DNA of 64,000 nucleotides from Naegleria gruberi (lineage: Eukaryota). Both the position numbers and the translations under genes were made by a program. The notes under the pieces were generated by a model. The model was not told where the DNA came from. It did no database searches and worked only from the letters and a program-made list of their open reading frames with translations. Shown piece after piece: positions 1-64,000 of this stretch; the first letter of the stretch is position 1, and every line of letters begins with the position of its first letter. The DNA lies in assembly GCA_000004985.1 (NCBI GenBank), contig GG738846.1; one strand, 5' to 3'.

Positions 1-489
1 ATGTTACAGCAATTGCCACCTTCTCCATCTTCAGTTGTTGGTAAACCTGCTTCAAACCCATCATCTCCTTCTTCTTCTGGTGCTGCTAGCTCTGCTAATA
101 TTAACACTACCAATGGTGGAAGACAAATTCTTGTTTGGGCCAATGGCATCAATACAGTTATTCCACTTGACTCTGAGACAAAACTCAAAGTTAAACCAGG
201 AGAAAACAAATCTCTCAATTTTATTAATATGCTGAATGGAAGAGCATTCAGAGGTTCATTGTCTAGTATAATACTATTGAATAAGGCCAGTGAATCGATG
301 GAAGATTTGATAAGGAGTGGCAAATCCTTTTTGAAAAATCATCAAAAGCCAACTGAAAAGCCAAATCTTATCAAGATGACTCAATCGCCTCAAAACTCAC
401 CCCAGAACCAGAAACATTTTCACAATGCTAATTTCCAACAAGAAATTCCTCCGAATGAGGGTGAAGAAGATGCACTGGTCTTTGCTTAA
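1..489 (+). CDS. 3' end of a gene beginning upstream of the window; Ser/Pro/Asn-rich low-complexity protein, function unknown
   Basis: Open frame from the window edge to TAA at 487-489. Low-complexity composition and no recognisable domain. Partial. Confidence 0.3.
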   Translation: MLQQLPPSPSSVVGKPASNPSSPSSSGAASSANINTTNGGRQILVWANGINTVIPLDSETKLKVKPGENKSLNFINMLNGRAFRGSLSSIILLNKASESMEDLIRSGKSFLKNHQKPTEKPNLIKMTQSPQNSPQNQKHFHNANFQQEIPPNEGEEDALVFA

Positions 490-685
490 CTAATTCAAAA
501 CGGTTAATTATTAATACACCAGATGCTCATTTAATGTACTACAGGAGAATAAGGCATTTTTTACCATTTGAATGTGAAGAATCCATCAGTTAGGTCATAA
601 CCTCTCGGCAAAAGGGAATGCAATGAAAGCTCAATGATTCGAAATTGTTGCTGTGATATTCACTCCGAATCTCCACACAAACAAA

Positions 686-1545
686 ATGTTAACAACCACC
701 ACAACCATCGCAACCACTACACAACAACAAGAAGGCGAGAAAACCTACATTATCAAACCTCTCACTGAGGAATACGTTCAACAGGCTGCTGTTTTGGCTG
801 CAACCTGTATTGCCAATGATGAACCATTGTGCTCAACATCGGGATTAACACCACCAGAAATGTTCTACTTTTGTGAATATTATGCAAGGATTGCAGCTAG
901 AGATAATTTGGGAGTGGTTGCAGTTGATAAGAAATCCAAGTAAGTTTTTCATTGTTTTCATCTCTCCTTGAGTGTTGCTTTTTAAATTGAATTTCACCTT
1001 AATGATGATGAATGTGATTGTTTTTATATAGTATGGTAATTGCTGCAATTATTTGTGAGGATTATGTGAAGGGTACTCTTGAGGGTTGTCCAGAAATTAT
1101 AGAACACTACTTTGGAGAGGGAAAGGGAGGATTCCAAAATGTTCTCAATTTATTAGACATTCTCCATGAAGATTATTGGAAGGGAAGAGATGAGGAAAAG
1201 AAAGCCCTCTTCCAACCAGAGAATATAGGACAAATTCTTCACATTTACATTGGTATTGCTTATCCATTTGCTAGAAGAGGAGGAGTTTCTTCTGAATTGA
1301 CTAAATATTTATTGAGAAATGTGAGAGAAAGAGGGTACAAGATGGCATTCACTGAAAGTACATCTGCCTTCTCTCAGGGATTGAGAAGAAAGTTTGGATT
1401 TGAAACTAAAACAAGTGTTACCTATTCTGATCCTACAATTCAAGAACGATTCCCATTCACAAAATCAGTTCCAGAACCTCACAAGACCTGTAACTTTATG
1501 TGGAATACAGATTTAAATAATACTGCCATGTTAAATAATGAATAA
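686..1545 (+). CDS. GNAT-family N-acetyltransferase; two exons 686..939 and 1032..1545 (intron 940..1031, GTAAGT...TATAG)
   Basis: ORFs 653..943 and 1018..1545 join in phase through a 92-nt intron (AA + T gives Asn). Acetyl-CoA binding motif region IAYPFARRGGVSSELTKYLL (R-x-x-G-x-G/A type) is present. First in-frame ATG is at 686; the track start at 653 is GTG. Confidence 0.55.
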
Positions 1546-1618
1546 CATGAATTTTCAATTCTACTATAAATTAAACAAGTTTTTCAATTAAATTTGATTT
1601 AAACCAAAACTCTTATTC

Positions 1619-3454
1619 TTAATATTTATTCAAATAGAATGAACAAGGAGATGAAGAATCAAACCATCCATCGCCATTTGCACACGTTCCATCGAAATGA
1701 TTGGCCTTAACTCTATAAAAGTTTGAGCTGTAATCATTGACAAAATCTTGAGCTGGAATTGTATTCTTACAACTGTAAAGTGGAACGACACCATCATTGT
1801 AATGAGTTGCTAAGAATGTTGAACCAACAATCTTCAATCCAATAGAAATACCTGACATTGGATGAACACCAAGCTTACTAACTCCACACATGTATCCCTT
1901 TACATACTGTTCAACAATTGGTTTAATTTGAGGCAACAAGTTACATTCAGTGGATAATGAATAGAGAGCTTCACTTGGTGTACCTGGTTTTTCACACAAA
2001 CCAAAATGAGTAACCAACTTGTCAATACCCAACTTGTGATTACAGAGAGCAGATCCAGCATTGGCAACAGAAGTTCCTTGAATAGGACCCATAATATTGT
2101 ACCATGATGTAGTTTCCTTATCGATTGAACAGTATCCATTCATGATTGCTCCAGCAAGCATCATATTTCCCATAGAGTGAGCGAAAATGATGGTATTCTT
2201 AATGACATTGTCCTTTGAATCACCCAAAATGATATTACAAACAGATTGTTGCAATTCAGTATTGATCCAACCTCTGTAATTTGTTTCTTCTCTCATGAAA
2301 ACTCTTTCAGAACATTGTGGAGTGTAATTGTCAATCTTACCCCAATATTCACCATCTCTGAAATGACTAGAGTGGAAAACTGGAGCTCCACTGAATTCCA
2401 TATTGGTACCATAACCATGAATAAAGACACATCTCTTCTTTGGAAGTTCAGCAACACTTCTTGCAGTGTTGTTTGTGTTCATGGTGGTGGATTGACTTTT
2501 ACATTTGGAACCTTGCAACCATGGTAAAATGCATGCATGTGAGTTGGATTGGAAAAAGTAGGCTCTTGTTGGATCTGCATTCATTTTCAAGGTGCTTCTC
2601 TTTTGTGGTTTTTCGTCTTCATCTAATTGCTCAATTAAGGCAGCATTGACTTTCTTTTTTGGGAATTTATGAGATTCATTTTGGAATTGTTCAATTGACT
2701 TTTGGAAATTAGAATTTGTGAATGTTTTAACAGTTACAATAAATTCTCTACCAACAATATGTTTGAGTGAAGAAATTTCTCTTCCATTCTTTACCAAACA
2801 AAGTAAAAAGTATTGTTCATGGAAATAGGTTACAACAATGTCAGAATCTTTACAAATTCCATCCATGACATTATCATAAATTTGATACTGATTACCACCC
2901 ACCACTTGTTGATTATAAAAGTAGGCATTATTCTCATAAGCTTGATTCAACATTTGATGGAATGGAATTTTGAAATTGGCAAATTGTTTCAATCTTTCAA
3001 CTTTTTCATCAGTGACAGGTTTACAATTTCTACCACATGCAGATTGTTCTTCACTATTGTAATGTTCCATTTGAGAATCGAAATAGTGAGTCAAATTGGC
3101 AGTAGAATGCACTTGACTTGTTTTGGAATAGATGTGATATGGAGAACGTTTATCACCTTCATTTCTTCTAATAAAGCCATGAATGGTAATATCCATCATT
3201 GAATCAACTCTTGATCGAACATGCAATTTGAAATTGGAAATGTTTGGAATGTTAAGCCAATTACCACTCAACTTGACAAATTCACCACCAACACCAACAG
3301 TTGCTGCTGCTGCTTGTTTGTTCTCTCCCACTTTGGAATGCAATGTTAAACTCTCAACTACATGTTGCATATTTACAATAAGAACATTAAGAACAAACAA
3401 TAGTGCTACTGCGAGGAACAGTGCGCCATTCATCTTGTTCTTCTTCTGAAGCAT
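1619..3454 (-). CDS. Secreted alpha/beta-hydrolase; C-terminal class-2 (Bacillus LipA-like) lipase domain with large N-terminal domain of unknown function
   Basis: ATG at 3454..3452. N-terminal signal peptide MNGALFLAVALLFVLNVLIV. C-terminal region has the HGYG oxyanion-type motif (VFIHGYGTNMEF) and nucleophile elbow AHSMG. Paralog of 45737..48004. Confidence 0.6.
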   Translation of the reverse strand: MLQKKNKMNGALFLAVALLFVLNVLIVNMQHVVESLTLHSKVGENKQAAAATVGVGGEFVKLSGNWLNIPNISNFKLHVRSRVDSMMDITIHGFIRRNEGDKRSPYHIYSKTSQVHSTANLTHYFDSQMEHYNSEEQSACGRNCKPVTDEKVERLKQFANFKIPFHQMLNQAYENNAYFYNQQVVGGNQYQIYDNVMDGICKDSDIVVTYFHEQYFLLCLVKNGREISSLKHIVGREFIVTVKTFTNSNFQKSIEQFQNESHKFPKKKVNAALIEQLDEDEKPQKRSTLKMNADPTRAYFFQSNSHACILPWLQGSKCKSQSTTMNTNNTARSVAELPKKRCVFIHGYGTNMEFSGAPVFHSSHFRDGEYWGKIDNYTPQCSERVFMREETNYRGWINTELQQSVCNIILGDSKDNVIKNTIIFAHSMGNMMLAGAIMNGYCSIDKETTSWYNIMGPIQGTSVANAGSALCNHKLGIDKLVTHFGLCEKPGTPSEALYSLSTECNLLPQIKPIVEQYVKGYMCGVSKLGVHPMSGISIGLKIVGSTFLATHYNDGVVPLYSCKNTIPAQDFVNDYSSNFYRVKANHFDGTCANGDGWFDSSSPCSFYLNKY

Positions 3455-3879
3455 TATGATTGTGTGTGAATTCGTTTTTTTTGTCTCGATATATTCCCAC
3501 TAGTTCCTTTAATATATTGCTCAAATAAGGATCCTGCTGTGCAAATCGGGGACGTAACGTTGTGAGAGTCTCACTTTGTGAAACCTCATCATCAATATCA
3601 AGCATTCATTGTTATCCTCACAGGCTTGTGTGAAACAAACGGCAACGGTTCAAAATTCTGAGGACGAAAGGACAAACCTGAAATCCCTTCCTTAGTATGA
3701 GGAGTCTTATTAAGGTCTTGTGTGAAGATTTTTTGGAAAGCTCAGAATTTTCCGTAAATTTTGAAAGGTGTATTTGAATGAATTTAAGAGCGTAGATATA
3801 ATGTTAATTACAAAAATTTATAATGTTAATTACTATTATATAGTTTAATAGTTTACAAATTATTAAATATTATTACCTA

Positions 3880-6021
3880 TTAAACAAGTCTTGTTTTTTC
3901 AGTTGTGTTCTTTTCAATAGTAGTGGAGTTGGCGCTGGCAGATGGAGAATTTTCTGATGAAATTTCATCAAATCGTACATAACGATTGACAACTCCTGCA
4001 GCAATAGTATCTCCATAAATATTAACAGTAGTTCTGGCACGATCCAAAAACCAATCTACCGATAAAATTAATCCAACAGATTCTAAGATCAAGCTTAATA
4101 TTGTAAACACATTGAAAAAACAAACCTTTTGGTAATCCAACAGATTCAATCACGAGAATGAGAGTGACAAGTCCAGCTTCAGGAATACCAGCAGCACCAA
4201 TCGAGGCCAAAGTGGCTGTGATTGCAACAATGATCATTTGTCCAATACTCAATTCAATACCAAGGGCCTGAGCAATAAAAATACAAGCAACGGCCTCATA
4301 AGATGCTGTACCGTCCATGTTTACACTTTTCAAAGGGTTTTGTAAATAATCCCTGACTAAATACTTACGTGCTTCCAAGTGGCAACACAAATGATGCCAC
4401 CTCCCTTTGAATGTTTCCTCTCTCTTCACAACATTTCATTGTTAAAGGAAGAGTTGCACTGGAACTAGCTGTGCCCATCTATTATTATTCATTGTGATAT
4501 TACAGTTAGAGATATATATTTAGGATATTGAAAGCTCAAAACTTACACCAGTTAAAAGGGCTGGAAAAACTGCCAATAAATGTTTCAAAATATTCCTTCT
4601 CACCAAAATCGTGTACAAGAAAGTAAGCGTAACAAACGAGTGGAATGCCAATCCAGAGAATACAGTAGCAATATAGAGAGCTAATTGAGACATGGCCTGT
4701 AACAAATCCTTCTCCTTCACACATCTCCAAATAATTAAAAACATAATACCAATAGGAGCATAACAAATGATAATGCTCACCATTTTCAAAATTATAACAT
4801 TGAGTGAGTTGAAAATCTTGATTATTGGTTTTGCTGGCTCACCAACTGCTAACATAACTAGAGCAAAGAAAATGGAGAACACAATCAATCCTAAAACATT
4901 GACACTTCCACCAACAGTATTGGATGCTGCATCAATAAGATTATTTGGAACAAAGCTTTCAATAATTGAAATAATTTGATGATAAGAACTCTTATCTCCA
5001 CCAGTTGAATTATTAGTTCCATTGATACTAGTATCCATAAGCATATTGGTTGCGAAAACACCCATCACACCTCCAATTGGATACATTTCACCTTGTAAAT
5101 TGATACTTGGTTGATTATTAAAGTAGAGAGTTGATTGAGTTGTTTCATTATTTTGATTAATATTAATCTTTCCAGGTTGAATCAAATTGACCATCACCAA
5201 TCCTGTAACAACTGCAATAAACGTTGTCATTAAATAAAAACTCAAAGTTAAACAGGCCATCTTCATCAGTGCAGAGTGTTTCTTCTTTTGTACTTGAGCA
5301 TAATTATCATTCATAGTTCCATTATTATTATTATTAGTACTACCACTAACAATTGGTTCAGTATTAGAATCTTGAGAATTATCAATGGATTGTCTTGAAT
5401 TGGCTGGTGGTGTATCATTTTCCTTAATGGTATCGACAATGGATGTAATAGATGTGACCATACTGGACACAATCAATGGAACAATCAAACAATTCAAAGC
5501 TCTCAAAAACAATTCACCAGGTAATTTCAAAAAATCAATTGTCATTTGTGAAATTTCAATGGTAGGATTCGAGCCATGAGCCGAAACATTCAAACTAATT
5601 CCAATAATCAATCCCAACACAACACCAATCAATGTCAATATCAACATTAAATTATGTATTATCCAATTCCACAACATTCTCAAAAACCTAACAAATTTCG
5701 ACTTGTCTTGAACCTCTAATTGTCCATCCAAACCCAATTCTTCTCCATCATCATTACTTCCATTATTATTATCGTATGACCATCATTTTCCACTGCTATT
5801 GGATCAACAGTCGGGTGAGCATTCAACATGGAAAAGGATGTCAATTCCTGAGCAGTTTCATCATCCTCCATTACATCATGTTGATGTGTTCTTCTTCTCC
5901 TATTATTATTATGATTGTCCATCATCATCGTGGTATTATTATTATGTGAGGCTGATCCACCACCAATACCGGAAAGATGATCCTCTCCATCCTGACTCTC
6001 CAGAGCACCATACATTGTCAT
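3880..6021 (-). CDS. SLC1/EAAT-family (dicarboxylate/amino acid:cation symporter) transporter; 5 exons: 6021..5781, 5715..4547, 4478..4369, 4325..4126, 4082..3880
   Basis: Hallmark EAAT motifs: [62 protein letters not shown]. Introns at 4481..4546 (GTAAGT), 4326..4368 (GTAAGT, 43 nt) and 4083..4125 (GTTTGT, 43 nt) were read directly and restore the expected TSSSATLP...FVLP...NMDGTA order. The first intron (about 5716..5780) has a non-consensus GTCATA donor and is uncertain. Confidence 0.7.
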
Positions 6022-6495
6022 TGCTTTTTGTTGGGAACCACAAAGATGATGAATTTTGCTTTTTTGCTTTTTTGCTAAAGTGGTGTTTTTGAGATTCTTT
6101 TTTCAGATTTTAATTGTAAACTAGAGATTTTTAATTTATTTTGGATGACAATCTTAGTAGTAATGTAAAACAATGTTTAATTGAGGTAGATAATAAGATA
6201 ATAATATATTGAATATTAACAATTGGAGAGAAATGTTTGAAGATTAGCGGAATTGTGAAAATTGAAAATTGAAACTGAATCAAATTGGTAATTGCACATC
6301 TAGTACAAACAGTTGATATCAAGATTTAAAAAAATGACTGAACTTTATGAACATGTGAAGAGGGAATTGTTACAAATCAAACATTGGCCGATGATTCGCC
6401 ACTTTCTTCATGTAATTTAAAATTTGTTAACATTTCCAATACACAAGAATATTTCAAAGCACATTCATTGTTTATAAGTATTCGATCGGAATATA

Positions 6496-7439
6496 TGAGA
6501 AAGTTTCTGAAAAGATTCAGATTGGATGAAAAATTGAATGAAATTGTATTGGATGAGGATTTATTTCAATCAATTTGTGCATATATTGAAACTTTGTATA
6601 GTTTTGAAAAATGGAAAGAGTTGGAAGATGATTTCGAGCTGTTGGAGAGAGTGAAACAATTGGTGGGCGAAGATTTGATTCAAGAAACCATGAATCAATA
6701 CCAGTATGATCAGGATTGTGCCTCAATATTTGAAAGTGTTCAGAAACTCAATTCTATTACTAGCAAAAGACAGAGTTTTTTTACAAGACCTCCTGTAAAT
6801 GAGTCATTTGCTAAGAATTCGTGGGATCTTACCGTAATTGTACAAGATCCAACGAATGGAGAGGAGAAAACATTTTTTCTGCACAAGTTATTTATGAAAA
6901 GATGTCCATATTTCTCTACAGTACTCAGTTCTGGAATGATTGAAAGCCAAACCAATGAGTTGACTTTTAATTCGATATCTATTGCGGCTTTTGAGAAGGT
7001 GTTGGAATATTGCTATACTAATGCATTTATTCCAACTCTGGAAACTTGCATTGAAATTTATGTATTTTCTGGCTTTATTGAACTCTCTGCATTGAGAGAA
7101 TTGGCCTTCAAATATGTCAAAACAAAGATTGGAATTAGAGGAAATGAGCAATTGGCAACTGAATTATTAATGATACCAGATTTTAGAGATGATCCAAATG
7201 TGAAATTGGCATGCTTAAATGCAATTAAAAAAAATGTGAAAAAAATGGTCTTCCCTGAGAATGCATTATTGGTTTCCCTCAATTTACTTCCAACAGATTT
7301 CAAAGATCAAATTTTAATGCATAGATTGGGCTCTCTTTTAGCCGATCAATACGATCTTATTAAGGATAAATATCATGATATTCCTTTACAAGTTAGAGAG
7401 ACTATTCAACAACAAATGAAACTCAAGTTAAGAAAATAA
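6496..7439 (+). CDS. BTB/POZ domain protein
   Basis: BTB-like segment FFLHKLFMKRCPYFSTVLSSG...FEKVLEYCYTN...LSALRELAFKYV. The ORF-track start at 6384 is TTG; first in-frame ATG is at about 6496, and an upstream exon cannot be excluded. Confidence 0.45.
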
Positions 7440-7447
7440 AATATCAT

Positions 7448-9703
7448 TTAAACTTTCAAACTTTCAGTCAATTTCTTTCTAAATGATTCAACATCAAGCA
7501 TGTCTCGTGTAATTTCTGCTTTTTGTTCTGCTGAAAGTTTTGTACTCTCGGCTATAAAATCCAACAATTGCTGATATAGAGAGACTAATTGTTCGATGAT
7601 TGGTTCTAATAACTTGGTGGTTGTCTTGTCTTCATTCAGATAGAGCTTCATTAGTTCCTTAATATAGGTTAGTTTGGTGGTCATTTCCTCATTCATTTCG
7701 CTCTTGATATTGGAAATTTCTTTCATTATTTCACTAGTTTCTTGTGAGTCCTTATTGATGTTATTCTTCTTGATAAAGTTCATACAAGAATCAGCAACAT
7801 GCTTTACAGTGTTGAGGATGAAATTCTCACAAGCGAGCTTGAGTTGCTTTTCAAGATCTCTCTTCGAATCAGTGCTATTAACAACCAACCTTGGTCTTGT
7901 TTGACTGAGTAAATCAAAAATAAGACTGGTGACACTGAAACTTGCTTGTCCCTTCAAAAATCTTGAAATGCCCTCATACAAATGGGAAAAATCGAGTGTA
8001 GTCTGTGTTTTGGTAAAACTAACATTAAAGTAGCTCAATTCTTGTAAAAGAGTTAAAAAGTGGCTAATTAAAAATAGGGACCCATTCAATGCATCTGTCT
8101 TGTCAGAAATCTTCTTACTGGCATCAATGAATGACATGGAGCAAATAGTGACAGCCTCCTGTGCCATTCCCTCAAAAACTACCACATCCAATGCACTAAA
8201 AAGTTTACTCAACAATGCAACAGTCCACCCAAGAGTTGGATAGTGAATGTCTAGTTGTTTCCTTGCAGTTTCTGAGGAGGAAGGATCATTCTGTGCTTTG
8301 AGCTTGTTTGGATAATCAATATCTTCTGGATGTGGAACATATCTCGCAATTTCATTCGTAATAAATAATGAAGTTCTATAGATTAATCTCTCTTGAATGT
8401 CTTGAATCATAGCGTGTACCATATGTTCAATGGCTTGACTAGGTTTTCCCTTGTTTTGCACACGCTCGACAAGAATGTCACTTCTCAAAATATCAATTAA
8501 AGAACACAAAGTATCTATTCTATTCTCTTCAATGATCAACTCTCTTACTCTTTCATAAAGAATATTGGTAACACCCTTCATAAAGTGAGAAAATTTGTTT
8601 CCAATCTGACGATTATCTTTAGAAAGTGAAAATAATTGTTGGAAGAGTTGGGTTTCTTGGGAGCATATTTGAATCATGTATTCACATGATGATCTGATAA
8701 ATTTAGTCTTGAAAGTCTTTTCATTCTCACTTTGCTTGGCTTGATTGAGTAGGAGAGTAATTCTTCTTTCTATTGAAAGACCCAACAATACTCCTCTCTG
8801 TTGAATGAAAATATCAAACAGATCCGTGATAAAAACTGAAGACTCTCTTCTTCCTCCTCGTTTCTCTAACTCTCTAATAAGAGCTTTCAGTGGATCAACA
8901 GCAACCTTAAAGTCAATGTACAAGTGGGTCATCTCCTGAATGGAATCATCAATAGAGTTGAGAGATTTTAATTTTACAAATTGTGCGTCTGTGGTTGCCT
9001 TTATCTTTGATCCGATCGTGTCTCTCAAGTGAGCCAGCGATTTGGAGAGAAGATATTTGTGCTTGGTGAGGAAGGTCTTGGCTTCCTTGTATTCCAAATT
9101 AGCTGAAAGGAAATTAATAGAATCATCCAATTTTCCAATAGTTTTGATAAATGTTTCACCATTAACATCTAAAAATCCACTGGATGTTAATTGTTGATTC
9201 AAGAAATCCATATCATCAAAGTGTAACAATCTATTTTCCAATTCCTTGCTAAACTTTTCCAATTGTTCCGTTTCCTTGACAAGTGTTTCACAATCGTGAT
9301 GTAATCGACTGGTTTTTTGTGAGACTAATTGATATTGTTCTTGTAAATCATCGGAGAGTGCCAAAGTATTATTACTGGCCACAATCAACGAATGACTCAA
9401 CTCTTGATAGTGTCTCAATTTTGTTAAATAATCTTCATAGGGTTTATCCACTTGTTGATCAAAGTCATGTTGATAGAGAAAATCACCAGAATTCCAAACA
9501 GAAAAATCGACAAGACTACTTTGCTGATCATCTGCTGCTGATGATGAAGAAGATGGTGGCTTATCCATTGTTGAATAATCGTGATTAAATTCCTGATGAA
9601 TTTCTTCTAACAATAATTCCTCCTCTCTCGATAGGAGTGTATTCTTCTCCCATTCCGATATGATAACACTCATAGGTTTGGTGCTTGATGTGGTGGTGGA
9701 CAT
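7448..9703 (-). CDS. cog3: Conserved oligomeric Golgi complex subunit 3 (COG3/Sec34-like)
   Basis: ATG at 9703..9701. Segment QYQLVSQKTSRLHHDCETLVKETEQL...FSKELENRL resembles the conserved Sec34 core (QYVFVSNKTSSLHEACEQLL...YFNELENI) recalled from memory. Single exon of 751 aa. Confidence 0.55.
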   Translation of the reverse strand: MSTTTSSTKPMSVIISEWEKNTLLSREEELLLEEIHQEFNHDYSTMDKPPSSSSSAADDQQSSLVDFSVWNSGDFLYQHDFDQQVDKPYEDYLTKLRHYQELSHSLIVASNNTLALSDDLQEQYQLVSQKTSRLHHDCETLVKETEQLEKFSKELENRLLHFDDMDFLNQQLTSSGFLDVNGETFIKTIGKLDDSINFLSANLEYKEAKTFLTKHKYLLSKSLAHLRDTIGSKIKATTDAQFVKLKSLNSIDDSIQEMTHLYIDFKVAVDPLKALIRELEKRGGRRESSVFITDLFDIFIQQRGVLLGLSIERRITLLLNQAKQSENEKTFKTKFIRSSCEYMIQICSQETQLFQQLFSLSKDNRQIGNKFSHFMKGVTNILYERVRELIIEENRIDTLCSLIDILRSDILVERVQNKGKPSQAIEHMVHAMIQDIQERLIYRTSLFITNEIARYVPHPEDIDYPNKLKAQNDPSSSETARKQLDIHYPTLGWTVALLSKLFSALDVVVFEGMAQEAVTICSMSFIDASKKISDKTDALNGSLFLISHFLTLLQELSYFNVSFTKTQTTLDFSHLYEGISRFLKGQASFSVTSLIFDLLSQTRPRLVVNSTDSKRDLEKQLKLACENFILNTVKHVADSCMNFIKKNNINKDSQETSEIMKEISNIKSEMNEEMTTKLTYIKELMKLYLNEDKTTTKLLEPIIEQLVSLYQQLLDFIAESTKLSAEQKAEITRDMLDVESFRKKLTESLKV

Positions 9704-10223
9704 TTTTTTGTAATCAATAAAAATAATTATTTAATATAACAATAAATTAAATATTGAATATTATTAAACAATCAAACTACAAATATGGTGGATAAAAAAC
9801 CTTAAATATGAATTGTTTCCTCTCTACTGTAAAAAACAGTAAAAAAGCCTGAGTAAGTAATCGTTGAAAAGACCACATAATATGAAGTGTCCTCAAGCCA
9901 CCTTATGCATTACACATCTTACATTGTTCAACAATGTTATTTATACAAAGTATCACTTTACATTGTTGCATTACCATTCCTCGAACCTCTTCTTTTTTGT
10001 TCATAGGAGTCATGAAGTGGTGACCCATTCATGGATTCATTACCTTATACCTCCTTTTTCAAGTGTGATCGTATTGAGGTGAGCATTACTGTTGATTCAA
10101 AGTCGAATGGATTGGTTCGTTCGTTCCAATGGTTTGGAGAGTTTGAGCGCTTTGCCAAGGCCTGGATGGAATATTTTCAAACTCAACACACTTTAGGAGA
10201 CGGTCTCCAAACACACTTAAAAA

Positions 10224-13200
10224 ATGTTTCTCACCAAGCTAAGGAGGGGTGGAAGTAAGGATGAAGCAACATCGCCCTTAGGATCATCTTCACCTTCCTC
10301 TGCTGCTACCTCTTCTAGTAACAATGTTGGTGTAGTGTCCTTTCTGAATAGAACGTTGGGGAGATCAACTAGTAATAAGGACATTGGCGTGGTTGGTAGT
10401 ACTAGCCCAGTTGAAAATTCCTCACCATTAACACTTCAAAGGAGAAAGCCAACAGGTTCTCCTAATGGAGGAGGTGTATCGAGTGCTACTTTTACCTCAA
10501 CACCCAAAAGAACAAATTCTACCAATGATAGAACCTATTCAATGGACGATTCAATAACAACCACTCACGAATTGGTTGAAGATGGTGAGGATAAGAGAAA
10601 GATTCTTGATGAAGAGGAAAAGGAAAGGCTTAAAATTCAACAAGCCCAACAAATGTTTAATTCTCTGATGCAACAATCCGTATACAAACAAATCATGGAA
10701 GAAGATAGATATGTAAGTGTTTTCAACTGTTATTTAAACAAACTGAATATTAAAAAATGTAAAGACGAGCGATCAACGAGCCCTTCACTTGTCGGATTCA
10801 CAAATTCAAGAGGAAATTGATTTGTTAATTGGAAAAGATTGGGAATCAAAAAAAGGAAAACAAGAATGTGAATTGTTTAGAAAGAATATGAGCTTGTGAG
10901 TTTTGATATGCTTTTTTATTCAATAACAATGATCCTCAATTATTATTTTATAATAATCATGATGATGCTATGTAATTATAGAGCAAGATTATTTCGAGAA
11001 AAACAAACAACTCAATCAGTTCTACCTCCTATCTATGCAACATCAGATCCACCACCTTCAAAATTCAAAGGCTCATTCATGTGTAAAGTAAATTTACATT
11101 TCAAAGATGATTCCGATCCTACCTTGAAACGTATGGTAAAAACTGTACATTGCAATGGTGAAATGTCTGCAGATGATTTTGCTGAATTCTTTATTAACAA
11201 GTTAAATTCAGCCTATTTAACAAAACGAAGGAAGGAAGAGTGGTTTTTTAAAGCCACTGGAGCTGCCGAGTACATGTATGGAGATACTAGAATGATTGAT
11301 TTTGAGCACATTAGAAACTGTATAAACAAAGAAATACCTATAGAACTAACATTGATGGATAAAGAAACCATTGAGAAGGAATCAGATCCAATGGATGTCC
11401 ACCTTAAAAATATAGAGTATGACCTTACAAAGCAATCGAGTTTTGAATCTATTGATAGTGATGAGTTACATTTTTGTGGAGATAATTGGAATTCAATGAA
11501 GGGAATCAGTCTATGGGATTTGCATCACAGAAAGTTTAAGATAAAAATAATAGGAGCAGATAACGTTATTCCAAATATATTCCACAAGAACTCTTCCACA
11601 ATTTCTTTCAAGCCACAGGAGACCTCAACATATGTTATGATAGATTTATATCATGGAGGTTTATTATTGGCCAGAAATTTCACCAACTCAGTAGCATATT
11701 CTAGATATTTGAGATGGAATGAAAACATTGAATTTCCTCTCAGAATATCAGATTTACCTAGAGAAACCAAGATTTGTATTACTATTTTTGTAAAACCATA
11801 CAAGAAGGAAGAAACTCCTTCGAAAGGAAACAATTTCAAAAAGCACGTACCATTGGCCTATGTCAATTACAAGATCTTTGATTATAATGAAAAATTCTTG
11901 AATGGACTTAGATCTTTGAGAATGTGGCCAAATGAGGCTCACGAACCATCCAATGCCTGTGTTGAAAATGTTGGACTAGGAGCACTGGCTGACGATGACG
12001 CGCCTTGTGTTTTCACATACTATATAGAAGAATTTGTGAAACCTGTATATTTCCCAACTAATTGCATTCCTGGGGAATTATTTTTCAATTCCTATGTTGA
12101 ATATGAAAAGAGTCAAAGGGAAATATACAAGGCAATTCCAGAGGATCAATTGATGGAGTATTTAGAACAAGTTTTATCGGAGAGTCCCCTTAAACTTCCA
12201 ACAGATGAAGAAAAATGGAGATTGTGGGAAGCCAGAGAGATTTTGAAAAAAAATCCAAAAGCCCTACCAAAAGTAATGTTGAGTGTTCCTTGGCAATACC
12301 CATATGCTGTCTATCTGGCCCATTCAATAATACCTAAATGGAAAGAGCCAGAAACCTTGGATGCAATCGAGTTGCTTGATTTTAATTACAGTAGCGAACA
12401 TGTGAGAAGATATGCATTGAAATTGTTGGATAAGCTACCAGATAATACGTTTGCTGATTTTGTATTACAATTAGTACAAACTCTCAAGTATGAATTATAT
12501 CACGATTCTCCACTCTCTAGGTATTTGCTAAAGAGAGGCTTGAGAAGCACTCACATTATTGGACATATTTTATTTTGGCACTTGAAGGCAGAAATGCACG
12601 TGCCTTACATTAGAGAACGATATGGTATAATATTGGAAGAATATTTGAGAAATTGTGGAGGTCACAGAAGAGAGCTATTGAAACAAAGTGGTATTGTAGG
12701 TCAATTGTACTCAATTGCAATGAAAGTTAAGGAGGCCAAATCTGAAGACCATTTGAAGGTACTAAGAGAAGAGCTATCCAAGCTAAGACATCCTCCAAAA
12801 TTTACTCTTCCACTCAGTCCAAAGATGGAAGTCAAAGGTGTATTGGTTGATAAGTGTAAGGTTATGGATTCCAAAAAGTTACCGCTTTGGCTTGTTTTTG
12901 AAAATGCTGATGAAACAGCAGCTCCTGTATTTGTAATGTTCAAAGCTGGTGATGATATCAGACAAGATTTGCTTACACTTCAAATGCTCAAGATTATGGA
13001 CAAGTTGTGGAAACATGAAGGCCTCGATCTACACATGCAACCATATGGTTGTGTATGTTTGGGTGATATGATTGGTATGATTGAGATTGTTCTCAACAGT
13101 ACTACCATTGCAAAGATTACTGGTAAAGCTTTGCATGCCTTCTCTGATGAACCAATATACAATTGGCTAAAGTTGCACAACACAACAGATAATGAATGGA

Positions 13201-13712
13201 TTACAGCTGTGAATAACTTTGCCCTTTCAAGTGCAGGCTATTGTGTTGCAACGTATGTGCTTGGTATTGGTGATAGACACAATGATAATATCATGGTAAC
13301 AAAGAAAGGAGACTTATTCCACATTGATTTTGGTCACTTTTTGGGTAACTACAAGAGTTTCCTATTATATAAAAGAGAAACAGCACCATTCGTATTCACT
13401 ACAATGTATGCCTATGTGATGGGAGGTGAAGGAAGTACAAAGTATATTGAATTTTCAGAGAATTGTTGTGCGGCTTACAATATTATCAGACAGCACGGAA
13501 AGTTACTCATTAACTTGTTTTTACTAATGCTTGCAACAGGTATTCCAGAATTGAGATCTTCAAATGATGTAAAATGGATTGAAAATTGTTTAAAGTTGAA
13601 AGGAACAGACGAAGAAGGTTCTGCTCACTTTAGAGAACAATTAAAGAAGAGTCTCAGCAATACCAAGACAAATATCAACAATGCACTCCATATTATTGCC
13701 CACCAAAAGTAA
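10224..13712 (+). CDS. Class I phosphatidylinositol 3-kinase catalytic subunit; 3 exons 10224..10712, 10765..10895, 10982..13712
   Basis: Kinase-domain motifs GDDIRQDLLTLQMLKIMDKLW and LHMQPYGCVCLGDMIGMIEIV match p110-type PI3K, with DRH..N and DFG-like HIDFGHFLGN. Introns 10713..10764 (GTAAGT) and 10896..10981 (GTGAGT...TATAG) are phase-consistent. True ATG at 10224; the N-terminal exon encodes an S/T-rich low-complexity region. Confidence 0.8.
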
Positions 13713-14040
13713 TGTAAATATTAATGTGGCATTCATTAGAATAATAAAATAATTTATTGTTATGATTGACATTACATTCATAAATTGAATTGCGCACATA
13801 CGAAGTAATCTTAAATTGAAATCCACTCGGACTAAACATAAAGTATTTTTAGCACCCATTCTTCTATTTATATTAAAAACAAGACTTCCCAACTGCCAAT
13901 TTTAGCAAGTCTATTAAAAGAATTCATATTCAGTTTCAACTCAATCTTGAAAATGAAAGCAAGTGAATGAATATAAAACTGATCCCTGCAATCCTTTGAA
14001 TTCAAAACAAAAACAAACAAGCAAACTCAACAACGCAAAC

Positions 14041-15678
14041 ATGAAAAATCCAATTAAGATTACAATTGAAAGTTTAACACTTTCATTTGGAAAGAAGAGT
14101 CTATTCGACGAATTGGATTTCTCACTCTCAAGAGGTGATAAAGTGACCCTAGTGGGTGAGAACGGATGTGGCAAAACCACATTTCTTCGTCTATTGAATA
14201 GTACGCAACAACAAAATTCGAATTCTGAATTATTCGAATATACAGGATTGATTGAAATAGAGGGAAAGATTGGTTTCTTACCTCAACATTTTGAAGATAT
14301 CACCAATCCTAATGAACCAACAATTATCACTATGCTCAAATTCTTCCCTGACTCTGATATTCAACAATTTCTAGATCAACCTTTACAACCACTTTCTGAG
14401 GAATGGTACAATGAATTGAATTCTCTTATTGGAGATGAAATTTATCAACAGACAAAACTTCTAGGATTGAATAACGATTTATTGGAGCAAGAATTTGAAA
14501 GTTTGAGCGGTGGAGAGAAAACCAAGTCAATTCTGTGTGCATTAAGTATTGTGAAACCTGACATTTTATTATTGGATGAACCAACGAATCATCTTGATGT
14601 TCAGGGAATTGAATGGCTGGAGAATTTCTTAATGGAATATGATGGAGCAGTCGTGATGGTTACTCACGACAGAACTTTGATTAATTCAGTTTCTAATAGA
14701 ATTTCAGAACTTTCACCTCATACGAAAAAGTTTGTCCACTTTAGAGGTGGCTATGAAAACTATCTTGCTCAGGAGGAAAAGAAACGTCAGAGAGCCATTC
14801 AAGAACGTGAATTCCAAGAAAAGGAATTGAAAAATCTGAAACAAAAGTCAATTCAAATGGCCTCTTCAATGAAAGCCAGAAAATTGAGAGATCCCAAAAA
14901 TAGGGATAAAATCAGTTACAATAATCAGGAAGAAAGAGTTCACAAAGGTACTTCCAAGGCGTTTAATCAAATTACGAGAAAGCAAGAGTACTTGCTCGAG
15001 AACAGAATAGATTTAATTCAAGAACGAAACAAAATTTCATTCGAATTTGATGAAAATTCTGTTTCATCCTCGTTGTGCATTGAAGTTTCTGATTTGACTA
15101 AATCCTTTGCTCACAAACCACTTTTCCAAAATGTTTCGTTTACTCTAGTGAGTGGTGATCGATTGATTATTCAAGGTCCAAATGGTTCTGGCAAGACAAC
15201 CTTAATGAATATTCTGATGGGATTGACAGAATCTGACAGTGGCACTGTTACTATCAGTAAGCATGCCAAGATTGGATATTTGGATCAGGAACAAGAAAAT
15301 CTGATACTTGACAAGTCAGCAATTGAATTATTGATGGAAGATTCTAGCATTCAAGCAACAAAACAAAAGATTATCAGTGAATTGTGTAATCTTGGAGTTT
15401 ATACTTGGCATGACTTGAATTCACCATTGAAATCATTGAGTATTGGATGTAGAAGAAAGGTACAATTGTGTAAAATAATCATGCAAAAATGCTCAATTTT
15501 GGTATTGGATGAATTGACTAATCATATTGATTTTCCTAGCTTGGAAGTGATTGAGGAAGCATTGATGAATTTCCCTGGAATTATCATTGCAACTTCACAC
15601 GATAGATATTTCACAGACAAAATTGCAACCGATATTATCAATCTTGAAGATTACTCAGAGTTCAACAATGATAAATAG
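14041..15678 (+). CDS. ABC-F family ATPase (two ABC cassettes, no transmembrane domain)
   Basis: Walker A GENGCGKTT and GPNGSGKTT; signature LSGGEKTK; Walker B LLLDEPTNHLD and LVLDELTNHID. First in-frame ATG at 14041 (track start is GTG). Confidence 0.8.
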   Translation: MKNPIKITIESLTLSFGKKSLFDELDFSLSRGDKVTLVGENGCGKTTFLRLLNSTQQQNSNSELFEYTGLIEIEGKIGFLPQHFEDITNPNEPTIITMLKFFPDSDIQQFLDQPLQPLSEEWYNELNSLIGDEIYQQTKLLGLNNDLLEQEFESLSGGEKTKSILCALSIVKPDILLLDEPTNHLDVQGIEWLENFLMEYDGAVVMVTHDRTLINSVSNRISELSPHTKKFVHFRGGYENYLAQEEKKRQRAIQEREFQEKELKNLKQKSIQMASSMKARKLRDPKNRDKISYNNQEERVHKGTSKAFNQITRKQEYLLENRIDLIQERNKISFEFDENSVSSSLCIEVSDLTKSFAHKPLFQNVSFTLVSGDRLIIQGPNGSGKTTLMNILMGLTESDSGTVTISKHAKIGYLDQEQENLILDKSAIELLMEDSSIQATKQKIISELCNLGVYTWHDLNSPLKSLSIGCRRKVQLCKIIMQKCSILVLDELTNHIDFPSLEVIEEALMNFPGIIIATSHDRYFTDKIATDIINLEDYSEFNNDK

Positions 15679-15755
15679 ATTTTCATTGAATAAATTTAAG
15701 ACTTTTCTGAGTTCGGTTTATGATTTTCTTAATTAAACTAAAGAAATTTCAAAAT

Positions 15756-18290
15756 TTATTGAACTAATTTAGAGTGATACTTGTTCATGTACATGGATAA
15801 AGCCCAGATTGGGAAGATATTTCTATAGTTTGTATAGGTAATCATACAATTGTGATTGAAAACACCAGAAATGGATTCTTGTGGGAAGTCACCATTTGGT
15901 AATTGTTTTCTCATCAAACAATAGATACCCTTTTCAATAACCTTAAGATTTGGATAATTTGAAGTCATCAAGGCGAGTAAAGACCAAGCAGTACTGATAA
16001 CACGTGAAGTTTCAGCATGTGAATAACGGTGAGTCACACATGAAAGATAACTTTCTCCCCAACCACCATCTTCCATTTGTTTGGCAACAATGAAATCACA
16101 TCCACGCTTCAAAGCTTGTGAATTACCATAGTTGAGTGTTGGATCAGCACTGACAATGGCAGTAGTGGCAAACCATGTACCATAACAGAAACAGACAGCC
16201 CAACCACCATACCAACCACCTTCTTCCATTTGTTTTCCTTCAATTACTTTGATAGCATGTTTGATACTATCATCAATCATTGGAACGTATGGAGATTGTG
16301 GGAAGTGTTTCTTGAATTGCAACAAGGCAGTAATACAGGCACTTGTACATTCAGTGTGTGGATAGTCAATCATAATTTCACCATACAAAGCAGCAGGATT
16401 GATAATTTCAATCCATGAGTGTGTACGAGACAATTCATAAGTTGCCCAACCACCATTTGTACCACCATTGAACATGGACAAAATGACACGGACAGCATCT
16501 GTTAATCTTTCTTCACTGAGAATTAATTCATCACTAGTTAATGGATTCATTTCATTCTTTCCATAGTATTCTTGTAATTGTGTCTTGAGTTTTTCAATGT
16601 TTTGTAAATTGGATTCAGAGCTATTGGTTTGAGTTCCCTTAATATTGAACAAATCGTACAAGGTCAAAACAGCCTTCAAACCTTCAGCAGTACAGTCAGA
16701 AATTGGCCAACCGTGATCACGTGTAGAGAATGGCCAACCACCCTTAGATTGATGTCTATAATATTCCATTCTATTTGGAACGTCTTCCTTGACTTGAGTG
16801 AAATTGATAAAGTTGTAAGCATTCAAAAGCGAATTCAAATGCTCATTCTTAAATGATCCTTGACATGAAATTTGATTATCTTGGTTCTTGAATCTCTTGT
16901 AATATTCACAAATAGCTTGAGAAGCAAAAGCAGTATCCCACAATTGAGAACCATTATAACCTTGGAATTTCATACCATCATCAGATAACCACAAATAGTC
17001 ATAAACTCTATCTAAATGTTTGTTGAAAAGTTCACTATCTGATCCGTCACTGAAAAATACTGATAACATGTTCAATACCTTATTGACAGGACCAATACAG
17101 ATATGATTGGTGACACTATCTTCATATTTGATATGTTCAATACACTTCTTCAATGAAGCATTTCTCAAGAATGAGAAATTAATATACTTTTCATAAACAG
17201 TCAAAACACTAGCAAATTTAGAATAGAGTTGAGTGAATGGATGGTAATTGTCACGTGGATTAACATATGATCTATACTTTGACCAAGGTTGATTTTGATA
17301 ACTTGTCTTGGAGACTTGATCGTATAATTCATTTCTCAATTGTGAAATAATTGGATCAGTTTCAGCATTGGCATAAACCTTCTTGATACCATACAAGTAT
17401 GCCATTGGTAAATAAACAACACGACAATGGCACCACCATTTACCTGGTTGAATATATGGGAACCAATCAGGTAATAACCATAATTCACATGGAATTGGAT
17501 CAATACAATCCCAATCCATCAAACCCAAACAACATAAATATAATTTAGCCCATTGTGGTGCTCCCAAAGCACCGTTAGCAGGTTCCTTACTAAGGAATTC
17601 CAATGTTAATTTCATGCATGAATGATCTGGACTAACACCCAACAATCTCAATGCAACATAATTCAAAACTGTACCAAAAATGGTTGAGTGACCTTCAATA
17701 TGAAGTCCATAACCTCCATCTTGATTTTGTTTAGACAAGATGTATCTAACAATTTCATATTCAAATGGTTTAGGTAATCTCTTTTGACAAATATATAACA
17801 CAATCACAATACCAGGTAATAAAAACATTGGACCACCATAATCTCCGGCCCAATGTCCATCTTGTGTTTGAACACTAGAATAGAAATCAATAGCTTTCAA
17901 TATACTAGCATCAACTTGATGTTCATCTAAATTAATTATATAATTATTACTCTTATTAAAGATGTATTTTAATTTGTCATCATTATCGGCATTAGTAGTT
18001 GCTTGGTCATCATCATTGGTGGAACTAATATTACTTGATGTTGTACCCACAACAAGAGGATGATTATTAATATAAGTGATTGGATCTTCAAAATTTGAAG
18101 GCTTGTTTAACAAGTGTTTATCAACATTTGATTGTTCTTCTCCCGATTGTTTTAATAAAGATTGTGGGAATGGAATCCAACGTTGACGACCTTCTTTGAC
18201 GACTAATCTCCATTCTATTGGACCGGATTGGGAATAGTCATAGGAATCGAATTTAAATTCCTCCAATAATTTGTTAAGATTGATTGACAT
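15756..18290 (-). CDS. Oxidosqualene cyclase (cycloartenol/lanosterol synthase)
   Basis: ATG at 18290..18288. N-terminal WRL...GRQRW motif; catalytic DCTAEG motif (ISDCTAEGLKAV); repeated QW motifs (QNQDGGYG, QMEDGGWGES); GHSTIFGTVLNYVALRLLG. Single exon of 844 aa with an Asn/Ser/Asp-rich insertion near the N-terminus. Confidence 0.85.
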   Translation of the reverse strand: MSINLNKLLEEFKFDSYDYSQSGPIEWRLVVKEGRQRWIPFPQSLLKQSGEEQSNVDKHLLNKPSNFEDPITYINNHPLVVGTTSSNISSTNDDDQATTNADNDDKLKYIFNKSNNYIINLDEHQVDASILKAIDFYSSVQTQDGHWAGDYGGPMFLLPGIVIVLYICQKRLPKPFEYEIVRYILSKQNQDGGYGLHIEGHSTIFGTVLNYVALRLLGVSPDHSCMKLTLEFLSKEPANGALGAPQWAKLYLCCLGLMDWDCIDPIPCELWLLPDWFPYIQPGKWWCHCRVVYLPMAYLYGIKKVYANAETDPIISQLRNELYDQVSKTSYQNQPWSKYRSYVNPRDNYHPFTQLYSKFASVLTVYEKYINFSFLRNASLKKCIEHIKYEDSVTNHICIGPVNKVLNMLSVFFSDGSDSELFNKHLDRVYDYLWLSDDGMKFQGYNGSQLWDTAFASQAICEYYKRFKNQDNQISCQGSFKNEHLNSLLNAYNFINFTQVKEDVPNRMEYYRHQSKGGWPFSTRDHGWPISDCTAEGLKAVLTLYDLFNIKGTQTNSSESNLQNIEKLKTQLQEYYGKNEMNPLTSDELILSEERLTDAVRVILSMFNGGTNGGWATYELSRTHSWIEIINPAALYGEIMIDYPHTECTSACITALLQFKKHFPQSPYVPMIDDSIKHAIKVIEGKQMEEGGWYGGWAVCFCYGTWFATTAIVSADPTLNYGNSQALKRGCDFIVAKQMEDGGWGESYLSCVTHRYSHAETSRVISTAWSLLALMTSNYPNLKVIEKGIYCLMRKQLPNGDFPQESISGVFNHNCMITYTNYRNIFPIWALSMYMNKYHSKLVQ

Positions 18291-18733
18291 TTTTTTTCTC
18301 TGTGTTTTTTGAAAATGTTAGACCGGTCAGCGAATTTAACACAAATGGCGAATGTGAGGAAGATAGTGGTTCGCTAGATGTTGTCCGCGCTGTAGTTTTG
18401 TAAAGATATTAAAAATTATTTTCAAACATAATTAATTGAAGGGATTTATGATTTTTGTGTTAATATTTTGTTGCTTCGGAAATGTAATCAAAGATGTCCT
18501 CCTCAAGTTTATTAAAAATCGCCATATGGCAAATGAGGTGGCATTTTTAACCATCACAATAATCCCATCATTTGCTCGTAGTGGATTTCAGTACTATCGA
18601 TTAAAAAGTAGTATTAACAATAAAATTAAAGAGCTAGAGCCGTATGTTCAGTATAACACCCTTATTAATTACTGTTTATTTTAGGGGGCCCGTTTTTAGA
18701 ATTATACAATTAGTACTATAGTAGTTGATGAAA

Positions 18734-19303
18734 TTAGAGTTCGTGCTTCTTGGCCTTGTTCAATTCATTCCAGAAAAGCATCTTAAAGTCAGAAGCTTGT
18801 GGACCATAAGGGTAACAGAATCTGAAGAGTGGGTTAATAGTAGCTTGAGAATCAGAACCATTCTTAATGCTGAGGAATGGATGTGGGTTGGATCTACCGA
18901 GAGTAGTTTGTGAATCGAAGAAAGTGTACCAGAACAAACTGAAGAAACAAGCAAAGAAGCCCATAGCGACTGGGACGGAGATAATGATACCACCCAAGAA
19001 GTTAGAGTACCACAATGGTTCACCTTCTCTGAATTCGAATGGCTTCATGTCTAATTTGTGTCCAGTTGTAGCATAGATACCAGAGACTTGATCAAAGAAA
19101 CCTGGAGTCTTGTGTTGCTTGTGGAGATTTCTGGTGGTTGGGGCAATCATGATCTTAGCATTTGGGTGTTTCTTGATCAAAGTAGCGAGTTGTCTCATGG
19201 CTGAAACGGTAAAAAATTAATGCAAATTGAACAAATATTTACAACTAAGCGAAAACATTGTTCAAGTGAGATGCTTACCTGGAACGATAGTCTTGTTGTT
19301 CAT
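18734..19303 (-). CDS. Small single-pass membrane protein of unknown function; 2 exons 19303..19279 and 19200..18734
   Basis: 25-nt first exon ATGAACAACAAGACTATCGTTCCAG followed by GTAAGC, and a TTTCAG acceptor (intron 19201..19278). One transmembrane segment LGGIIISVPVAMGFFACFFSLFWYTFF. Very strong C/G-ending codon bias (TTC, AAG, ATC, GGT, CCA) unlike its neighbours. Confidence 0.5.
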
Positions 19304-20017
19304 TTTTTTTGTTATGTTATGCTGGAAATGTAGGCAACAACTTTTGTCCAAATTTATACCTACAATCCAGTTAACCTCGATTACAAAAATACGCCTACAA
19401 ACCTGCTATTTCACCTGTTTTGTAGCCGATGTTAAGTGTCACATTATTTCTAGTAATTTTAAAACCATCAAAACGAAGTTTTAAAAAAAACTAATTTTGT
19501 CGTTACAGTATCGATAATGAATTTGACCAGAAAAGTTTCCATCGAAAAGATGACTCAATTTTACATAATACAACAAGGATGATAGCTAATGATACGATCA
19601 AACAGTTTCTTTTTAATCAATAGAGATACAATTGTAGAATTTGTAAGAATTACCAATTAGAATCTCTCTTCAATACTTTTCAATTACAGTTAGTGTTGAA
19701 ATTTGTCTTTGAATGGCTCAGATCCATCGATACTAATTATTTAAGGAGTTTTCAATGATATTTTGCCGCTCCTATTGAAGAAAACCCTCAATTTTGGATA
19801 GTATATTAGAAGTTCTGTTCCAACATTGTGAAATTAGTTTGCAGTTATCACTCTATATAATTGTTGTAACTTTACAAAAAACTATTATTGGAGAGATGGT
19901 GAACTTTGTGTGCAGAGAATGAAATAAATAATTTCCCACCCCTTTCATTTTTATTAAAACAACAAAAAAAACAAATCAAACAATTATTAATATAATAATC
20001 TAAAACAATCGATTAGA

Positions 20018-21079
20018 ATGTCCACAACTACTAATAATAACAATACTACTCTTACTGGAAAATTGATAATGAGAAAAAACAAGGAAAAGATTGAAAAGGT
20101 TTTCCAATTAATTAATTTCGGAGACTTGAATGAATCTGTTAGAGAATTTGTTCAAGATTTGCCATCTGCTACTAGTTCTGATGAAGTGCTATTGTCCACT
20201 TTCAAGATCAAGGCTATTGTTCCATCTTCTGAGAAGAGAAAAACAGTTTATGTAATTAATGATGAAAATGATTTTTCTGAAATGATGAAATTAATTCAAG
20301 AAATTCCACAAGATAAACCAATTCTTTTCAGAGTAATGAAGAAGAAATTGAATCATGAAAAGAAGGAAAGAAAGGAAAAGAAAGAAAGAAAGGTCAAGCT
20401 TCAATTGACTGAAGAACAATCCCAAAGTCTTTCCGAAAAGAAGCAACAAGTTGAATTATTGAAAGATGAAATTAAGATGAAGAAGGAACAAATCATGACT
20501 ATCAAATTTGAAATGAAATCTTTAAGAAAGTCATTCCATCCTGCCAATGTTAGCATTGACCCAAATGTTCCATCTACTATTAAGTCGTCTCCAAACAAGG
20601 AAGAAAGACTTAAACTCAAACTTGAAAAGAAGGAAGAAAAGAAAGCATTTAAATTGGAAAAGAAGTTACTCAAAGCTCAATACAAGCTTGAAAAGATTGC
20701 ATTGAAGAAGCAAAGAAAGCAACAAGAAAATGCTTCTACTCAACCAGAATCTGTTTCAACTGTCACAACTGGTAGTGAACCAACTGCTCCAATTAACGTA
20801 CCTGTTGTTGAACCAGTAATTGATACTGTACCACCAGTTCAACAAGTAAGAACTGAACCAATTTCCAACAATGCTGAGATTGTCACACCAACTGTTGATG
20901 AAAAGCTCTTGTTGAAGCTCCAAAAGAAGGAACAAAAGCATGCTTGGAAAATGGAAAAGAAACTTGAAAAGCAAATGATCAAAGCTCAAAGAAAATTGGA
21001 AAAACAAGCTCAAAAGCAAGAGAGAAAGGAAAGAAAATTGTTGGAAAAGCAACAAGTTGCCACTCCTTCTCAAAATTAA
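20018..21079 (+). CDS. Lys/Glu-rich coiled-coil protein with internal repeats (KLEKKEEKKAFKLEKK... repeated)
   Basis: ATG at 20018. Single ORF of 353 aa. Two copies of an approximately 40-aa K/E-rich repeat separated by a Pro/Val-rich linker. Confidence 0.45.
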   Translation: MSTTTNNNNTTLTGKLIMRKNKEKIEKVFQLINFGDLNESVREFVQDLPSATSSDEVLLSTFKIKAIVPSSEKRKTVYVINDENDFSEMMKLIQEIPQDKPILFRVMKKKLNHEKKERKEKKERKVKLQLTEEQSQSLSEKKQQVELLKDEIKMKKEQIMTIKFEMKSLRKSFHPANVSIDPNVPSTIKSSPNKEERLKLKLEKKEEKKAFKLEKKLLKAQYKLEKIALKKQRKQQENASTQPESVSTVTTGSEPTAPINVPVVEPVIDTVPPVQQVRTEPISNNAEIVTPTVDEKLLLKLQKKEQKHAWKMEKKLEKQMIKAQRKLEKQAQKQERKERKLLEKQQVATPSQN

Positions 21080-21689
21080 TATTAGTTTAGAATAATTTTA
21101 GCAACTATCATCAGAGAACTATTCATCAATCCCAATTTCTCCCTCCACATTTGTTGTGTAGTGTCTGAGAGAATGAATTGAAATAGATTTTACTGAGATA
21201 GTTTAATTGCACCAGTCAATCATGATATAGCTGGATTTAAGGATCATGAAACCAATCTAAACAAAACCACTTGTAAATAACAAATAAATAACTCTTTAGA
21301 AAACCTTTGAGAACCTTCTCCACTGATTTCCATCAAAATTTAATTGACAGAGTATCGAGCTCAGCTGGTCATCAACTTATTTCCTATCATGAATTCATCA
21401 GCCACACCAATACAGCTCACCTTCCAAGAAATGATCTAGCTCTCCTCATCCACACTCTTAAGAGCAAGCAAATAAATTTGCAACGCACGTTTAAATGTTC
21501 TTCTAATCTTCACAAGTTAAAAATAAAATAGTAATCGAAATCGAAACAAATCGTGATGGGAAGTCACGAATTTGCACAAATCTATTTTCACATGTGAAAA
21601 CATTTTCAAGCTATTTAAACTCTCAGTATTCTCAACTCTCTATCTTCCAACACAAAAAAAACAATACAACCCTAACACACTCTAACAAA

Positions 21690-22658
21690 ATGCAAACAAC
21701 TCAACTCACTTTCGATCAAAGTAAATCCTCAATTCTCGTCTCTTTAGATAAGAAGAAATCTGATCAACATTGTAAACTTCTTTTGGAACAACTTGTTGGA
21801 AAGTTTCAATTCAGAAATAACAAATATACCTTCAGTGGATCATATGATCTTGCACAGTGGTTGGTTCTCTCTTTTGATTCAATGGTTAAGGAAGATGAAA
21901 AGTTTTTCACAGAGATTGTCATTCCAATAGTTGCATACATTTCAATTGTGGATGATGCTTGTGATGAGAAGATTACTGACATGTCTATTGCAGAGATGAA
22001 AGAACATTGTAAGATATTTAGAGGAGAAACAGTTCATGCTTCTCACTCTGCTCTCAAGATGGGACAATTTGTGTACAATCTAATCAGGGAAGAAAGATTC
22101 GAATGTATTAGAAGAAAGGTTTTGGAATTCCTGGTGACTGGAACTAATCTAATTGAAAAGGCAAAAAATAATAATGGACCAATCACTGAAGAAATATTGG
22201 CTAACTTTTTAGAGGAAAGAAGAATTGACTCCATGGCCTCTCTTTTCTTTACTATCAACAATATCTTTAACAAGATTCCATTAGAAATTGAAAGATGCGA
22301 TAATGTGCTCATTCAATATAATCACATGGCATGTGATACGATAAGTTTATTGAATGATGTTGCCTCCATTGCAAAAGATACCCAAAAGAAACTTGTCAAC
22401 AATTATGTAATATTGAATAAGGGAATGAAAGAGAACTTATCGTACAGTGAATTGAAACAACTCCCAATTGAAGCATTTGAATCTTCCGTGAATGAAGTTT
22501 TAGAATTAATCAATGCTAATTTGTTTCAAATGCAAACTATCAAATCCTCCAATCCATCCTTCTCCACACAATTCGGTTCAATCGATGAGGTCATGAAGGG
22601 ATACTGTAATTACAATCTGCAATTACAATATCAATTTTTTCTTTTGATAATATCTTAA
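21690..22658 (+). CDS. Class I terpene synthase (microbial-type TPS)
   Basis: Asp-rich motif IVDDACDE (DDxxD/E) and downstream NSE/DTE-like motif NDVASIAKD. Size about 320 aa, typical of microbial-type TPS. First ATG at 21690. The C-terminal 20 aa may be intron read-through (GTAATT at about 22606). Confidence 0.55.
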   Translation: MQTTQLTFDQSKSSILVSLDKKKSDQHCKLLLEQLVGKFQFRNNKYTFSGSYDLAQWLVLSFDSMVKEDEKFFTEIVIPIVAYISIVDDACDEKITDMSIAEMKEHCKIFRGETVHASHSALKMGQFVYNLIREERFECIRRKVLEFLVTGTNLIEKAKNNNGPITEEILANFLEERRIDSMASLFFTINNIFNKIPLEIERCDNVLIQYNHMACDTISLLNDVASIAKDTQKKLVNNYVILNKGMKENLSYSELKQLPIEAFESSVNEVLELINANLFQMQTIKSSNPSFSTQFGSIDEVMKGYCNYNLQLQYQFFLLIIS

Positions 22659-22802
22659 TGATTGACTTAATATCTCTTTCAAGAACAAAATATATCAAAA
22701 AAACTATTTCTACATGTCAATTTCTTTGAAGCGTTTTGCAAATTAAAGAAAAAATTAGATAGAAAAAGCTTGAATCTTTTTTGAGAAATTCAATCAAAAA
22801 AA

Positions 22803-24350
22803 ATGAAAAAAAGTCTTGCTCTCATTCGTCGTGCCGCTCTCTCCTCTCAAAAACAACAAGTTTCTGCCTTTAGAGGTGTCGGTGCCACACACATTCCTTG
22901 TTTGACCCAACAAGTGAGAGTAATGAATAATATTTATCAACAATCACGTTTCTTTTCTCAACATCAAATATTCTCCGAAGCAGAGCAGAAACAAGAAACT
23001 CCATCAGCAACAACACCAGCTGCTGAGGGACATCACTTATTAATTGATTTGGATGCTATTCGTTCAACACCAACTGAAGAGAGTTATCTTGAACATGTTA
23101 GCAAGATTATTCAGGATGGAAATAGTTTAATTCAAAAATTGGAAGGTTCTGCTAGTAAATTTAATATGAAAGGAGATGTAGGTGTTGTTGAAATTGAATT
23201 ATTCTCTTATAATATATTATTCTATTTTGTGTAATTCTAGGAAACACCATTGACCAAGATTGCCGGTCATTCAATTCCAAAGGAAATCTGGGATATTGTT
23301 AATGCTCTCCTTCAAAGAACATTTTTATATGTTCACATCTTTTCAAATGTTGAGAATGCAAAGAGTGACTTGGAAAAGTTAAAAACCATGTATGAAAGAT
23401 TAAATTTGATTGTCATTGTCAATAGTCAACATGATGCCAAGAAGGAAAATGATGAAACTGAAACTGAATATGAAATGGTTCAACGTTTACAACACACTAT
23501 CAAGTTGATTGAAAAGGAAAATGAAGTTTATGAAATTACAAATACTCTCATGGATTTACAAAGACGTAGTATGGAAATTGTTCAACCTACTGAATTTGAA
23601 CCATCAAGCAATCCTTTGGAAAATCAAATTTTGGAAGAAGCTTACAAAAAGCAAGACGCATCTTTGGAAAATCCAGGAATTGAAGAAATTAGAATCAAGG
23701 TTTTGGAATTATTGGAACGTCGTTATCATATTTATACCGAGTTTGGAAATGCTAAGGAGGCCCACACTGATTTGTGTAATGCTATTGAACTTTTGGAAGA
23801 AGACATTTTAAAGTTGGAACAAATTGAAGGAGTTGATCCTGAAAGATTGGAAAAGAGAAAATTATGGGTTGCTCGTCTCCTTGTTGATCGTGCTGAATTG
23901 TACTTTACCTTCTTGCACTCACTCTACCAAGGACCTCAAATTGAGGAATCTCTCGACAAGTCATTGACTCAAAAACAAAGAGCTGAAATTGTTCTCGAAG
24001 ATATTCACAGTAAGATTACTCAATTGGCCGATATGCTTGGTATTGAAGATGAAGATTTGAAGAATCCATCTCAATCAGCCTCCAAGAATGTTTCCATTGT
24101 AAAGGCAACCAAATATCAAGTTGAAGCTGACAATAGAATGAAGAGTGATCTCCAAGGTGCCATCAAACATGATCCAAAGATTTCTGAACATCACACCTCC
24201 TTCGCTACCATCCAAGATTTCATGAAAGAAATTGGAGATAAGAGAAAGAGAGCTGGTTTCATTTTGAGATTTATCATCATCTTCTTTATCATTTTTACTG
24301 TGGGTAATATTGTTTACATGAAGAGTAAGTCTGATTCTGAAAAGAAATAA
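22803..24350 (+). CDS. Hypothetical protein with N-terminal mitochondrial-presequence-like segment and C-terminal transmembrane anchor; 2 exons 22803..23177 and 23241..24350
   Basis: Intron 23178..23240 (GTAGGT...TCTAG) joins the two supplied ORFs in phase. N-terminus MKKSLALIRRAALSSQKQ is Arg-rich and amphipathic. C-terminal hydrophobic segment FILRFIIIFFIIFTVGNIVYM. Confidence 0.45.
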
Positions 24351-24433
24351 ATTTAAGCTTTTTCTCTAAATTTTAAAAGATAAAATCAATTTTAAATTTT
24401 CATAAATCGAAAAAAGTTTAAAATTCAAAAAAA

Positions 24434-26482
24434 ATGAAAAAACTCAAATCATCAGCCAAAGAATTATCATCATCGGAGGATAAAAGTGATGAATGGAAAA
24501 AACTATTCAAAGAATTGGATGATTTATTACTGGGAGGAATAACAGATCAAATTAATAATTTATGTTCATATTTTCGGAATGAAATTGTTAAACATTTATC
24601 AATTAATGATGATAACAATGATTTGATTCGTGATTTTGGAGATGAATCAACATTTGATATTTCTACAATGAGTGTAAATCAGATAAGAGAAAAATTTGGA
24701 GATAAATCGAGTATTGATTTACCAGAACAAATGCAACAATTACTTGTTGAATACACCTTGTTGCCAGTTTGTAGAATTCCAGTGGATCCTAAACCTTCAT
24801 CCAAGTTTAGTCTTTCTTTCATTAATGAAGTTCTTTTCAAGCAATTTCAATTGAATACTGTATTTTCGGAAAATGTGAATCATTTGTTTTCTACAATTAT
24901 AATACCTTTATTAACAGATGGGGATTTTACAAATGAGGAATATCAGAAAAAACTAGGGAAAAAGATTGACGAATTGAAGAGTGAAAAAAAGAAACAATTT
25001 ATAGAGTTTTTAAATTCTTACTTTGCTTCATTGGTATTCTTTTGTCAATTTGAGTTATTGAAACAGTTGAGCGAGTGGCTGTTTCTATTTTCTAATAGTA
25101 TCAAATTGTGGATCATTAAGAGTTTTTTTACCAAGTTTTTGACAACTTCACAGAGTAAATGTCAACCTTTACGAGAACTAGCCCAGAAAGTTCTCTCCAA
25201 ACATCAAAGTTTAATCATTAAGGAGGAAGGCCACTATGTAAAACACAATGTAAATAATCACTTCTTGACTGATCAAATCACAGAGGAGGATGCTGAATCC
25301 CTGGTGAAACCTCCAACAACCAAGGCTCAAGTGGCCTCTCAACTCGTACTCAAATTATTGGATATGAGTCTCAATGAATACTCTCAGGAGGAAAGAAAGA
25401 AATCAGAATGCCTTAGGCACTGCATTGAAATTTTAAAGTATGGAAATCTTCACTCCATCATGGATGATTCTTCAACAAGTGATGAGAAGAGCAAATCCAT
25501 TCCTATCTCAAAATCACTGAGAGGATACTCAATTCTAATATCAAGTGAGTATGGACAGGAAATGATGGAAAAGCTATGGCCAATGCTTTATGGATTCATT
25601 GAGAATTACACTTCAGAACTGGAAAAACCAACAAGAATTTCACACCAAATAGGTCTGCAACTTTTATCACTCTTTGATTTGGTATATCCATCTATTGAGA
25701 AGAGTCAAGTAGCCAACTACTTTTACCTCAACGACTGTTTTTTACCACTCACTATGAAATTACTAAAAGTACTCAATTCTAGATTTGAAACAGATTCAAG
25801 CCAATCTGTAACTATGGAAATCAAGTTAGCCAATAGAGCTTTACGAGTATTTGTCAAGCATTCGACCAAAACGAGTAATAATCTGGATGCTGTTCAATTC
25901 TTTCAAGTTATTCAAGAACCAAGTCATTGCAGCAAGTTGAAAATTAAGAAATTCATTACGGATATTTCAGATGGACTTGTATTCGAATCCCTGCTTCATC
26001 CTTCTAAATACTTGCTACGAGATAGTATGTCCTCACAGAAAACAGAAGAGTTGTACAAGTCTTTGGAGAAAACATTGTTGGTTTGGTCCAATTTCTTCCT
26101 CTATCTTTATAATGCATGTTGTCTGGAGAGAACACCAGAGAGGAAAATATTGGACCCATTCGAAGATGAAGATCAACAAGAGCAACAGAATGAAGTAAGT
26201 GAGGCCACTCGAAAATATCGTCATGTGGACAAGCTCAATATTATTTTCACTCAACTTGTGGAATGTGCTTGCATGTTCGATTACAATCACTTTGTTCACA
26301 AATCACTTTCTGATTCACCAATCGGTAAATTTGCTCACCTTGCAAAGAAGGCCGAAAGTTTGAATGAACTAGTGAGAGCCATTCTCGTTGTCATTTTACA
26401 GAAACCATTCATTGTGGATGGTATTTTGAGTAGAGAGAATTTAAATGTCATTTCAGAAAGACTTGGAATTACCTCAGAGTAA
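24434..26482 (+). CDS. Hypothetical 682-aa protein, probably alpha-helical repeat; no confident family assignment
   Basis: Single long ORF with an ATG start and codon usage consistent with its neighbours. Confidence 0.4.
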   Translation: MKKLKSSAKELSSSEDKSDEWKKLFKELDDLLLGGITDQINNLCSYFRNEIVKHLSINDDNNDLIRDFGDESTFDISTMSVNQIREKFGDKSSIDLPEQMQQLLVEYTLLPVCRIPVDPKPSSKFSLSFINEVLFKQFQLNTVFSENVNHLFSTIIIPLLTDGDFTNEEYQKKLGKKIDELKSEKKKQFIEFLNSYFASLVFFCQFELLKQLSEWLFLFSNSIKLWIIKSFFTKFLTTSQSKCQPLRELAQKVLSKHQSLIIKEEGHYVKHNVNNHFLTDQITEEDAESLVKPPTTKAQVASQLVLKLLDMSLNEYSQEERKKSECLRHCIEILKYGNLHSIMDDSSTSDEKSKSIPISKSLRGYSILISSEYGQEMMEKLWPMLYGFIENYTSELEKPTRISHQIGLQLLSLFDLVYPSIEKSQVANYFYLNDCFLPLTMKLLKVLNSRFETDSSQSVTMEIKLANRALRVFVKHSTKTSNNLDAVQFFQVIQEPSHCSKLKIKKFITDISDGLVFESLLHPSKYLLRDSMSSQKTEELYKSLEKTLLVWSNFFLYLYNACCLERTPERKILDPFEDEDQQEQQNEVSEATRKYRHVDKLNIIFTQLVECACMFDYNHFVHKSLSDSPIGKFAHLAKKAESLNELVRAILVVILQKPFIVDGILSRENLNVISERLGITSE

Positions 26483-26582
26483 ATTATAGGATTTTCAAAA
26501 AGAAGATGGAGAAAGATAATTTGAATAGAGATAACATTTCTTTTGTTGAGAAATACACGTATTTATTTCATCAACTTAATTT

Positions 26583-27445
26583 TTATTGATCTTTTAGATC
26601 AGTGACAATTCCAATAAATTTGTACTTTTCGTGATCATCATAAAACTTGACCCAATCTTCAATACTTTGCATTTGTTCTTGTGTGAAATCCGAATATTTA
26701 GATTGAACACTTGTGCATTCCTCCTTTTCTTCATCAAAGCAACTTTTTAAAAATGTATCCATAAATCTATTGAAATATTACATACCCTGTTACAAATGAT
26801 CTTGTACCATCTCTACCAGCAAAGAAGTGATAACCTCCTTCCATTCCATAATAACTTTTACCTTCACTAAGTTTCGGATATTGATAAAATAATTATTGAA
26901 ATAATCATTATTTAGAGAATTGATGAGATAGACAATTAATAAGAGAGCTCACAAATATATACAAACCTAACATCATAAACTCTTCCTTTAATTGCCAACA
27001 AGAGTGGCAAACTTTCATCCTTTCCATTATAATGTTTCAACTCTTCTTGTGTAAATTTGAAATAATCCTTAGCATGACTTCCTCCACTACTCTTGTATGG
27101 TAACTTGTATGTAGTAAAATCAACTTTAAATTCACTAGGAACAGATAGCACTGAAGAAGAAGCCTCTTTCTTCCCGTGGAATGTAGCCAAATACCACTTG
27201 ACAAATTTTTGTTTAAATTCCTGATTATTCTTATATTGATAGATAAAGTACAATGTCCAGAATATGGCACTATAAATTAGAAAGTACATAATTAAACGTG
27301 GAATTGAAGTTTGTTTCCTTGATGATTCAAATTCTTTAGAGTTTGATCTTCCTTCATGTTGTTGTTGTTCATGATCCGATGCTGCTGATGTATTATCATC
27401 ATGAACTTTTGGAACATCAGAATTGATCGTCTTGTTATTGATCAT
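26583..27445 (-). CDS. Membrane-associated progesterone receptor component / cytochrome b5-like steroid-binding protein (MAPR/Dap1 family); 3 exons 27445..26967, 26866..26786, 26742..26583
   Basis: Spliced product reads FTQEELKHYNGKDESLPLLLAIKGRVYDVSEGKSYYGMEGGYHFFAGRDGTRSFVTGCFDEE...QMQSIEDWVKFYDDHEKYKFIG, matching MAPR family order. Introns 26867..26966 (GTTTGT) and 26743..26785 (GTATGT, 43 nt). N-terminal transmembrane segment present. Confidence 0.7.
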
Positions 27446-27513
27446 TTTTTTTTAATAAATTATTAAATATTTAAATAATATTATTTAATGGATAATAATT
27501 ATTGTAAAAAAAA
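27446..27513. promoter_or_regulatory. 68-bp AT-rich divergent intergenic region shared by MAPR (minus) and KDSR (plus) start codons; putative bidirectional promoter
   Basis: ATG of the minus gene is at 27445 and ATG of the plus gene at 27514. Sequence is almost pure A/T. Confidence 0.3.
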
Positions 27514-28730
27514 ATGAGTTTATTGTGGACGTTCATGTTGCAACCCATGTTGGTGATTGGTAGTGCTCTATCAGTGGTTCACTTACTTCACTACTTGTTT
27601 ATTCAAAGAAAAAAGATGAAACATTCAATGGAAGGAAAAACTGTTTTAATTACTGGAGGATCGACTGGTATTGGATTAGGTAGGTGTTTGTAATGGTGTT
27701 GAATCATTCCGATCATGATGATTATTTTGAATATTATATTTAATAATAATATTATTATAATATTGTATTTATAACATTAATTGTATTTATTGTATTTAAT
27801 AATGATGATGAAATTTTAAAATAATATATAGGTATTGGTATTGAATGTTTAAAACAAAAGGCTAAAACATTGATTATTGTTGCAAGAAATCAAGAAAAAT
27901 TGGAACAAGCAAAGAAGGAATTACAAGAATATTGTAAAGGAAAGCAAGAAGTTATTATTCATTCATGTGATGTTGGTGATGAGGATCAAGTTGACAAGAT
28001 GATTGAACATTTATATTCAAGTGCTATTGAAAATGTTGATTATTTATTTATTAACCAAGGATTGTCAATTCCAGGATATATTCTCTCACAAAAGATGGAG
28101 GATTTCAAATATCAAATGAATTTGAATTATTTCAGTCATGTCATGCTTTCAAAGAAATTTATTCCTAAAATGATGGATTTGGAAGCTGCTAGTGGTGGAG
28201 CATTTGATAGACATGTCATTTTCGTTGGATCAGCATGTTCAATTGCATCATTTGTTGGATATGGATCTTATTCACCAACCAAGTATGCTATTAAGGGTTA
28301 TGCTGAAGCTCTTCGTAATGAATTATTGGGAACTAATATTAGAGTTCACTTGGCTTTACCTGTTGATACAGATACTGAAGGATTCAAGAAGGAAAATGAA
28401 ACAAAACCAAAGGAATGTGCAATCTTGTCAAGTCTCTCTGGATTACAAACCTATATTGAATCAGGTTCAATGCTTGTAAAGAATTTATTGAAATCTTCCA
28501 TTCAATTCTATGTCATTTCCTCATTCGACACCTACCTTCAAATTGTTGGAGCTACTCTTGGTGTAGGACCATGTGTAAATAGATTCAACTATCCAATGAT
28601 TGATATGTTCACATCAAGTTTATTCATTCCTTCTGTCATTTTGAGAAGTATTGCCTATTATTTCGATCATGTAAGTGAAAAGGCTGCACACACTCATAGA
28701 AATGAAATTTTCAAACAATTACAAAAATAA
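27514..28730 (+). CDS. 3-ketodihydrosphingosine reductase (KDSR/Tsc10-like short-chain dehydrogenase); 2 exons 27514..27679 and 27832..28730
   Basis: N-terminal transmembrane segment. TGGSTGIGLGIGIEC cofactor motif is reconstituted across the intron (27680..27831, GTAGGT...TATAG). ARNQEKLEQAKKEL, the YSPTK catalytic Y-x-x-x-K and LPVDTDTEGFKKENETKP closely parallel KDSR. Confidence 0.75.
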
Positions 28731-28884
28731 CAACTCCCATTATTTATCAATAGTTTATATAATATCTATACGAAACCATACTGAACATTTTACAAAGTGT
28801 TGCTGTATCAATATTGAGATACCTATTGGTGTTGCTGATTACAATTTTCCATTACAATCAAGGTTCACCAAAGTAACAAAAAAA

Positions 28885-29817
28885 ATGTCACAACACGAAC
28901 ACTACAACCACACACTAATTTTCAATGAAAATAATCATCATTCAATGTGGCCAAATCAATTTGATCCGACACTGAAAAGTAAATTCATTGAAAAGATGCA
29001 AAAACCAAAAATTACGAATTTTTCATACAAGTTTGAAATTTTGCAAAAGTTTGGTCCCATTCTAACCCAACAATTTGAAATGTGCTATTCAAAGAATTTA
29101 ATGATAGCAAGGACCATGCTTTCGAATGCATCTCTTCTCTTTTTCGATATGAATACAAAGGAATTGCTTCAATCAGTGCCATTGAAATTAAATCCAGAAT
29201 TAGATAAGTTTATTTTGGAGGAAAGAAGAGACGGCTCTTGTTATATCTATGCAATATTGAGAGATTATTCAGTGGCTTGCTATGATTTGGATGAAATTAT
29301 GAAATTGCAGAAGTTTGGAAATCCAAAATGGAGGGTCGAATCGATGGGAACTGAAATTGATATTTCCATTAAGCATTCAATTCTATTTGTGATTCATCCA
29401 TTCAGAGAGGAAGTAACACTGTTGCGAGTAGAGGATGGAAGTGTTCTTGCTAGACATCCTTGTTTGTGGGGAAAGAATGAGTCAAAAGTTTTCAAATTCT
29501 GTGATGATGAGAATTCAACACTGTTTCACACTCTGGGGAATGAAGGAGTTATTGAAGGATTGAAATTTAATAAGGATTTCTCTCAAATAATTGAGAAATT
29601 CAAGATACCATATCATGATTGGTTGGTCAGTTGTATTGTTTTTGAGGAACAGACAGGAAATATGATTGCTTTGGGAAATCAATTAACTATATTTGATAAT
29701 AAGCTTAATATTTTACATGAGTTTTCAAATGTAGGAGGAAATCACATGAGATTTGATAGAAAACAGGGACATGTATTAATATGTGGAAGTCCCTCACATA
29801 TTATTGTCTACAAATGA
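28885..29817 (+). CDS. Hypothetical protein (about 310 aa), no recognisable domain
   Basis: First in-frame ATG at 28885 (track start at 28675 is non-ATG). Clean ORF to TGA/TAA at 29817. Confidence 0.4.
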   Translation: MSQHEHYNHTLIFNENNHHSMWPNQFDPTLKSKFIEKMQKPKITNFSYKFEILQKFGPILTQQFEMCYSKNLMIARTMLSNASLLFFDMNTKELLQSVPLKLNPELDKFILEERRDGSCYIYAILRDYSVACYDLDEIMKLQKFGNPKWRVESMGTEIDISIKHSILFVIHPFREEVTLLRVEDGSVLARHPCLWGKNESKVFKFCDDENSTLFHTLGNEGVIEGLKFNKDFSQIIEKFKIPYHDWLVSCIVFEEQTGNMIALGNQLTIFDNKLNILHEFSNVGGNHMRFDRKQGHVLICGSPSHIIVYK

Positions 29818-30179
29818 TCTATATCTCATGAGGTGCCTAAAATAATATTTGAGTGAAACTTTTATTGGATTGGAATTTGCTGGATATTGTGTTTGACCTG
29901 ACCACACTTTGTATTTTCAGGTGTGTTTAGTACAACAGTACTTTACTCTGTTTATTTTAATGAAAATCAAAATTAAGCTTTGGTCAAGTTTTTAAATGGC
30001 CCTTAATATTGGAATAACAACCATGGATACAATTTACATCAACAGGTTTTGATACAATTTACTAGTTTCGGTACTGATATATAGCACTCTCACTAACTGA
30101 TGTGGTATGATCGATGTAATCAAAATAGGAAGAGATGGTTTAGAAACTTGTTTTACAGAGATAAGTTCCAAAATAAAAA

Positions 30180-31310
30180 ATGGCAGCTGACAATAACAAT
30201 GAAACCTACACAAAAGAACAATTAATAACATCTAGTGTTGGCCTAACAACTAATTCTATCGGGTTTATAATATTTCTAATCATATCACTCTTCATGCTAA
30301 CTGTTTTCATAATGAATTACAAAAAAATGGTGTACAATAAGAAATTACTATATTTAGTCGTTTTGCTAGTGTTGGCATTGCAAGAATGCTTTCAACTCTC
30401 AGTGGTGAGCACAACTTTATCAATACTGTTCAATTCTGGAGTGATTTTTCCTTGTATTAGTTTTAGTTCAGAGTTGTCACTTTTTTTCTTGACCATTGTA
30501 ATGTACACCAATTGTCAGAGCGTAATTACAAAGATTTTGTATGAATTGTATTTCAACAAAGCACATGAGTGGATGAGAATGAATGCAAATAACCAAAAAG
30601 CAGCACTTGGGGTCAAATGGTCCAGTATTTCCATTCTTGCAATACTCAATTTGACATTTATATTACTTGTTCCCTTTTTGTTTGCTTTGGTGTTTTTTAT
30701 TTTTGATTCAGAAAAGAAATTGACGATATCTGAACATGCCTTCAAGATTGTTTCAGCTGTTTCTAATGTGTTTTTAGTAACTTTCCTAGTGAGCACTTGT
30801 ATTGCAACCTTTTTTTTCACATTCCTTAATATGGTAATTGTTGTCTTGCTGATTAGGAAATTAATTTTAAATCAAAGGTTTCCAGTTACAGAGCAAAGAA
30901 GAAAGGGCTGCAGAAATTTACTAATACTTTCATTTGGTCAACTCTACGTTGCACTTCTCAATGTTCTAGTTCTAATACTTGCTTTTTTAGGAGTAGTTGT
31001 GTATTTCCCATTGTTTCATGTTAGTTTGATCATTCAAAAGGTTGCCATGTTGTGTTTTTGTGTTGTTGTTACGTTTTCATTTGGTCCATTAGATCATATC
31101 ATTCTAGAATTCAGAAATAGCTCACAACAAGTGGCAAATGTTGAAATAATTCAAAAAAGAGATGAAATATCCCAACAAGTGGCTTCCAATTATTCAGAAA
31201 TTGTCAGAAAGGAGGAATTCAGGGAGGAAGAATCAACTCCAACAACCAATAGTGAAATACCAATAATGGTTGACGCTGTTGAGATTTTCACAGAAATTCC
31301 ACTTGATTGA
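30180..31310 (+). CDS. Seven-transmembrane receptor-like membrane protein
   Basis: ATG at 30180. Seven hydrophobic segments of 19-26 aa separated by short loops. Acidic, Glu-rich C-terminal tail. Confidence 0.5.
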   Translation: MAADNNNETYTKEQLITSSVGLTTNSIGFIIFLIISLFMLTVFIMNYKKMVYNKKLLYLVVLLVLALQECFQLSVVSTTLSILFNSGVIFPCISFSSELSLFFLTIVMYTNCQSVITKILYELYFNKAHEWMRMNANNQKAALGVKWSSISILAILNLTFILLVPFLFALVFFIFDSEKKLTISEHAFKIVSAVSNVFLVTFLVSTCIATFFFTFLNMVIVVLLIRKLILNQRFPVTEQRRKGCRNLLILSFGQLYVALLNVLVLILAFLGVVVYFPLFHVSLIIQKVAMLCFCVVVTFSFGPLDHIILEFRNSSQQVANVEIIQKRDEISQQVASNYSEIVRKEEFREEESTPTTNSEIPIMVDAVEIFTEIPLD

Positions 31311-31824
31311 ACTTTAAGTTCCATTTCCATTGTGCAAAGATAATTCATCTTCATTTGATGTGGTAGTAGATCTCTCCAATTACAAGTATTGATGTTCATC
31401 TGTTCCCTTAATATTTAAATATAATAAAAAAATGCAACGATTTAATCGCTTTATGGATCATTTAATGATGTCCTCTGATAGTAGAGCAACCTCTGATGAT
31501 ATTGATATTAAATTGGATAAGATTATTGTTGGAGGGCAAACGGTTGTTCCCGTTAAAGATGATGATCAAGTCAATAAATCAAATCATCACTCAGTGCAGA
31601 ATGATCGTTCGGATCCGATAATACATGAAGATTTGAATAGCAATGAAACATTATTTGTTAAACCAAAAAATCATTGAGACAATGGTTTTTGCCTATAGTA
31701 TTCTCGAGTTGTAAAAAGAACGTGCTTATTAATTATCAAAATACTAATTTTTTCTAAATTAGTATTTAGAATAAATTGTTTTAAAAATTCATAGCGATCT
31801 AATTGGCGCAACTAATTTTAATAA

Positions 31825-33144
31825 TTAACAATTATTCATAATAAGACTCAATTCACCATCATCTTCCCATGATAATCCTAAACTTCCCTTGTGAACTTCT
31901 GAAATGTGATCAGATTTTAAGTGGAAGGATACTTTAATTCCATAACTAGTATTAGAGTTCAAATGTTGTTTGAATAGATTGGAATGAATGGACCTAGAAA
32001 ACGATGTTGAAATTTGTGTTGGTAATAATTTTCCAGAATTATCAGATACTCTATTATTCTTTACATGAATGGTATGGTAAGGTACAAGTTCGAAAGCTAT
32101 TGTCTTAAAATCAATCTCCAAAAAGGTTATTTTTACAAAAATTGTAATCGAATCCAATACTGAAATTGGACGTTGTTCTCTATAGGTACCATAATATTTA
32201 AACGTATTTGATTCCAATAAATTATTAAAGTTTACAAGCAATCCATTCAAATTCAAATTATATGTAATATTTTGAGTGTTATCAACTAATCTGAATAGAC
32301 CCAGTTGGGAAACTAGATAATCATAATTATTATATTTTGGTATAAAGAAAAATGGGAAAAGAGGCTTGAAATCAAACCAATCATTTTCTAGAGTGAGTAA
32401 ATTTACATCAATATTTCTTTGGAAAGCTAACTTTTCATCTCTCATTAGTGAATTGACCAAATAGACTTGTTGAGATGAGTTTGTTTTTGCTTCTTTCAGA
32501 TCATTCTTAATGTTTTTCAGTAAACTTTCAACTTGTGCTTTTGAAACTTGAGTAGTTTTAAATGTTATACTCTCATCATTGGATTGATGAATGTGAGAAA
32601 CCAATTCTTTGGTTTTTGATTTAACTTTACTAGCAGAATCATCGGAATCTGTTGAAGAAGAGTGCATATCCTCATCACTTGATGAAAATGATTTCTTGAA
32701 TAATTTTCCAGCAATCTTTTTTGGTTTTTCAACTTTCTTTTCCACATTTTTATGAGATGATGATGATGGTGAATCACTGCTACTACTACTATCGGATATA
32801 ATCTCTGTTTTTATATTTTCTTTTTTAAATAATTTTCCTCCCTTGCTATTATTTACTTCTTTGTTATTCTTATTATTATCATTTAATTTACTATCACTCT
32901 TATTTAATTTGGTATTATTATTATTATTATTATTATTAATATTATTTAATTTAGAATTATTTGTACTAGAATTATTATTACTTGTTGTTGTAGAGTGAGC
33001 CTTGTTATTATTATTTAACACCATTTCCTCATCAGAAGAAGATTGCGTTTTATCCAAAGGTTTTTCCACATTTTTCAGATGAGGATTCACCCTATAAAAG
33101 TCTCCCAATTTTCTCTTTAATTTCTGAACAGGATTTTCTAACAT
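31825..33144 (-). CDS. Hypothetical Asn/Ser-rich protein with structured C-terminal domain
   Basis: Track start at 33192 is GTG; first ATG gives MLENPVQKLKRK at about 33144. Long poly-Asn tract encoded by (ATT)n on the plus strand around 32900. Confidence 0.4.
   Translation of the reverse strand: MLENPVQKLKRKLGDFYRVNPHLKNVEKPLDKTQSSSDEEMVLNNNNKAHSTTTSNNNSSTNNSKLNNINNNNNNNNTKLNKSDSKLNDNNKNNKEVNNSKGGKLFKKENIKTEIISDSSSSSDSPSSSSHKNVEKKVEKPKKIAGKLFKKSFSSSDEDMHSSSTDSDDSASKVKSKTKELVSHIHQSNDESITFKTTQVSKAQVESLLKNIKNDLKEAKTNSSQQVYLVNSLMRDEKLAFQRNIDVNLLTLENDWFDFKPLFPFFFIPKYNNYDYLVSQLGLFRLVDNTQNITYNLNLNGLLVNFNNLLESNTFKYYGTYREQRPISVLDSITIFVKITFLEIDFKTIAFELVPYHTIHVKNNRVSDNSGKLLPTQISTSFSRSIHSNLFKQHLNSNTSYGIKVSFHLKSDHISEVHKGSLGLSWEDDGELSLIMNNC
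32913..32945. repeat. Trinucleotide (TTA/ATT)n microsatellite inside coding sequence (poly-Asn tract on minus strand)
   Basis: ggtattattattattattattattattaatatt read directly in the sequence. Confidence 0.6.
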
Positions 33145-33312
33145 TTTTTTATCATAATTGTTTTTATCAATTCCAAATAAACTCTGAAGCACAATACTCT
33201 ACACTGTTCAATATTTTCGATATTATGATCATGATTAGACAATGAATATTTTATAACAAGATTACCTGAGTGATAGGATCATCTCTTTATCAAGCCTTAT
33301 GCATTTGAAAAA

Positions 33313-35279
33313 ATGAAACAACACCCAATTTCGGGCCTTAACAATTCTTCACGTAGTATTAGTAATAATAATAAGAATTTGAGAGCATCACAACAACAAC
33401 AGGGTGGGGAAAATGATTCATACAATCTTAATAGGAGTGGATTTAGTGCGGTAAGCATTCGATCAAGTCAGACATCTTCAGTGAAGAGTTATCATGCTCC
33501 TTCTTCTGAAGCCTTCATCAAAGTGGTCATGAAAATGGTTCGCATCATCATCAGCATTTAGGAGGAGCAAATATTGTGAGAGGAGGTGCTAGTCTTTCAT
33601 CTTCGGGACGTAATAATTTATCTTCATATTTTGAGGTGGACGATGATGAGGAAGAGGACTTGTTGAATAATTCTACCACAACGCCTCAACAACAAAACAA
33701 TGAAAAGATGATGGAGGAAAATCTTGAAATTGGATCATTGAATACGAGTCAAATAACAAGTACTGCCAGTAATTATTCAAACTATCCACCATTGGCCAAC
33801 AATTCATTCAGTACTAATCCTCCACTTGTGGAATCATTGAAAAACTCAAAGAAAGCAGCTTCACACCAGCAACATGACAAGATTTTGAAACACTTTTATC
33901 AGGAGAGTGATGAAGAATCCATTCCAGAACCGAGAGTTTATTCTCCTCAACAACAAAAGCAACAACACTCATCACCACAAGCTCCTCTTTCTCAAACACG
34001 GTCTGTCTCTTCAAAGACATCTTCAAAGAAAAGTAGCAGTAACAAACACAACCCAATGCTGGAACATCAACCTCCTCAGCCATTTCCAATGTTTCCAAAT
34101 CCATACCAATTCTTTCCAAACTTTAATTATTACCCATTCTTTCCACCGCAATATGGTGCCAATATGAATGCAGACGCTATTACGGAAATGCAAAAACTCT
34201 ACCCAAATGTACAAGCCAGTAATGATACATTCATTACTGAAAAGTCGGTCGAAAGCTCCTCGTTCTTTGAGAAGGATCAATTGTTGGATGTTTTAATATC
34301 GGAGAGTAAGCAAATGAAGTCGGTAATTGAGCATCAATCCGAATTGATTAATGTAATTTTAAAAAAGTTGGATGAAGTGAATGGAAAACTGGATGTATTA
34401 AAAGCCCAAAATAGGGATAAAACCAACCAGGTCAGTAATACAAACTCCCCAAATACAGCCTCTCTTAAATCATCCACAAGATCCACAAGCAAACAACCAA
34501 TAGATGAGACAGACCTTAATAATCACTCCAAGACCAGCAATAGTATGATTAACAACACGAGCCACTATCAATTCCATACTGATAATAGCATTCTCAAGAA
34601 ATCACCTCCAGCCTCTCCTGTTAAACCTGCCACTGCAACAGTTTCAAATAGCACTGAATCGTTTAGGTATGCAAATTCAATTCCTAGCCCTTCAAACTCT
34701 CCAATCAAGCCAATTTCAAAAAGTGCAACTCTATCTCCAAAACCAAATAGTCAGAGCCCTAACAATACAAGGTTATCAACCAACTCATCTACCAATCTAT
34801 ATGGCTATTCTAGTCCACTTGTAGATTATGGGTCAAAGCATTCAACACCAAAAACAAACCACCATTTAAATTCCTCGATTTCAAATCTCAGAGATTATGG
34901 AAGTTCAAAATCAAACTCACCATCCAATCACTTCTTTGAAAGTGTCAGTAAGAAGAAACCAATGATATCACACGATATGGATGATTCCTTATTGAATAGC
35001 AGCAAAATGACTGACTCTTTAGATTTATATTCTCATGCTGACGATTCTTTTGTTTACAACACCTCATATGTGAGCAGTTGCAGTTCAACTCCTCCAGAAC
35101 CATTTTCCACTGACATGCAACGATATCTGCATGAAAACATCCTCTCGGGTAGTACCTCTAAGAAGGATAATGTCAAAGATTCGGATAGCACCTTTGTTAA
35201 AAAGAAAGATTATTCCAATTATTCGTCTTCACCTAACGCAAGCATTCCTCTAAAGAGTTTTTCTAAAATTGATGTGTAA
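33313..35279 (+). CDS. Ser/Asn/Pro-rich low-complexity protein; two same-strand ORFs (33313..33561, 33576..35279) probably one gene
   Basis: Second ORF has no ATG near its start (GTG at 33576). Upstream ORF starts with ATG at 33313 and ends 15 nt before it. The junction (short intron or frameshift) is not resolved. Confidence 0.3.
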
Positions 35280-35291
35280 TAAACCAAAATT

Positions 35292-37400
35292 TTACTGGAA
35301 TATGTTGGAATGATCCAGGTCTCTGTCATCTGACATTACTGAAGATTGATCCTCTCCATTATTTTCATAAAGTCTTTCATAGTTCTTGTTCAATCTATTT
35401 CTGTAAAAGTGGTTATTTTCATCGAACAAGACGTTCCATTCCTTATTATCTATGCTAATTGGTTTTCCATAGTCATCACTTGTTGAATAATAGAATGGAT
35501 AAATGCTGAGCTTGTCCTTGTCAATGCCCTTCCAGACTACAGACAATAAACTTCCCTTTGTAAAATTGTTCCAAAATTGCAAGTCGTATGAATTCGAAAT
35601 ATTCTCATCAAGAGCTTGTCCAAAAATATTAGTGCTGCTTCCACTAGTGTTACTATCAACTGAGGTGGCATCTGGGCTAATGAGGCTTTCATTGTAGTGT
35701 TCATTCACTGCCTGCAAAGGGTTTACATCCTTTAATAAGTGTTGAGATGGACCTCTAATGAAACCCAATGGAGTACAAGTAAAATGAGGATGGAAATTAA
35801 CTTGCAATACAGCGAGTAAATGTGAATCCTTGAATGAAACAATTAAGCGATTGTGATTTAACACAATTTGATTGATAGTACCACAACAAACAACATTATT
35901 GTTGGTATATTGTGAGAGCGGTACTTTGGAATGGTAAGTGTAATTGACAGCGCTATCGACCTTTTTAAATAAGCCATTATTCTTCAATACATGAATGCAA
36001 TCCGAATCTTGTTCAGTCAAGAACAAGTATTTTGAATTGTAACAAATAGATTGGATAGGCTTATTGAATGAAGACCACTTTTGATTGTTCCAAGTGTATG
36101 TATTATAAATCCTGAATACGTTACTTTGATGACTGACAAGTAAATGTTCATCATTCAAAAATACGCATTTTCTAACACCTCCATTCAATCTTGTTATGGT
36201 ATCAAAGAGAGTCCAATCGTTATTAATGAACTTGTAAATTCTGATAGTATCATCATGCTTACTAGAACTAACAAGCATTTCACCATCTGGACTCCACGTT
36301 AATTGATCCACACTAGTTGGTGTTTTAATAAAAATACACACTCCACGCCTAGTTAAGTTCATTCTCCTATTGACATCCCATATTATTATTCCTTTTTCAC
36401 ATCCAACAGCTAGAATAGACTCAGTATAAGTATTAGGATCCTTATTCGAAGATGTTTGAACAATTGGTTTCCATTTGATAGTATTAACACGATATTGGAA
36501 TTCATGTGTCAAAACTTGGCATGACCATTCCTCATTAATAACATTGTAAAAATAAATTGAGTCATCTTCAAATGTTACAGCAATTTTCATAAGATAAGGA
36601 TGCCAATCGTGACACTTAACGCCTTTTTGACTTATATCGGATGATGTATTTGAATCTCCATTGGAGTAGTAATATGTAGAATTGAATAAATAGGTCGGAA
36701 TGTAATTAGTGACAGTTTGAATATATTCACAAACAGTGTCATAAACTGATTTGTAATTAGTGTCATTCTTGATAATACCATTGTACTTGTTATTATTGTG
36801 ATTGTGAGGTATCATAATGTTTGGATAAATGACACCTCCTCTATTACAATAGAAGGATATCAGTGAATCATTCAATGATTGAATGTGTATTAATTCTCCT
36901 TCAATTTCACCAACTGTTAATTCCCCACCTTGTTTTGTCTTTTTTAAATGTGAAGGTGAAATCGGAGTGTAAGCTTCATTCATAATCAATGAAGATGCAT
37001 CACCACTCAGCTTGTTCTTTGGTATAATAATATTATTATAATTCAAAAATACATTTTCAAAATTATATTCAACCTTATCATTATTTTGAATCATTGTATT
37101 ATTTAATTGTAGGTATGGAAATTCGCTTAGGATGGTATTATTATTTTCATTATTAAAAGGTGTTTGTTTTTTAGCACTGTTATTGGCTAGTATTTTCCCC
37201 ACTGTAGGAGAGGGTTTTGTTGGTGTGAGCGTTAAATTACTCAGAGGGTGATTTGGATTATTCTTGTAGGAATTTTTCTTCTTGATGGGTGTCGATGATG
37301 GAGCAACGAATGATGTTGATGATACGGAATTTGAAGGTATTTCCTCATCATTAATAATTTCATCTTCATGAAAGAAGGAAACATTCATGTGCTTACTCAT
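35292..37400 (-). CDS. WD40-repeat protein, Aladin (AAAS nucleoporin)-like, with long N-terminal Asn-rich extension
   Basis: ATG at 37400..37398. Segment HDWHPYLMKIAVTFEDDSIYFYN...IKWKP...ILAVGCEKGIIIWDV...LTWSPDGEMLVSSS...IRIY parallels the Aladin WD core recalled from memory. Confidence 0.45.
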   Translation of the reverse strand: MSKHMNVSFFHEDEIINDEEIPSNSVSSTSFVAPSSTPIKKKNSYKNNPNHPLSNLTLTPTKPSPTVGKILANNSAKKQTPFNNENNNTILSEFPYLQLNNTMIQNNDKVEYNFENVFLNYNNIIIPKNKLSGDASSLIMNEAYTPISPSHLKKTKQGGELTVGEIEGELIHIQSLNDSLISFYCNRGGVIYPNIMIPHNHNNNKYNGIIKNDTNYKSVYDTVCEYIQTVTNYIPTYLFNSTYYYSNGDSNTSSDISQKGVKCHDWHPYLMKIAVTFEDDSIYFYNVINEEWSCQVLTHEFQYRVNTIKWKPIVQTSSNKDPNTYTESILAVGCEKGIIIWDVNRRMNLTRRGVCIFIKTPTSVDQLTWSPDGEMLVSSSKHDDTIRIYKFINNDWTLFDTITRLNGGVRKCVFLNDEHLLVSHQSNVFRIYNTYTWNNQKWSSFNKPIQSICYNSKYLFLTEQDSDCIHVLKNNGLFKKVDSAVNYTYHSKVPLSQYTNNNVVCCGTINQIVLNHNRLIVSFKDSHLLAVLQVNFHPHFTCTPLGFIRGPSQHLLKDVNPLQAVNEHYNESLISPDATSVDSNTSGSSTNIFGQALDENISNSYDLQFWNNFTKGSLLSVVWKGIDKDKLSIYPFYYSTSDDYGKPISIDNKEWNVLFDENNHFYRNRLNKNYERLYENNGEDQSSVMSDDRDLDHSNIFQ

Positions 37401-37585
37401 TTTTTTAATAAATTCAAAAATTAAATTATTTCATCAATTCATATTAATTATTATTAATAATTGATGATGATAAAGGAGGTTCCAATAATTGGATAATGCA
37501 ATTAATTCTCATTGTCAATTATGAGAAGGTTAATATTTAATAATAGCTTACAAAAACATTTCAAAATCTAAATTGAAAAATTCGG

Positions 37586-40500
37586 ATGAAAAAAATGTTC
37601 GCCACTGGTCCCACATCATCTTCAACAACACGTGAATCATCAGGTCAAAACAATGATAATGATACCACAAGAGTCTCATCAACACATATCATTGTTACAC
37701 CCGATACAACTTTTCCTACTTTCCAACTTTCCAATACTCTCCATTCTACAGTCCCACAACAAACAATTGACAAGAGAACAAGTTATAGCGCACTGGAGGA
37801 GAGAAAGAGAATTAGAGCAAAGAGGAAACAGTTTAATAATTATCAACAACAAGAAGGACAATCTACAGAAGAACCAACATATCCACCAGTGAATAAGTCG
37901 TCTTCATCATCGTATTATCAAAATTATAATGACACAATTCAAAGACCAATACAACCTCCAACAAGATCTGTGATTACAGAGGAGGAAATGAACAAGGATT
38001 TGGCAACCTTCAAGAGGCAAATAAAGAAGGAAAAGAGGGAGAAACAAAGAGTTTCAAAGAAAAAAGAAAACAATTTTAATCCTCTGGAAAGTAATATTAC
38101 CATTGATAATAATTCCGAATCAAACGATAAAGCTTCATCATCAGTAGCTTCTACTAGTAGTAGTAATGTTACTGCAAGTAACATCTATGACAGGAAACAA
38201 AGAAACAAGAAGGAAAAGAAACCTAATGATTTTAGGAGGGTTAAAAACTACTTCCCTCCAGTTCCAGAAGGACAACAATTGAATGTTCAAGGCCCTCGTT
38301 TAATTGAATCTCAACCAGAATCTTTAAGTGCCACAACTAACAAGCCTTCAACAAGAATTAGAGAAAACAAAAGGGTAAATAGCCAAGCTATACAAAACAA
38401 TTCAATTGAGAGCTCTGTGACTTTACCTGTCGAAAAGTTACCAAAAGCAAAAACCAAGAAGGAAAACCAGTTACTTCCTCAAATAGGTCAAATCAAATTG
38501 AACAATGAACAACATACAAATACTAAACCAAAAGCTATGGATTCACTTCCTATTCATGAATTTTCATCTTCAATTATCAATTCTATTGAAGAAAATCAAG
38601 TCACTGTCATAACAGGTTTCACAGGTTGTGGAAAGAGTACTCAATTACCCCAAATCGTTTTGAAACACTATATTGAGAATAGTAATACACACCGTTTGAA
38701 AAAAATCAAAATTGTTTGCACTCAACCAAGAAGATTAGCAGCTACTAGTTTAGCTAGAAGGGTCAATAATGAAATGAAGTCTTATTTGGACAAGAATGGA
38801 TTGAATGAATTGTTCAAAGGAAGAATTTCTGGTCATATAATTGGTGGAGAGGCAGTTTTAGATCATAATACACCAATTGTTTATGCCACAGAAGGATGCT
38901 TGACTCAAATCATCATGGGTATGCATTCTTCATCAACATCAAGCTATGAAAATTTTCATAATGAATTTTCACATATAGTACTAGACGAAATTCACGAAAG
39001 AAAAGTCGACACAGATCTCCTTCTTTATTTTGTGAGAGAAATTGTCAAGGTTAATCCTAAAATTAGAATCATTTTGATGAGTGCCACACTCTCACAAGAA
39101 AAGATTTGTAAATATTTTGAGAGTTACCTTAATATGGATATCTCATCCGCAAAGAACAATGGACAAAATAATGGGGGAAATGGAGAGGATGATGAGCTTT
39201 TCGTTTCAAACATAGAAAAGAAGGTTCCTGCAATTCATATTCCTAGTGGATGTTATCCCGTAACTGAAAACCACATTGAAGATGTGATTACCCTTTTATA
39301 CAACCCTGTTTCTAATCCTCTCCCAGAGGAAGAATTATTGAGCAAGCAGCAATTTGCTCCCTTGCTTTCTAAACCATTGAGAGCCAGCATAAAACCAGAG
39401 AGAAGAATTTTAGGAGCCCGTCTTATTGAATACCTACACGTACGTTATCCATTAAATCAATCCATACTAGTATTCCTTCCAGGTATGATGGAGATAGAGG
39501 ATTTCGCTGATGATTTGACAGCTAATTTTATTGGAGGGGCTTCAGCAGTTGACTGTCCATACGATATTCATATTCTTCACTCCCTCATCGCAGAGCAAGA
39601 ACAAGAAGAATCCCTTTTACCACCAAAAGAAGGTAAAAGAAAGGTTATTCTCAGTACTAACATTGCCGAGAGCTCTATCACTGTTCCAGATGTTGTTATT
39701 GTGATTGATTTTTGTCTATGTAAAGGCAAATATTGGAATGAAAATTTTAATTCAGAAGTTATGGGACTTGATTGGGTTTCCAAAGATTCTTCCAAACAAA
39801 GGAAGGGAAGAGCAGGTAGAGTTTCTCCTGGTATTCTTTTTAGAATGATTACAAGAGACGAGTATGAAATGTTAGATGACTCTGTCGTACCAGAAATACA
39901 GAGAAAACCTCTCTCTTCTGTAGTTTTGCAAATACTCATGTTCAATGGAGCTTACGTTGATGACCCAACACAATTCAAAGGTTTACCTAAGAATTACAAA
40001 ACTCCATCAGAAGTTTTGCAAAAGTGTCTAGATCCTCCAAATCAAAGTTTGTTAGAGCAGGCTTACTATCAACTTGAATCACTTGGAGCCATTGTGAATC
40101 ATCAATTGGGAAATTCTCAAACTGATTCCAATAGTGTTGTGAATCAATATGAATTAGATGAAGCTTACTTGGTTACTAGCATCGGAAAATTCTTTTCTTT
40201 AATTCCAACCGAGTTAAATGCAGCCTACCTTTTACTAATTGGTTATTCATTGAATTTATTACCAGAGTGCATAATTATTGTTTCCATATTGTCCAGATCA
40301 GTGCCAATTCTTGCCTTCTCATCTTTAAAGCTTCTAAGCGCAAGAGCTATTTATTCATTTGATAATGGATCTGAGAGTGATTTAATTGCTGGATTCAATG
40401 CTTATAACCGCTTCAAACAACTTCAAACATTGAGGAGAGATCACAAAATAACTCCCAGCCAATTTAATAGTCAACTGGCCAAGGAAATGCTTGCTCTGAA

Positions 40501-43408
40501 GAAGATGATTGAAATTGATTCTTTAGTGTTACAAATTTCTCAATCTCTCTACAGAGCCTATGGTATATTTATTGAAAACCTTACTCCGCATGCTATCAAA
40601 CACTCAAGGCAAGAAATTAAACCTATTCAATACTCAACTGATAAGGTGCTCAGCACTGAAAAGATGAATATTATTAAGGCACTCATTGCCACATTGTACT
40701 ATGAACAATCAGTGAAGGGAGCTCTCAAGAAGGAACACAAGTCACTCAAAGAAATTGAATGCAGCTTGCAAATCAAAGATCAAGCCCTTTCACTCACAAA
40801 TAGTGATGAGATGCAGAAAGTTTTCTCAGAACTTTTCCATAAATTTGACGGAGGTGTTGTTGATTGTACAAAGATCAAGTTCCAATCCGATAAGAAGATT
40901 AATCTCGCCTATAACCTTCCTGTATCTGATTCATCATTTGTGTTGCCACTTACAGAAGCTCAAAAGAAGGACCCACTTTTCCCAATTAAATTGCTACAAC
41001 GTATGATCAAAGGTAGTTCACAAGAATCAAAAGAAAAGAAAAATCAAACACTTGATTATACACAGGTGAGACAAAGTTTGCTTTCAGTGAGGGATGATGA
41101 CCAAATTTTTGGTATTTTCAGAGGACTTCCAGGTGAATTGATCAAGTCCCATGGATTGAAATTCAAAGCAATGTCTTCAGCATTTGATAGAAAGATTTCA
41201 TTTATTCATCCACAATCAGATGCAATGAGAAAACAAAGAATAATCATTTCTAGAGATTCTGTTTCTCACCCTTGGGTTGATTTAACAATACCAGAAAAAA
41301 TTCTCGTCTCTGGAAGTGTATCAATCAAGGATATGACCATGTTACTTGATAAGAATACGACACTTCCTGACATTGAATTTTTTTATGAAATGTCCTTAGT
41401 ATTATTCTTGCCTTTGATTTATCCAAGAAGATTTTGCCTTTTCAAACCAAAGTATGGCGATCAAACATTTTGCCTCATATCAGAACTCTTTGAAAAGATG
41501 AAACCACATGAGAAGACTGAATACGTTCAAAATAAGATTAATCTTGATTTGAATGCTATCTATTTAATTTCTAGTGGTGTTAAAAACTTTGACTTGGTTT
41601 TACAAATTCTGAGAAGTTCCATCCAAAAGAAGATTACTGAATTACTAGCCAATCAACCAGTTGTTGATGTTGGTCTGTTATCCGTTCAAATAACTGATCT
41701 ACTCAATAATGCCAAGAATTACCTTTCTCACAAAGGTTACAATAGAAACATCGCCAAAATTATCTCCGTCTTACCTGCAGAAGATGAAGCTGTGGGAGGA
41801 GATGATGAATCATGTGGTGATCACATTCTTAGAACTAGTAGTTTCCAAAGAATTTCTCAAAGAATATTGAACCTATTGTCTAAACAGTGTCTTCTTTCTC
41901 CTGATGATCCACCTGTCGAAATCAAAAAGAAGGGTAAAACAACTATAGAAATAAGCTGTTCATATGATTATCAATACCTACAAGCCAAATATCTCTTGTT
42001 GCGAGAGATTAACAATGATTATGCTGTTTTTGCACATCCAAAACAAGCATTTGTATGCTTGGAAGTTGAGAAGAATAATTTGAAAGACTTTTTATCATCA
42101 ATGGTATACTTTTCAAGTTATGAGGATAAATCTGGAAAGAATAGAGAATTCTATACAATCAATAGAATTCCAGCAACCAAACGGTTAAATATTAGCATAG
42201 ATGAAGGTAAAGAAGGTAATAATGTAAGAAAATCATTCAATACCAAGATGAAATCTGACAAGCTTACTAATGGAGGATTTCTTCTTCAACCTTTTACACG
42301 CTCGATCTCAGCAGATGCTTTCAGAGAAAAAATTCCAGCCAATAGCAGCAATGATGAATACATGCAAGTGTATGCATACTTTGGGAAACAAGTTTTTTAT
42401 CAAGCAAAGGCAGGAGCAACAAAGATTCACTCTCAACAAAAGGGAGTAACATTTGAGTCACTTAGAAAGATGAAGATTGGTAACGATAATGATGTCAAAA
42501 CTCTATTCTTACACTTTATAGATGCAAGACGTCAGCCTGATTCTTCTCTAATTTCAAACTTCTTACTTTCCAAGAAAGCAGAAAATAAGGAAAGTGTATT
42601 CTCCAACAATCATTACTTTAAGAGAATTCTCGTTGATAAGAATCCAGTTTTGGGAAAGCAAAAGGAGTACATTTCACTCAATATTGTAGACATGGACAAG
42701 AAGGAGAGATTTACAATCTTGCTCTACCTCGACAGAGAACAGACCTACAAGGATGAAAATACTGACTTGGTTAAATGTTCTATGCAAAGCTGGAGAAGAT
42801 CTGATACCAAACTGATTTATTTAGATTTTGTCTCTCCAATACTTGTACAACCAAATGATAATGCTGAAACAATATCGAATAAGAATGAAAATACATTGGA
42901 CGTGAGATTTTCCAAAGTTACTCACTCTAGAACTATCAAGGAAGGGTTTAGAGATTTAATTCCAGCATCCATCCAAGAGTTGGAGTCAAGATTGTGGTAC
43001 AATGAGAGCGACTTTACACTTTATTATTGTTATGAGAAGGATGATTCTATATTATTTGCCAATCTGAATGATTTGAATTTGTCATTTGGCAGTACATTGG
43101 AAAATGATGAGTTGTGCAAATTGAGAGCTGAAACACCACTTGCACGTCTCTCAATCGATTCTATTCACTACGATATCAAGGAAAATTTGCACTTTAACGA
43201 TATTAAGATTCAATTTAAGAATAGAACCGACATTTCACATCCAACCCAAAGAAAATCTTTCACTACCCTTAGGGTTTGTAGCCATCAATTACAAGGAGCT
43301 TTAGGTAAAACTTTTGATAGGTCACAAGTGAAAGAATTCATGCAAATGATTCTCTCTTGGAAGGATTTGATGAATGAAAGTAGTTTGAAAACTCTAGAAG
43401 AAGAATAA
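37586..43408 (+). CDS. DEAH-box (DExH) RNA helicase with about 1000-aa C-terminal extension
   Basis: Motif I TGCGKSTQLPQ, motif II DEIHER, SAT, TNIAESSITVPDVVIVID, QRKGRAGR. Single 1940-aa ORF with ATG at 37586. N-terminal 340 aa are low complexity. Confidence 0.75.
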   Translation: MKKMFATGPTSSSTTRESSGQNNDNDTTRVSSTHIIVTPDTTFPTFQLSNTLHSTVPQQTIDKRTSYSALEERKRIRAKRKQFNNYQQQEGQSTEEPTYPPVNKSSSSSYYQNYNDTIQRPIQPPTRSVITEEEMNKDLATFKRQIKKEKREKQRVSKKKENNFNPLESNITIDNNSESNDKASSSVASTSSSNVTASNIYDRKQRNKKEKKPNDFRRVKNYFPPVPEGQQLNVQGPRLIESQPESLSATTNKPSTRIRENKRVNSQAIQNNSIESSVTLPVEKLPKAKTKKENQLLPQIGQIKLNNEQHTNTKPKAMDSLPIHEFSSSIINSIEENQVTVITGFTGCGKSTQLPQIVLKHYIENSNTHRLKKIKIVCTQPRRLAATSLARRVNNEMKSYLDKNGLNELFKGRISGHIIGGEAVLDHNTPIVYATEGCLTQIIMGMHSSSTSSYENFHNEFSHIVLDEIHERKVDTDLLLYFVREIVKVNPKIRIILMSATLSQEKICKYFESYLNMDISSAKNNGQNNGGNGEDDELFVSNIEKKVPAIHIPSGCYPVTENHIEDVITLLYNPVSNPLPEEELLSKQQFAPLLSKPLRASIKPERRILGARLIEYLHVRYPLNQSILVFLPGMMEIEDFADDLTANFIGGASAVDCPYDIHILHSLIAEQEQEESLLPPKEGKRKVILSTNIAESSITVPDVVIVIDFCLCKGKYWNENFNSEVMGLDWVSKDSSKQRKGRAGRVSPGILFRMITRDEYEMLDDSVVPEIQRKPLSSVVLQILMFNGAYVDDPTQFKGLPKNYKTPSEVLQKCLDPPNQSLLEQAYYQLESLGAIVNHQLGNSQTDSNSVVNQYELDEAYLVTSIGKFFSLIPTELNAAYLLLIGYSLNLLPECIIIVSILSRSVPILAFSSLKLLSARAIYSFDNGSESDLIAGFNAYNRFKQLQTLRRDHKITPSQFNSQLAKEMLALKKMIEIDSLVLQISQSLYRAYGIFIENLTPHAIKHSRQEIKPIQYSTDKVLSTEKMNIIKALIATLYYEQSVKGALKKEHKSLKEIECSLQIKDQALSLTNSDEMQKVFSELFHKFDGGVVDCTKIKFQSDKKINLAYNLPVSDSSFVLPLTEAQKKDPLFPIKLLQRMIKGSSQESKEKKNQTLDYTQVRQSLLSVRDDDQIFGIFRGLPGELIKSHGLKFKAMSSAFDRKISFIHPQSDAMRKQRIIISRDSVSHPWVDLTIPEKILVSGSVSIKDMTMLLDKNTTLPDIEFFYEMSLVLFLPLIYPRRFCLFKPKYGDQTFCLISELFEKMKPHEKTEYVQNKINLDLNAIYLISSGVKNFDLVLQILRSSIQKKITELLANQPVVDVGLLSVQITDLLNNAKNYLSHKGYNRNIAKIISVLPAEDEAVGGDDESCGDHILRTSSFQRISQRILNLLSKQCLLSPDDPPVEIKKKGKTTIEISCSYDYQYLQAKYLLLREINNDYAVFAHPKQAFVCLEVEKNNLKDFLSSMVYFSSYEDKSGKNREFYTINRIPATKRLNISIDEGKEGNNVRKSFNTKMKSDKLTNGGFLLQPFTRSISADAFREKIPANSSNDEYMQVYAYFGKQVFYQAKAGATKIHSQQKGVTFESLRKMKIGNDNDVKTLFLHFIDARRQPDSSLISNFLLSKKAENKESVFSNNHYFKRILVDKNPVLGKQKEYISLNIVDMDKKERFTILLYLDREQTYKDENTDLVKCSMQSWRRSDTKLIYLDFVSPILVQPNDNAETISNKNENTLDVRFSKVTHSRTIKEGFRDLIPASIQELESRLWYNESDFTLYYCYEKDDSILFANLNDLNLSFGSTLENDELCKLRAETPLARLSIDSIHYDIKENLHFNDIKIQFKNRTDISHPTQRKSFTTLRVCSHQLQGALGKTFDRSQVKEFMQMILSWKDLMNESSLKTLEEE

Positions 43409-43524
43409 ACCCAATCTCCATCACAAACTCTCCCAGTCAATTTATTCCATGATATTTCCTTTTTAATCAAAATAAATAGTCTATTCAATAATAAAACAAT
43501 AATATTAATTATTGATTTAAAAAA

Positions 43525-45372
43525 ATGTTCACACTCTCCCAATGTTTAAACTGTCATGATTTTTATCATCCGACCAATTTGTACAGTCTTTGCATATTGA
43601 AAAAGGGACTTTCAAACAATTCTATTCCTTCCACAACAAGTAATCAACAACAATCACAACAACAGGAAGCAAACAAGGAACATTCCTTCATATTTACAGC
43701 AACGAGTAATAATATCTATGTCTTGTTAGATTCCGATGATCATCAGCAACAATTATCAACCTCTCCTACTTCAATAATTAATATATTAAATAATTCTAGC
43801 AATAATACTACAATTAACAGTAATATTGCAAATAATAATAATAAGGATGTATTTATTCAACGTGAATTTCCCATTCAAGAAATTCCAATTTATAATATTA
43901 GTAGAATTCCAGCAGACTCTCAGATAATTTCCATCTCAGCCTTTAATTCTAATTATGATAAGAGTAAGCTAGTGTTGGGAGTTACATTCACACAACCAAT
44001 TAATACTAGTATTAATACATCATTGGATAATAGTGAACAAAAGAGAAAGTATATTGATGATGATGAAAATAGAGATGAGGATCAATATTCGTCATCGTAT
44101 GATTCTGGAGGTGGAGGTGATAGTACAGATGAGGATTCGGAAATGAATACTATTCATTCAAAAAAGAAAAAGAAGAAGGTTAATACAAGTGGAGGTGGCT
44201 CTTCATTTGTGTCACATTCAAAGATGAATGAAAATGAAGAGAATGAACAACAGAATCAACAGAATCAACAATTTAATAATTATTTCTACATTTACTTGTT
44301 GGATATTGATGAAATTGTGAATAATCATAATAATATCAAGTACAATTCATTATTGTACAGTAGTAATATTAATACACAAAATCAAACCAAGCACAAGTGT
44401 ATTCAAACATTCTCTTTAGGATATGTTCCATTGAAGTTGAGCACTCAAACAACAACTCTATATCCCAATTTACAAAAATACTCAATATTTGTCATTTGTG
44501 GAAGTGATAAGAATTTTCATTGTTTTTCTGATATTATTCTCACTCCTCAAAATAATTCAATCCTTCTCAAATTATTTGACCTTCCTCTCTACACTAGGAA
44601 TAATGAATATGCCAGTAATATTAGACATTATTACAATAGATTCAATGAAAATTTATTTATTGAATATGATTTTATTATACCAGGAGGTGTACCAGGTTCT
44701 GTCATTGATTTTGATTCTAATAATAACTTATTGGTCATGGGATGTCAAAATGGTTTTGTGAAAATTTGTAAAGGTGCCAATCTTGAACTACAGTTCATGT
44801 TGAATAGTCCAATTAGTTCTGTAAAAATTTTAAACTATACACCTACAGAGTTGAGTTTGTTGGTGGGTGAATCTGTTGGTAGGGTTGTCCTCTACAATGT
44901 TCCCCTCACTTCCTTTGTCAAGGATAATAATAATCAAATGGTTCCCTCCACTCCCTCCATAATCAATAATACCAATGAAATAATGACCAATATCCAATCT
45001 ACTGTTATTTACAGTGACGAGTTTGGAGACTCGATTACATGTCTCTATGCCCAACCTTACAGGTGTGGCATTACGGATATTTATATTGGTACCTACAATA
45101 GAAAACTAATTGTCTACCAATTTGAGAGTAATACATGCATTTACAAATGTACCTATCATTTTGAATATCCAATACAATACATTGATTCATTGGACATTAA
45201 TAATGATGGAGTGAAGGAAATTATCATTTGCACCATGTTTGAAATTCAAATATTACAACCTGACCTTACCTCTATTGCCAATTATATCAAGGAAAAGTTA
45301 AAACTCAATAATGCAACATTGCCAACAGAGACAACTAACCACCACCAATCCATAACCACTACCTTAGAATAA
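43525..45372 (+). CDS. Hypothetical protein; Asn/Gln-rich N-terminal half and possible beta-propeller-like C-terminal half
   Basis: ATG at 43525. Single ORF of 615 aa. Confidence 0.4.
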   Translation: MFTLSQCLNCHDFYHPTNLYSLCILKKGLSNNSIPSTTSNQQQSQQQEANKEHSFIFTATSNNIYVLLDSDDHQQQLSTSPTSIINILNNSSNNTTINSNIANNNNKDVFIQREFPIQEIPIYNISRIPADSQIISISAFNSNYDKSKLVLGVTFTQPINTSINTSLDNSEQKRKYIDDDENRDEDQYSSSYDSGGGGDSTDEDSEMNTIHSKKKKKKVNTSGGGSSFVSHSKMNENEENEQQNQQNQQFNNYFYIYLLDIDEIVNNHNNIKYNSLLYSSNINTQNQTKHKCIQTFSLGYVPLKLSTQTTTLYPNLQKYSIFVICGSDKNFHCFSDIILTPQNNSILLKLFDLPLYTRNNEYASNIRHYYNRFNENLFIEYDFIIPGGVPGSVIDFDSNNNLLVMGCQNGFVKICKGANLELQFMLNSPISSVKILNYTPTELSLLVGESVGRVVLYNVPLTSFVKDNNNQMVPSTPSIINNTNEIMTNIQSTVIYSDEFGDSITCLYAQPYRCGITDIYIGTYNRKLIVYQFESNTCIYKCTYHFEYPIQYIDSLDINNDGVKEIIICTMFEIQILQPDLTSIANYIKEKLKLNNATLPTETTNHHQSITTTLE

Positions 45373-45736
45373 TCAGAGTGATAAAATGACCTACCCTTTG
45401 CAACGTTCAATACCACCGTAATGCCCTTTTTGTAAACTTTTGAAACATTCTTGCGTGAGGAGTTCTTATCTGAAATGGCCTTTGCAAAAATCATTATACA
45501 AAGATCTATTTAATAATTGCATTCATTTCAATACAATCAGTTGACAGGCATGCCACATAAAATGTTCTTTTTTCAGAACCCAAACCTCATGGCCAAATCA
45601 CTATGAAAATTGATTATTAGTGAACCTTCTTCCAATCTTTTTTTAAACTCCGGACTTTTTATCATTGCCTTGATTTTTTATTATGGTGAGCGCTTGTTTG
45701 GTAGGACTTGTTTGCAAGAAATAAAAAATAAATAAG

Positions 45737-48004
45737 ATGGCTACGAGTACGGGTAGATTCATTGCCGTCGTTTTAATGATGACCCTGATGATGGTTAGCA
45801 TTATGAATGGTTCGGAAATTCCTTCATCATACTTTAAAAATGTTCAAGGACCTCCAAGTGAATTTGCTAATTTTGCTGATCCAACACCAGCCGATGCTTC
45901 ATTGGTATCAGATTCTTTCATGATGGAAATTGCTCTCCAACAACAAGGAGACAAGGCTTCATGGCAAGGAATGATTCCAGTTGACTCTTTGGATCATGTT
46001 GCTATTTCTATTGTTGGTCCTGATGCTAAATACATGAATTTGAGAGTTGTTAATATTGATGATGTCGTTGTTAACGAATTACAAGAAGCTAACATTGAAA
46101 ATTATAATCAAGCTATTAAAGCTAAAAATCACGTTGTAAATACATGGATGGGTTATGATAAGCATAGCTCTGTTCCAGCTAAAGTTTTCAACTTTAATAA
46201 CAATGATCAAGTTAAGACTGGAGATTGGATTATTGAAGTTAGTTTGGATTCTCAAGCTCCACAAGCTGTTCAACAAAAGTATCAATCTAAGAAGGATACA
46301 TCAAAGGCTGACTTGATGTTGATCATTTATAATAGTAGCCCATTGACTGCTCATACTCAATCTATCAATATGAATGCTGTTCTTGGTGAAAAGATTGGTT
46401 TCATTACTCGTGTTACTGACAAGACTGAAGCTGAAAAGAGAGAAAGAATTGGTGTCAAGTATGTTCCAAAGGCTATTCCAGCCGAAAGTTTCGAACATAT
46501 TGAAGCTGAAATTGATGTTCAATATCCTGATGGAAAGGAAGACATTGTTCCAATGCACTCTACTTCTTTTGCTGGTATTCAAGCTTTGGAACACCAAGGT
46601 GCTTTCAGTGGTGAATTTGTTGCTACTGAAAAGGGTATTTTCCACTTTAGAGTTGTTGTTAAGGGTGTTGTTGGTGCAGAAATGAGAAAGACTCTCTTCA
46701 AATCTGCCAAGTTTATTGATCCACAATCACCAAAGATTACCTTTATGCGTACCACTCAACACATTATTGCTATTGTTGATAAGGAAGTTCAATTGGTCAA
46801 GGATGGTGCTCTCGCTTCCTTTACTCAAGCTGATGAAATGATGACTGTCAATTTGCAAGCTAAAAAGTTGTTGCCATCTGCTGAACCAAAGAAGTATAAG
46901 GCCTTTGCTGAAGTTTGGGCTGTTTCCAAGACTGATGCTTCCAAGCTTGTCCCAGTTTGTTACACTCTTGGTATGACTATTTCTTCTGATTCTCAAGAAC
47001 TCGGTAAGGATTATGTCAGTATTCCATTGCAATTCTCCATGAAGTGGTTGTCAAAGGCTAACGCTATGCTTCCATTGACATTGAAGAATATCAAGATTCA
47101 AGATGTTGACACCTCATCTGCTATTAGTGAATTGGATGAAGTCTCTTCAATTGAAACTCACAGTCTCTTGATTGATACTGAAACCAAGAAGGTTAATCAC
47201 AGACTCACTGAAAAGTCCATTGTTCACTCATATATTAACGATCTCTTGATGGATAAGTATGCTTTTGAACAAGTTACTGAAACCATGTTGATGGGTCCAA
47301 GACCAAAGCAACTCACTCTCAAGGCTAGGGCTAGAAATAGCAACCATAAGGTTATCCTTGTTCACGGTTATTGCTCTGCTGGTGATCCATTCACTGCCTC
47401 TCACTTCCAAAATGCCATTGTTTTCAGCGATCCAAACCAATCTAGAAGCAATGACAAGTTTGCTCAAATGATTTGGGAAGTTGCTAAGGATTTGGATTCA
47501 TTCGCTGTTGTTGCTCACAGTCAAGGTGGTATGGCAGGTGTTCACTTGTACACTTTCTATTGGTCAACTGCTGATAATATTCCAACCAATGCTAACATTA
47601 GACTTTTGCAATCTGTTGGTACTCCTTATGGTGGTTGTTCTGCTGCTGGTTCCATTGCTAACCTTGGTAAGGTCTTTGGTGCTGGATGTGGTTCAAATAC
47701 TGATTTGAGTCCTGATGGTGCTTCAAAGTGGCTCAAGACTATTCCAGAAGCCTCTCAAAAGAAGGTCTATTATTACACTACTCAAAATAAGAAGGATGGT
47801 TCCTCATGTCACTCCATGATGGACTGGATTTTGTACAAGCCAAACGATGGTACTTCTGAAATTAGATATACTTCTGCTTTGACTTCTGCTAACAATATGG
47901 GTTTGAAGTACGGATGGTGTCACACTACTGACATGAATTATCCACCTCAATGTACTGATCCAGATCGTAATGCTGAACTCAACAAGTATGCTAACGGTTT
48001 TTAA
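45737..48004 (+). CDS. Secreted alpha/beta-hydrolase; C-terminal class-2 lipase domain with large N-terminal domain (paralog of 1619..3454)
   Basis: Signal peptide MATSTGRFIAVVLMMTLMMVSIMNG. VILVHGYCSAGDPF and nucleophile elbow AHSQGG. Very strong preferred-codon bias (GCT, GGT, AAG, ACT, TCT, TTC). Confidence 0.65.
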   Translation: MATSTGRFIAVVLMMTLMMVSIMNGSEIPSSYFKNVQGPPSEFANFADPTPADASLVSDSFMMEIALQQQGDKASWQGMIPVDSLDHVAISIVGPDAKYMNLRVVNIDDVVVNELQEANIENYNQAIKAKNHVVNTWMGYDKHSSVPAKVFNFNNNDQVKTGDWIIEVSLDSQAPQAVQQKYQSKKDTSKADLMLIIYNSSPLTAHTQSINMNAVLGEKIGFITRVTDKTEAEKRERIGVKYVPKAIPAESFEHIEAEIDVQYPDGKEDIVPMHSTSFAGIQALEHQGAFSGEFVATEKGIFHFRVVVKGVVGAEMRKTLFKSAKFIDPQSPKITFMRTTQHIIAIVDKEVQLVKDGALASFTQADEMMTVNLQAKKLLPSAEPKKYKAFAEVWAVSKTDASKLVPVCYTLGMTISSDSQELGKDYVSIPLQFSMKWLSKANAMLPLTLKNIKIQDVDTSSAISELDEVSSIETHSLLIDTETKKVNHRLTEKSIVHSYINDLLMDKYAFEQVTETMLMGPRPKQLTLKARARNSNHKVILVHGYCSAGDPFTASHFQNAIVFSDPNQSRSNDKFAQMIWEVAKDLDSFAVVAHSQGGMAGVHLYTFYWSTADNIPTNANIRLLQSVGTPYGGCSAAGSIANLGKVFGAGCGSNTDLSPDGASKWLKTIPEASQKKVYYYTTQNKKDGSSCHSMMDWILYKPNDGTSEIRYTSALTSANNMGLKYGWCHTTDMNYPPQCTDPDRNAELNKYANGF

Positions 48005-48141
48005 GTAAAGTATTTCTAGTTTTAAATAAATCTAAGTTTTTGTGTGAAATGTATTTTTTCTTCTTAAAGAACTTTTGTTTCAATATTGTTAAGGCAAACC
48101 ATTTTTAAATTAACAACGTTCATTAAAACAATCACAAAAAA

Positions 48142-48765
48142 ATGAGTTTACGACCAGAATTCACCAGACAAGACAGCCTCTCATCTTCCGTAAGCTATGA
48201 AGATGTTGATGACGAGCCTTCCCCATTTTCATCTTCCGAAGTTGATCAACAACAATTTGTGCTTGATAATAATTCATTGTTAGAGGCTAGATTTTCTATT
48301 GAACATGTAAAAACTGTCCTATCGCAACTCTACAAACAATTAACATGTTTTAATATTTTCATCATGATTTTAGTGTACATAGTAATCGTATCTGCAAGTT
48401 CCATATTTTTCTTTTTTGTTGCGTCCACAGATGTGAATTATGATGATAATGTTTACAATAGTATGAACACATTCGAATATCTGCACTATTCATTTACAGC
48501 CTCAAGAAGAATTCTGCACTGGAAGAGACTATTGATCGTGATTGCATTCCAATTATTTGTATTTATTAGTCATTTATCATTCTTCCTCACCTTCTTCCAA
48601 TATTGCAAAAACAAATACGTGCAAGGACCTCTAATCAGAATGGAACATTTGAAAACAATTTACAAGCAAAAATTGTTCATTGCTGTTTCCTTAATAACTC
48701 TCACGAGTATGATTAGTCTCTTCTTACTATCTCCTAATATTGTTAATTGGCTGTTTGGACTCTAA
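48142..48765 (+). CDS. Small multi-pass membrane protein, unknown function
   Basis: ATG at 48142. Three to four hydrophobic segments. Confidence 0.35.
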   Translation: MSLRPEFTRQDSLSSSVSYEDVDDEPSPFSSSEVDQQQFVLDNNSLLEARFSIEHVKTVLSQLYKQLTCFNIFIMILVYIVIVSASSIFFFFVASTDVNYDDNVYNSMNTFEYLHYSFTASRRILHWKRLLIVIAFQLFVFISHLSFFLTFFQYCKNKYVQGPLIRMEHLKTIYKQKLFIAVSLITLTSMISLFLLSPNIVNWLFGL

Positions 48766-50123
48766 TTTTCAGTTCCTTGCAATGGTTGTGAATAAAACTT
48801 ATTATCCAAATCAGTTTCATGTTTTTTCAAGTTGATAAATTGATCATTCTCAATTACATTCTTGTAATAGTGATTGACAAAGGTGAGGAGATTGTTAAGA
48901 ATTTCTAAAAACTTGTCATTGGACATGTAAATCAAGTGTAATAATTTAGGTGAGGCAATCTTTTCAAATATAAATATACAAAATAGTAAAATATTGAGAT
49001 AAATACTCGTGATGGTCCAAAATAACTGATTCACAAATGATTTTGGTATTTGCATGAGATTTTTCATTCTCAAATAAACTGAAAGAATCATGTAGAAATT
49101 CTTTGGATTATTATTTCTAATCTTGGCTAGTAATCTGGCAACAGTGAGCTTTGCATTGGTTCCAATTCTGAAATACTTCCTAAAATTTAACATTAAATCC
49201 GAAAGATGATTCTCCAATTTGGACAATTCAATTACAATAATCGGTTTGATAAAAAAATTGAATCGATCATGTACATAGGTTACAGTTAATAGAGTTAAAA
49301 TTGCTAATGATTTGATAATGTTCAATAAAATTTCCACAAACAGAATAATCATACTAGAAGTAATTGGTCTATCAATAGTTGTATAATATTCTGGTTTGAT
49401 TTTTTCATTTTCAGAACTCTTCTCATTAAAATCAATCCCATCACTATTACTGCTCGCATTAAATAATTTAAATAGCATCTTATCAATACTATATACTGTA
49501 TTATTAGTATTACTACTAGCATTATTATTTACATTAAAATTCTGTTTTGATGATGGATCATCCTCTTCCTCAATTGGTAGATCAAATCCAACACTTGATG
49601 ATTTCTTCTCCTTTTCCTTTTTTGAATTTTCTTTATCTAATAACTTCATATTGTGATGATCATCTTCATCAACCATTTCCAAAACATTGTAAACACTCTT
49701 TATAAAATTGGTCAATTTGTTCACTGATTGAAATGGATGTAATAATATCTGTGAATCATATTCATTATAATATTTAGCCTTTATCCTTTCATTACTATTA
49801 ATATTGTGAGAAAATAAATTATGAAGAATTGGAGCATTGGTTGAAATTTTGAACAAGTGATGATCTAATAAATCAATCTTATTTTCCTTTAACTTGTTGA
49901 GAATTTTCGTTCGTAATTCCTGATTTTTAATGGGTTTCAAGTGTGAGAGGAGTTGAACAAGTCTTCTCCTTTTCGAATAATCGGATGGTGGTGTTGTTGA
50001 TGATGGTATTTTGTATGTTGATGATGGTGTCGATGATGAATCCGAGTGTTGTGAATGTTCATTATTATGATGTTGTTTATCAAATGAGTGAGGATGAATT
50101 GTTAAGAGATCAAATAGGAACAT
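48762..50123 (-). CDS. Hypothetical protein (453 aa), His/Ser-rich N-terminus and hydrophobic C-terminal half
   Basis: ATG at 50123..50121. Its stop codon overlaps the stop of the converging 48142..48765 gene. Confidence 0.4.
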   Translation of the reverse strand: MFLFDLLTIHPHSFDKQHHNNEHSQHSDSSSTPSSTYKIPSSTTPPSDYSKRRRLVQLLSHLKPIKNQELRTKILNKLKENKIDLLDHHLFKISTNAPILHNLFSHNINSNERIKAKYYNEYDSQILLHPFQSVNKLTNFIKSVYNVLEMVDEDDHHNMKLLDKENSKKEKEKKSSSVGFDLPIEEEDDPSSKQNFNVNNNASSNTNNTVYSIDKMLFKLFNASSNSDGIDFNEKSSENEKIKPEYYTTIDRPITSSMIILFVEILLNIIKSLAILTLLTVTYVHDRFNFFIKPIIVIELSKLENHLSDLMLNFRKYFRIGTNAKLTVARLLAKIRNNNPKNFYMILSVYLRMKNLMQIPKSFVNQLFWTITSIYLNILLFCIFIFEKIASPKLLHLIYMSNDKFLEILNNLLTFVNHYYKNVIENDQFINLKKHETDLDNKFYSQPLQGTEN

Positions 50124-50198
50124 TTTTTAATTATTAAATGATAAATTTAATATTTAAATAATAATTCAAATAATTATTATTTTAATTAATAATTAACT

Positions 50199-51116
50199 TT
50201 ATAAAACACTTTCTTTACATAAAAATTCCTCTTGTTGATCTCTCACACGTTGTTCTTCTCTCTTTCTCTCTTTACACTTTTTACACCAATCTTTCAATTC
50301 TTGAATGAGATTCTTCTTATCTTTGAATCTTCCTCTACGATTCACCAAATCAGTTCCACACTTGTAATGAAGAATAACATGGCTATTATGAATGGGTTTC
50401 TTAATTACAATACCCTTATTGTTACTATTACTCAAGCTTGAATCTATTGTTTTACTGACATTATTCATTGATAATGATGGTGCAGTATTATTGATACTGC
50501 CCTGTTGTTGTTCATTGTTGGTGGTGGTAGCATTCTTCTTTTCAAAATTAGACAAATACCATCCCCTAGTCATGGAATAGAGAGAGGCTGATTTGTTATT
50601 GTTATTTGGATAGCCTGGTAAGAGCTCTTCGAGATCTAATTTACGACCAAATACATTGAATTGTACATTATTATAGTTAGTGGAGGATGAGGTAGCATTG
50701 TTTGTTGTGGAATTGTAGAGAATTGGAGAAACTGGAGGATGATCATAATTCATTATGGATGAGAGTGATGAGGATTTGTGCAATTGTTGTTGTTGCTGGC
50801 CTACATTATTTGGTCCACTATTATTCAAGCCTAGTGTGGAAACATTTGGTGTTGTTGTGGTACTACTAGTTGAGTGATGATGCATTGGATAGGGTGAATA
50901 GTGATGATGAAGTGGTTGTTGTTGTTGAGGATTCGAATTCATCACAATTGCACTACCCAGTGCAGGAAATGAAGAAGGTGGTGGAGGTGGAGGAGCCAAA
51001 GCTGATGATGATGATGATGGTGCAAACATTGTCTGTTCCATCATCATTGTATTGGGTGCTATTATCGAAGAAGATGAAGAATGAGGGATAGCGGTTGAAG
51101 ATGGTGGTTGCATCAT
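50199..51116 (-). CDS. Pro/Gln/Ser-rich protein with basic Cys-containing C-terminal region (possible nucleic-acid binding)
   Basis: ATG ATG at 51116..51111. C-terminus HYKCGTDLVNRRGRFKDKKNLIQELKDWCKKCKERKREEQR. Confidence 0.35.
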   Translation of the reverse strand: MMQPPSSTAIPHSSSSSIIAPNTMMMEQTMFAPSSSSSALAPPPPPPSSFPALGSAIVMNSNPQQQQPLHHHYSPYPMHHHSTSSTTTTPNVSTLGLNNSGPNNVGQQQQQLHKSSSLSSIMNYDHPPVSPILYNSTTNNATSSSTNYNNVQFNVFGRKLDLEELLPGYPNNNNKSASLYSMTRGWYLSNFEKKNATTTNNEQQQGSINNTAPSLSMNNVSKTIDSSLSNSNNKGIVIKKPIHNSHVILHYKCGTDLVNRRGRFKDKKNLIQELKDWCKKCKERKREEQRVRDQQEEFLCKESVL

Positions 51117-51325
51117 TTTATTTTAAAATAAATGTCTAACGGCTATGAACGCAAATCAATAAGAAAACGCGCTAAATTTTAAAAAAAATTAAAAAACATT
51201 CTAAGGAGATTTGCAATAAATAATTTGGATTGAGGATCATTCAGTCACTCATTCTTTGAAATAATAAGAATGAAATGTTTGATGAATAAATAATATTTGA
51301 TTTTTATAAAAATAGAACAAAAAAA

Positions 51326-52615
51326 ATGTCAATACTCGAAGAACAAAACACACTCCCATTCTCTGAACAAGAATCACCAGAAAATTATCTTTATTTTCTT
51401 ACCACAGTTAATCCAACAGATTTTATTAATACGTCGGAGAGAGGAAGTAAAATTGTAAAATTATTTTCGGAACACTTTTTACCTTTGCCCTTCTCATCGA
51501 ATGAGGATGGATCTGACTTGACAGAGGAAACAACAGTAATTTTACTTGTTCCATACTTTATTGCATTGGGAACTTTGCAAATTAGACAGGAAAATACTCA
51601 GCCATTCAATATGGAATTGCATCAAAAAAATAGAAAGATTCAATTGAAACAAGCAAATGAATATTTTTGTAAATTTTTAAATTTGGCTTTACAATATGAT
51701 CAGGTTAATGATGATTACCTCTCTTGGGTATTGCCTCATACAATGAATAGGGATGATGATGAGGAGGAACAAGTTGCAAAATCTACCAAGAAACAGGATA
51801 AGGCATTCGAACAATTGATGAATGACAGAAGTCAAATGGTATTGCGAATGAAGACAAAGAATGCCTTAGCACAGGAGTTATTTTCAAACGTTGAGGAAAT
51901 GTCTGAATTGGAAATTTCTAGATTATTGTCGAGTGTTTCTCTTGGAGAGGATTCAAGCAAGAAGGTTTCAGAACAAGTGAAAAAGAAAATGTTGAACATT
52001 AGAGATTATATTAACTTTTGCGTTCTAGACACTTTGGAGAATTTAGCTTCCAACAGTAGAGAAGAAGGAATGCTCAATGCAGTTTCTGCTCGTCCTTCCA
52101 TGCCTCAACATCCTTCCCAATCGTATCAACAACAAAGTGGTTCAACATCAGGACAACCAATTTCCCATCTTAAGGCTACATCTATTAATGATGTTCTTAA
52201 TAACCGTGGGGTTCTCTCACAAATGGGCTATAATATGATCTTACTTCCAAATAATAATGGTGGCAATACTGGAAACAAGTCAACCAGTAGTGGCAATTCA
52301 TTACAAAAGAAGGCACTCGCCAATCAGTCCATTCAATCCAATATTATCAATAATAGAACAACAAGAGAGGATATCAAAAGTAGAGTGTTTGGATCCTATG
52401 TTCCTGGACCAACAGTATCTCTGGAAGAGTTTGCCCGACAGGAATGTATCGACATGCACCAAAGAGAAGAAAAAGACAAGCAATTCAAACAAGAACAGAC
52501 TCAAAAGAAGAAGGATGACGAAGAGGAAGAAGATGAAGAGGAATTGAAAAAGAAGAGAGTGTGGGAAGATTGGAAAGATGATCATGTTAAAGGTTCTGGT
52601 AATATGAGAGATTAA
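51326..52615 (+). CDS. TAP42/alpha4 (IGBP1)-like PP2A-family phosphatase regulatory protein
   Basis: C-terminal signature VFGSYVPGPTVSLEEFARQE...EEEEDEEELKKKRVWEDWKDDHVKGSGNMRD matches the TAP42-family C-terminus (R-E-W-D-D-W-K-D-x-H-P-R-G-x-G-N). ATG at 51326. Confidence 0.7.
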   Translation: MSILEEQNTLPFSEQESPENYLYFLTTVNPTDFINTSERGSKIVKLFSEHFLPLPFSSNEDGSDLTEETTVILLVPYFIALGTLQIRQENTQPFNMELHQKNRKIQLKQANEYFCKFLNLALQYDQVNDDYLSWVLPHTMNRDDDEEEQVAKSTKKQDKAFEQLMNDRSQMVLRMKTKNALAQELFSNVEEMSELEISRLLSSVSLGEDSSKKVSEQVKKKMLNIRDYINFCVLDTLENLASNSREEGMLNAVSARPSMPQHPSQSYQQQSGSTSGQPISHLKATSINDVLNNRGVLSQMGYNMILLPNNNGGNTGNKSTSSGNSLQKKALANQSIQSNIINNRTTREDIKSRVFGSYVPGPTVSLEEFARQECIDMHQREEKDKQFKQEQTQKKKDDEEEEDEEELKKKRVWEDWKDDHVKGSGNMRD

Positions 52616-53430
52616 AATACATCATAATAATTTTCACTCTTGACCACAATCAATGAAGGTTTGAGACATGTTCTCACAAATTCTACAACTTGTTTCACAG
52701 CTTCCACCATTCTATTTCCATTAATATCAATAAACACTTTCAATTCACATGATGGGTTACCATATTTATATCGTCTCCAAACTTTGGAAATGCTTTTTTG
52801 TTCCATTTCATCCAAACAATTGGACCACCAAAATTCAATCTCTGGATATTTCTTTTTAGTTTCCTCAATATAATCCTTTGAAATATCCAAACACAATAAT
52901 TTTGCACAATTTTCAAATAATATTTTAGAGGTATCACCACGAGCAGAACCAATCTCAATCACAAAGTCTCCCGATTGCATTATTGGATCAACACCTCCTT
53001 TCTGTTGCTGTACAAAATCATACGATTTGAAAACTTGTGTTTTTGCAAGCATTCGGAAATCTCTTGTATCTCTACAAACAATCACCTTTTCTTGATGCAA
53101 TAAACTCATGATGGGAATCATCTTGCTTGGAGAGACATGATAACAAGACTGATCTTTACAATATTGAATTTTATATTTTCCAACAAATTCACTCCTCTCA
53201 CTTTCTACCACCTTGTTTACAACTCTGGCAATGGAGTATACTTTTTTCCCTTGAATTATCCATACTAGATTATATTTTGAAAATAGATATTCCTCATTGG
53301 AAGTAATTAATTGGTGATCAAAATTATTATATTCCACTTTTCCGAGATTATATAAAATTAATCCATCTTTTACTCCTTTCATTCCATCGTCATTGTTATT
53401 TTGATGAGTAATGGAAGTTTGTTCCACCAT
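52612..53430 (-). CDS. Class I SAM-dependent methyltransferase-like protein
   Basis: Motif I-like VIEIGSARGDTS followed by LLCLDIS. ATG at 53430..53428. Its stop overlaps the TAP42 stop in a shared TTAA. Confidence 0.4.
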   Translation of the reverse strand: MVEQTSITHQNNNDDGMKGVKDGLILYNLGKVEYNNFDHQLITSNEEYLFSKYNLVWIIQGKKVYSIARVVNKVVESERSEFVGKYKIQYCKDQSCYHVSPSKMIPIMSLLHQEKVIVCRDTRDFRMLAKTQVFKSYDFVQQQKGGVDPIMQSGDFVIEIGSARGDTSKILFENCAKLLCLDISKDYIEETKKKYPEIEFWWSNCLDEMEQKSISKVWRRYKYGNPSCELKVFIDINGNRMVEAVKQVVEFVRTCLKPSLIVVKSENYYDVF

Positions 53431-54822
53431 TTTTTTTGATCAGAAAAAAACTTGTCGTTACAATAATTTCATATTGGGAAGTTCCAAATTTGAAATCTTA
53501 ATGAACTTTAAAGCAAAAATGCAACTCTCTTTCAAATGGACCTTAATTTAAAAGAAAGTTGGTTTCGAATATGATATTGATGTCTAACGATGGTAACACT
53601 GAACCACCAAAGAATGAAATCAAATCCACTAACATTTATTTTGGTCTCGTTCCAGGTGTTGACATCAGTATCAAGATTTTGGTTTAAGTTAATATTTGTA
53701 TTGTTCCACACTTCCTTTGCTTGTTGAAGGACAGGATATCTAAATGTTCATGTTGCATTTTAACAAATTACCACGAGTAACTTCGTTGATAATTAACTAT
53801 CAAGGTTGATAATGAACACATATGAATCTCTCATATAAGGAATAAAATTGCACTTTTTACAATTTGCTTCCTCGGCGTATTGTCAAAAGCAGCTGCATGA
53901 ATGGGTTGTCTGTCCTTATTAGTACGGGTGTGCAAACAATGAGTCGGGAAATCTTCGGGCCACAACCCTACACAATACATGACCTTTACATTGTTACAAA
54001 AATACCTTGGATTTGTAGATAAGATATACAATGACGGCTATGTTTAATAATTAGAATTTAATTAATATTATTCAATTTAGAATGATCAAAGTTATGAGGT
54101 TTGGTGTGAAGATTACTGAAATCTCAAATAAGTATGCACAGATAATTTTCAAATTTTTGCCGAAGATAATTCCTCTGGAATCCTCTGGAAATGGTTGCAA
54201 GGTATTGACCGACCATACGAATTAAGGGGTTGAAAAGCAAGAAATCCTGCCACATCACTTAGATACCACTATTTCACTGTGGCTTGAGGATTGTTATTAT
54301 TGAATAGATCGACTGCTGTCGCCTAGTAGATGCATTGAGTGGAGTTAGTGGCGAAGAGATATTGCCTTCCACAATCATCATTGATAACCGTCCTTTAAAT
54401 TCTTCAACCTCAACATGAGTGAATATACTTTGTCATGTGGTATAATATATGAACTTTGTACTTAGATGCCGCTTGCTCCTGAAAGCTACTTTAACTATCA
54501 TCTCAATGTAGTGGTGCATTGCAAGGGGTTCCAAATAAGTTGCACCTCCACTAAACAAAGTGTTGCACAAAAGTGGCTGTCTGGTTGAGCACAATCCAAG
54601 CTAAATTAAAAAAAAATCAATATACCCTATCGCTTATTGCCTCAAAAAATTGTTTTCCTTCATCACACAGTAAAAATACATCATCCTTAAATCTACGACA
54701 AGGACAATTTTCAAAACAACATTAAAAACAACAACAATCAACTCTTGAGCATTTCCAACAACAATTACGCAGTCTAGTTTATTATATTCATACAATCATC
54801 TTCATTGTTGGGAATTTAGAAA

Positions 54823-57561
54823 ATGGGAATCAATAAGGTTACACCAATAGAGAATTTTCCAACTCCCTCCTATAACAACCACACGTTGGATCCCAACGCT
54901 TGCGAATTGCAGGAAATATCATCAAATGGATCTTTTAATTATTTACAATCATCAATAGGGAAATTGAGTGCTAGAAGTTTTGATGTGAGGGCCGTTACCA
55001 AAACTTCCTTCTCCAACACTATTCATGTCTCAAGCAAACGGATGGGGAGACCAGATACACCTCCCCCGAACGACCTCAAAAGTATAATTCCCTGGTTCAG
55101 ATATAATTGCTTAACACTGGCTAACTTGGTGATTGTGTTTGTGCTCATATTTATATTATTGTTCTGTATTGCTTTTGCCTTGACCATTGTGCTCTTCACA
55201 GGTCATATTTCATCAGAATTGAGTTCGGTAACAATTGGTGTCATAAAATCCAAGGTGGATCTCTTTCTGAAGGAACGATTAGGTGTCGTAGAGACTGTTG
55301 CCTTTACTGCTCAACAAGATGTACGAATGCTTATCAATCAGTTTGCTTATTCCCCATCACCATTCTCCTCTTCTGCTCTCTCTTCCCATATCAGAGAATA
55401 CCTCTCCTCACGCTTAATTTACCACAACATTACCTCGATAGGGTTATATTTTGAAAATTGCTTGGGCAATGCAAACACTTCTTCCATGTACAAATGCCAA
55501 CTTGATCAATCAACAGATTTTGTAAATAGCTATATTTGGATGAATCAAACAATGAATTCAGATTTGAACACTTACCAAACAAGTGAACATCGAAATACAT
55601 CCATCACCATTGATACCTCCCAACCTCTTCAAACCATAGTCTCGAGTTCCACTAAAATTCCATTAAACTTTGAAGATTCAACTCTCCTCCACTCTGATTC
55701 CGCCTACCGTACCTTTTCCAATGCATTCTATTTAGATATGAAAGACAAACTTGTCAACCTGCCAGCCTATCAAGCTCTACAAGGTGTATGGTCACCATCC
55801 TCTAAAATAGATCCATCCAAATTTAATCTAGTCTTTACTGTGCCTATTTTTGATGCCAATAATTTGCAACTCTATGGAATAACCCAGGTGGAATATCCCT
55901 TACAAGCTTTGGCTCATTTAATGAGGACATTTACTTATCAATCAAAGGGTTACATTGTTCTTTCAGATTTGAACACTGAAAAAGTGGTTATTAGTTCTCT
56001 TCCAGATTCTTACACTCTTAAATCGATCTATGATATTAAGGAACTGAACATTGGTAAACTAATGACGTATCTCAAACAGAATTCCTTCCTCGATTTCAAT
56101 TCTGAAATCTCAGTCAGCGGAGTTGAATTTGAGGGGCTGGTCTACAATATGCTCAATACAAAATTCTCCTACAATAACGTTAACTTAGGGATGACCATTG
56201 TATTGGTCGATGATTCGGTTCAAGAATTCCACAATGATACCCTGTACTTGGCTATTTGTATTTCAGTTGGTTATGTAGTAATTGGACTTGTAATGGCTAT
56301 TATTTTAGGGTTCTTAATTTCGAAACCTCTCAAAGCATTGAGTGTTGAGTTTGGTCACATTAAGCACATGGACCTTGAGAAGGTTAGACAACACTTTTCA
56401 ATGTTTGGTGAATTCCAAGTTCTCTTCCAAAAGTTGGATGAAATGGTTGTTTGGTTGAATGATGTTCGTTCTTTCATTCCTAACAGTATCTTGATGGAAA
56501 TTAGAGGTGATTCAATTGACAATGATGTTACAGAGACTGAAATTGTTACGACAAACATCAATGTAAAAGACAAATTAGCAGAGACCAAAGGAAGAGCAAG
56601 TAGTGAAATTCCAGAAAACTCAATCGCTAACATTGCAAAGGGGTTCAAGACCTATCAAGAATACTCAGTTTTGTATATGCGTATCATGGACTTGGAATCA
56701 TTAACAGTTACCGAGAGAGCATTCTACTTTGAAAAGGTTCTTGAAATTTCATCAAAGATTGCAAAGAAAAACAATGGTGATATCCAATTATTGGATATTA
56801 GCAGAATACGTATTTACTATTGTGATCCAAATAATGAAAATGCCTCCAAAAAGGTGATTACAATGGCTTTGAAAATTTTGAGTGTTGTTGCTGATTTTAG
56901 CTCAACAATGGAGCAACAAGGAAAGTTGCCGTGCAACTTGATAATTTCAATCTCTACGCAGAAGGCTCTCGTTGGTAATATTGGTACTAGGGAGCATAGA
57001 ATCCACACCATTGTTAGTAGATCCATTTCATTGTGTGAACAAATGATGCTCATCGCCAAATCATTGAATATTTCACTTATTGTAGATTCTAACTCTTGTG
57101 CTGCAAACTTGGGAAACTATGTTTATAGGCCAGTTGACAGAATTTCAGTGGAAGACGATTTGATGGTTATTTATGAAATCTTTAGAGAAAATCAAGTAAA
57201 TGACCAAGAATGGATGTACGAACTGGATCAAAAGGAAAAGAATAGTAGCTACAATGAATATCAAAGTGCATTCCAAACCTTATTGAAGGGAGGACCCAAA
57301 ATTGAAGAGTACCGTGAAGCCATCTTGAAAGTTAGACGATTCAAAGGATCTAATGGTTTTGATCGAGATCTTACTGCTGACCATCTAATCTTTATGCTGG
57401 AAAGAGTTTCTGAAAGTTGTGAGAGAGGCCTTTCTGAAAAGTTGAGCCCACAATTCACTTCATCCTATCAATATTGTTCCAGAATATATACAGAATGGGA
57501 AAATAAGTTTGGTATGGATGTGCTGAAAATTAGACCAGTTGAAATTGTCAATAATAAATAA
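54823..57561 (+). CDS. Receptor-type class III nucleotidyl cyclase-like protein (ACG-like topology: TM - extracellular domain - TM - cyclase homology domain)
   Basis: ATG at 54823. TM1 at about aa 95-130 and TM2 at about aa 480-505 flank a roughly 350-aa Asn-glycosylation-rich domain. The cyclase-homology domain runs from about aa 610 (YSVLYMRIMDLESLT ... NNGDIQLL ... VGNIGTREHRIHTIVSRS). Two metal-binding Asp and the Arg appear conserved, but the transition-state Asn appears replaced. Confidence 0.55.
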   Translation: MGINKVTPIENFPTPSYNNHTLDPNACELQEISSNGSFNYLQSSIGKLSARSFDVRAVTKTSFSNTIHVSSKRMGRPDTPPPNDLKSIIPWFRYNCLTLANLVIVFVLIFILLFCIAFALTIVLFTGHISSELSSVTIGVIKSKVDLFLKERLGVVETVAFTAQQDVRMLINQFAYSPSPFSSSALSSHIREYLSSRLIYHNITSIGLYFENCLGNANTSSMYKCQLDQSTDFVNSYIWMNQTMNSDLNTYQTSEHRNTSITIDTSQPLQTIVSSSTKIPLNFEDSTLLHSDSAYRTFSNAFYLDMKDKLVNLPAYQALQGVWSPSSKIDPSKFNLVFTVPIFDANNLQLYGITQVEYPLQALAHLMRTFTYQSKGYIVLSDLNTEKVVISSLPDSYTLKSIYDIKELNIGKLMTYLKQNSFLDFNSEISVSGVEFEGLVYNMLNTKFSYNNVNLGMTIVLVDDSVQEFHNDTLYLAICISVGYVVIGLVMAIILGFLISKPLKALSVEFGHIKHMDLEKVRQHFSMFGEFQVLFQKLDEMVVWLNDVRSFIPNSILMEIRGDSIDNDVTETEIVTTNINVKDKLAETKGRASSEIPENSIANIAKGFKTYQEYSVLYMRIMDLESLTVTERAFYFEKVLEISSKIAKKNNGDIQLLDISRIRIYYCDPNNENASKKVITMALKILSVVADFSSTMEQQGKLPCNLIISISTQKALVGNIGTREHRIHTIVSRSISLCEQMMLIAKSLNISLIVDSNSCAANLGNYVYRPVDRISVEDDLMVIYEIFRENQVNDQEWMYELDQKEKNSSYNEYQSAFQTLLKGGPKIEEYREAILKVRRFKGSNGFDRDLTADHLIFMLERVSESCERGLSEKLSPQFTSSYQYCSRIYTEWENKFGMDVLKIRPVEIVNNK

Positions 57562-57605
57562 TCTACTTCAAGTTTAGATTAATTTTGTTAATACTTTGAC
57601 TTATT

Positions 57606-60600
57606 TTATTGGAAAGCAACTTCAACCTTATCCTCATTTACAATTCTCTTTCTTTGATAAAAGAGCATGTAAGCATTTGAAGTTTTCAATTCCTTCTCTG
57701 TAAGTGGCGAAACAGACGAATCGTTGAAACAATACCATCTACTATCTTCACAATTTTTAGCATATGAATAATAGTGACCACCATAGAGACCTCCTGTATG
57801 ACAACTGATAGCAAATAAATCATAGAGCATGTGGTCTTCTGGCTTTCTAACCATATAATCACTCAAGTCAAGATTATAGATTGGATAATCAACAAGTGCA
57901 TTCACTTTCTCCCTACCAAATCTATTAAAACCAAATCTCTTGAGATGGATAATTAAAATTTCAGGGCTAGACCAAACACAACACTGTTTGAATGCACAAA
58001 CATGTTTCTTACAATCAGGGCAATACCATTGGTCTCTTTCTCCGAGTTGTTCCATTTCACTATTCAATTTCAAACAATCGTCCAGACTAATGTTTTGAGA
58101 TCGAGGGGCCTCGTTAGTAATATTTTGTTCTGCAACATGAACGGTTACTGTTTCTTTAGTTTTCAACATTTTAACATCAAACCAATCAACAGAGAAATAA
58201 TAATTATCCTCCTGTTGTAAGTATTCCTTAACCATATCATCTCTATCATCATAAAGAATTGGAATGCCACATGTATCATTTACAACCTCAACAGACTTGT
58301 CAATAACTGTAAATTTAAATGGAATATTGGCTGGATCAAAGGCAGGGAAAAGTGTCTGACGTAAAATTTCAATTCTTTCAGCAAGAGGATATTCTTGTCC
58401 ATCCTCTTTGGTCGGTTGTAAATTAGTTTCAGGGTCTTCTGGTGATTTCTTGGCTACTCTTTGTAAATGAGACCAAAGAATATCATAAAAGTCCTTTGTG
58501 GAAATTTCCTTCTTTACGAATAATACAAATGGAATACCCACACTCTTGAATTTTCCCTCTTCGGAAGGGTATCTCTGTCTTATTGGAATAATTAAATACT
58601 TCTCAGGAGAGTAATCATCTGGAACATCAGCACATAATACTTTTGGAGTTGATTTGGCGTTAGGATCAATAATCTTAACACTATCATTAAAAGAGAATTG
58701 TCTTCCAATAGAAAATCCAGCCATGGCAAAGAATTGGAGTTTTTGTGGGTCTCTTCCACTAACTTTAGCAAATTGAGTGGCAAGTACTTGAACAGTTGAT
58801 TGCTTTGGTAACTCGACAGTATATTTAGTTGCTCTTCCTCCATTTTCTGTATTCAATAAAATTACATCCAATCGGTGAGGCATTGATTTACCAACAGGAA
58901 CTGAAAGATACTATATAAGTGTAAATAATTATTCAATTTAAAAAAATCCTTACCATAAATGGGTCAAACTTGACTGAAATCTTGTTACAAACTTTGAATA
59001 CATATTAGCAATAAAATACAAATAACAAACTTACCATTACAAATAAGAGTAGACTTGAGTTGTCCTTGAAATAAATCTACAATTACACTATCATTTCTCT
59101 TCAAATGTTGTTCCCAAGATTCTTTTGCAATCACTTCATCAGGTCGTCCGTCATAATCCTTTGCTTCAATATATGGTTTGTTGATTACCTTGTTTAAATC
59201 TTCATGTAAACCATCCAATAAATATGATGTCAATTCTTGAGAGTCGTGTTGATTATAGCCAGAGAATTGAGGGGCAAATTGACTGATGGCATACTTAAAG
59301 TTGGTTGGAGTAAAGTTGGCACCACCACTCCACATTTCTTTAATGAGAGAGGCAAAGTTATTAGCAAGTTTACCCTTAGTTCCCAATGGATTGCTTGTAT
59401 TGATATGCTTTGCATAGAGTCCACTTATAAAGTAATTTTTAAGAGGTACAGTGTTAGAGAGACATTGAATAGCACTGTTCATAAAGCACGTATTACCCAA
59501 ATTTCTCAATCCACACAAACCTCTCTTTTTACTCTTACCTGAGGCAGGAGTTGCAATACCAAATGTACTAAATGAATAATCCTTGATACTATCCCAAATT
59601 TCACTTAATTTACTTCTCTTTTCTTCGTCATCTTCATCTTCCTCTTCATCACTAGCATCGTTTGATTCTTGCTTTTTTTTGAAAATTTCAAGTGGAAATT
59701 CTCCACCATTTTGTTTAAACTCAAAAACGATACTTTGTCCATCAAAAATTAGAGCTTTTTCAAGAGTTTGACTCTCACTGTCAGCAATGGCACTGGCGCT
59801 TGAATCTTCCTTTCGCCACATTCTGCAGTTTTTCAAAGTTGATGTTTTCTGAATTATTGTACTTTCAAAAAGAACACAACCAAGCATTTTCAAATCCTTG
59901 GTAGCCAATTTTTTGCTTACTTGAATTGTTGTCTTGGTATCTTTCATGATTGTTCCCTTTTCATTGACCATATAAATATTGAGAATATATGGATGAATTT
60001 CTACACGTCTCATTTGATTATTTTCCAAGCCATCCACAATAACTCTTCTGACGATTTTTTGACTATTATTAATTTCTCCATACCAATGGGCTAATAAATC
60101 ATAACTCTGTATAATTATTAGTAGTAATTATTATTATAATTAGTTTGACAATAGTATTATAATAAAACTAACCTCCTCGGAAACAAACTCAAAATCTTGT
60201 CTTGTAATATCTCTTTTAAGAACTGTTGTGAATAGAACAGAACCATCTCTTGTAAAATTGGTAAATTCTGGTACTAATGGATGTTTTAAACTAAAACCAT
60301 TATAAATGAGAACTTCTTGAATAATGTCACTATTGTCAATTGGACCAGGAGCAGGAGATTTTTTATGTGATGTTTCCTTGTGTTTCTTCTTTCCAACATT
60401 TTCATTTGGATAATTTACATATTCTTTCCAAATCTTGAACCATGATGAAGAAATAATTACAAATGTGCTTCCTGCTTTAAAAGGTGACTTGTTTTCAATT
60501 GATTCTATTTTTTCCCTTTGTTTTTTAGCATCGGGTTTTGTGTAACTCGTCTTTTTACTCTTACTCTTGGCAGTAATGATCAGAGAAATGCTTCCTTTTT

Positions 60601-60978
60601 GTTTGGCTGGAGCATTTGCTGTTGTTGTTGGGAGATCTTCATAATCTTCCGAGTCATCCTCTCCATTGGTACTGCCATTTGTCTCGCTCAATGCTGATGA
60701 TGGAGGTGTAGTTCCATCCTTTTCATCTCCACCATTACTCGTTGATTCATCGGTTTCTGGTGAATGAGTATTTGTTGTAGTGGTGGTGGTTGTCGTATTA
60801 TCCATGCTATTATTATTTGCTTCTTCTTGTTGTGTTTTTGTATCTGAAGAAGAATCGGAATGTTCACTATTATTGTTGTGGTGGTTATTCTGGTGATGAT
60901 CATCGGTCATTGAATTTTGTTGTTCATCACCTCCTCTAACCTGCTTCTCACCATTAACTTGTTGTGTGGTTGAGTTCA
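57606..60978 (-). CDS. Ubiquitin-specific protease, USP4/11/15-type DUSP-UBL-USP architecture; 3 exons 60978(61015)..60173, 60106..59035, 58900..57606
   Basis: DUSP motifs ([28 protein letters not shown]). Cys box [21 protein letters not shown] and QHDSQEL. His box [14 protein letters not shown]. Introns 60107..60172 (GTTAGT...TACAG) and 58901..59034 (GTAAGT...TTTCAG) are phase-consistent and merge three supplied ORFs. First ATG at 60978 (track start at 61015 is TTG). Confidence 0.8.
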
Positions 60979-61352
60979 TTTTTTTGTAATCGAAAACATT
61001 GGGTGTTGTTGTCAAAATTTGAATGGATAAGAAGTTGTTGTACTATCTTTTGAGTTTAATTGAATGATGATAATGGAATTGTTCTTTTTGTGTTTTAGAT
61101 GCATCACTATATTATCATTATGTGGTAAAAGAAATAGAGATGAATCAATAATTAAATCTGTAATTTAAATTGATTTTTAAAGAGGAGGAACTTATTAAGT
61201 GTAAAAACAATTCATAATATTCGATTACTATTCATATCAAATAATTTAAAATAATATTTTAATCTTATTGAAAAATAATTAATTCATCAACTTCATTTTT
61301 ATTAATAAAAAATACATCAACAACAACCTAGGATATTTAATTAACTATCGAG

Positions 61353-61775
61353 ATGAACAAACCAGAAGCACACGAACTTTTCGATCTTGAAGGTGAAATC
61401 AAGCTTCGTGAAGAGAAGATTGAAAAGATGCCAAATGCTGCTAATTTTATTGTCAACAAGGAAGATCACACTCTTGGAAATATTATTAGAATGCGTTTAC
61501 ATGAGGATAAACGTGTTTTATTTGCCGGATACAGAAATCCTCACCCTCTGGAACATCACATTGAAATTAAAATACAAACAACCGATGATATTGAACCAAG
61601 AGATGCTCTCGTAGGAACAATAGATTCTCTGATTAGAGATTTTAATTATATGAAGAGGGAATTTAAACATGCTGCTAAGGAAATTAATAATAATTTTGTT
61701 GCCTATGATGATGAACATGACGATCATCACGGACATCACTATGATGAAGATGATGGTGTTGAGGATTTCCAATAA
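61353..61775 (+). CDS. rpb11: DNA-directed RNA polymerase II subunit RPB11 (RPB11/AC19 family)
   Basis: FIVNKEDHTLGNIIRMRL...VLFAGYRNPHPLEHHIEIKIQT matches the RPB11 core. Acidic His/Asp-rich C-terminal tail. ATG at 61353. Confidence 0.7.
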   Translation: MNKPEAHELFDLEGEIKLREEKIEKMPNAANFIVNKEDHTLGNIIRMRLHEDKRVLFAGYRNPHPLEHHIEIKIQTTDDIEPRDALVGTIDSLIRDFNYMKREFKHAAKEINNNFVAYDDEHDDHHGHHYDEDDGVEDFQ

Positions 61776-61983
61776 TTTATTTAATTTATTATTAATGATT
61801 TGGCGAAACACATTAATTTTGATCTTCTCTAAGTCTTGTAAAGTTGTATTTTTCACATTCTTCCATAAATCTTAATATCAATTATAGAAATTACAATTTA
61901 ATTTTCTTTTTTTTAATATCTATTGGAATAATGTCATCTTTATAAATACATTTTTTTACTTAATTGTACAGCTTGTATTAAAT

Positions 61984-63346
61984 TTACACGTTTTGGGCCT
62001 TCAAAATTGAATCAGTAACACTTGAAATAGATTGGAGAGTTGATCTAATAGTAGAGTCCCAAATTTGCAAGTTTTCAGCTCCACTTTCAAAGTAAATAAT
62101 ATTATCAATTTGATCAATTGAACCAGGCATACGTTCTTCAGAAATCATCTTGGAAGCAATCTTTTCAGCTTCAGCAGCAGAAATTCTAAGCAATGTACCC
62201 AATTCATCAAATGTAATATTGTTATAAATCTTACTGGCAGCCAACAAGTTGTGTTCAATAATTGAGCTTTCGAGAGTTGTCTTTCCTTGAGCATCAGTAG
62301 CCTTGTGGTGTTCCTTCAAGTGTTTTTCAATAGCCTTAACTTCGTGTGGACGAAGGATTCTACCCAAGAACATCTTTTCCAAAGCAGAGAACAATTCTAA
62401 ATGAGTACAACGTTCATCCTTGAAAAGAGTGGCCAAGACACGAGAACGATCTGGACCAGCTTTGGCTAAAATAGCACAAACAGCAGCATTATTCAAAACA
62501 GACAATTGTTCAGCTTCAATAACCAAGTGAGATGTCTTGTAATAACGACGAGCAGCTGTCAAAAAGTCTCTCTTCAAATCGGAGAGAGTAGCAAAACAAA
62601 AACTGTGCATAACTTGCAAGTTTTTGTCACTAACTTCATCTACATAGTGGCTAACCTTGTTAACATAAGTTTCGGCATAGGCACTTTCACCTGCACCCAA
62701 ATAAAGTTGAGCAACTTCCAAACACAATGCAACACCAGCATTGGAATCATTTTGTAAAACAGCATCAAATTCAATTGGTGTAAGTTGTTGGGCTGCCTTG
62801 ACAAAATCTTGATCAATTTCTCTAATATCTCTAGAGAGTTGCTTTCTAATTGTGATATTGGCATCAAAAAATGTAGAATTAGCCAAAGGTCTGATGAGGT
62901 CAATGGTTTCCTCGGCAATCTTCATTCTCAATTTAGCATCTTCAATTGTGGAAATTTCATTAGCATAAGTTTCCATAGCTTGTCTGCTGACAATTGTAGG
63001 AATACTACTATCAGAGACTATTTTGATGATGATCAAAAGGATCCGTGTTGTTATTGTTATATTTAATTATGAACAATTATGCCGATATCAATAATAATTA
63101 TAATATATTCGTGATGATGATCGCAATTATTTGTTGTCAAGTGATCAAATTTTAATATTAAATACACAAGATCAAAAATATTCAAACACTCTAATTACTC
63201 TATATCGCTAATTACTTACGATGTTTAACCAATTCAATCAAACCAGCTTTATCACCCTTGCCAATCTTGTCTTTGATAAAGTTTTGATATTCGGTCACAC
63301 GCTTCTCAGTTTCTTGAATGGATGCGATAGCAGAGAGTGAACTCAT
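61984..63346 (-). CDS. csn4: COP9 signalosome subunit 4 (CSN4, PCI domain); 2 exons 63346..63220 and 63017..61984
   Basis: [34 protein letters not shown] and [12 protein letters not shown] match CSN4. A cryptic 127-nt first exon ([42 protein letters not shown]) is joined via GTAAGT...AAATAG (intron 63018..63219, 202 nt) in correct phase. Confidence 0.8.
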
Positions 63347-63673
63347 TTTTGTGTTTCTTTGCAAGTTGAAAAATTCAAAAATAGAACACCAAGCCGAACA
63401 TCTGAAGAAAAACCAATGGCGTTGACTTTACCAATGATGTGTGGTGAACATGCAACTTGAAATAGTTTTGTAAAGCAATCCTCTTTTCATGGGAATAATG
63501 AAAATACTCTATTGTAGTCGTATTCTCAACCTATCATCATGTAGCAGCATTATTTAACATATGCCATTAATAATTGCAACACGTGTTTTATAGACAACTA
63601 TTAATTTTGAAATTTAATAATAATCATCATCACAAAAATACAACAACAAGGAAGAGAAGGAACTCATCACACA

Positions 63674-64000
63674 ATGAAAATATTTGTCACTGTCGGAACA
63701 ACACAATTCGAGGATTTAATTCAATTAATTTGTAAGCCATCTGTGTTGCAGGTATTTTACAATCAAGGCTACACTCACATTACAATTCAGATCGGTACTG
63801 GCTCTTTCGAACCACCATCACAATGTCCAATCAAGGGAATGACTTGGGAGTGTTATAGGAAAAAACCATCAATTAAGGAGGATATTATTTCTGCTGATTT
63901 AATGATTACACATGCAGGTGCAGGAAGTATTTTCGAAACACTTAAACTTGGAAAAAAGTTAATTGCTGTTCCGAATGAGAGTTTAATGGGTAATCATCAA
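63674..64000 (+). CDS. alg13: UDP-GlcNAc transferase subunit ALG13 (glycosyltransferase family 28 C-terminal domain), 5' part; runs off the window end
   Basis: MKIFVTVGTTQFEDL...IQIGTGS...DLMITHAGAGSIFETLKLGKKLIAVPNESLMGNHQ follows the ALG13 pattern. ATG at 63674. Not in the ORF track because it is truncated by the window end. Confidence 0.6.
   Translation, partial: MKIFVTVGTTQFEDLIQLICKPSVLQVFYNQGYTHITIQIGTGSFEPPSQCPIKGMTWECYRKKPSIKEDIISADLMITHAGAGSIFETLKLGKKLIAVPNESLMGNHQ

What the first reader, a model, noticed from the sequence alone, without database searches (positions are those of the whole stretch)
54823..57561. Receptor-type class III cyclase with ACG-like topology and a partly degenerate catalytic site
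A 912-aa protein has two transmembrane helices bracketing a roughly 350-aa extracellular, N-glycosylation-rich domain, followed by a cyclase-homology domain. The two metal-binding Asp positions (IMDLESLT, NNGDIQ) and the transition-state Arg (IVSRS) look conserved, but the canonical Asn (N-x-x-x-R) appears substituted. The substrate-specifying residues could not be placed by eye. This could be a novel sensor cyclase, a pseudo-cyclase, or a subunit needing a partner.
Basis: partly seen in the sequence, partly recalled or inferred. Interest (0 to 1): 0.7.

Follow-up and report, generated by a model that had tools for sequence, protein, structure and literature searches.

The report
Receptor with a dead cyclase domain
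This Naegleria gruberi gene encodes a bacterial-style membrane receptor whose cyclase-like domain keeps its fold but has lost nearly all catalytic residues, and about 70 related protein clusters share that loss, so it probably signals without making cAMP or cGMP.

Summary
The 912-codon ORF at 54823-57561(+) is real. It is Naegleria gruberi NAEGRDRAFT_61889, whose public model (669 aa) starts at Met244 and lacks TM1 and half the ectodomain.

Architecture: disordered N-terminus, TM1 (98-127), double-Cache ectodomain (not CHASE), TM2 (474-501), HAMP, conserved post-HAMP helix, disordered insert (564-597), class III cyclase-homology domain (CHD, 604-789), and a family-specific three-helix module ('DEWxYELE').

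Pfam finds nothing in this protein. Homology rests on other evidence:
- A family profile hits CyaB at 1.5e-12.
- hhalign against canonical bacterial dCache-HAMP cyclases gives 99.9%, E 3e-31.

The six canonical positions read R620, L656, S660, T729, S736 and Q740, so only the class IIIb Thr survives. All roughly 70 closest 50%-identity clusters keep 0-2 of 6. Those I could name are from Naegleria, Willaertia and Acrasis. Fully canonical DKDTNR relatives appear only further out, and those named are bacterial.

The fixed 29-residue spacing from the post-HAMP Pro to metal Asp1 is replaced by a variable 51-132.

Verdict: a receptor-type pseudo-cyclase, a new variant of a known kind. How it signals is unknown. 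N-glycosylation sites are not enriched.

The parts
54823..57561 (+). Complete 912-codon ORF (stop codon included). It is N. gruberi NAEGRDRAFT_61889 / XP_002682668.1 / D2UZC5, extended 243 codons upstream of the public start.
   Evidence: ORF list. It is 100% identical to the public 669-aa model over aa 244-912. A 912-aa version exists in ENA (P0161). Homologues align from aa 21 and aa 91.
54823..55113 (+). N-terminal cytosolic tail, aa 1-97, predicted disordered.
   Evidence: AF2 pLDDT is below 50 for aa 1-88. Sequence shown.
55114..55203 (+). Transmembrane helix 1, aa ~98-127.
   Evidence: Hydropathy. It forms part of the continuous AF2 helix 99-174.
55204..56241 (+). Extracellular double-Cache (dCache_1-like) sensor domain, aa ~128-473, with a disordered insert at aa 261-299.
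56242..56325 (+). Transmembrane helix 2, aa ~474-501.
   Evidence: Hydropathy. AF2 helix 464-514. Acidic before it and basic after it.
56326..56469 (+). HAMP domain, aa ~502-549 (PLKALSVEFGHIKHMDL ... GEFQVLFQKLDEMVVWL).
   Evidence: hhalign of the family TM2-to-linker region against the same region of canonical bacterial homologues gives prob 98.8%, E 8.6e-17. The aligned stretch of P0095 carries Pfam HAMP at 260-311. P502, S526, E530 and L545 are nearly invariant.
56470..56511 (+). Conserved post-HAMP helix, aa 550-563. The family motif K-S-F-x-P-x-x-V-L-x-Q-L corresponds to K-Y-V-P-x-x-L-V in the bacterial enzymes.
   Evidence: F551 and P553 are nearly invariant or invariant. Aligned to the bacterial motif. 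AC9 helical-domain residues align to this part of the profile.
56512..56613 (+). Disordered insertion between the post-HAMP helix and strand beta1 of the CHD, aa 564-597.
   Evidence: AF2 pLDDT is below 50 for 563-597. The Pro-to-Asp1 spacing is 67 here and 51-132 in the family, against exactly 29 in 15/15 canonical bacterial homologues.
56632..57189 (+). Degenerate class III cyclase-homology domain, aa ~604-789. Catalytic positions: R620 (56680-56682), L656 (56788-56790), S660 (56800-56802), T729 (57007-57009), S736 (57028-57030), Q740 (57040-57042).
57205..57432 (+). Family-specific C-terminal three-helix module, aa ~795-870, opening with the motif D-E-W-x-Y-E-L-E.
   Evidence: A profile of this region matches 113 of the 150 sequences searched (148 database hits, CyaB and the query itself), and matches the bacterial members only weakly. 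W797, E796, Y799 and E800 are among the most conserved columns. AF2 predicts three helices. No significant PDB sequence or fold match.
57433..57558 (+). C-terminal tail, aa 871-912. Confidence is low and conservation poor, apart from a Tyr (Y884, in the 'S-Y' motif) that is nearly invariant in A2.
   Evidence: pLDDT is 39-84, mostly 53-75, in the full-length model and below 50 for much of it in the isolated model. Alignment.

Best explanation
The gene encodes a dimeric type of membrane receptor inherited from bacterial dCache-HAMP class IIIb adenylate cyclases. An extracellular double-Cache domain binds an unknown small ligand, and a HAMP domain relays the signal across the membrane.

The cytosolic cyclase-homology domain has become a pseudoenzyme. 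It keeps the fold and the beta-hairpin 'VGNxG' arm, which forms the dimer interface in real cyclases. It has no metal-binding Asp pair, no substrate Lys, and no transition-state Asn or Arg, so it cannot convert ATP or GTP to a cyclic nucleotide.

The rigid 29-residue helix that couples HAMP to catalysis in the bacterial enzymes is interrupted by a disordered insert. Output is therefore most likely non-enzymatic. Ligand-dependent changes in the HAMP and post-HAMP helix, or in the tethered pseudo-CHD dimer with its conserved 'DEWxYELE' three-helix module, would be read by a partner protein.

Shown: the architecture, the homology, the loss of catalytic residues, the family-wide pattern, and the broken spacing.
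Inferred: inactivity, dimerisation, and partner-mediated output.
For: Homology and fold:
- The family profile hits class III cyclases in the PDB at 1e-12 to 1e-9.
- hhalign of the degenerate family against a canonical profile gives prob 99.9%, E 2.9e-31.

Catalytic positions:
- The query reads R620/L656/S660/T729/S736/Q740 against CyaB's D/K/D/T/N/R, in three concordant alignments.
- D623 falls at the Gly of DIxGFT. The family has N, G or D there, the residues that tolerate that turn.

Family pattern:
- All representatives P0002-P0073 (E <= 1.1e-11) keep 0-2 of the 6 residues, and none has Asp at metal site 1.
- The full DKDTNR signature first appears at P0074.
- The fully canonical hits that could be named are bacterial (a 'bacterium' MAG and a Planctomycetales MAG). 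Those I scanned carry Pfam dCache_1 + Guanylate_cyc, with HAMP detected in two.
- Catalytic columns rank 91-178 of 218 by conservation. G718, N719, G721, W797, E800, P770, R769 and R726 are near-invariant.

Coupling:
- The Pro-to-Asp1 spacing is fixed at 29 in 15/15 canonical enzymes. It is 51-132 (apart from two outlying values of 10 and 20) in 35 family members where the motif was found, and 67 in the query.
- The inserted stretch is disordered in AF2.

The gene is not decaying:
- An uninterrupted 2.7-kb ORF sits in 35% GC DNA.
- HAMP, the post-HAMP helix and the C-terminal module are conserved across Naegleria, Willaertia and Acrasis.

Precedents:
- A Cache-HAMP receptor without enzymatic output signals through a bound kinase (bioRxiv 10.64898/2026.05.25.727664).
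- The metal-binding aspartates are described as indispensable for class III cyclases (PMC4886424).
Against: - No biochemical data exist for this protein or any family member. Inactivity is inferred from sequence.
- The residue mapping rests on alignments and a monomeric AF2 model. I could not inspect coordinates, so shifted side chains (D623, D658) reaching the site cannot be strictly excluded.
- Atypical class III cyclases tolerate some substitutions. Rv1900c lacks the Asn (PMC4886424).
- No partner protein is identified.
- The three-helix module has no recognisable relatives, so the output step is speculation.
- Expression of the gene and its true 5' end are untested.
- Organism names were obtained for only 30 of the 150 listed representatives.
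Confidence: 0.7

Rival explanations
1. Modulatory heterodimer subunit. The pseudo-CHD (or the whole receptor) pairs with a catalytically competent Naegleria cyclase subunit and tunes or blocks it, acting as a dominant-negative or ligand-gated inhibitor.
For: Class III CHDs work as head-to-tail dimers. The hairpin arm motif VGNxG and the fold are conserved. Naegleria species carry very many cyclase genes that could serve as partners: 80 CYCc proteins in N. fowleri (PMC9283941).
Against: The protein lacks both half-site sets. A heterodimer with a normal subunit would have no complete active site, so it could only inhibit, not complement. Receptor dimers are normally set by the TM, HAMP and sensor parts, which here are highly paralogue-specific. 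No partner is indicated by the data.
Confidence: 0.12
2. Nucleotide-binding sensor. The degenerate pocket still binds ATP, GTP or a cyclic nucleotide without turnover. It then acts as an allosteric or 'inside-out' input, as degenerate GGDEF/EAL receptors such as LapD do.
Against: The pocket positions are among the least conserved columns of the family and differ from paralogue to paralogue. The Lys that contacts the base, the Asn/Arg pair and the phosphate Lys position (E777) are gone. R620 occupies the metal site.
Confidence: 0.08
3. Still an active cyclase that uses unorthodox residues, for example D623 and D658 as shifted metal ligands.
For: Two Asp residues lie within three residues of the canonical metal positions. 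'IMDLESLT' superficially resembles FxDIxGFT. Some mycobacterial cyclases work with non-canonical substrate or Asn residues (PMC4886424).
Against: Three alignment methods agree on the register. The gapless stretches around Asp2 and N-x-x-x-R are anchored by SKIAKKNNG/SKIALKYGG, YYCDP/FFGDP, VGNIG/VGNFG and HTIV/YTII. Five of six residues plus the phosphate Lys are missing simultaneously. I know of no class III cyclase that works without both metal aspartates (own knowledge). Pfam fails to match.
Confidence: 0.06
4. A decaying gene: a recently inactivated paralogue on its way to becoming a pseudogene.
For: It is divergent even within its family (S709 and S732 where the family has Gly; best hit only 26% identity). 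There is no close orthologue in N. lovaniensis.
Against: A 912-codon ORF without a stop in AT-rich DNA. The family-specific motifs (P502, P553, G718, N719, G721, P770, W797) are all retained. AF2 is confident for all folded domains. The degenerate state is ancient and shared across genera.
Confidence: 0.04

Closest known systems
Bacterial dCache_1-HAMP-class IIIb adenylate cyclases (e.g. P0095, MGZ0173581.1, a Planctomycetales MAG; P0074, MBT5954377.1)
   Same: The same domain order, from sensor to a C-terminal helical extension. The TM2-HAMP-linker region aligns at 98.8% and the CHD at 99.9% hhalign probability. The VGNxG hairpin, the 'R-x-x-D' strand and the YEL strand are shared.
   Different: The bacterial proteins carry the full DKDTNR catalytic set, a fixed 29-residue Pro-to-Asp1 spacing and strong Pfam PF00211 hits (1e-22 to 1e-27). 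The window protein has 1 of 6, a 67-residue spacing with a disordered insert, and no Pfam hit.
Pseudomonas aeruginosa CyaB catalytic domain (PDB 3r5g), class IIIb
   Different: The CyaB fragment carries all six canonical catalytic residues. That CyaB is an active enzyme with a different membrane anchor is my own knowledge, not tested here.
Dictyostelium ACG (osmosensing adenylyl cyclase G)
   Same: The topology: an extracellular sensor flanked by TM helices, followed by a cytosolic CHD (PMC4399386).
Degenerate half-sites of mammalian membrane AC (C1/C2) and soluble guanylyl cyclase (alpha/beta)
   Same: These are CHDs in which one of the two symmetric sites has lost its catalytic residues. They appear among the fold and profile matches.
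   Different: In those proteins each subunit keeps one complementary half-set, so one site works (own knowledge). Here both half-sets are missing from the same chain.
Non-catalytic receptor relatives: the Cache_heme-HAMP receptor of P. azotoformans, LapD-type degenerate GGDEF/EAL receptors, and the P. aeruginosa cyclase-like ATP-binding protein 6yii
   Same: These are membrane sensor-HAMP proteins, or CHD/GGDEF-fold domains, that signal by binding rather than by catalysis (PMC6050961).
   Different: They are analogies of working principle only. No sequence relationship beyond the shared folds was found, and no kinase or protease partner is identified here.

Membership tests
Class III nucleotidyl cyclase catalytic domain (Pfam PF00211, CHD fold) | Sequence match to the Pfam model at its gathering score (21.9 bits). 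| tested here: not met
   No hit at E <= 10 for the whole protein or for aa 560-793. 22 of 60 family members match weakly, best 4e-8.
Class III nucleotidyl cyclase catalytic domain (Pfam PF00211, CHD fold) | [quoted passage not shown] | tested here: met
Catalytically competent class III cyclase | Two metal-binding aspartates (strand beta1 FxDIxGFT, and GD). | tested here: not met
   R620 and S660 occupy these positions. No member of P0002-P0073 has Asp at site 1.
Catalytically competent class III cyclase | Substrate-specifying pair: Lys plus Asp (Thr in class IIIb), or Glu plus Cys for guanylyl cyclases. | tested here: not met
   L656 sits at the Lys position. Only T729 (class IIIb type) is kept.
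Catalytically competent class III cyclase | Transition-state Asn and Arg (N-x-x-x-R). | tested here: not met
   S736 and Q740, in a gapless alignment anchored by VGNIG and HTIV.
Catalytically competent class III cyclase | Cyclase activity in vitro. | not testable with these tools
   Needs expression and an enzyme assay.
dCache_1 extracellular sensor | Double PAS-like module on a long N-terminal helix between two TM helices, with a match to dCache profiles or structures. | tested here: met
HAMP domain | A two-helix unit of about 50 residues directly after TM2, with the Pro of AS1 and the Glu of AS2. | tested here: met
   hhalign 98.8% to the region of bacterial homologues that carries Pfam HAMP. 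P502 and E530 are conserved. AF2 helices continue from TM2 to 514 and span 529-549. Pfam HAMP itself does not hit the query.
ACG-type (CHASE-cyclase) receptors | A CHASE ectodomain. | tested here: not met

The most novel reading that the evidence does not exclude
Heterolobosean amoebae (Naegleria, Willaertia, Acrasis) maintain a large, ancient family of cell-surface dCache-HAMP receptors. About 70 clusters at 50% identity were seen here. In these receptors a bacterial-type cyclase domain has been converted wholesale into a non-catalytic signalling module with its own conserved three-helix output element. This would be a receptor 'pseudo-cyclase' family, comparable in principle to pseudokinase receptors. 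It would mean that part of the very large Naegleria 'cyclase' repertoire does not make cyclic nucleotides at all. It would also mean that Cache sensors are far more common in this lineage than the single protein reported in 2016 (PMC4822843).
Probability: 0.5. Interest if true: 0.65.

Novelty: new variant of a known kind. Interest (0 to 1): 0.55.

Why it matters
Naegleria genomes are noted for an unusually large set of adenylyl/guanylyl cyclase genes (80 in N. fowleri, PMC9283941), and their roles are unknown. If a sizeable, conserved branch of these receptor-type proteins is catalytically dead, gene counts overstate the cyclic-nucleotide capacity of these amoebae. A different, non-enzymatic output from Cache-HAMP receptors would then need to be found.

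The family also offers a natural experiment. The bacterial ancestor's catalytic residues and its invariant 29-residue coupling helix were lost together, while the sensor, HAMP, dimer arm and a C-terminal helical module were kept. That pattern points to which parts carry the remaining function.

Two practical points follow. The public gene model is truncated and should be extended. Standard Pfam scans also miss both the Cache and the cyclase-like domains of this protein.

Tried and rejected
- Pfam on the whole protein and on three sub-segments found nothing. The only marginal hit was Hint at E 0.078, which I dismissed.
- The word-indexed homologue search was tried three times, with the single protein, the full-length alignment and the C-terminal-module alignment. 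It returned almost only the protein itself or unrelated cyclases. A species census of the family was therefore not possible. The exhaustive HMMER search was what revealed the family.
- The C-terminal three-helix module was searched by profile against PDB sequences (designed helical repeats and calmodulin at E >= 6e-4; compositional). It was also searched by Foldseek on a separate AF2 model (best E 1.4). No relative was found.
- The AFDB Foldseek library was not available.
I rejected it because strand beta1 aligns better three residues upstream. In addition, the family shows N, G or D at this column, as expected for the Gly of the DIxGFT turn.
- An unspliced intron as the origin of the 564-597 insert is not supported. 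I saw no in-frame GT...AG candidate by eye (the one GTAAAA...AG stretch is about 38 nt). The public model treats the region as exon, and paralogues have inserts at the same place.
- Tandem paralogues in the window: none.
- N-glycosylation site enrichment: none.
- A possible salt bridge replacing the metal site was examined. K/R at Asp1 co-occurs with D/E at Asp2 (odds ratio 3.7, p = 0.015). This is only suggestive, because the sequences are not independent and the query itself has S660.
- Literature searches found nothing on pseudo-cyclases or degenerate cyclase domains in Naegleria.
Full report
**What is there.** The window is AT-rich eukaryotic DNA (about 29-38% GC). The ORF at 54823..57561(+) encodes 912 aa and is preceded by an in-frame TAG two codons upstream. 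The only close database match is 'predicted protein [Naegleria gruberi]'. It is 669 aa long and 100% identical to aa 244-912. Its identifiers are NAEGRDRAFT_61889 / XP_002682668.1 / EFC49924.1 / UniProt D2UZC5.

The public model therefore lacks the first 243 codons. Several results favour the long form:
- Homologues align from aa 21 (P0047) and aa 91 (P0002).
- AlphaFold2 predicts TM1, the stalk helix and the first PAS-like module with pLDDT mostly 80-95.
- An ENA gene call of 912 aa exists (P0161).

**Checking the observation.**
- Hydropathy gives exactly two strong segments, aa ~98-127 and ~474-501. Their flanks fit an in-out-in topology.
- The ectodomain's 5 N-x-S/T sequons equal the shuffled expectation of 5.2 +/- 2.0. 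'N-glycosylation-rich' is therefore not supported.
- Pfam finds nothing in the protein or its parts.
- A single-sequence search of the PDB already finds the class IIIb adenylyl cyclase CyaB (3r5g), at E 6e-3 for the whole protein and 8e-4 for the domain.

**The family.** An exhaustive HMMER search of 1.84 billion cluster representatives gave 440 hits at E <= 1e-3 and 78 at E <= 1e-10. All are about 20-29% identical to the query.

Thirty representatives were looked up. The close ones are from N. gruberi, N. lovaniensis, Willaertia magna and Acrasis kona, or are unnamed metagenome proteins. The more distant ones that carry intact catalytic residues are bacterial where named.

Among 60 aligned members, 22 hit Pfam Guanylate_cyc weakly, 12 hit dCache_1 and 5 hit MCP-like_PDC_1. 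The profile of this alignment hits solved class III cyclases: CyaB 1.5e-12, human sAC 8e-12, rhodopsin-GC, Cya2, bPAC, AC9 and Rv1625c. With its N-terminal part it also hits dCache ligand-binding domains of chemoreceptors at about 1e-5.

**Structure.** The full-length AF2 model has mean pLDDT 77.9, with mostly 82-98 over aa 610-870.
- The TM2-to-linker region aligns with the same region of the bacterial homologues at 98.8% hhalign probability, E 8.6e-17. That region carries Pfam HAMP in P0095 and P0108.

The architecture is therefore: N-tail, TM1, dCache, TM2, HAMP, conserved helix (K-S-F-x-P-x-x-V-L-x-Q-L), CHD, C-terminal helices. This is the architecture of bacterial dCache-HAMP class IIIb cyclases. 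ACG of Dictyostelium, by contrast, has a CHASE sensor (PMC4399386).

**The catalytic site.** Class III cyclases are defined functionally by two metal-binding aspartates, a substrate-specifying pair and a transition-state Asn/Arg pair. The aspartates are considered indispensable (PMC4886424).

Three alignments give the same register: phmmer to CyaB, a family HMM with CyaB threaded through it, and independent MAFFT alignments of 64 degenerate and 16 canonical domains compared by hhalign. CyaB's D/K/D/T/N/R correspond to R620/L656/S660/T729/S736/Q740. Only the class IIIb Thr survives. The Lys of the 'VKG' phosphate-binding hairpin is E777.

- D623 lies at the Gly of DIxGFT. The family has N, G or D there, as expected for that turn.
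- D653 lies in the GGxI motif seven residues before Asp2.
- R733 lies where the canonical bacterial consensus has the Asp of 'GD.VN' (Arg in CyaB).

**Degeneracy across the family.** The loss is not peculiar to this gene. Every representative from P0002 to P0073 keeps 0-2 of the six residues, and none has Asp at metal site 1. The complete DKDTNR signature appears only from P0074 onward, and the fully canonical hits that could be named are bacterial.

Within the degenerate family the six catalytic columns rank 91-178 of 218 in conservation. The near-invariant columns are G718, N719 and G721 (the hairpin arm), R726, D755, R769 and P770, and E796/W797/Y799/E800 at the start of the C-terminal module.

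**Loss of coupling.** In 15 of 15 canonical bacterial homologues, the Pro of the post-HAMP motif lies exactly 29 residues before metal Asp1. In 35 family members where the motif could be located the distance is 51-132, median 77, with two outlying values of 10 and 20. In the query it is 67. The extra residues (aa 563-597) are predicted disordered. The rigid helical link that transmits HAMP movements to the catalytic dimer in real cyclases is therefore interrupted.

**C-terminal module.** Residues ~795-870 form three helices. They open with the most conserved family motif, D-E-W-x-Y-E-L-E. A profile of this region matches 113 of the 150 sequences searched, and matches the bacterial enzymes only weakly. 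It has no significant relative in the PDB by sequence or by fold.

**Interpretation.** The most economical reading is a receptor-type pseudo-cyclase. Ligand sensing (dCache) and transmembrane relay (HAMP) are under constraint. So are the CHD fold and its dimer arm, and the C-terminal helical module. Catalysis and its mechanical coupling have been abandoned. I put 0.7 on 'no cyclase activity, functional non-enzymatic receptor'.

The output step is inference, supported only by analogy. A partner might read the HAMP and post-HAMP helix, or the pseudo-CHD with its helical module. The analogies are a Cache-HAMP receptor that signals through a bound Ser/Thr kinase, LapD-type degenerate GGDEF/EAL receptors, and the cyclase-like ATP-binding protein 6yii.

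The rivals, given in detail in their own section, are:
- inhibitory heterodimer partner (0.12);
- nucleotide-binding sensor (0.08);
- unorthodox active enzyme (0.06);
- decaying gene (0.04).

Complementation of a partner's half-site, as in AC C1/C2 or sGC, is excluded in principle, because both half-sets are absent.

**Comparison with the literature.** Cache-HAMP-cyclase proteins related to N. gruberi genes were noted in the Euglena genome paper (PMC6366073). [quoted passage not shown] Eighty CYCc proteins were counted in N. fowleri (PMC9283941). Full-text searches found no description of a degenerate, non-catalytic branch of these receptors. I therefore rate it a new variant of a known kind.

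**Limits.**
- There is no biochemistry.
- Organism names are known for only a fifth of the listed representatives.
- The family census is incomplete because the word-indexed search failed.
- The K/R-D/E co-occurrence at the former metal site is not corrected for phylogeny.

Noticed in passing
window 54823-55551: The public N. gruberi gene model (NAEGRDRAFT_61889, 669 aa) starts at Met244 of the ORF. It therefore omits the N-terminal tail, TM1 and the first half of the dCache domain. Homologues and the AF2 model support the 912-aa form.
   Followed up: yes
window 56470-56682, and homologues P0074-P0147: In 15 of 15 canonical bacterial dCache-HAMP cyclases, the Pro of the post-HAMP 'KYVP' motif is exactly 29 residues before metal Asp1. 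This invariant spacing is lost (51-132) in the degenerate heterolobosean family.
   Followed up: yes
window 57205-57432: A three-helix module opening with D-E-W-x-Y-E-L-E is the most conserved family-specific element. It has no detectable relative in the PDB by sequence or by fold.
   Followed up: partly
family alignment, columns of R620 and S660: In the degenerate family, K/R at the former metal-Asp1 position co-occurs with D/E at the Asp2 position (22/9 against 14/21, odds ratio 3.7, p = 0.015, not corrected for relatedness). In some paralogues a salt bridge may fill the old metal site.
   Followed up: partly
window 57606-60037, minus strand: A ubiquitin-specific protease gene (Pfam UCH) is split over two ORFs, 57606-58883 and 58985-60037, presumably by a short intron. 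It is convergent with the cyclase-like gene, and the two stop codons are only about 45 nt apart.
   Followed up: partly
window 51326-53430: A TAP42-like gene lies at 51326-52615(+). A 272-aa ORF at 52612-53430(-) has no Pfam match.
   Followed up: no
window 37586-43408: A very long uninterrupted ORF of 1940 aa lies on the plus strand. It was not examined.
   Followed up: no
metagenome homologues P0018, P0072, P0136: Some environmental relatives (1150-1175 aa), labelled 'ankyrin repeat protein/class 3 adenylate cyclase', also carry degenerate sites (GVSTKQ, ESQSTK, KSSTKK). The pseudo-CHD therefore also occurs in ankyrin-repeat-containing proteins, at least as annotated.
   Followed up: no
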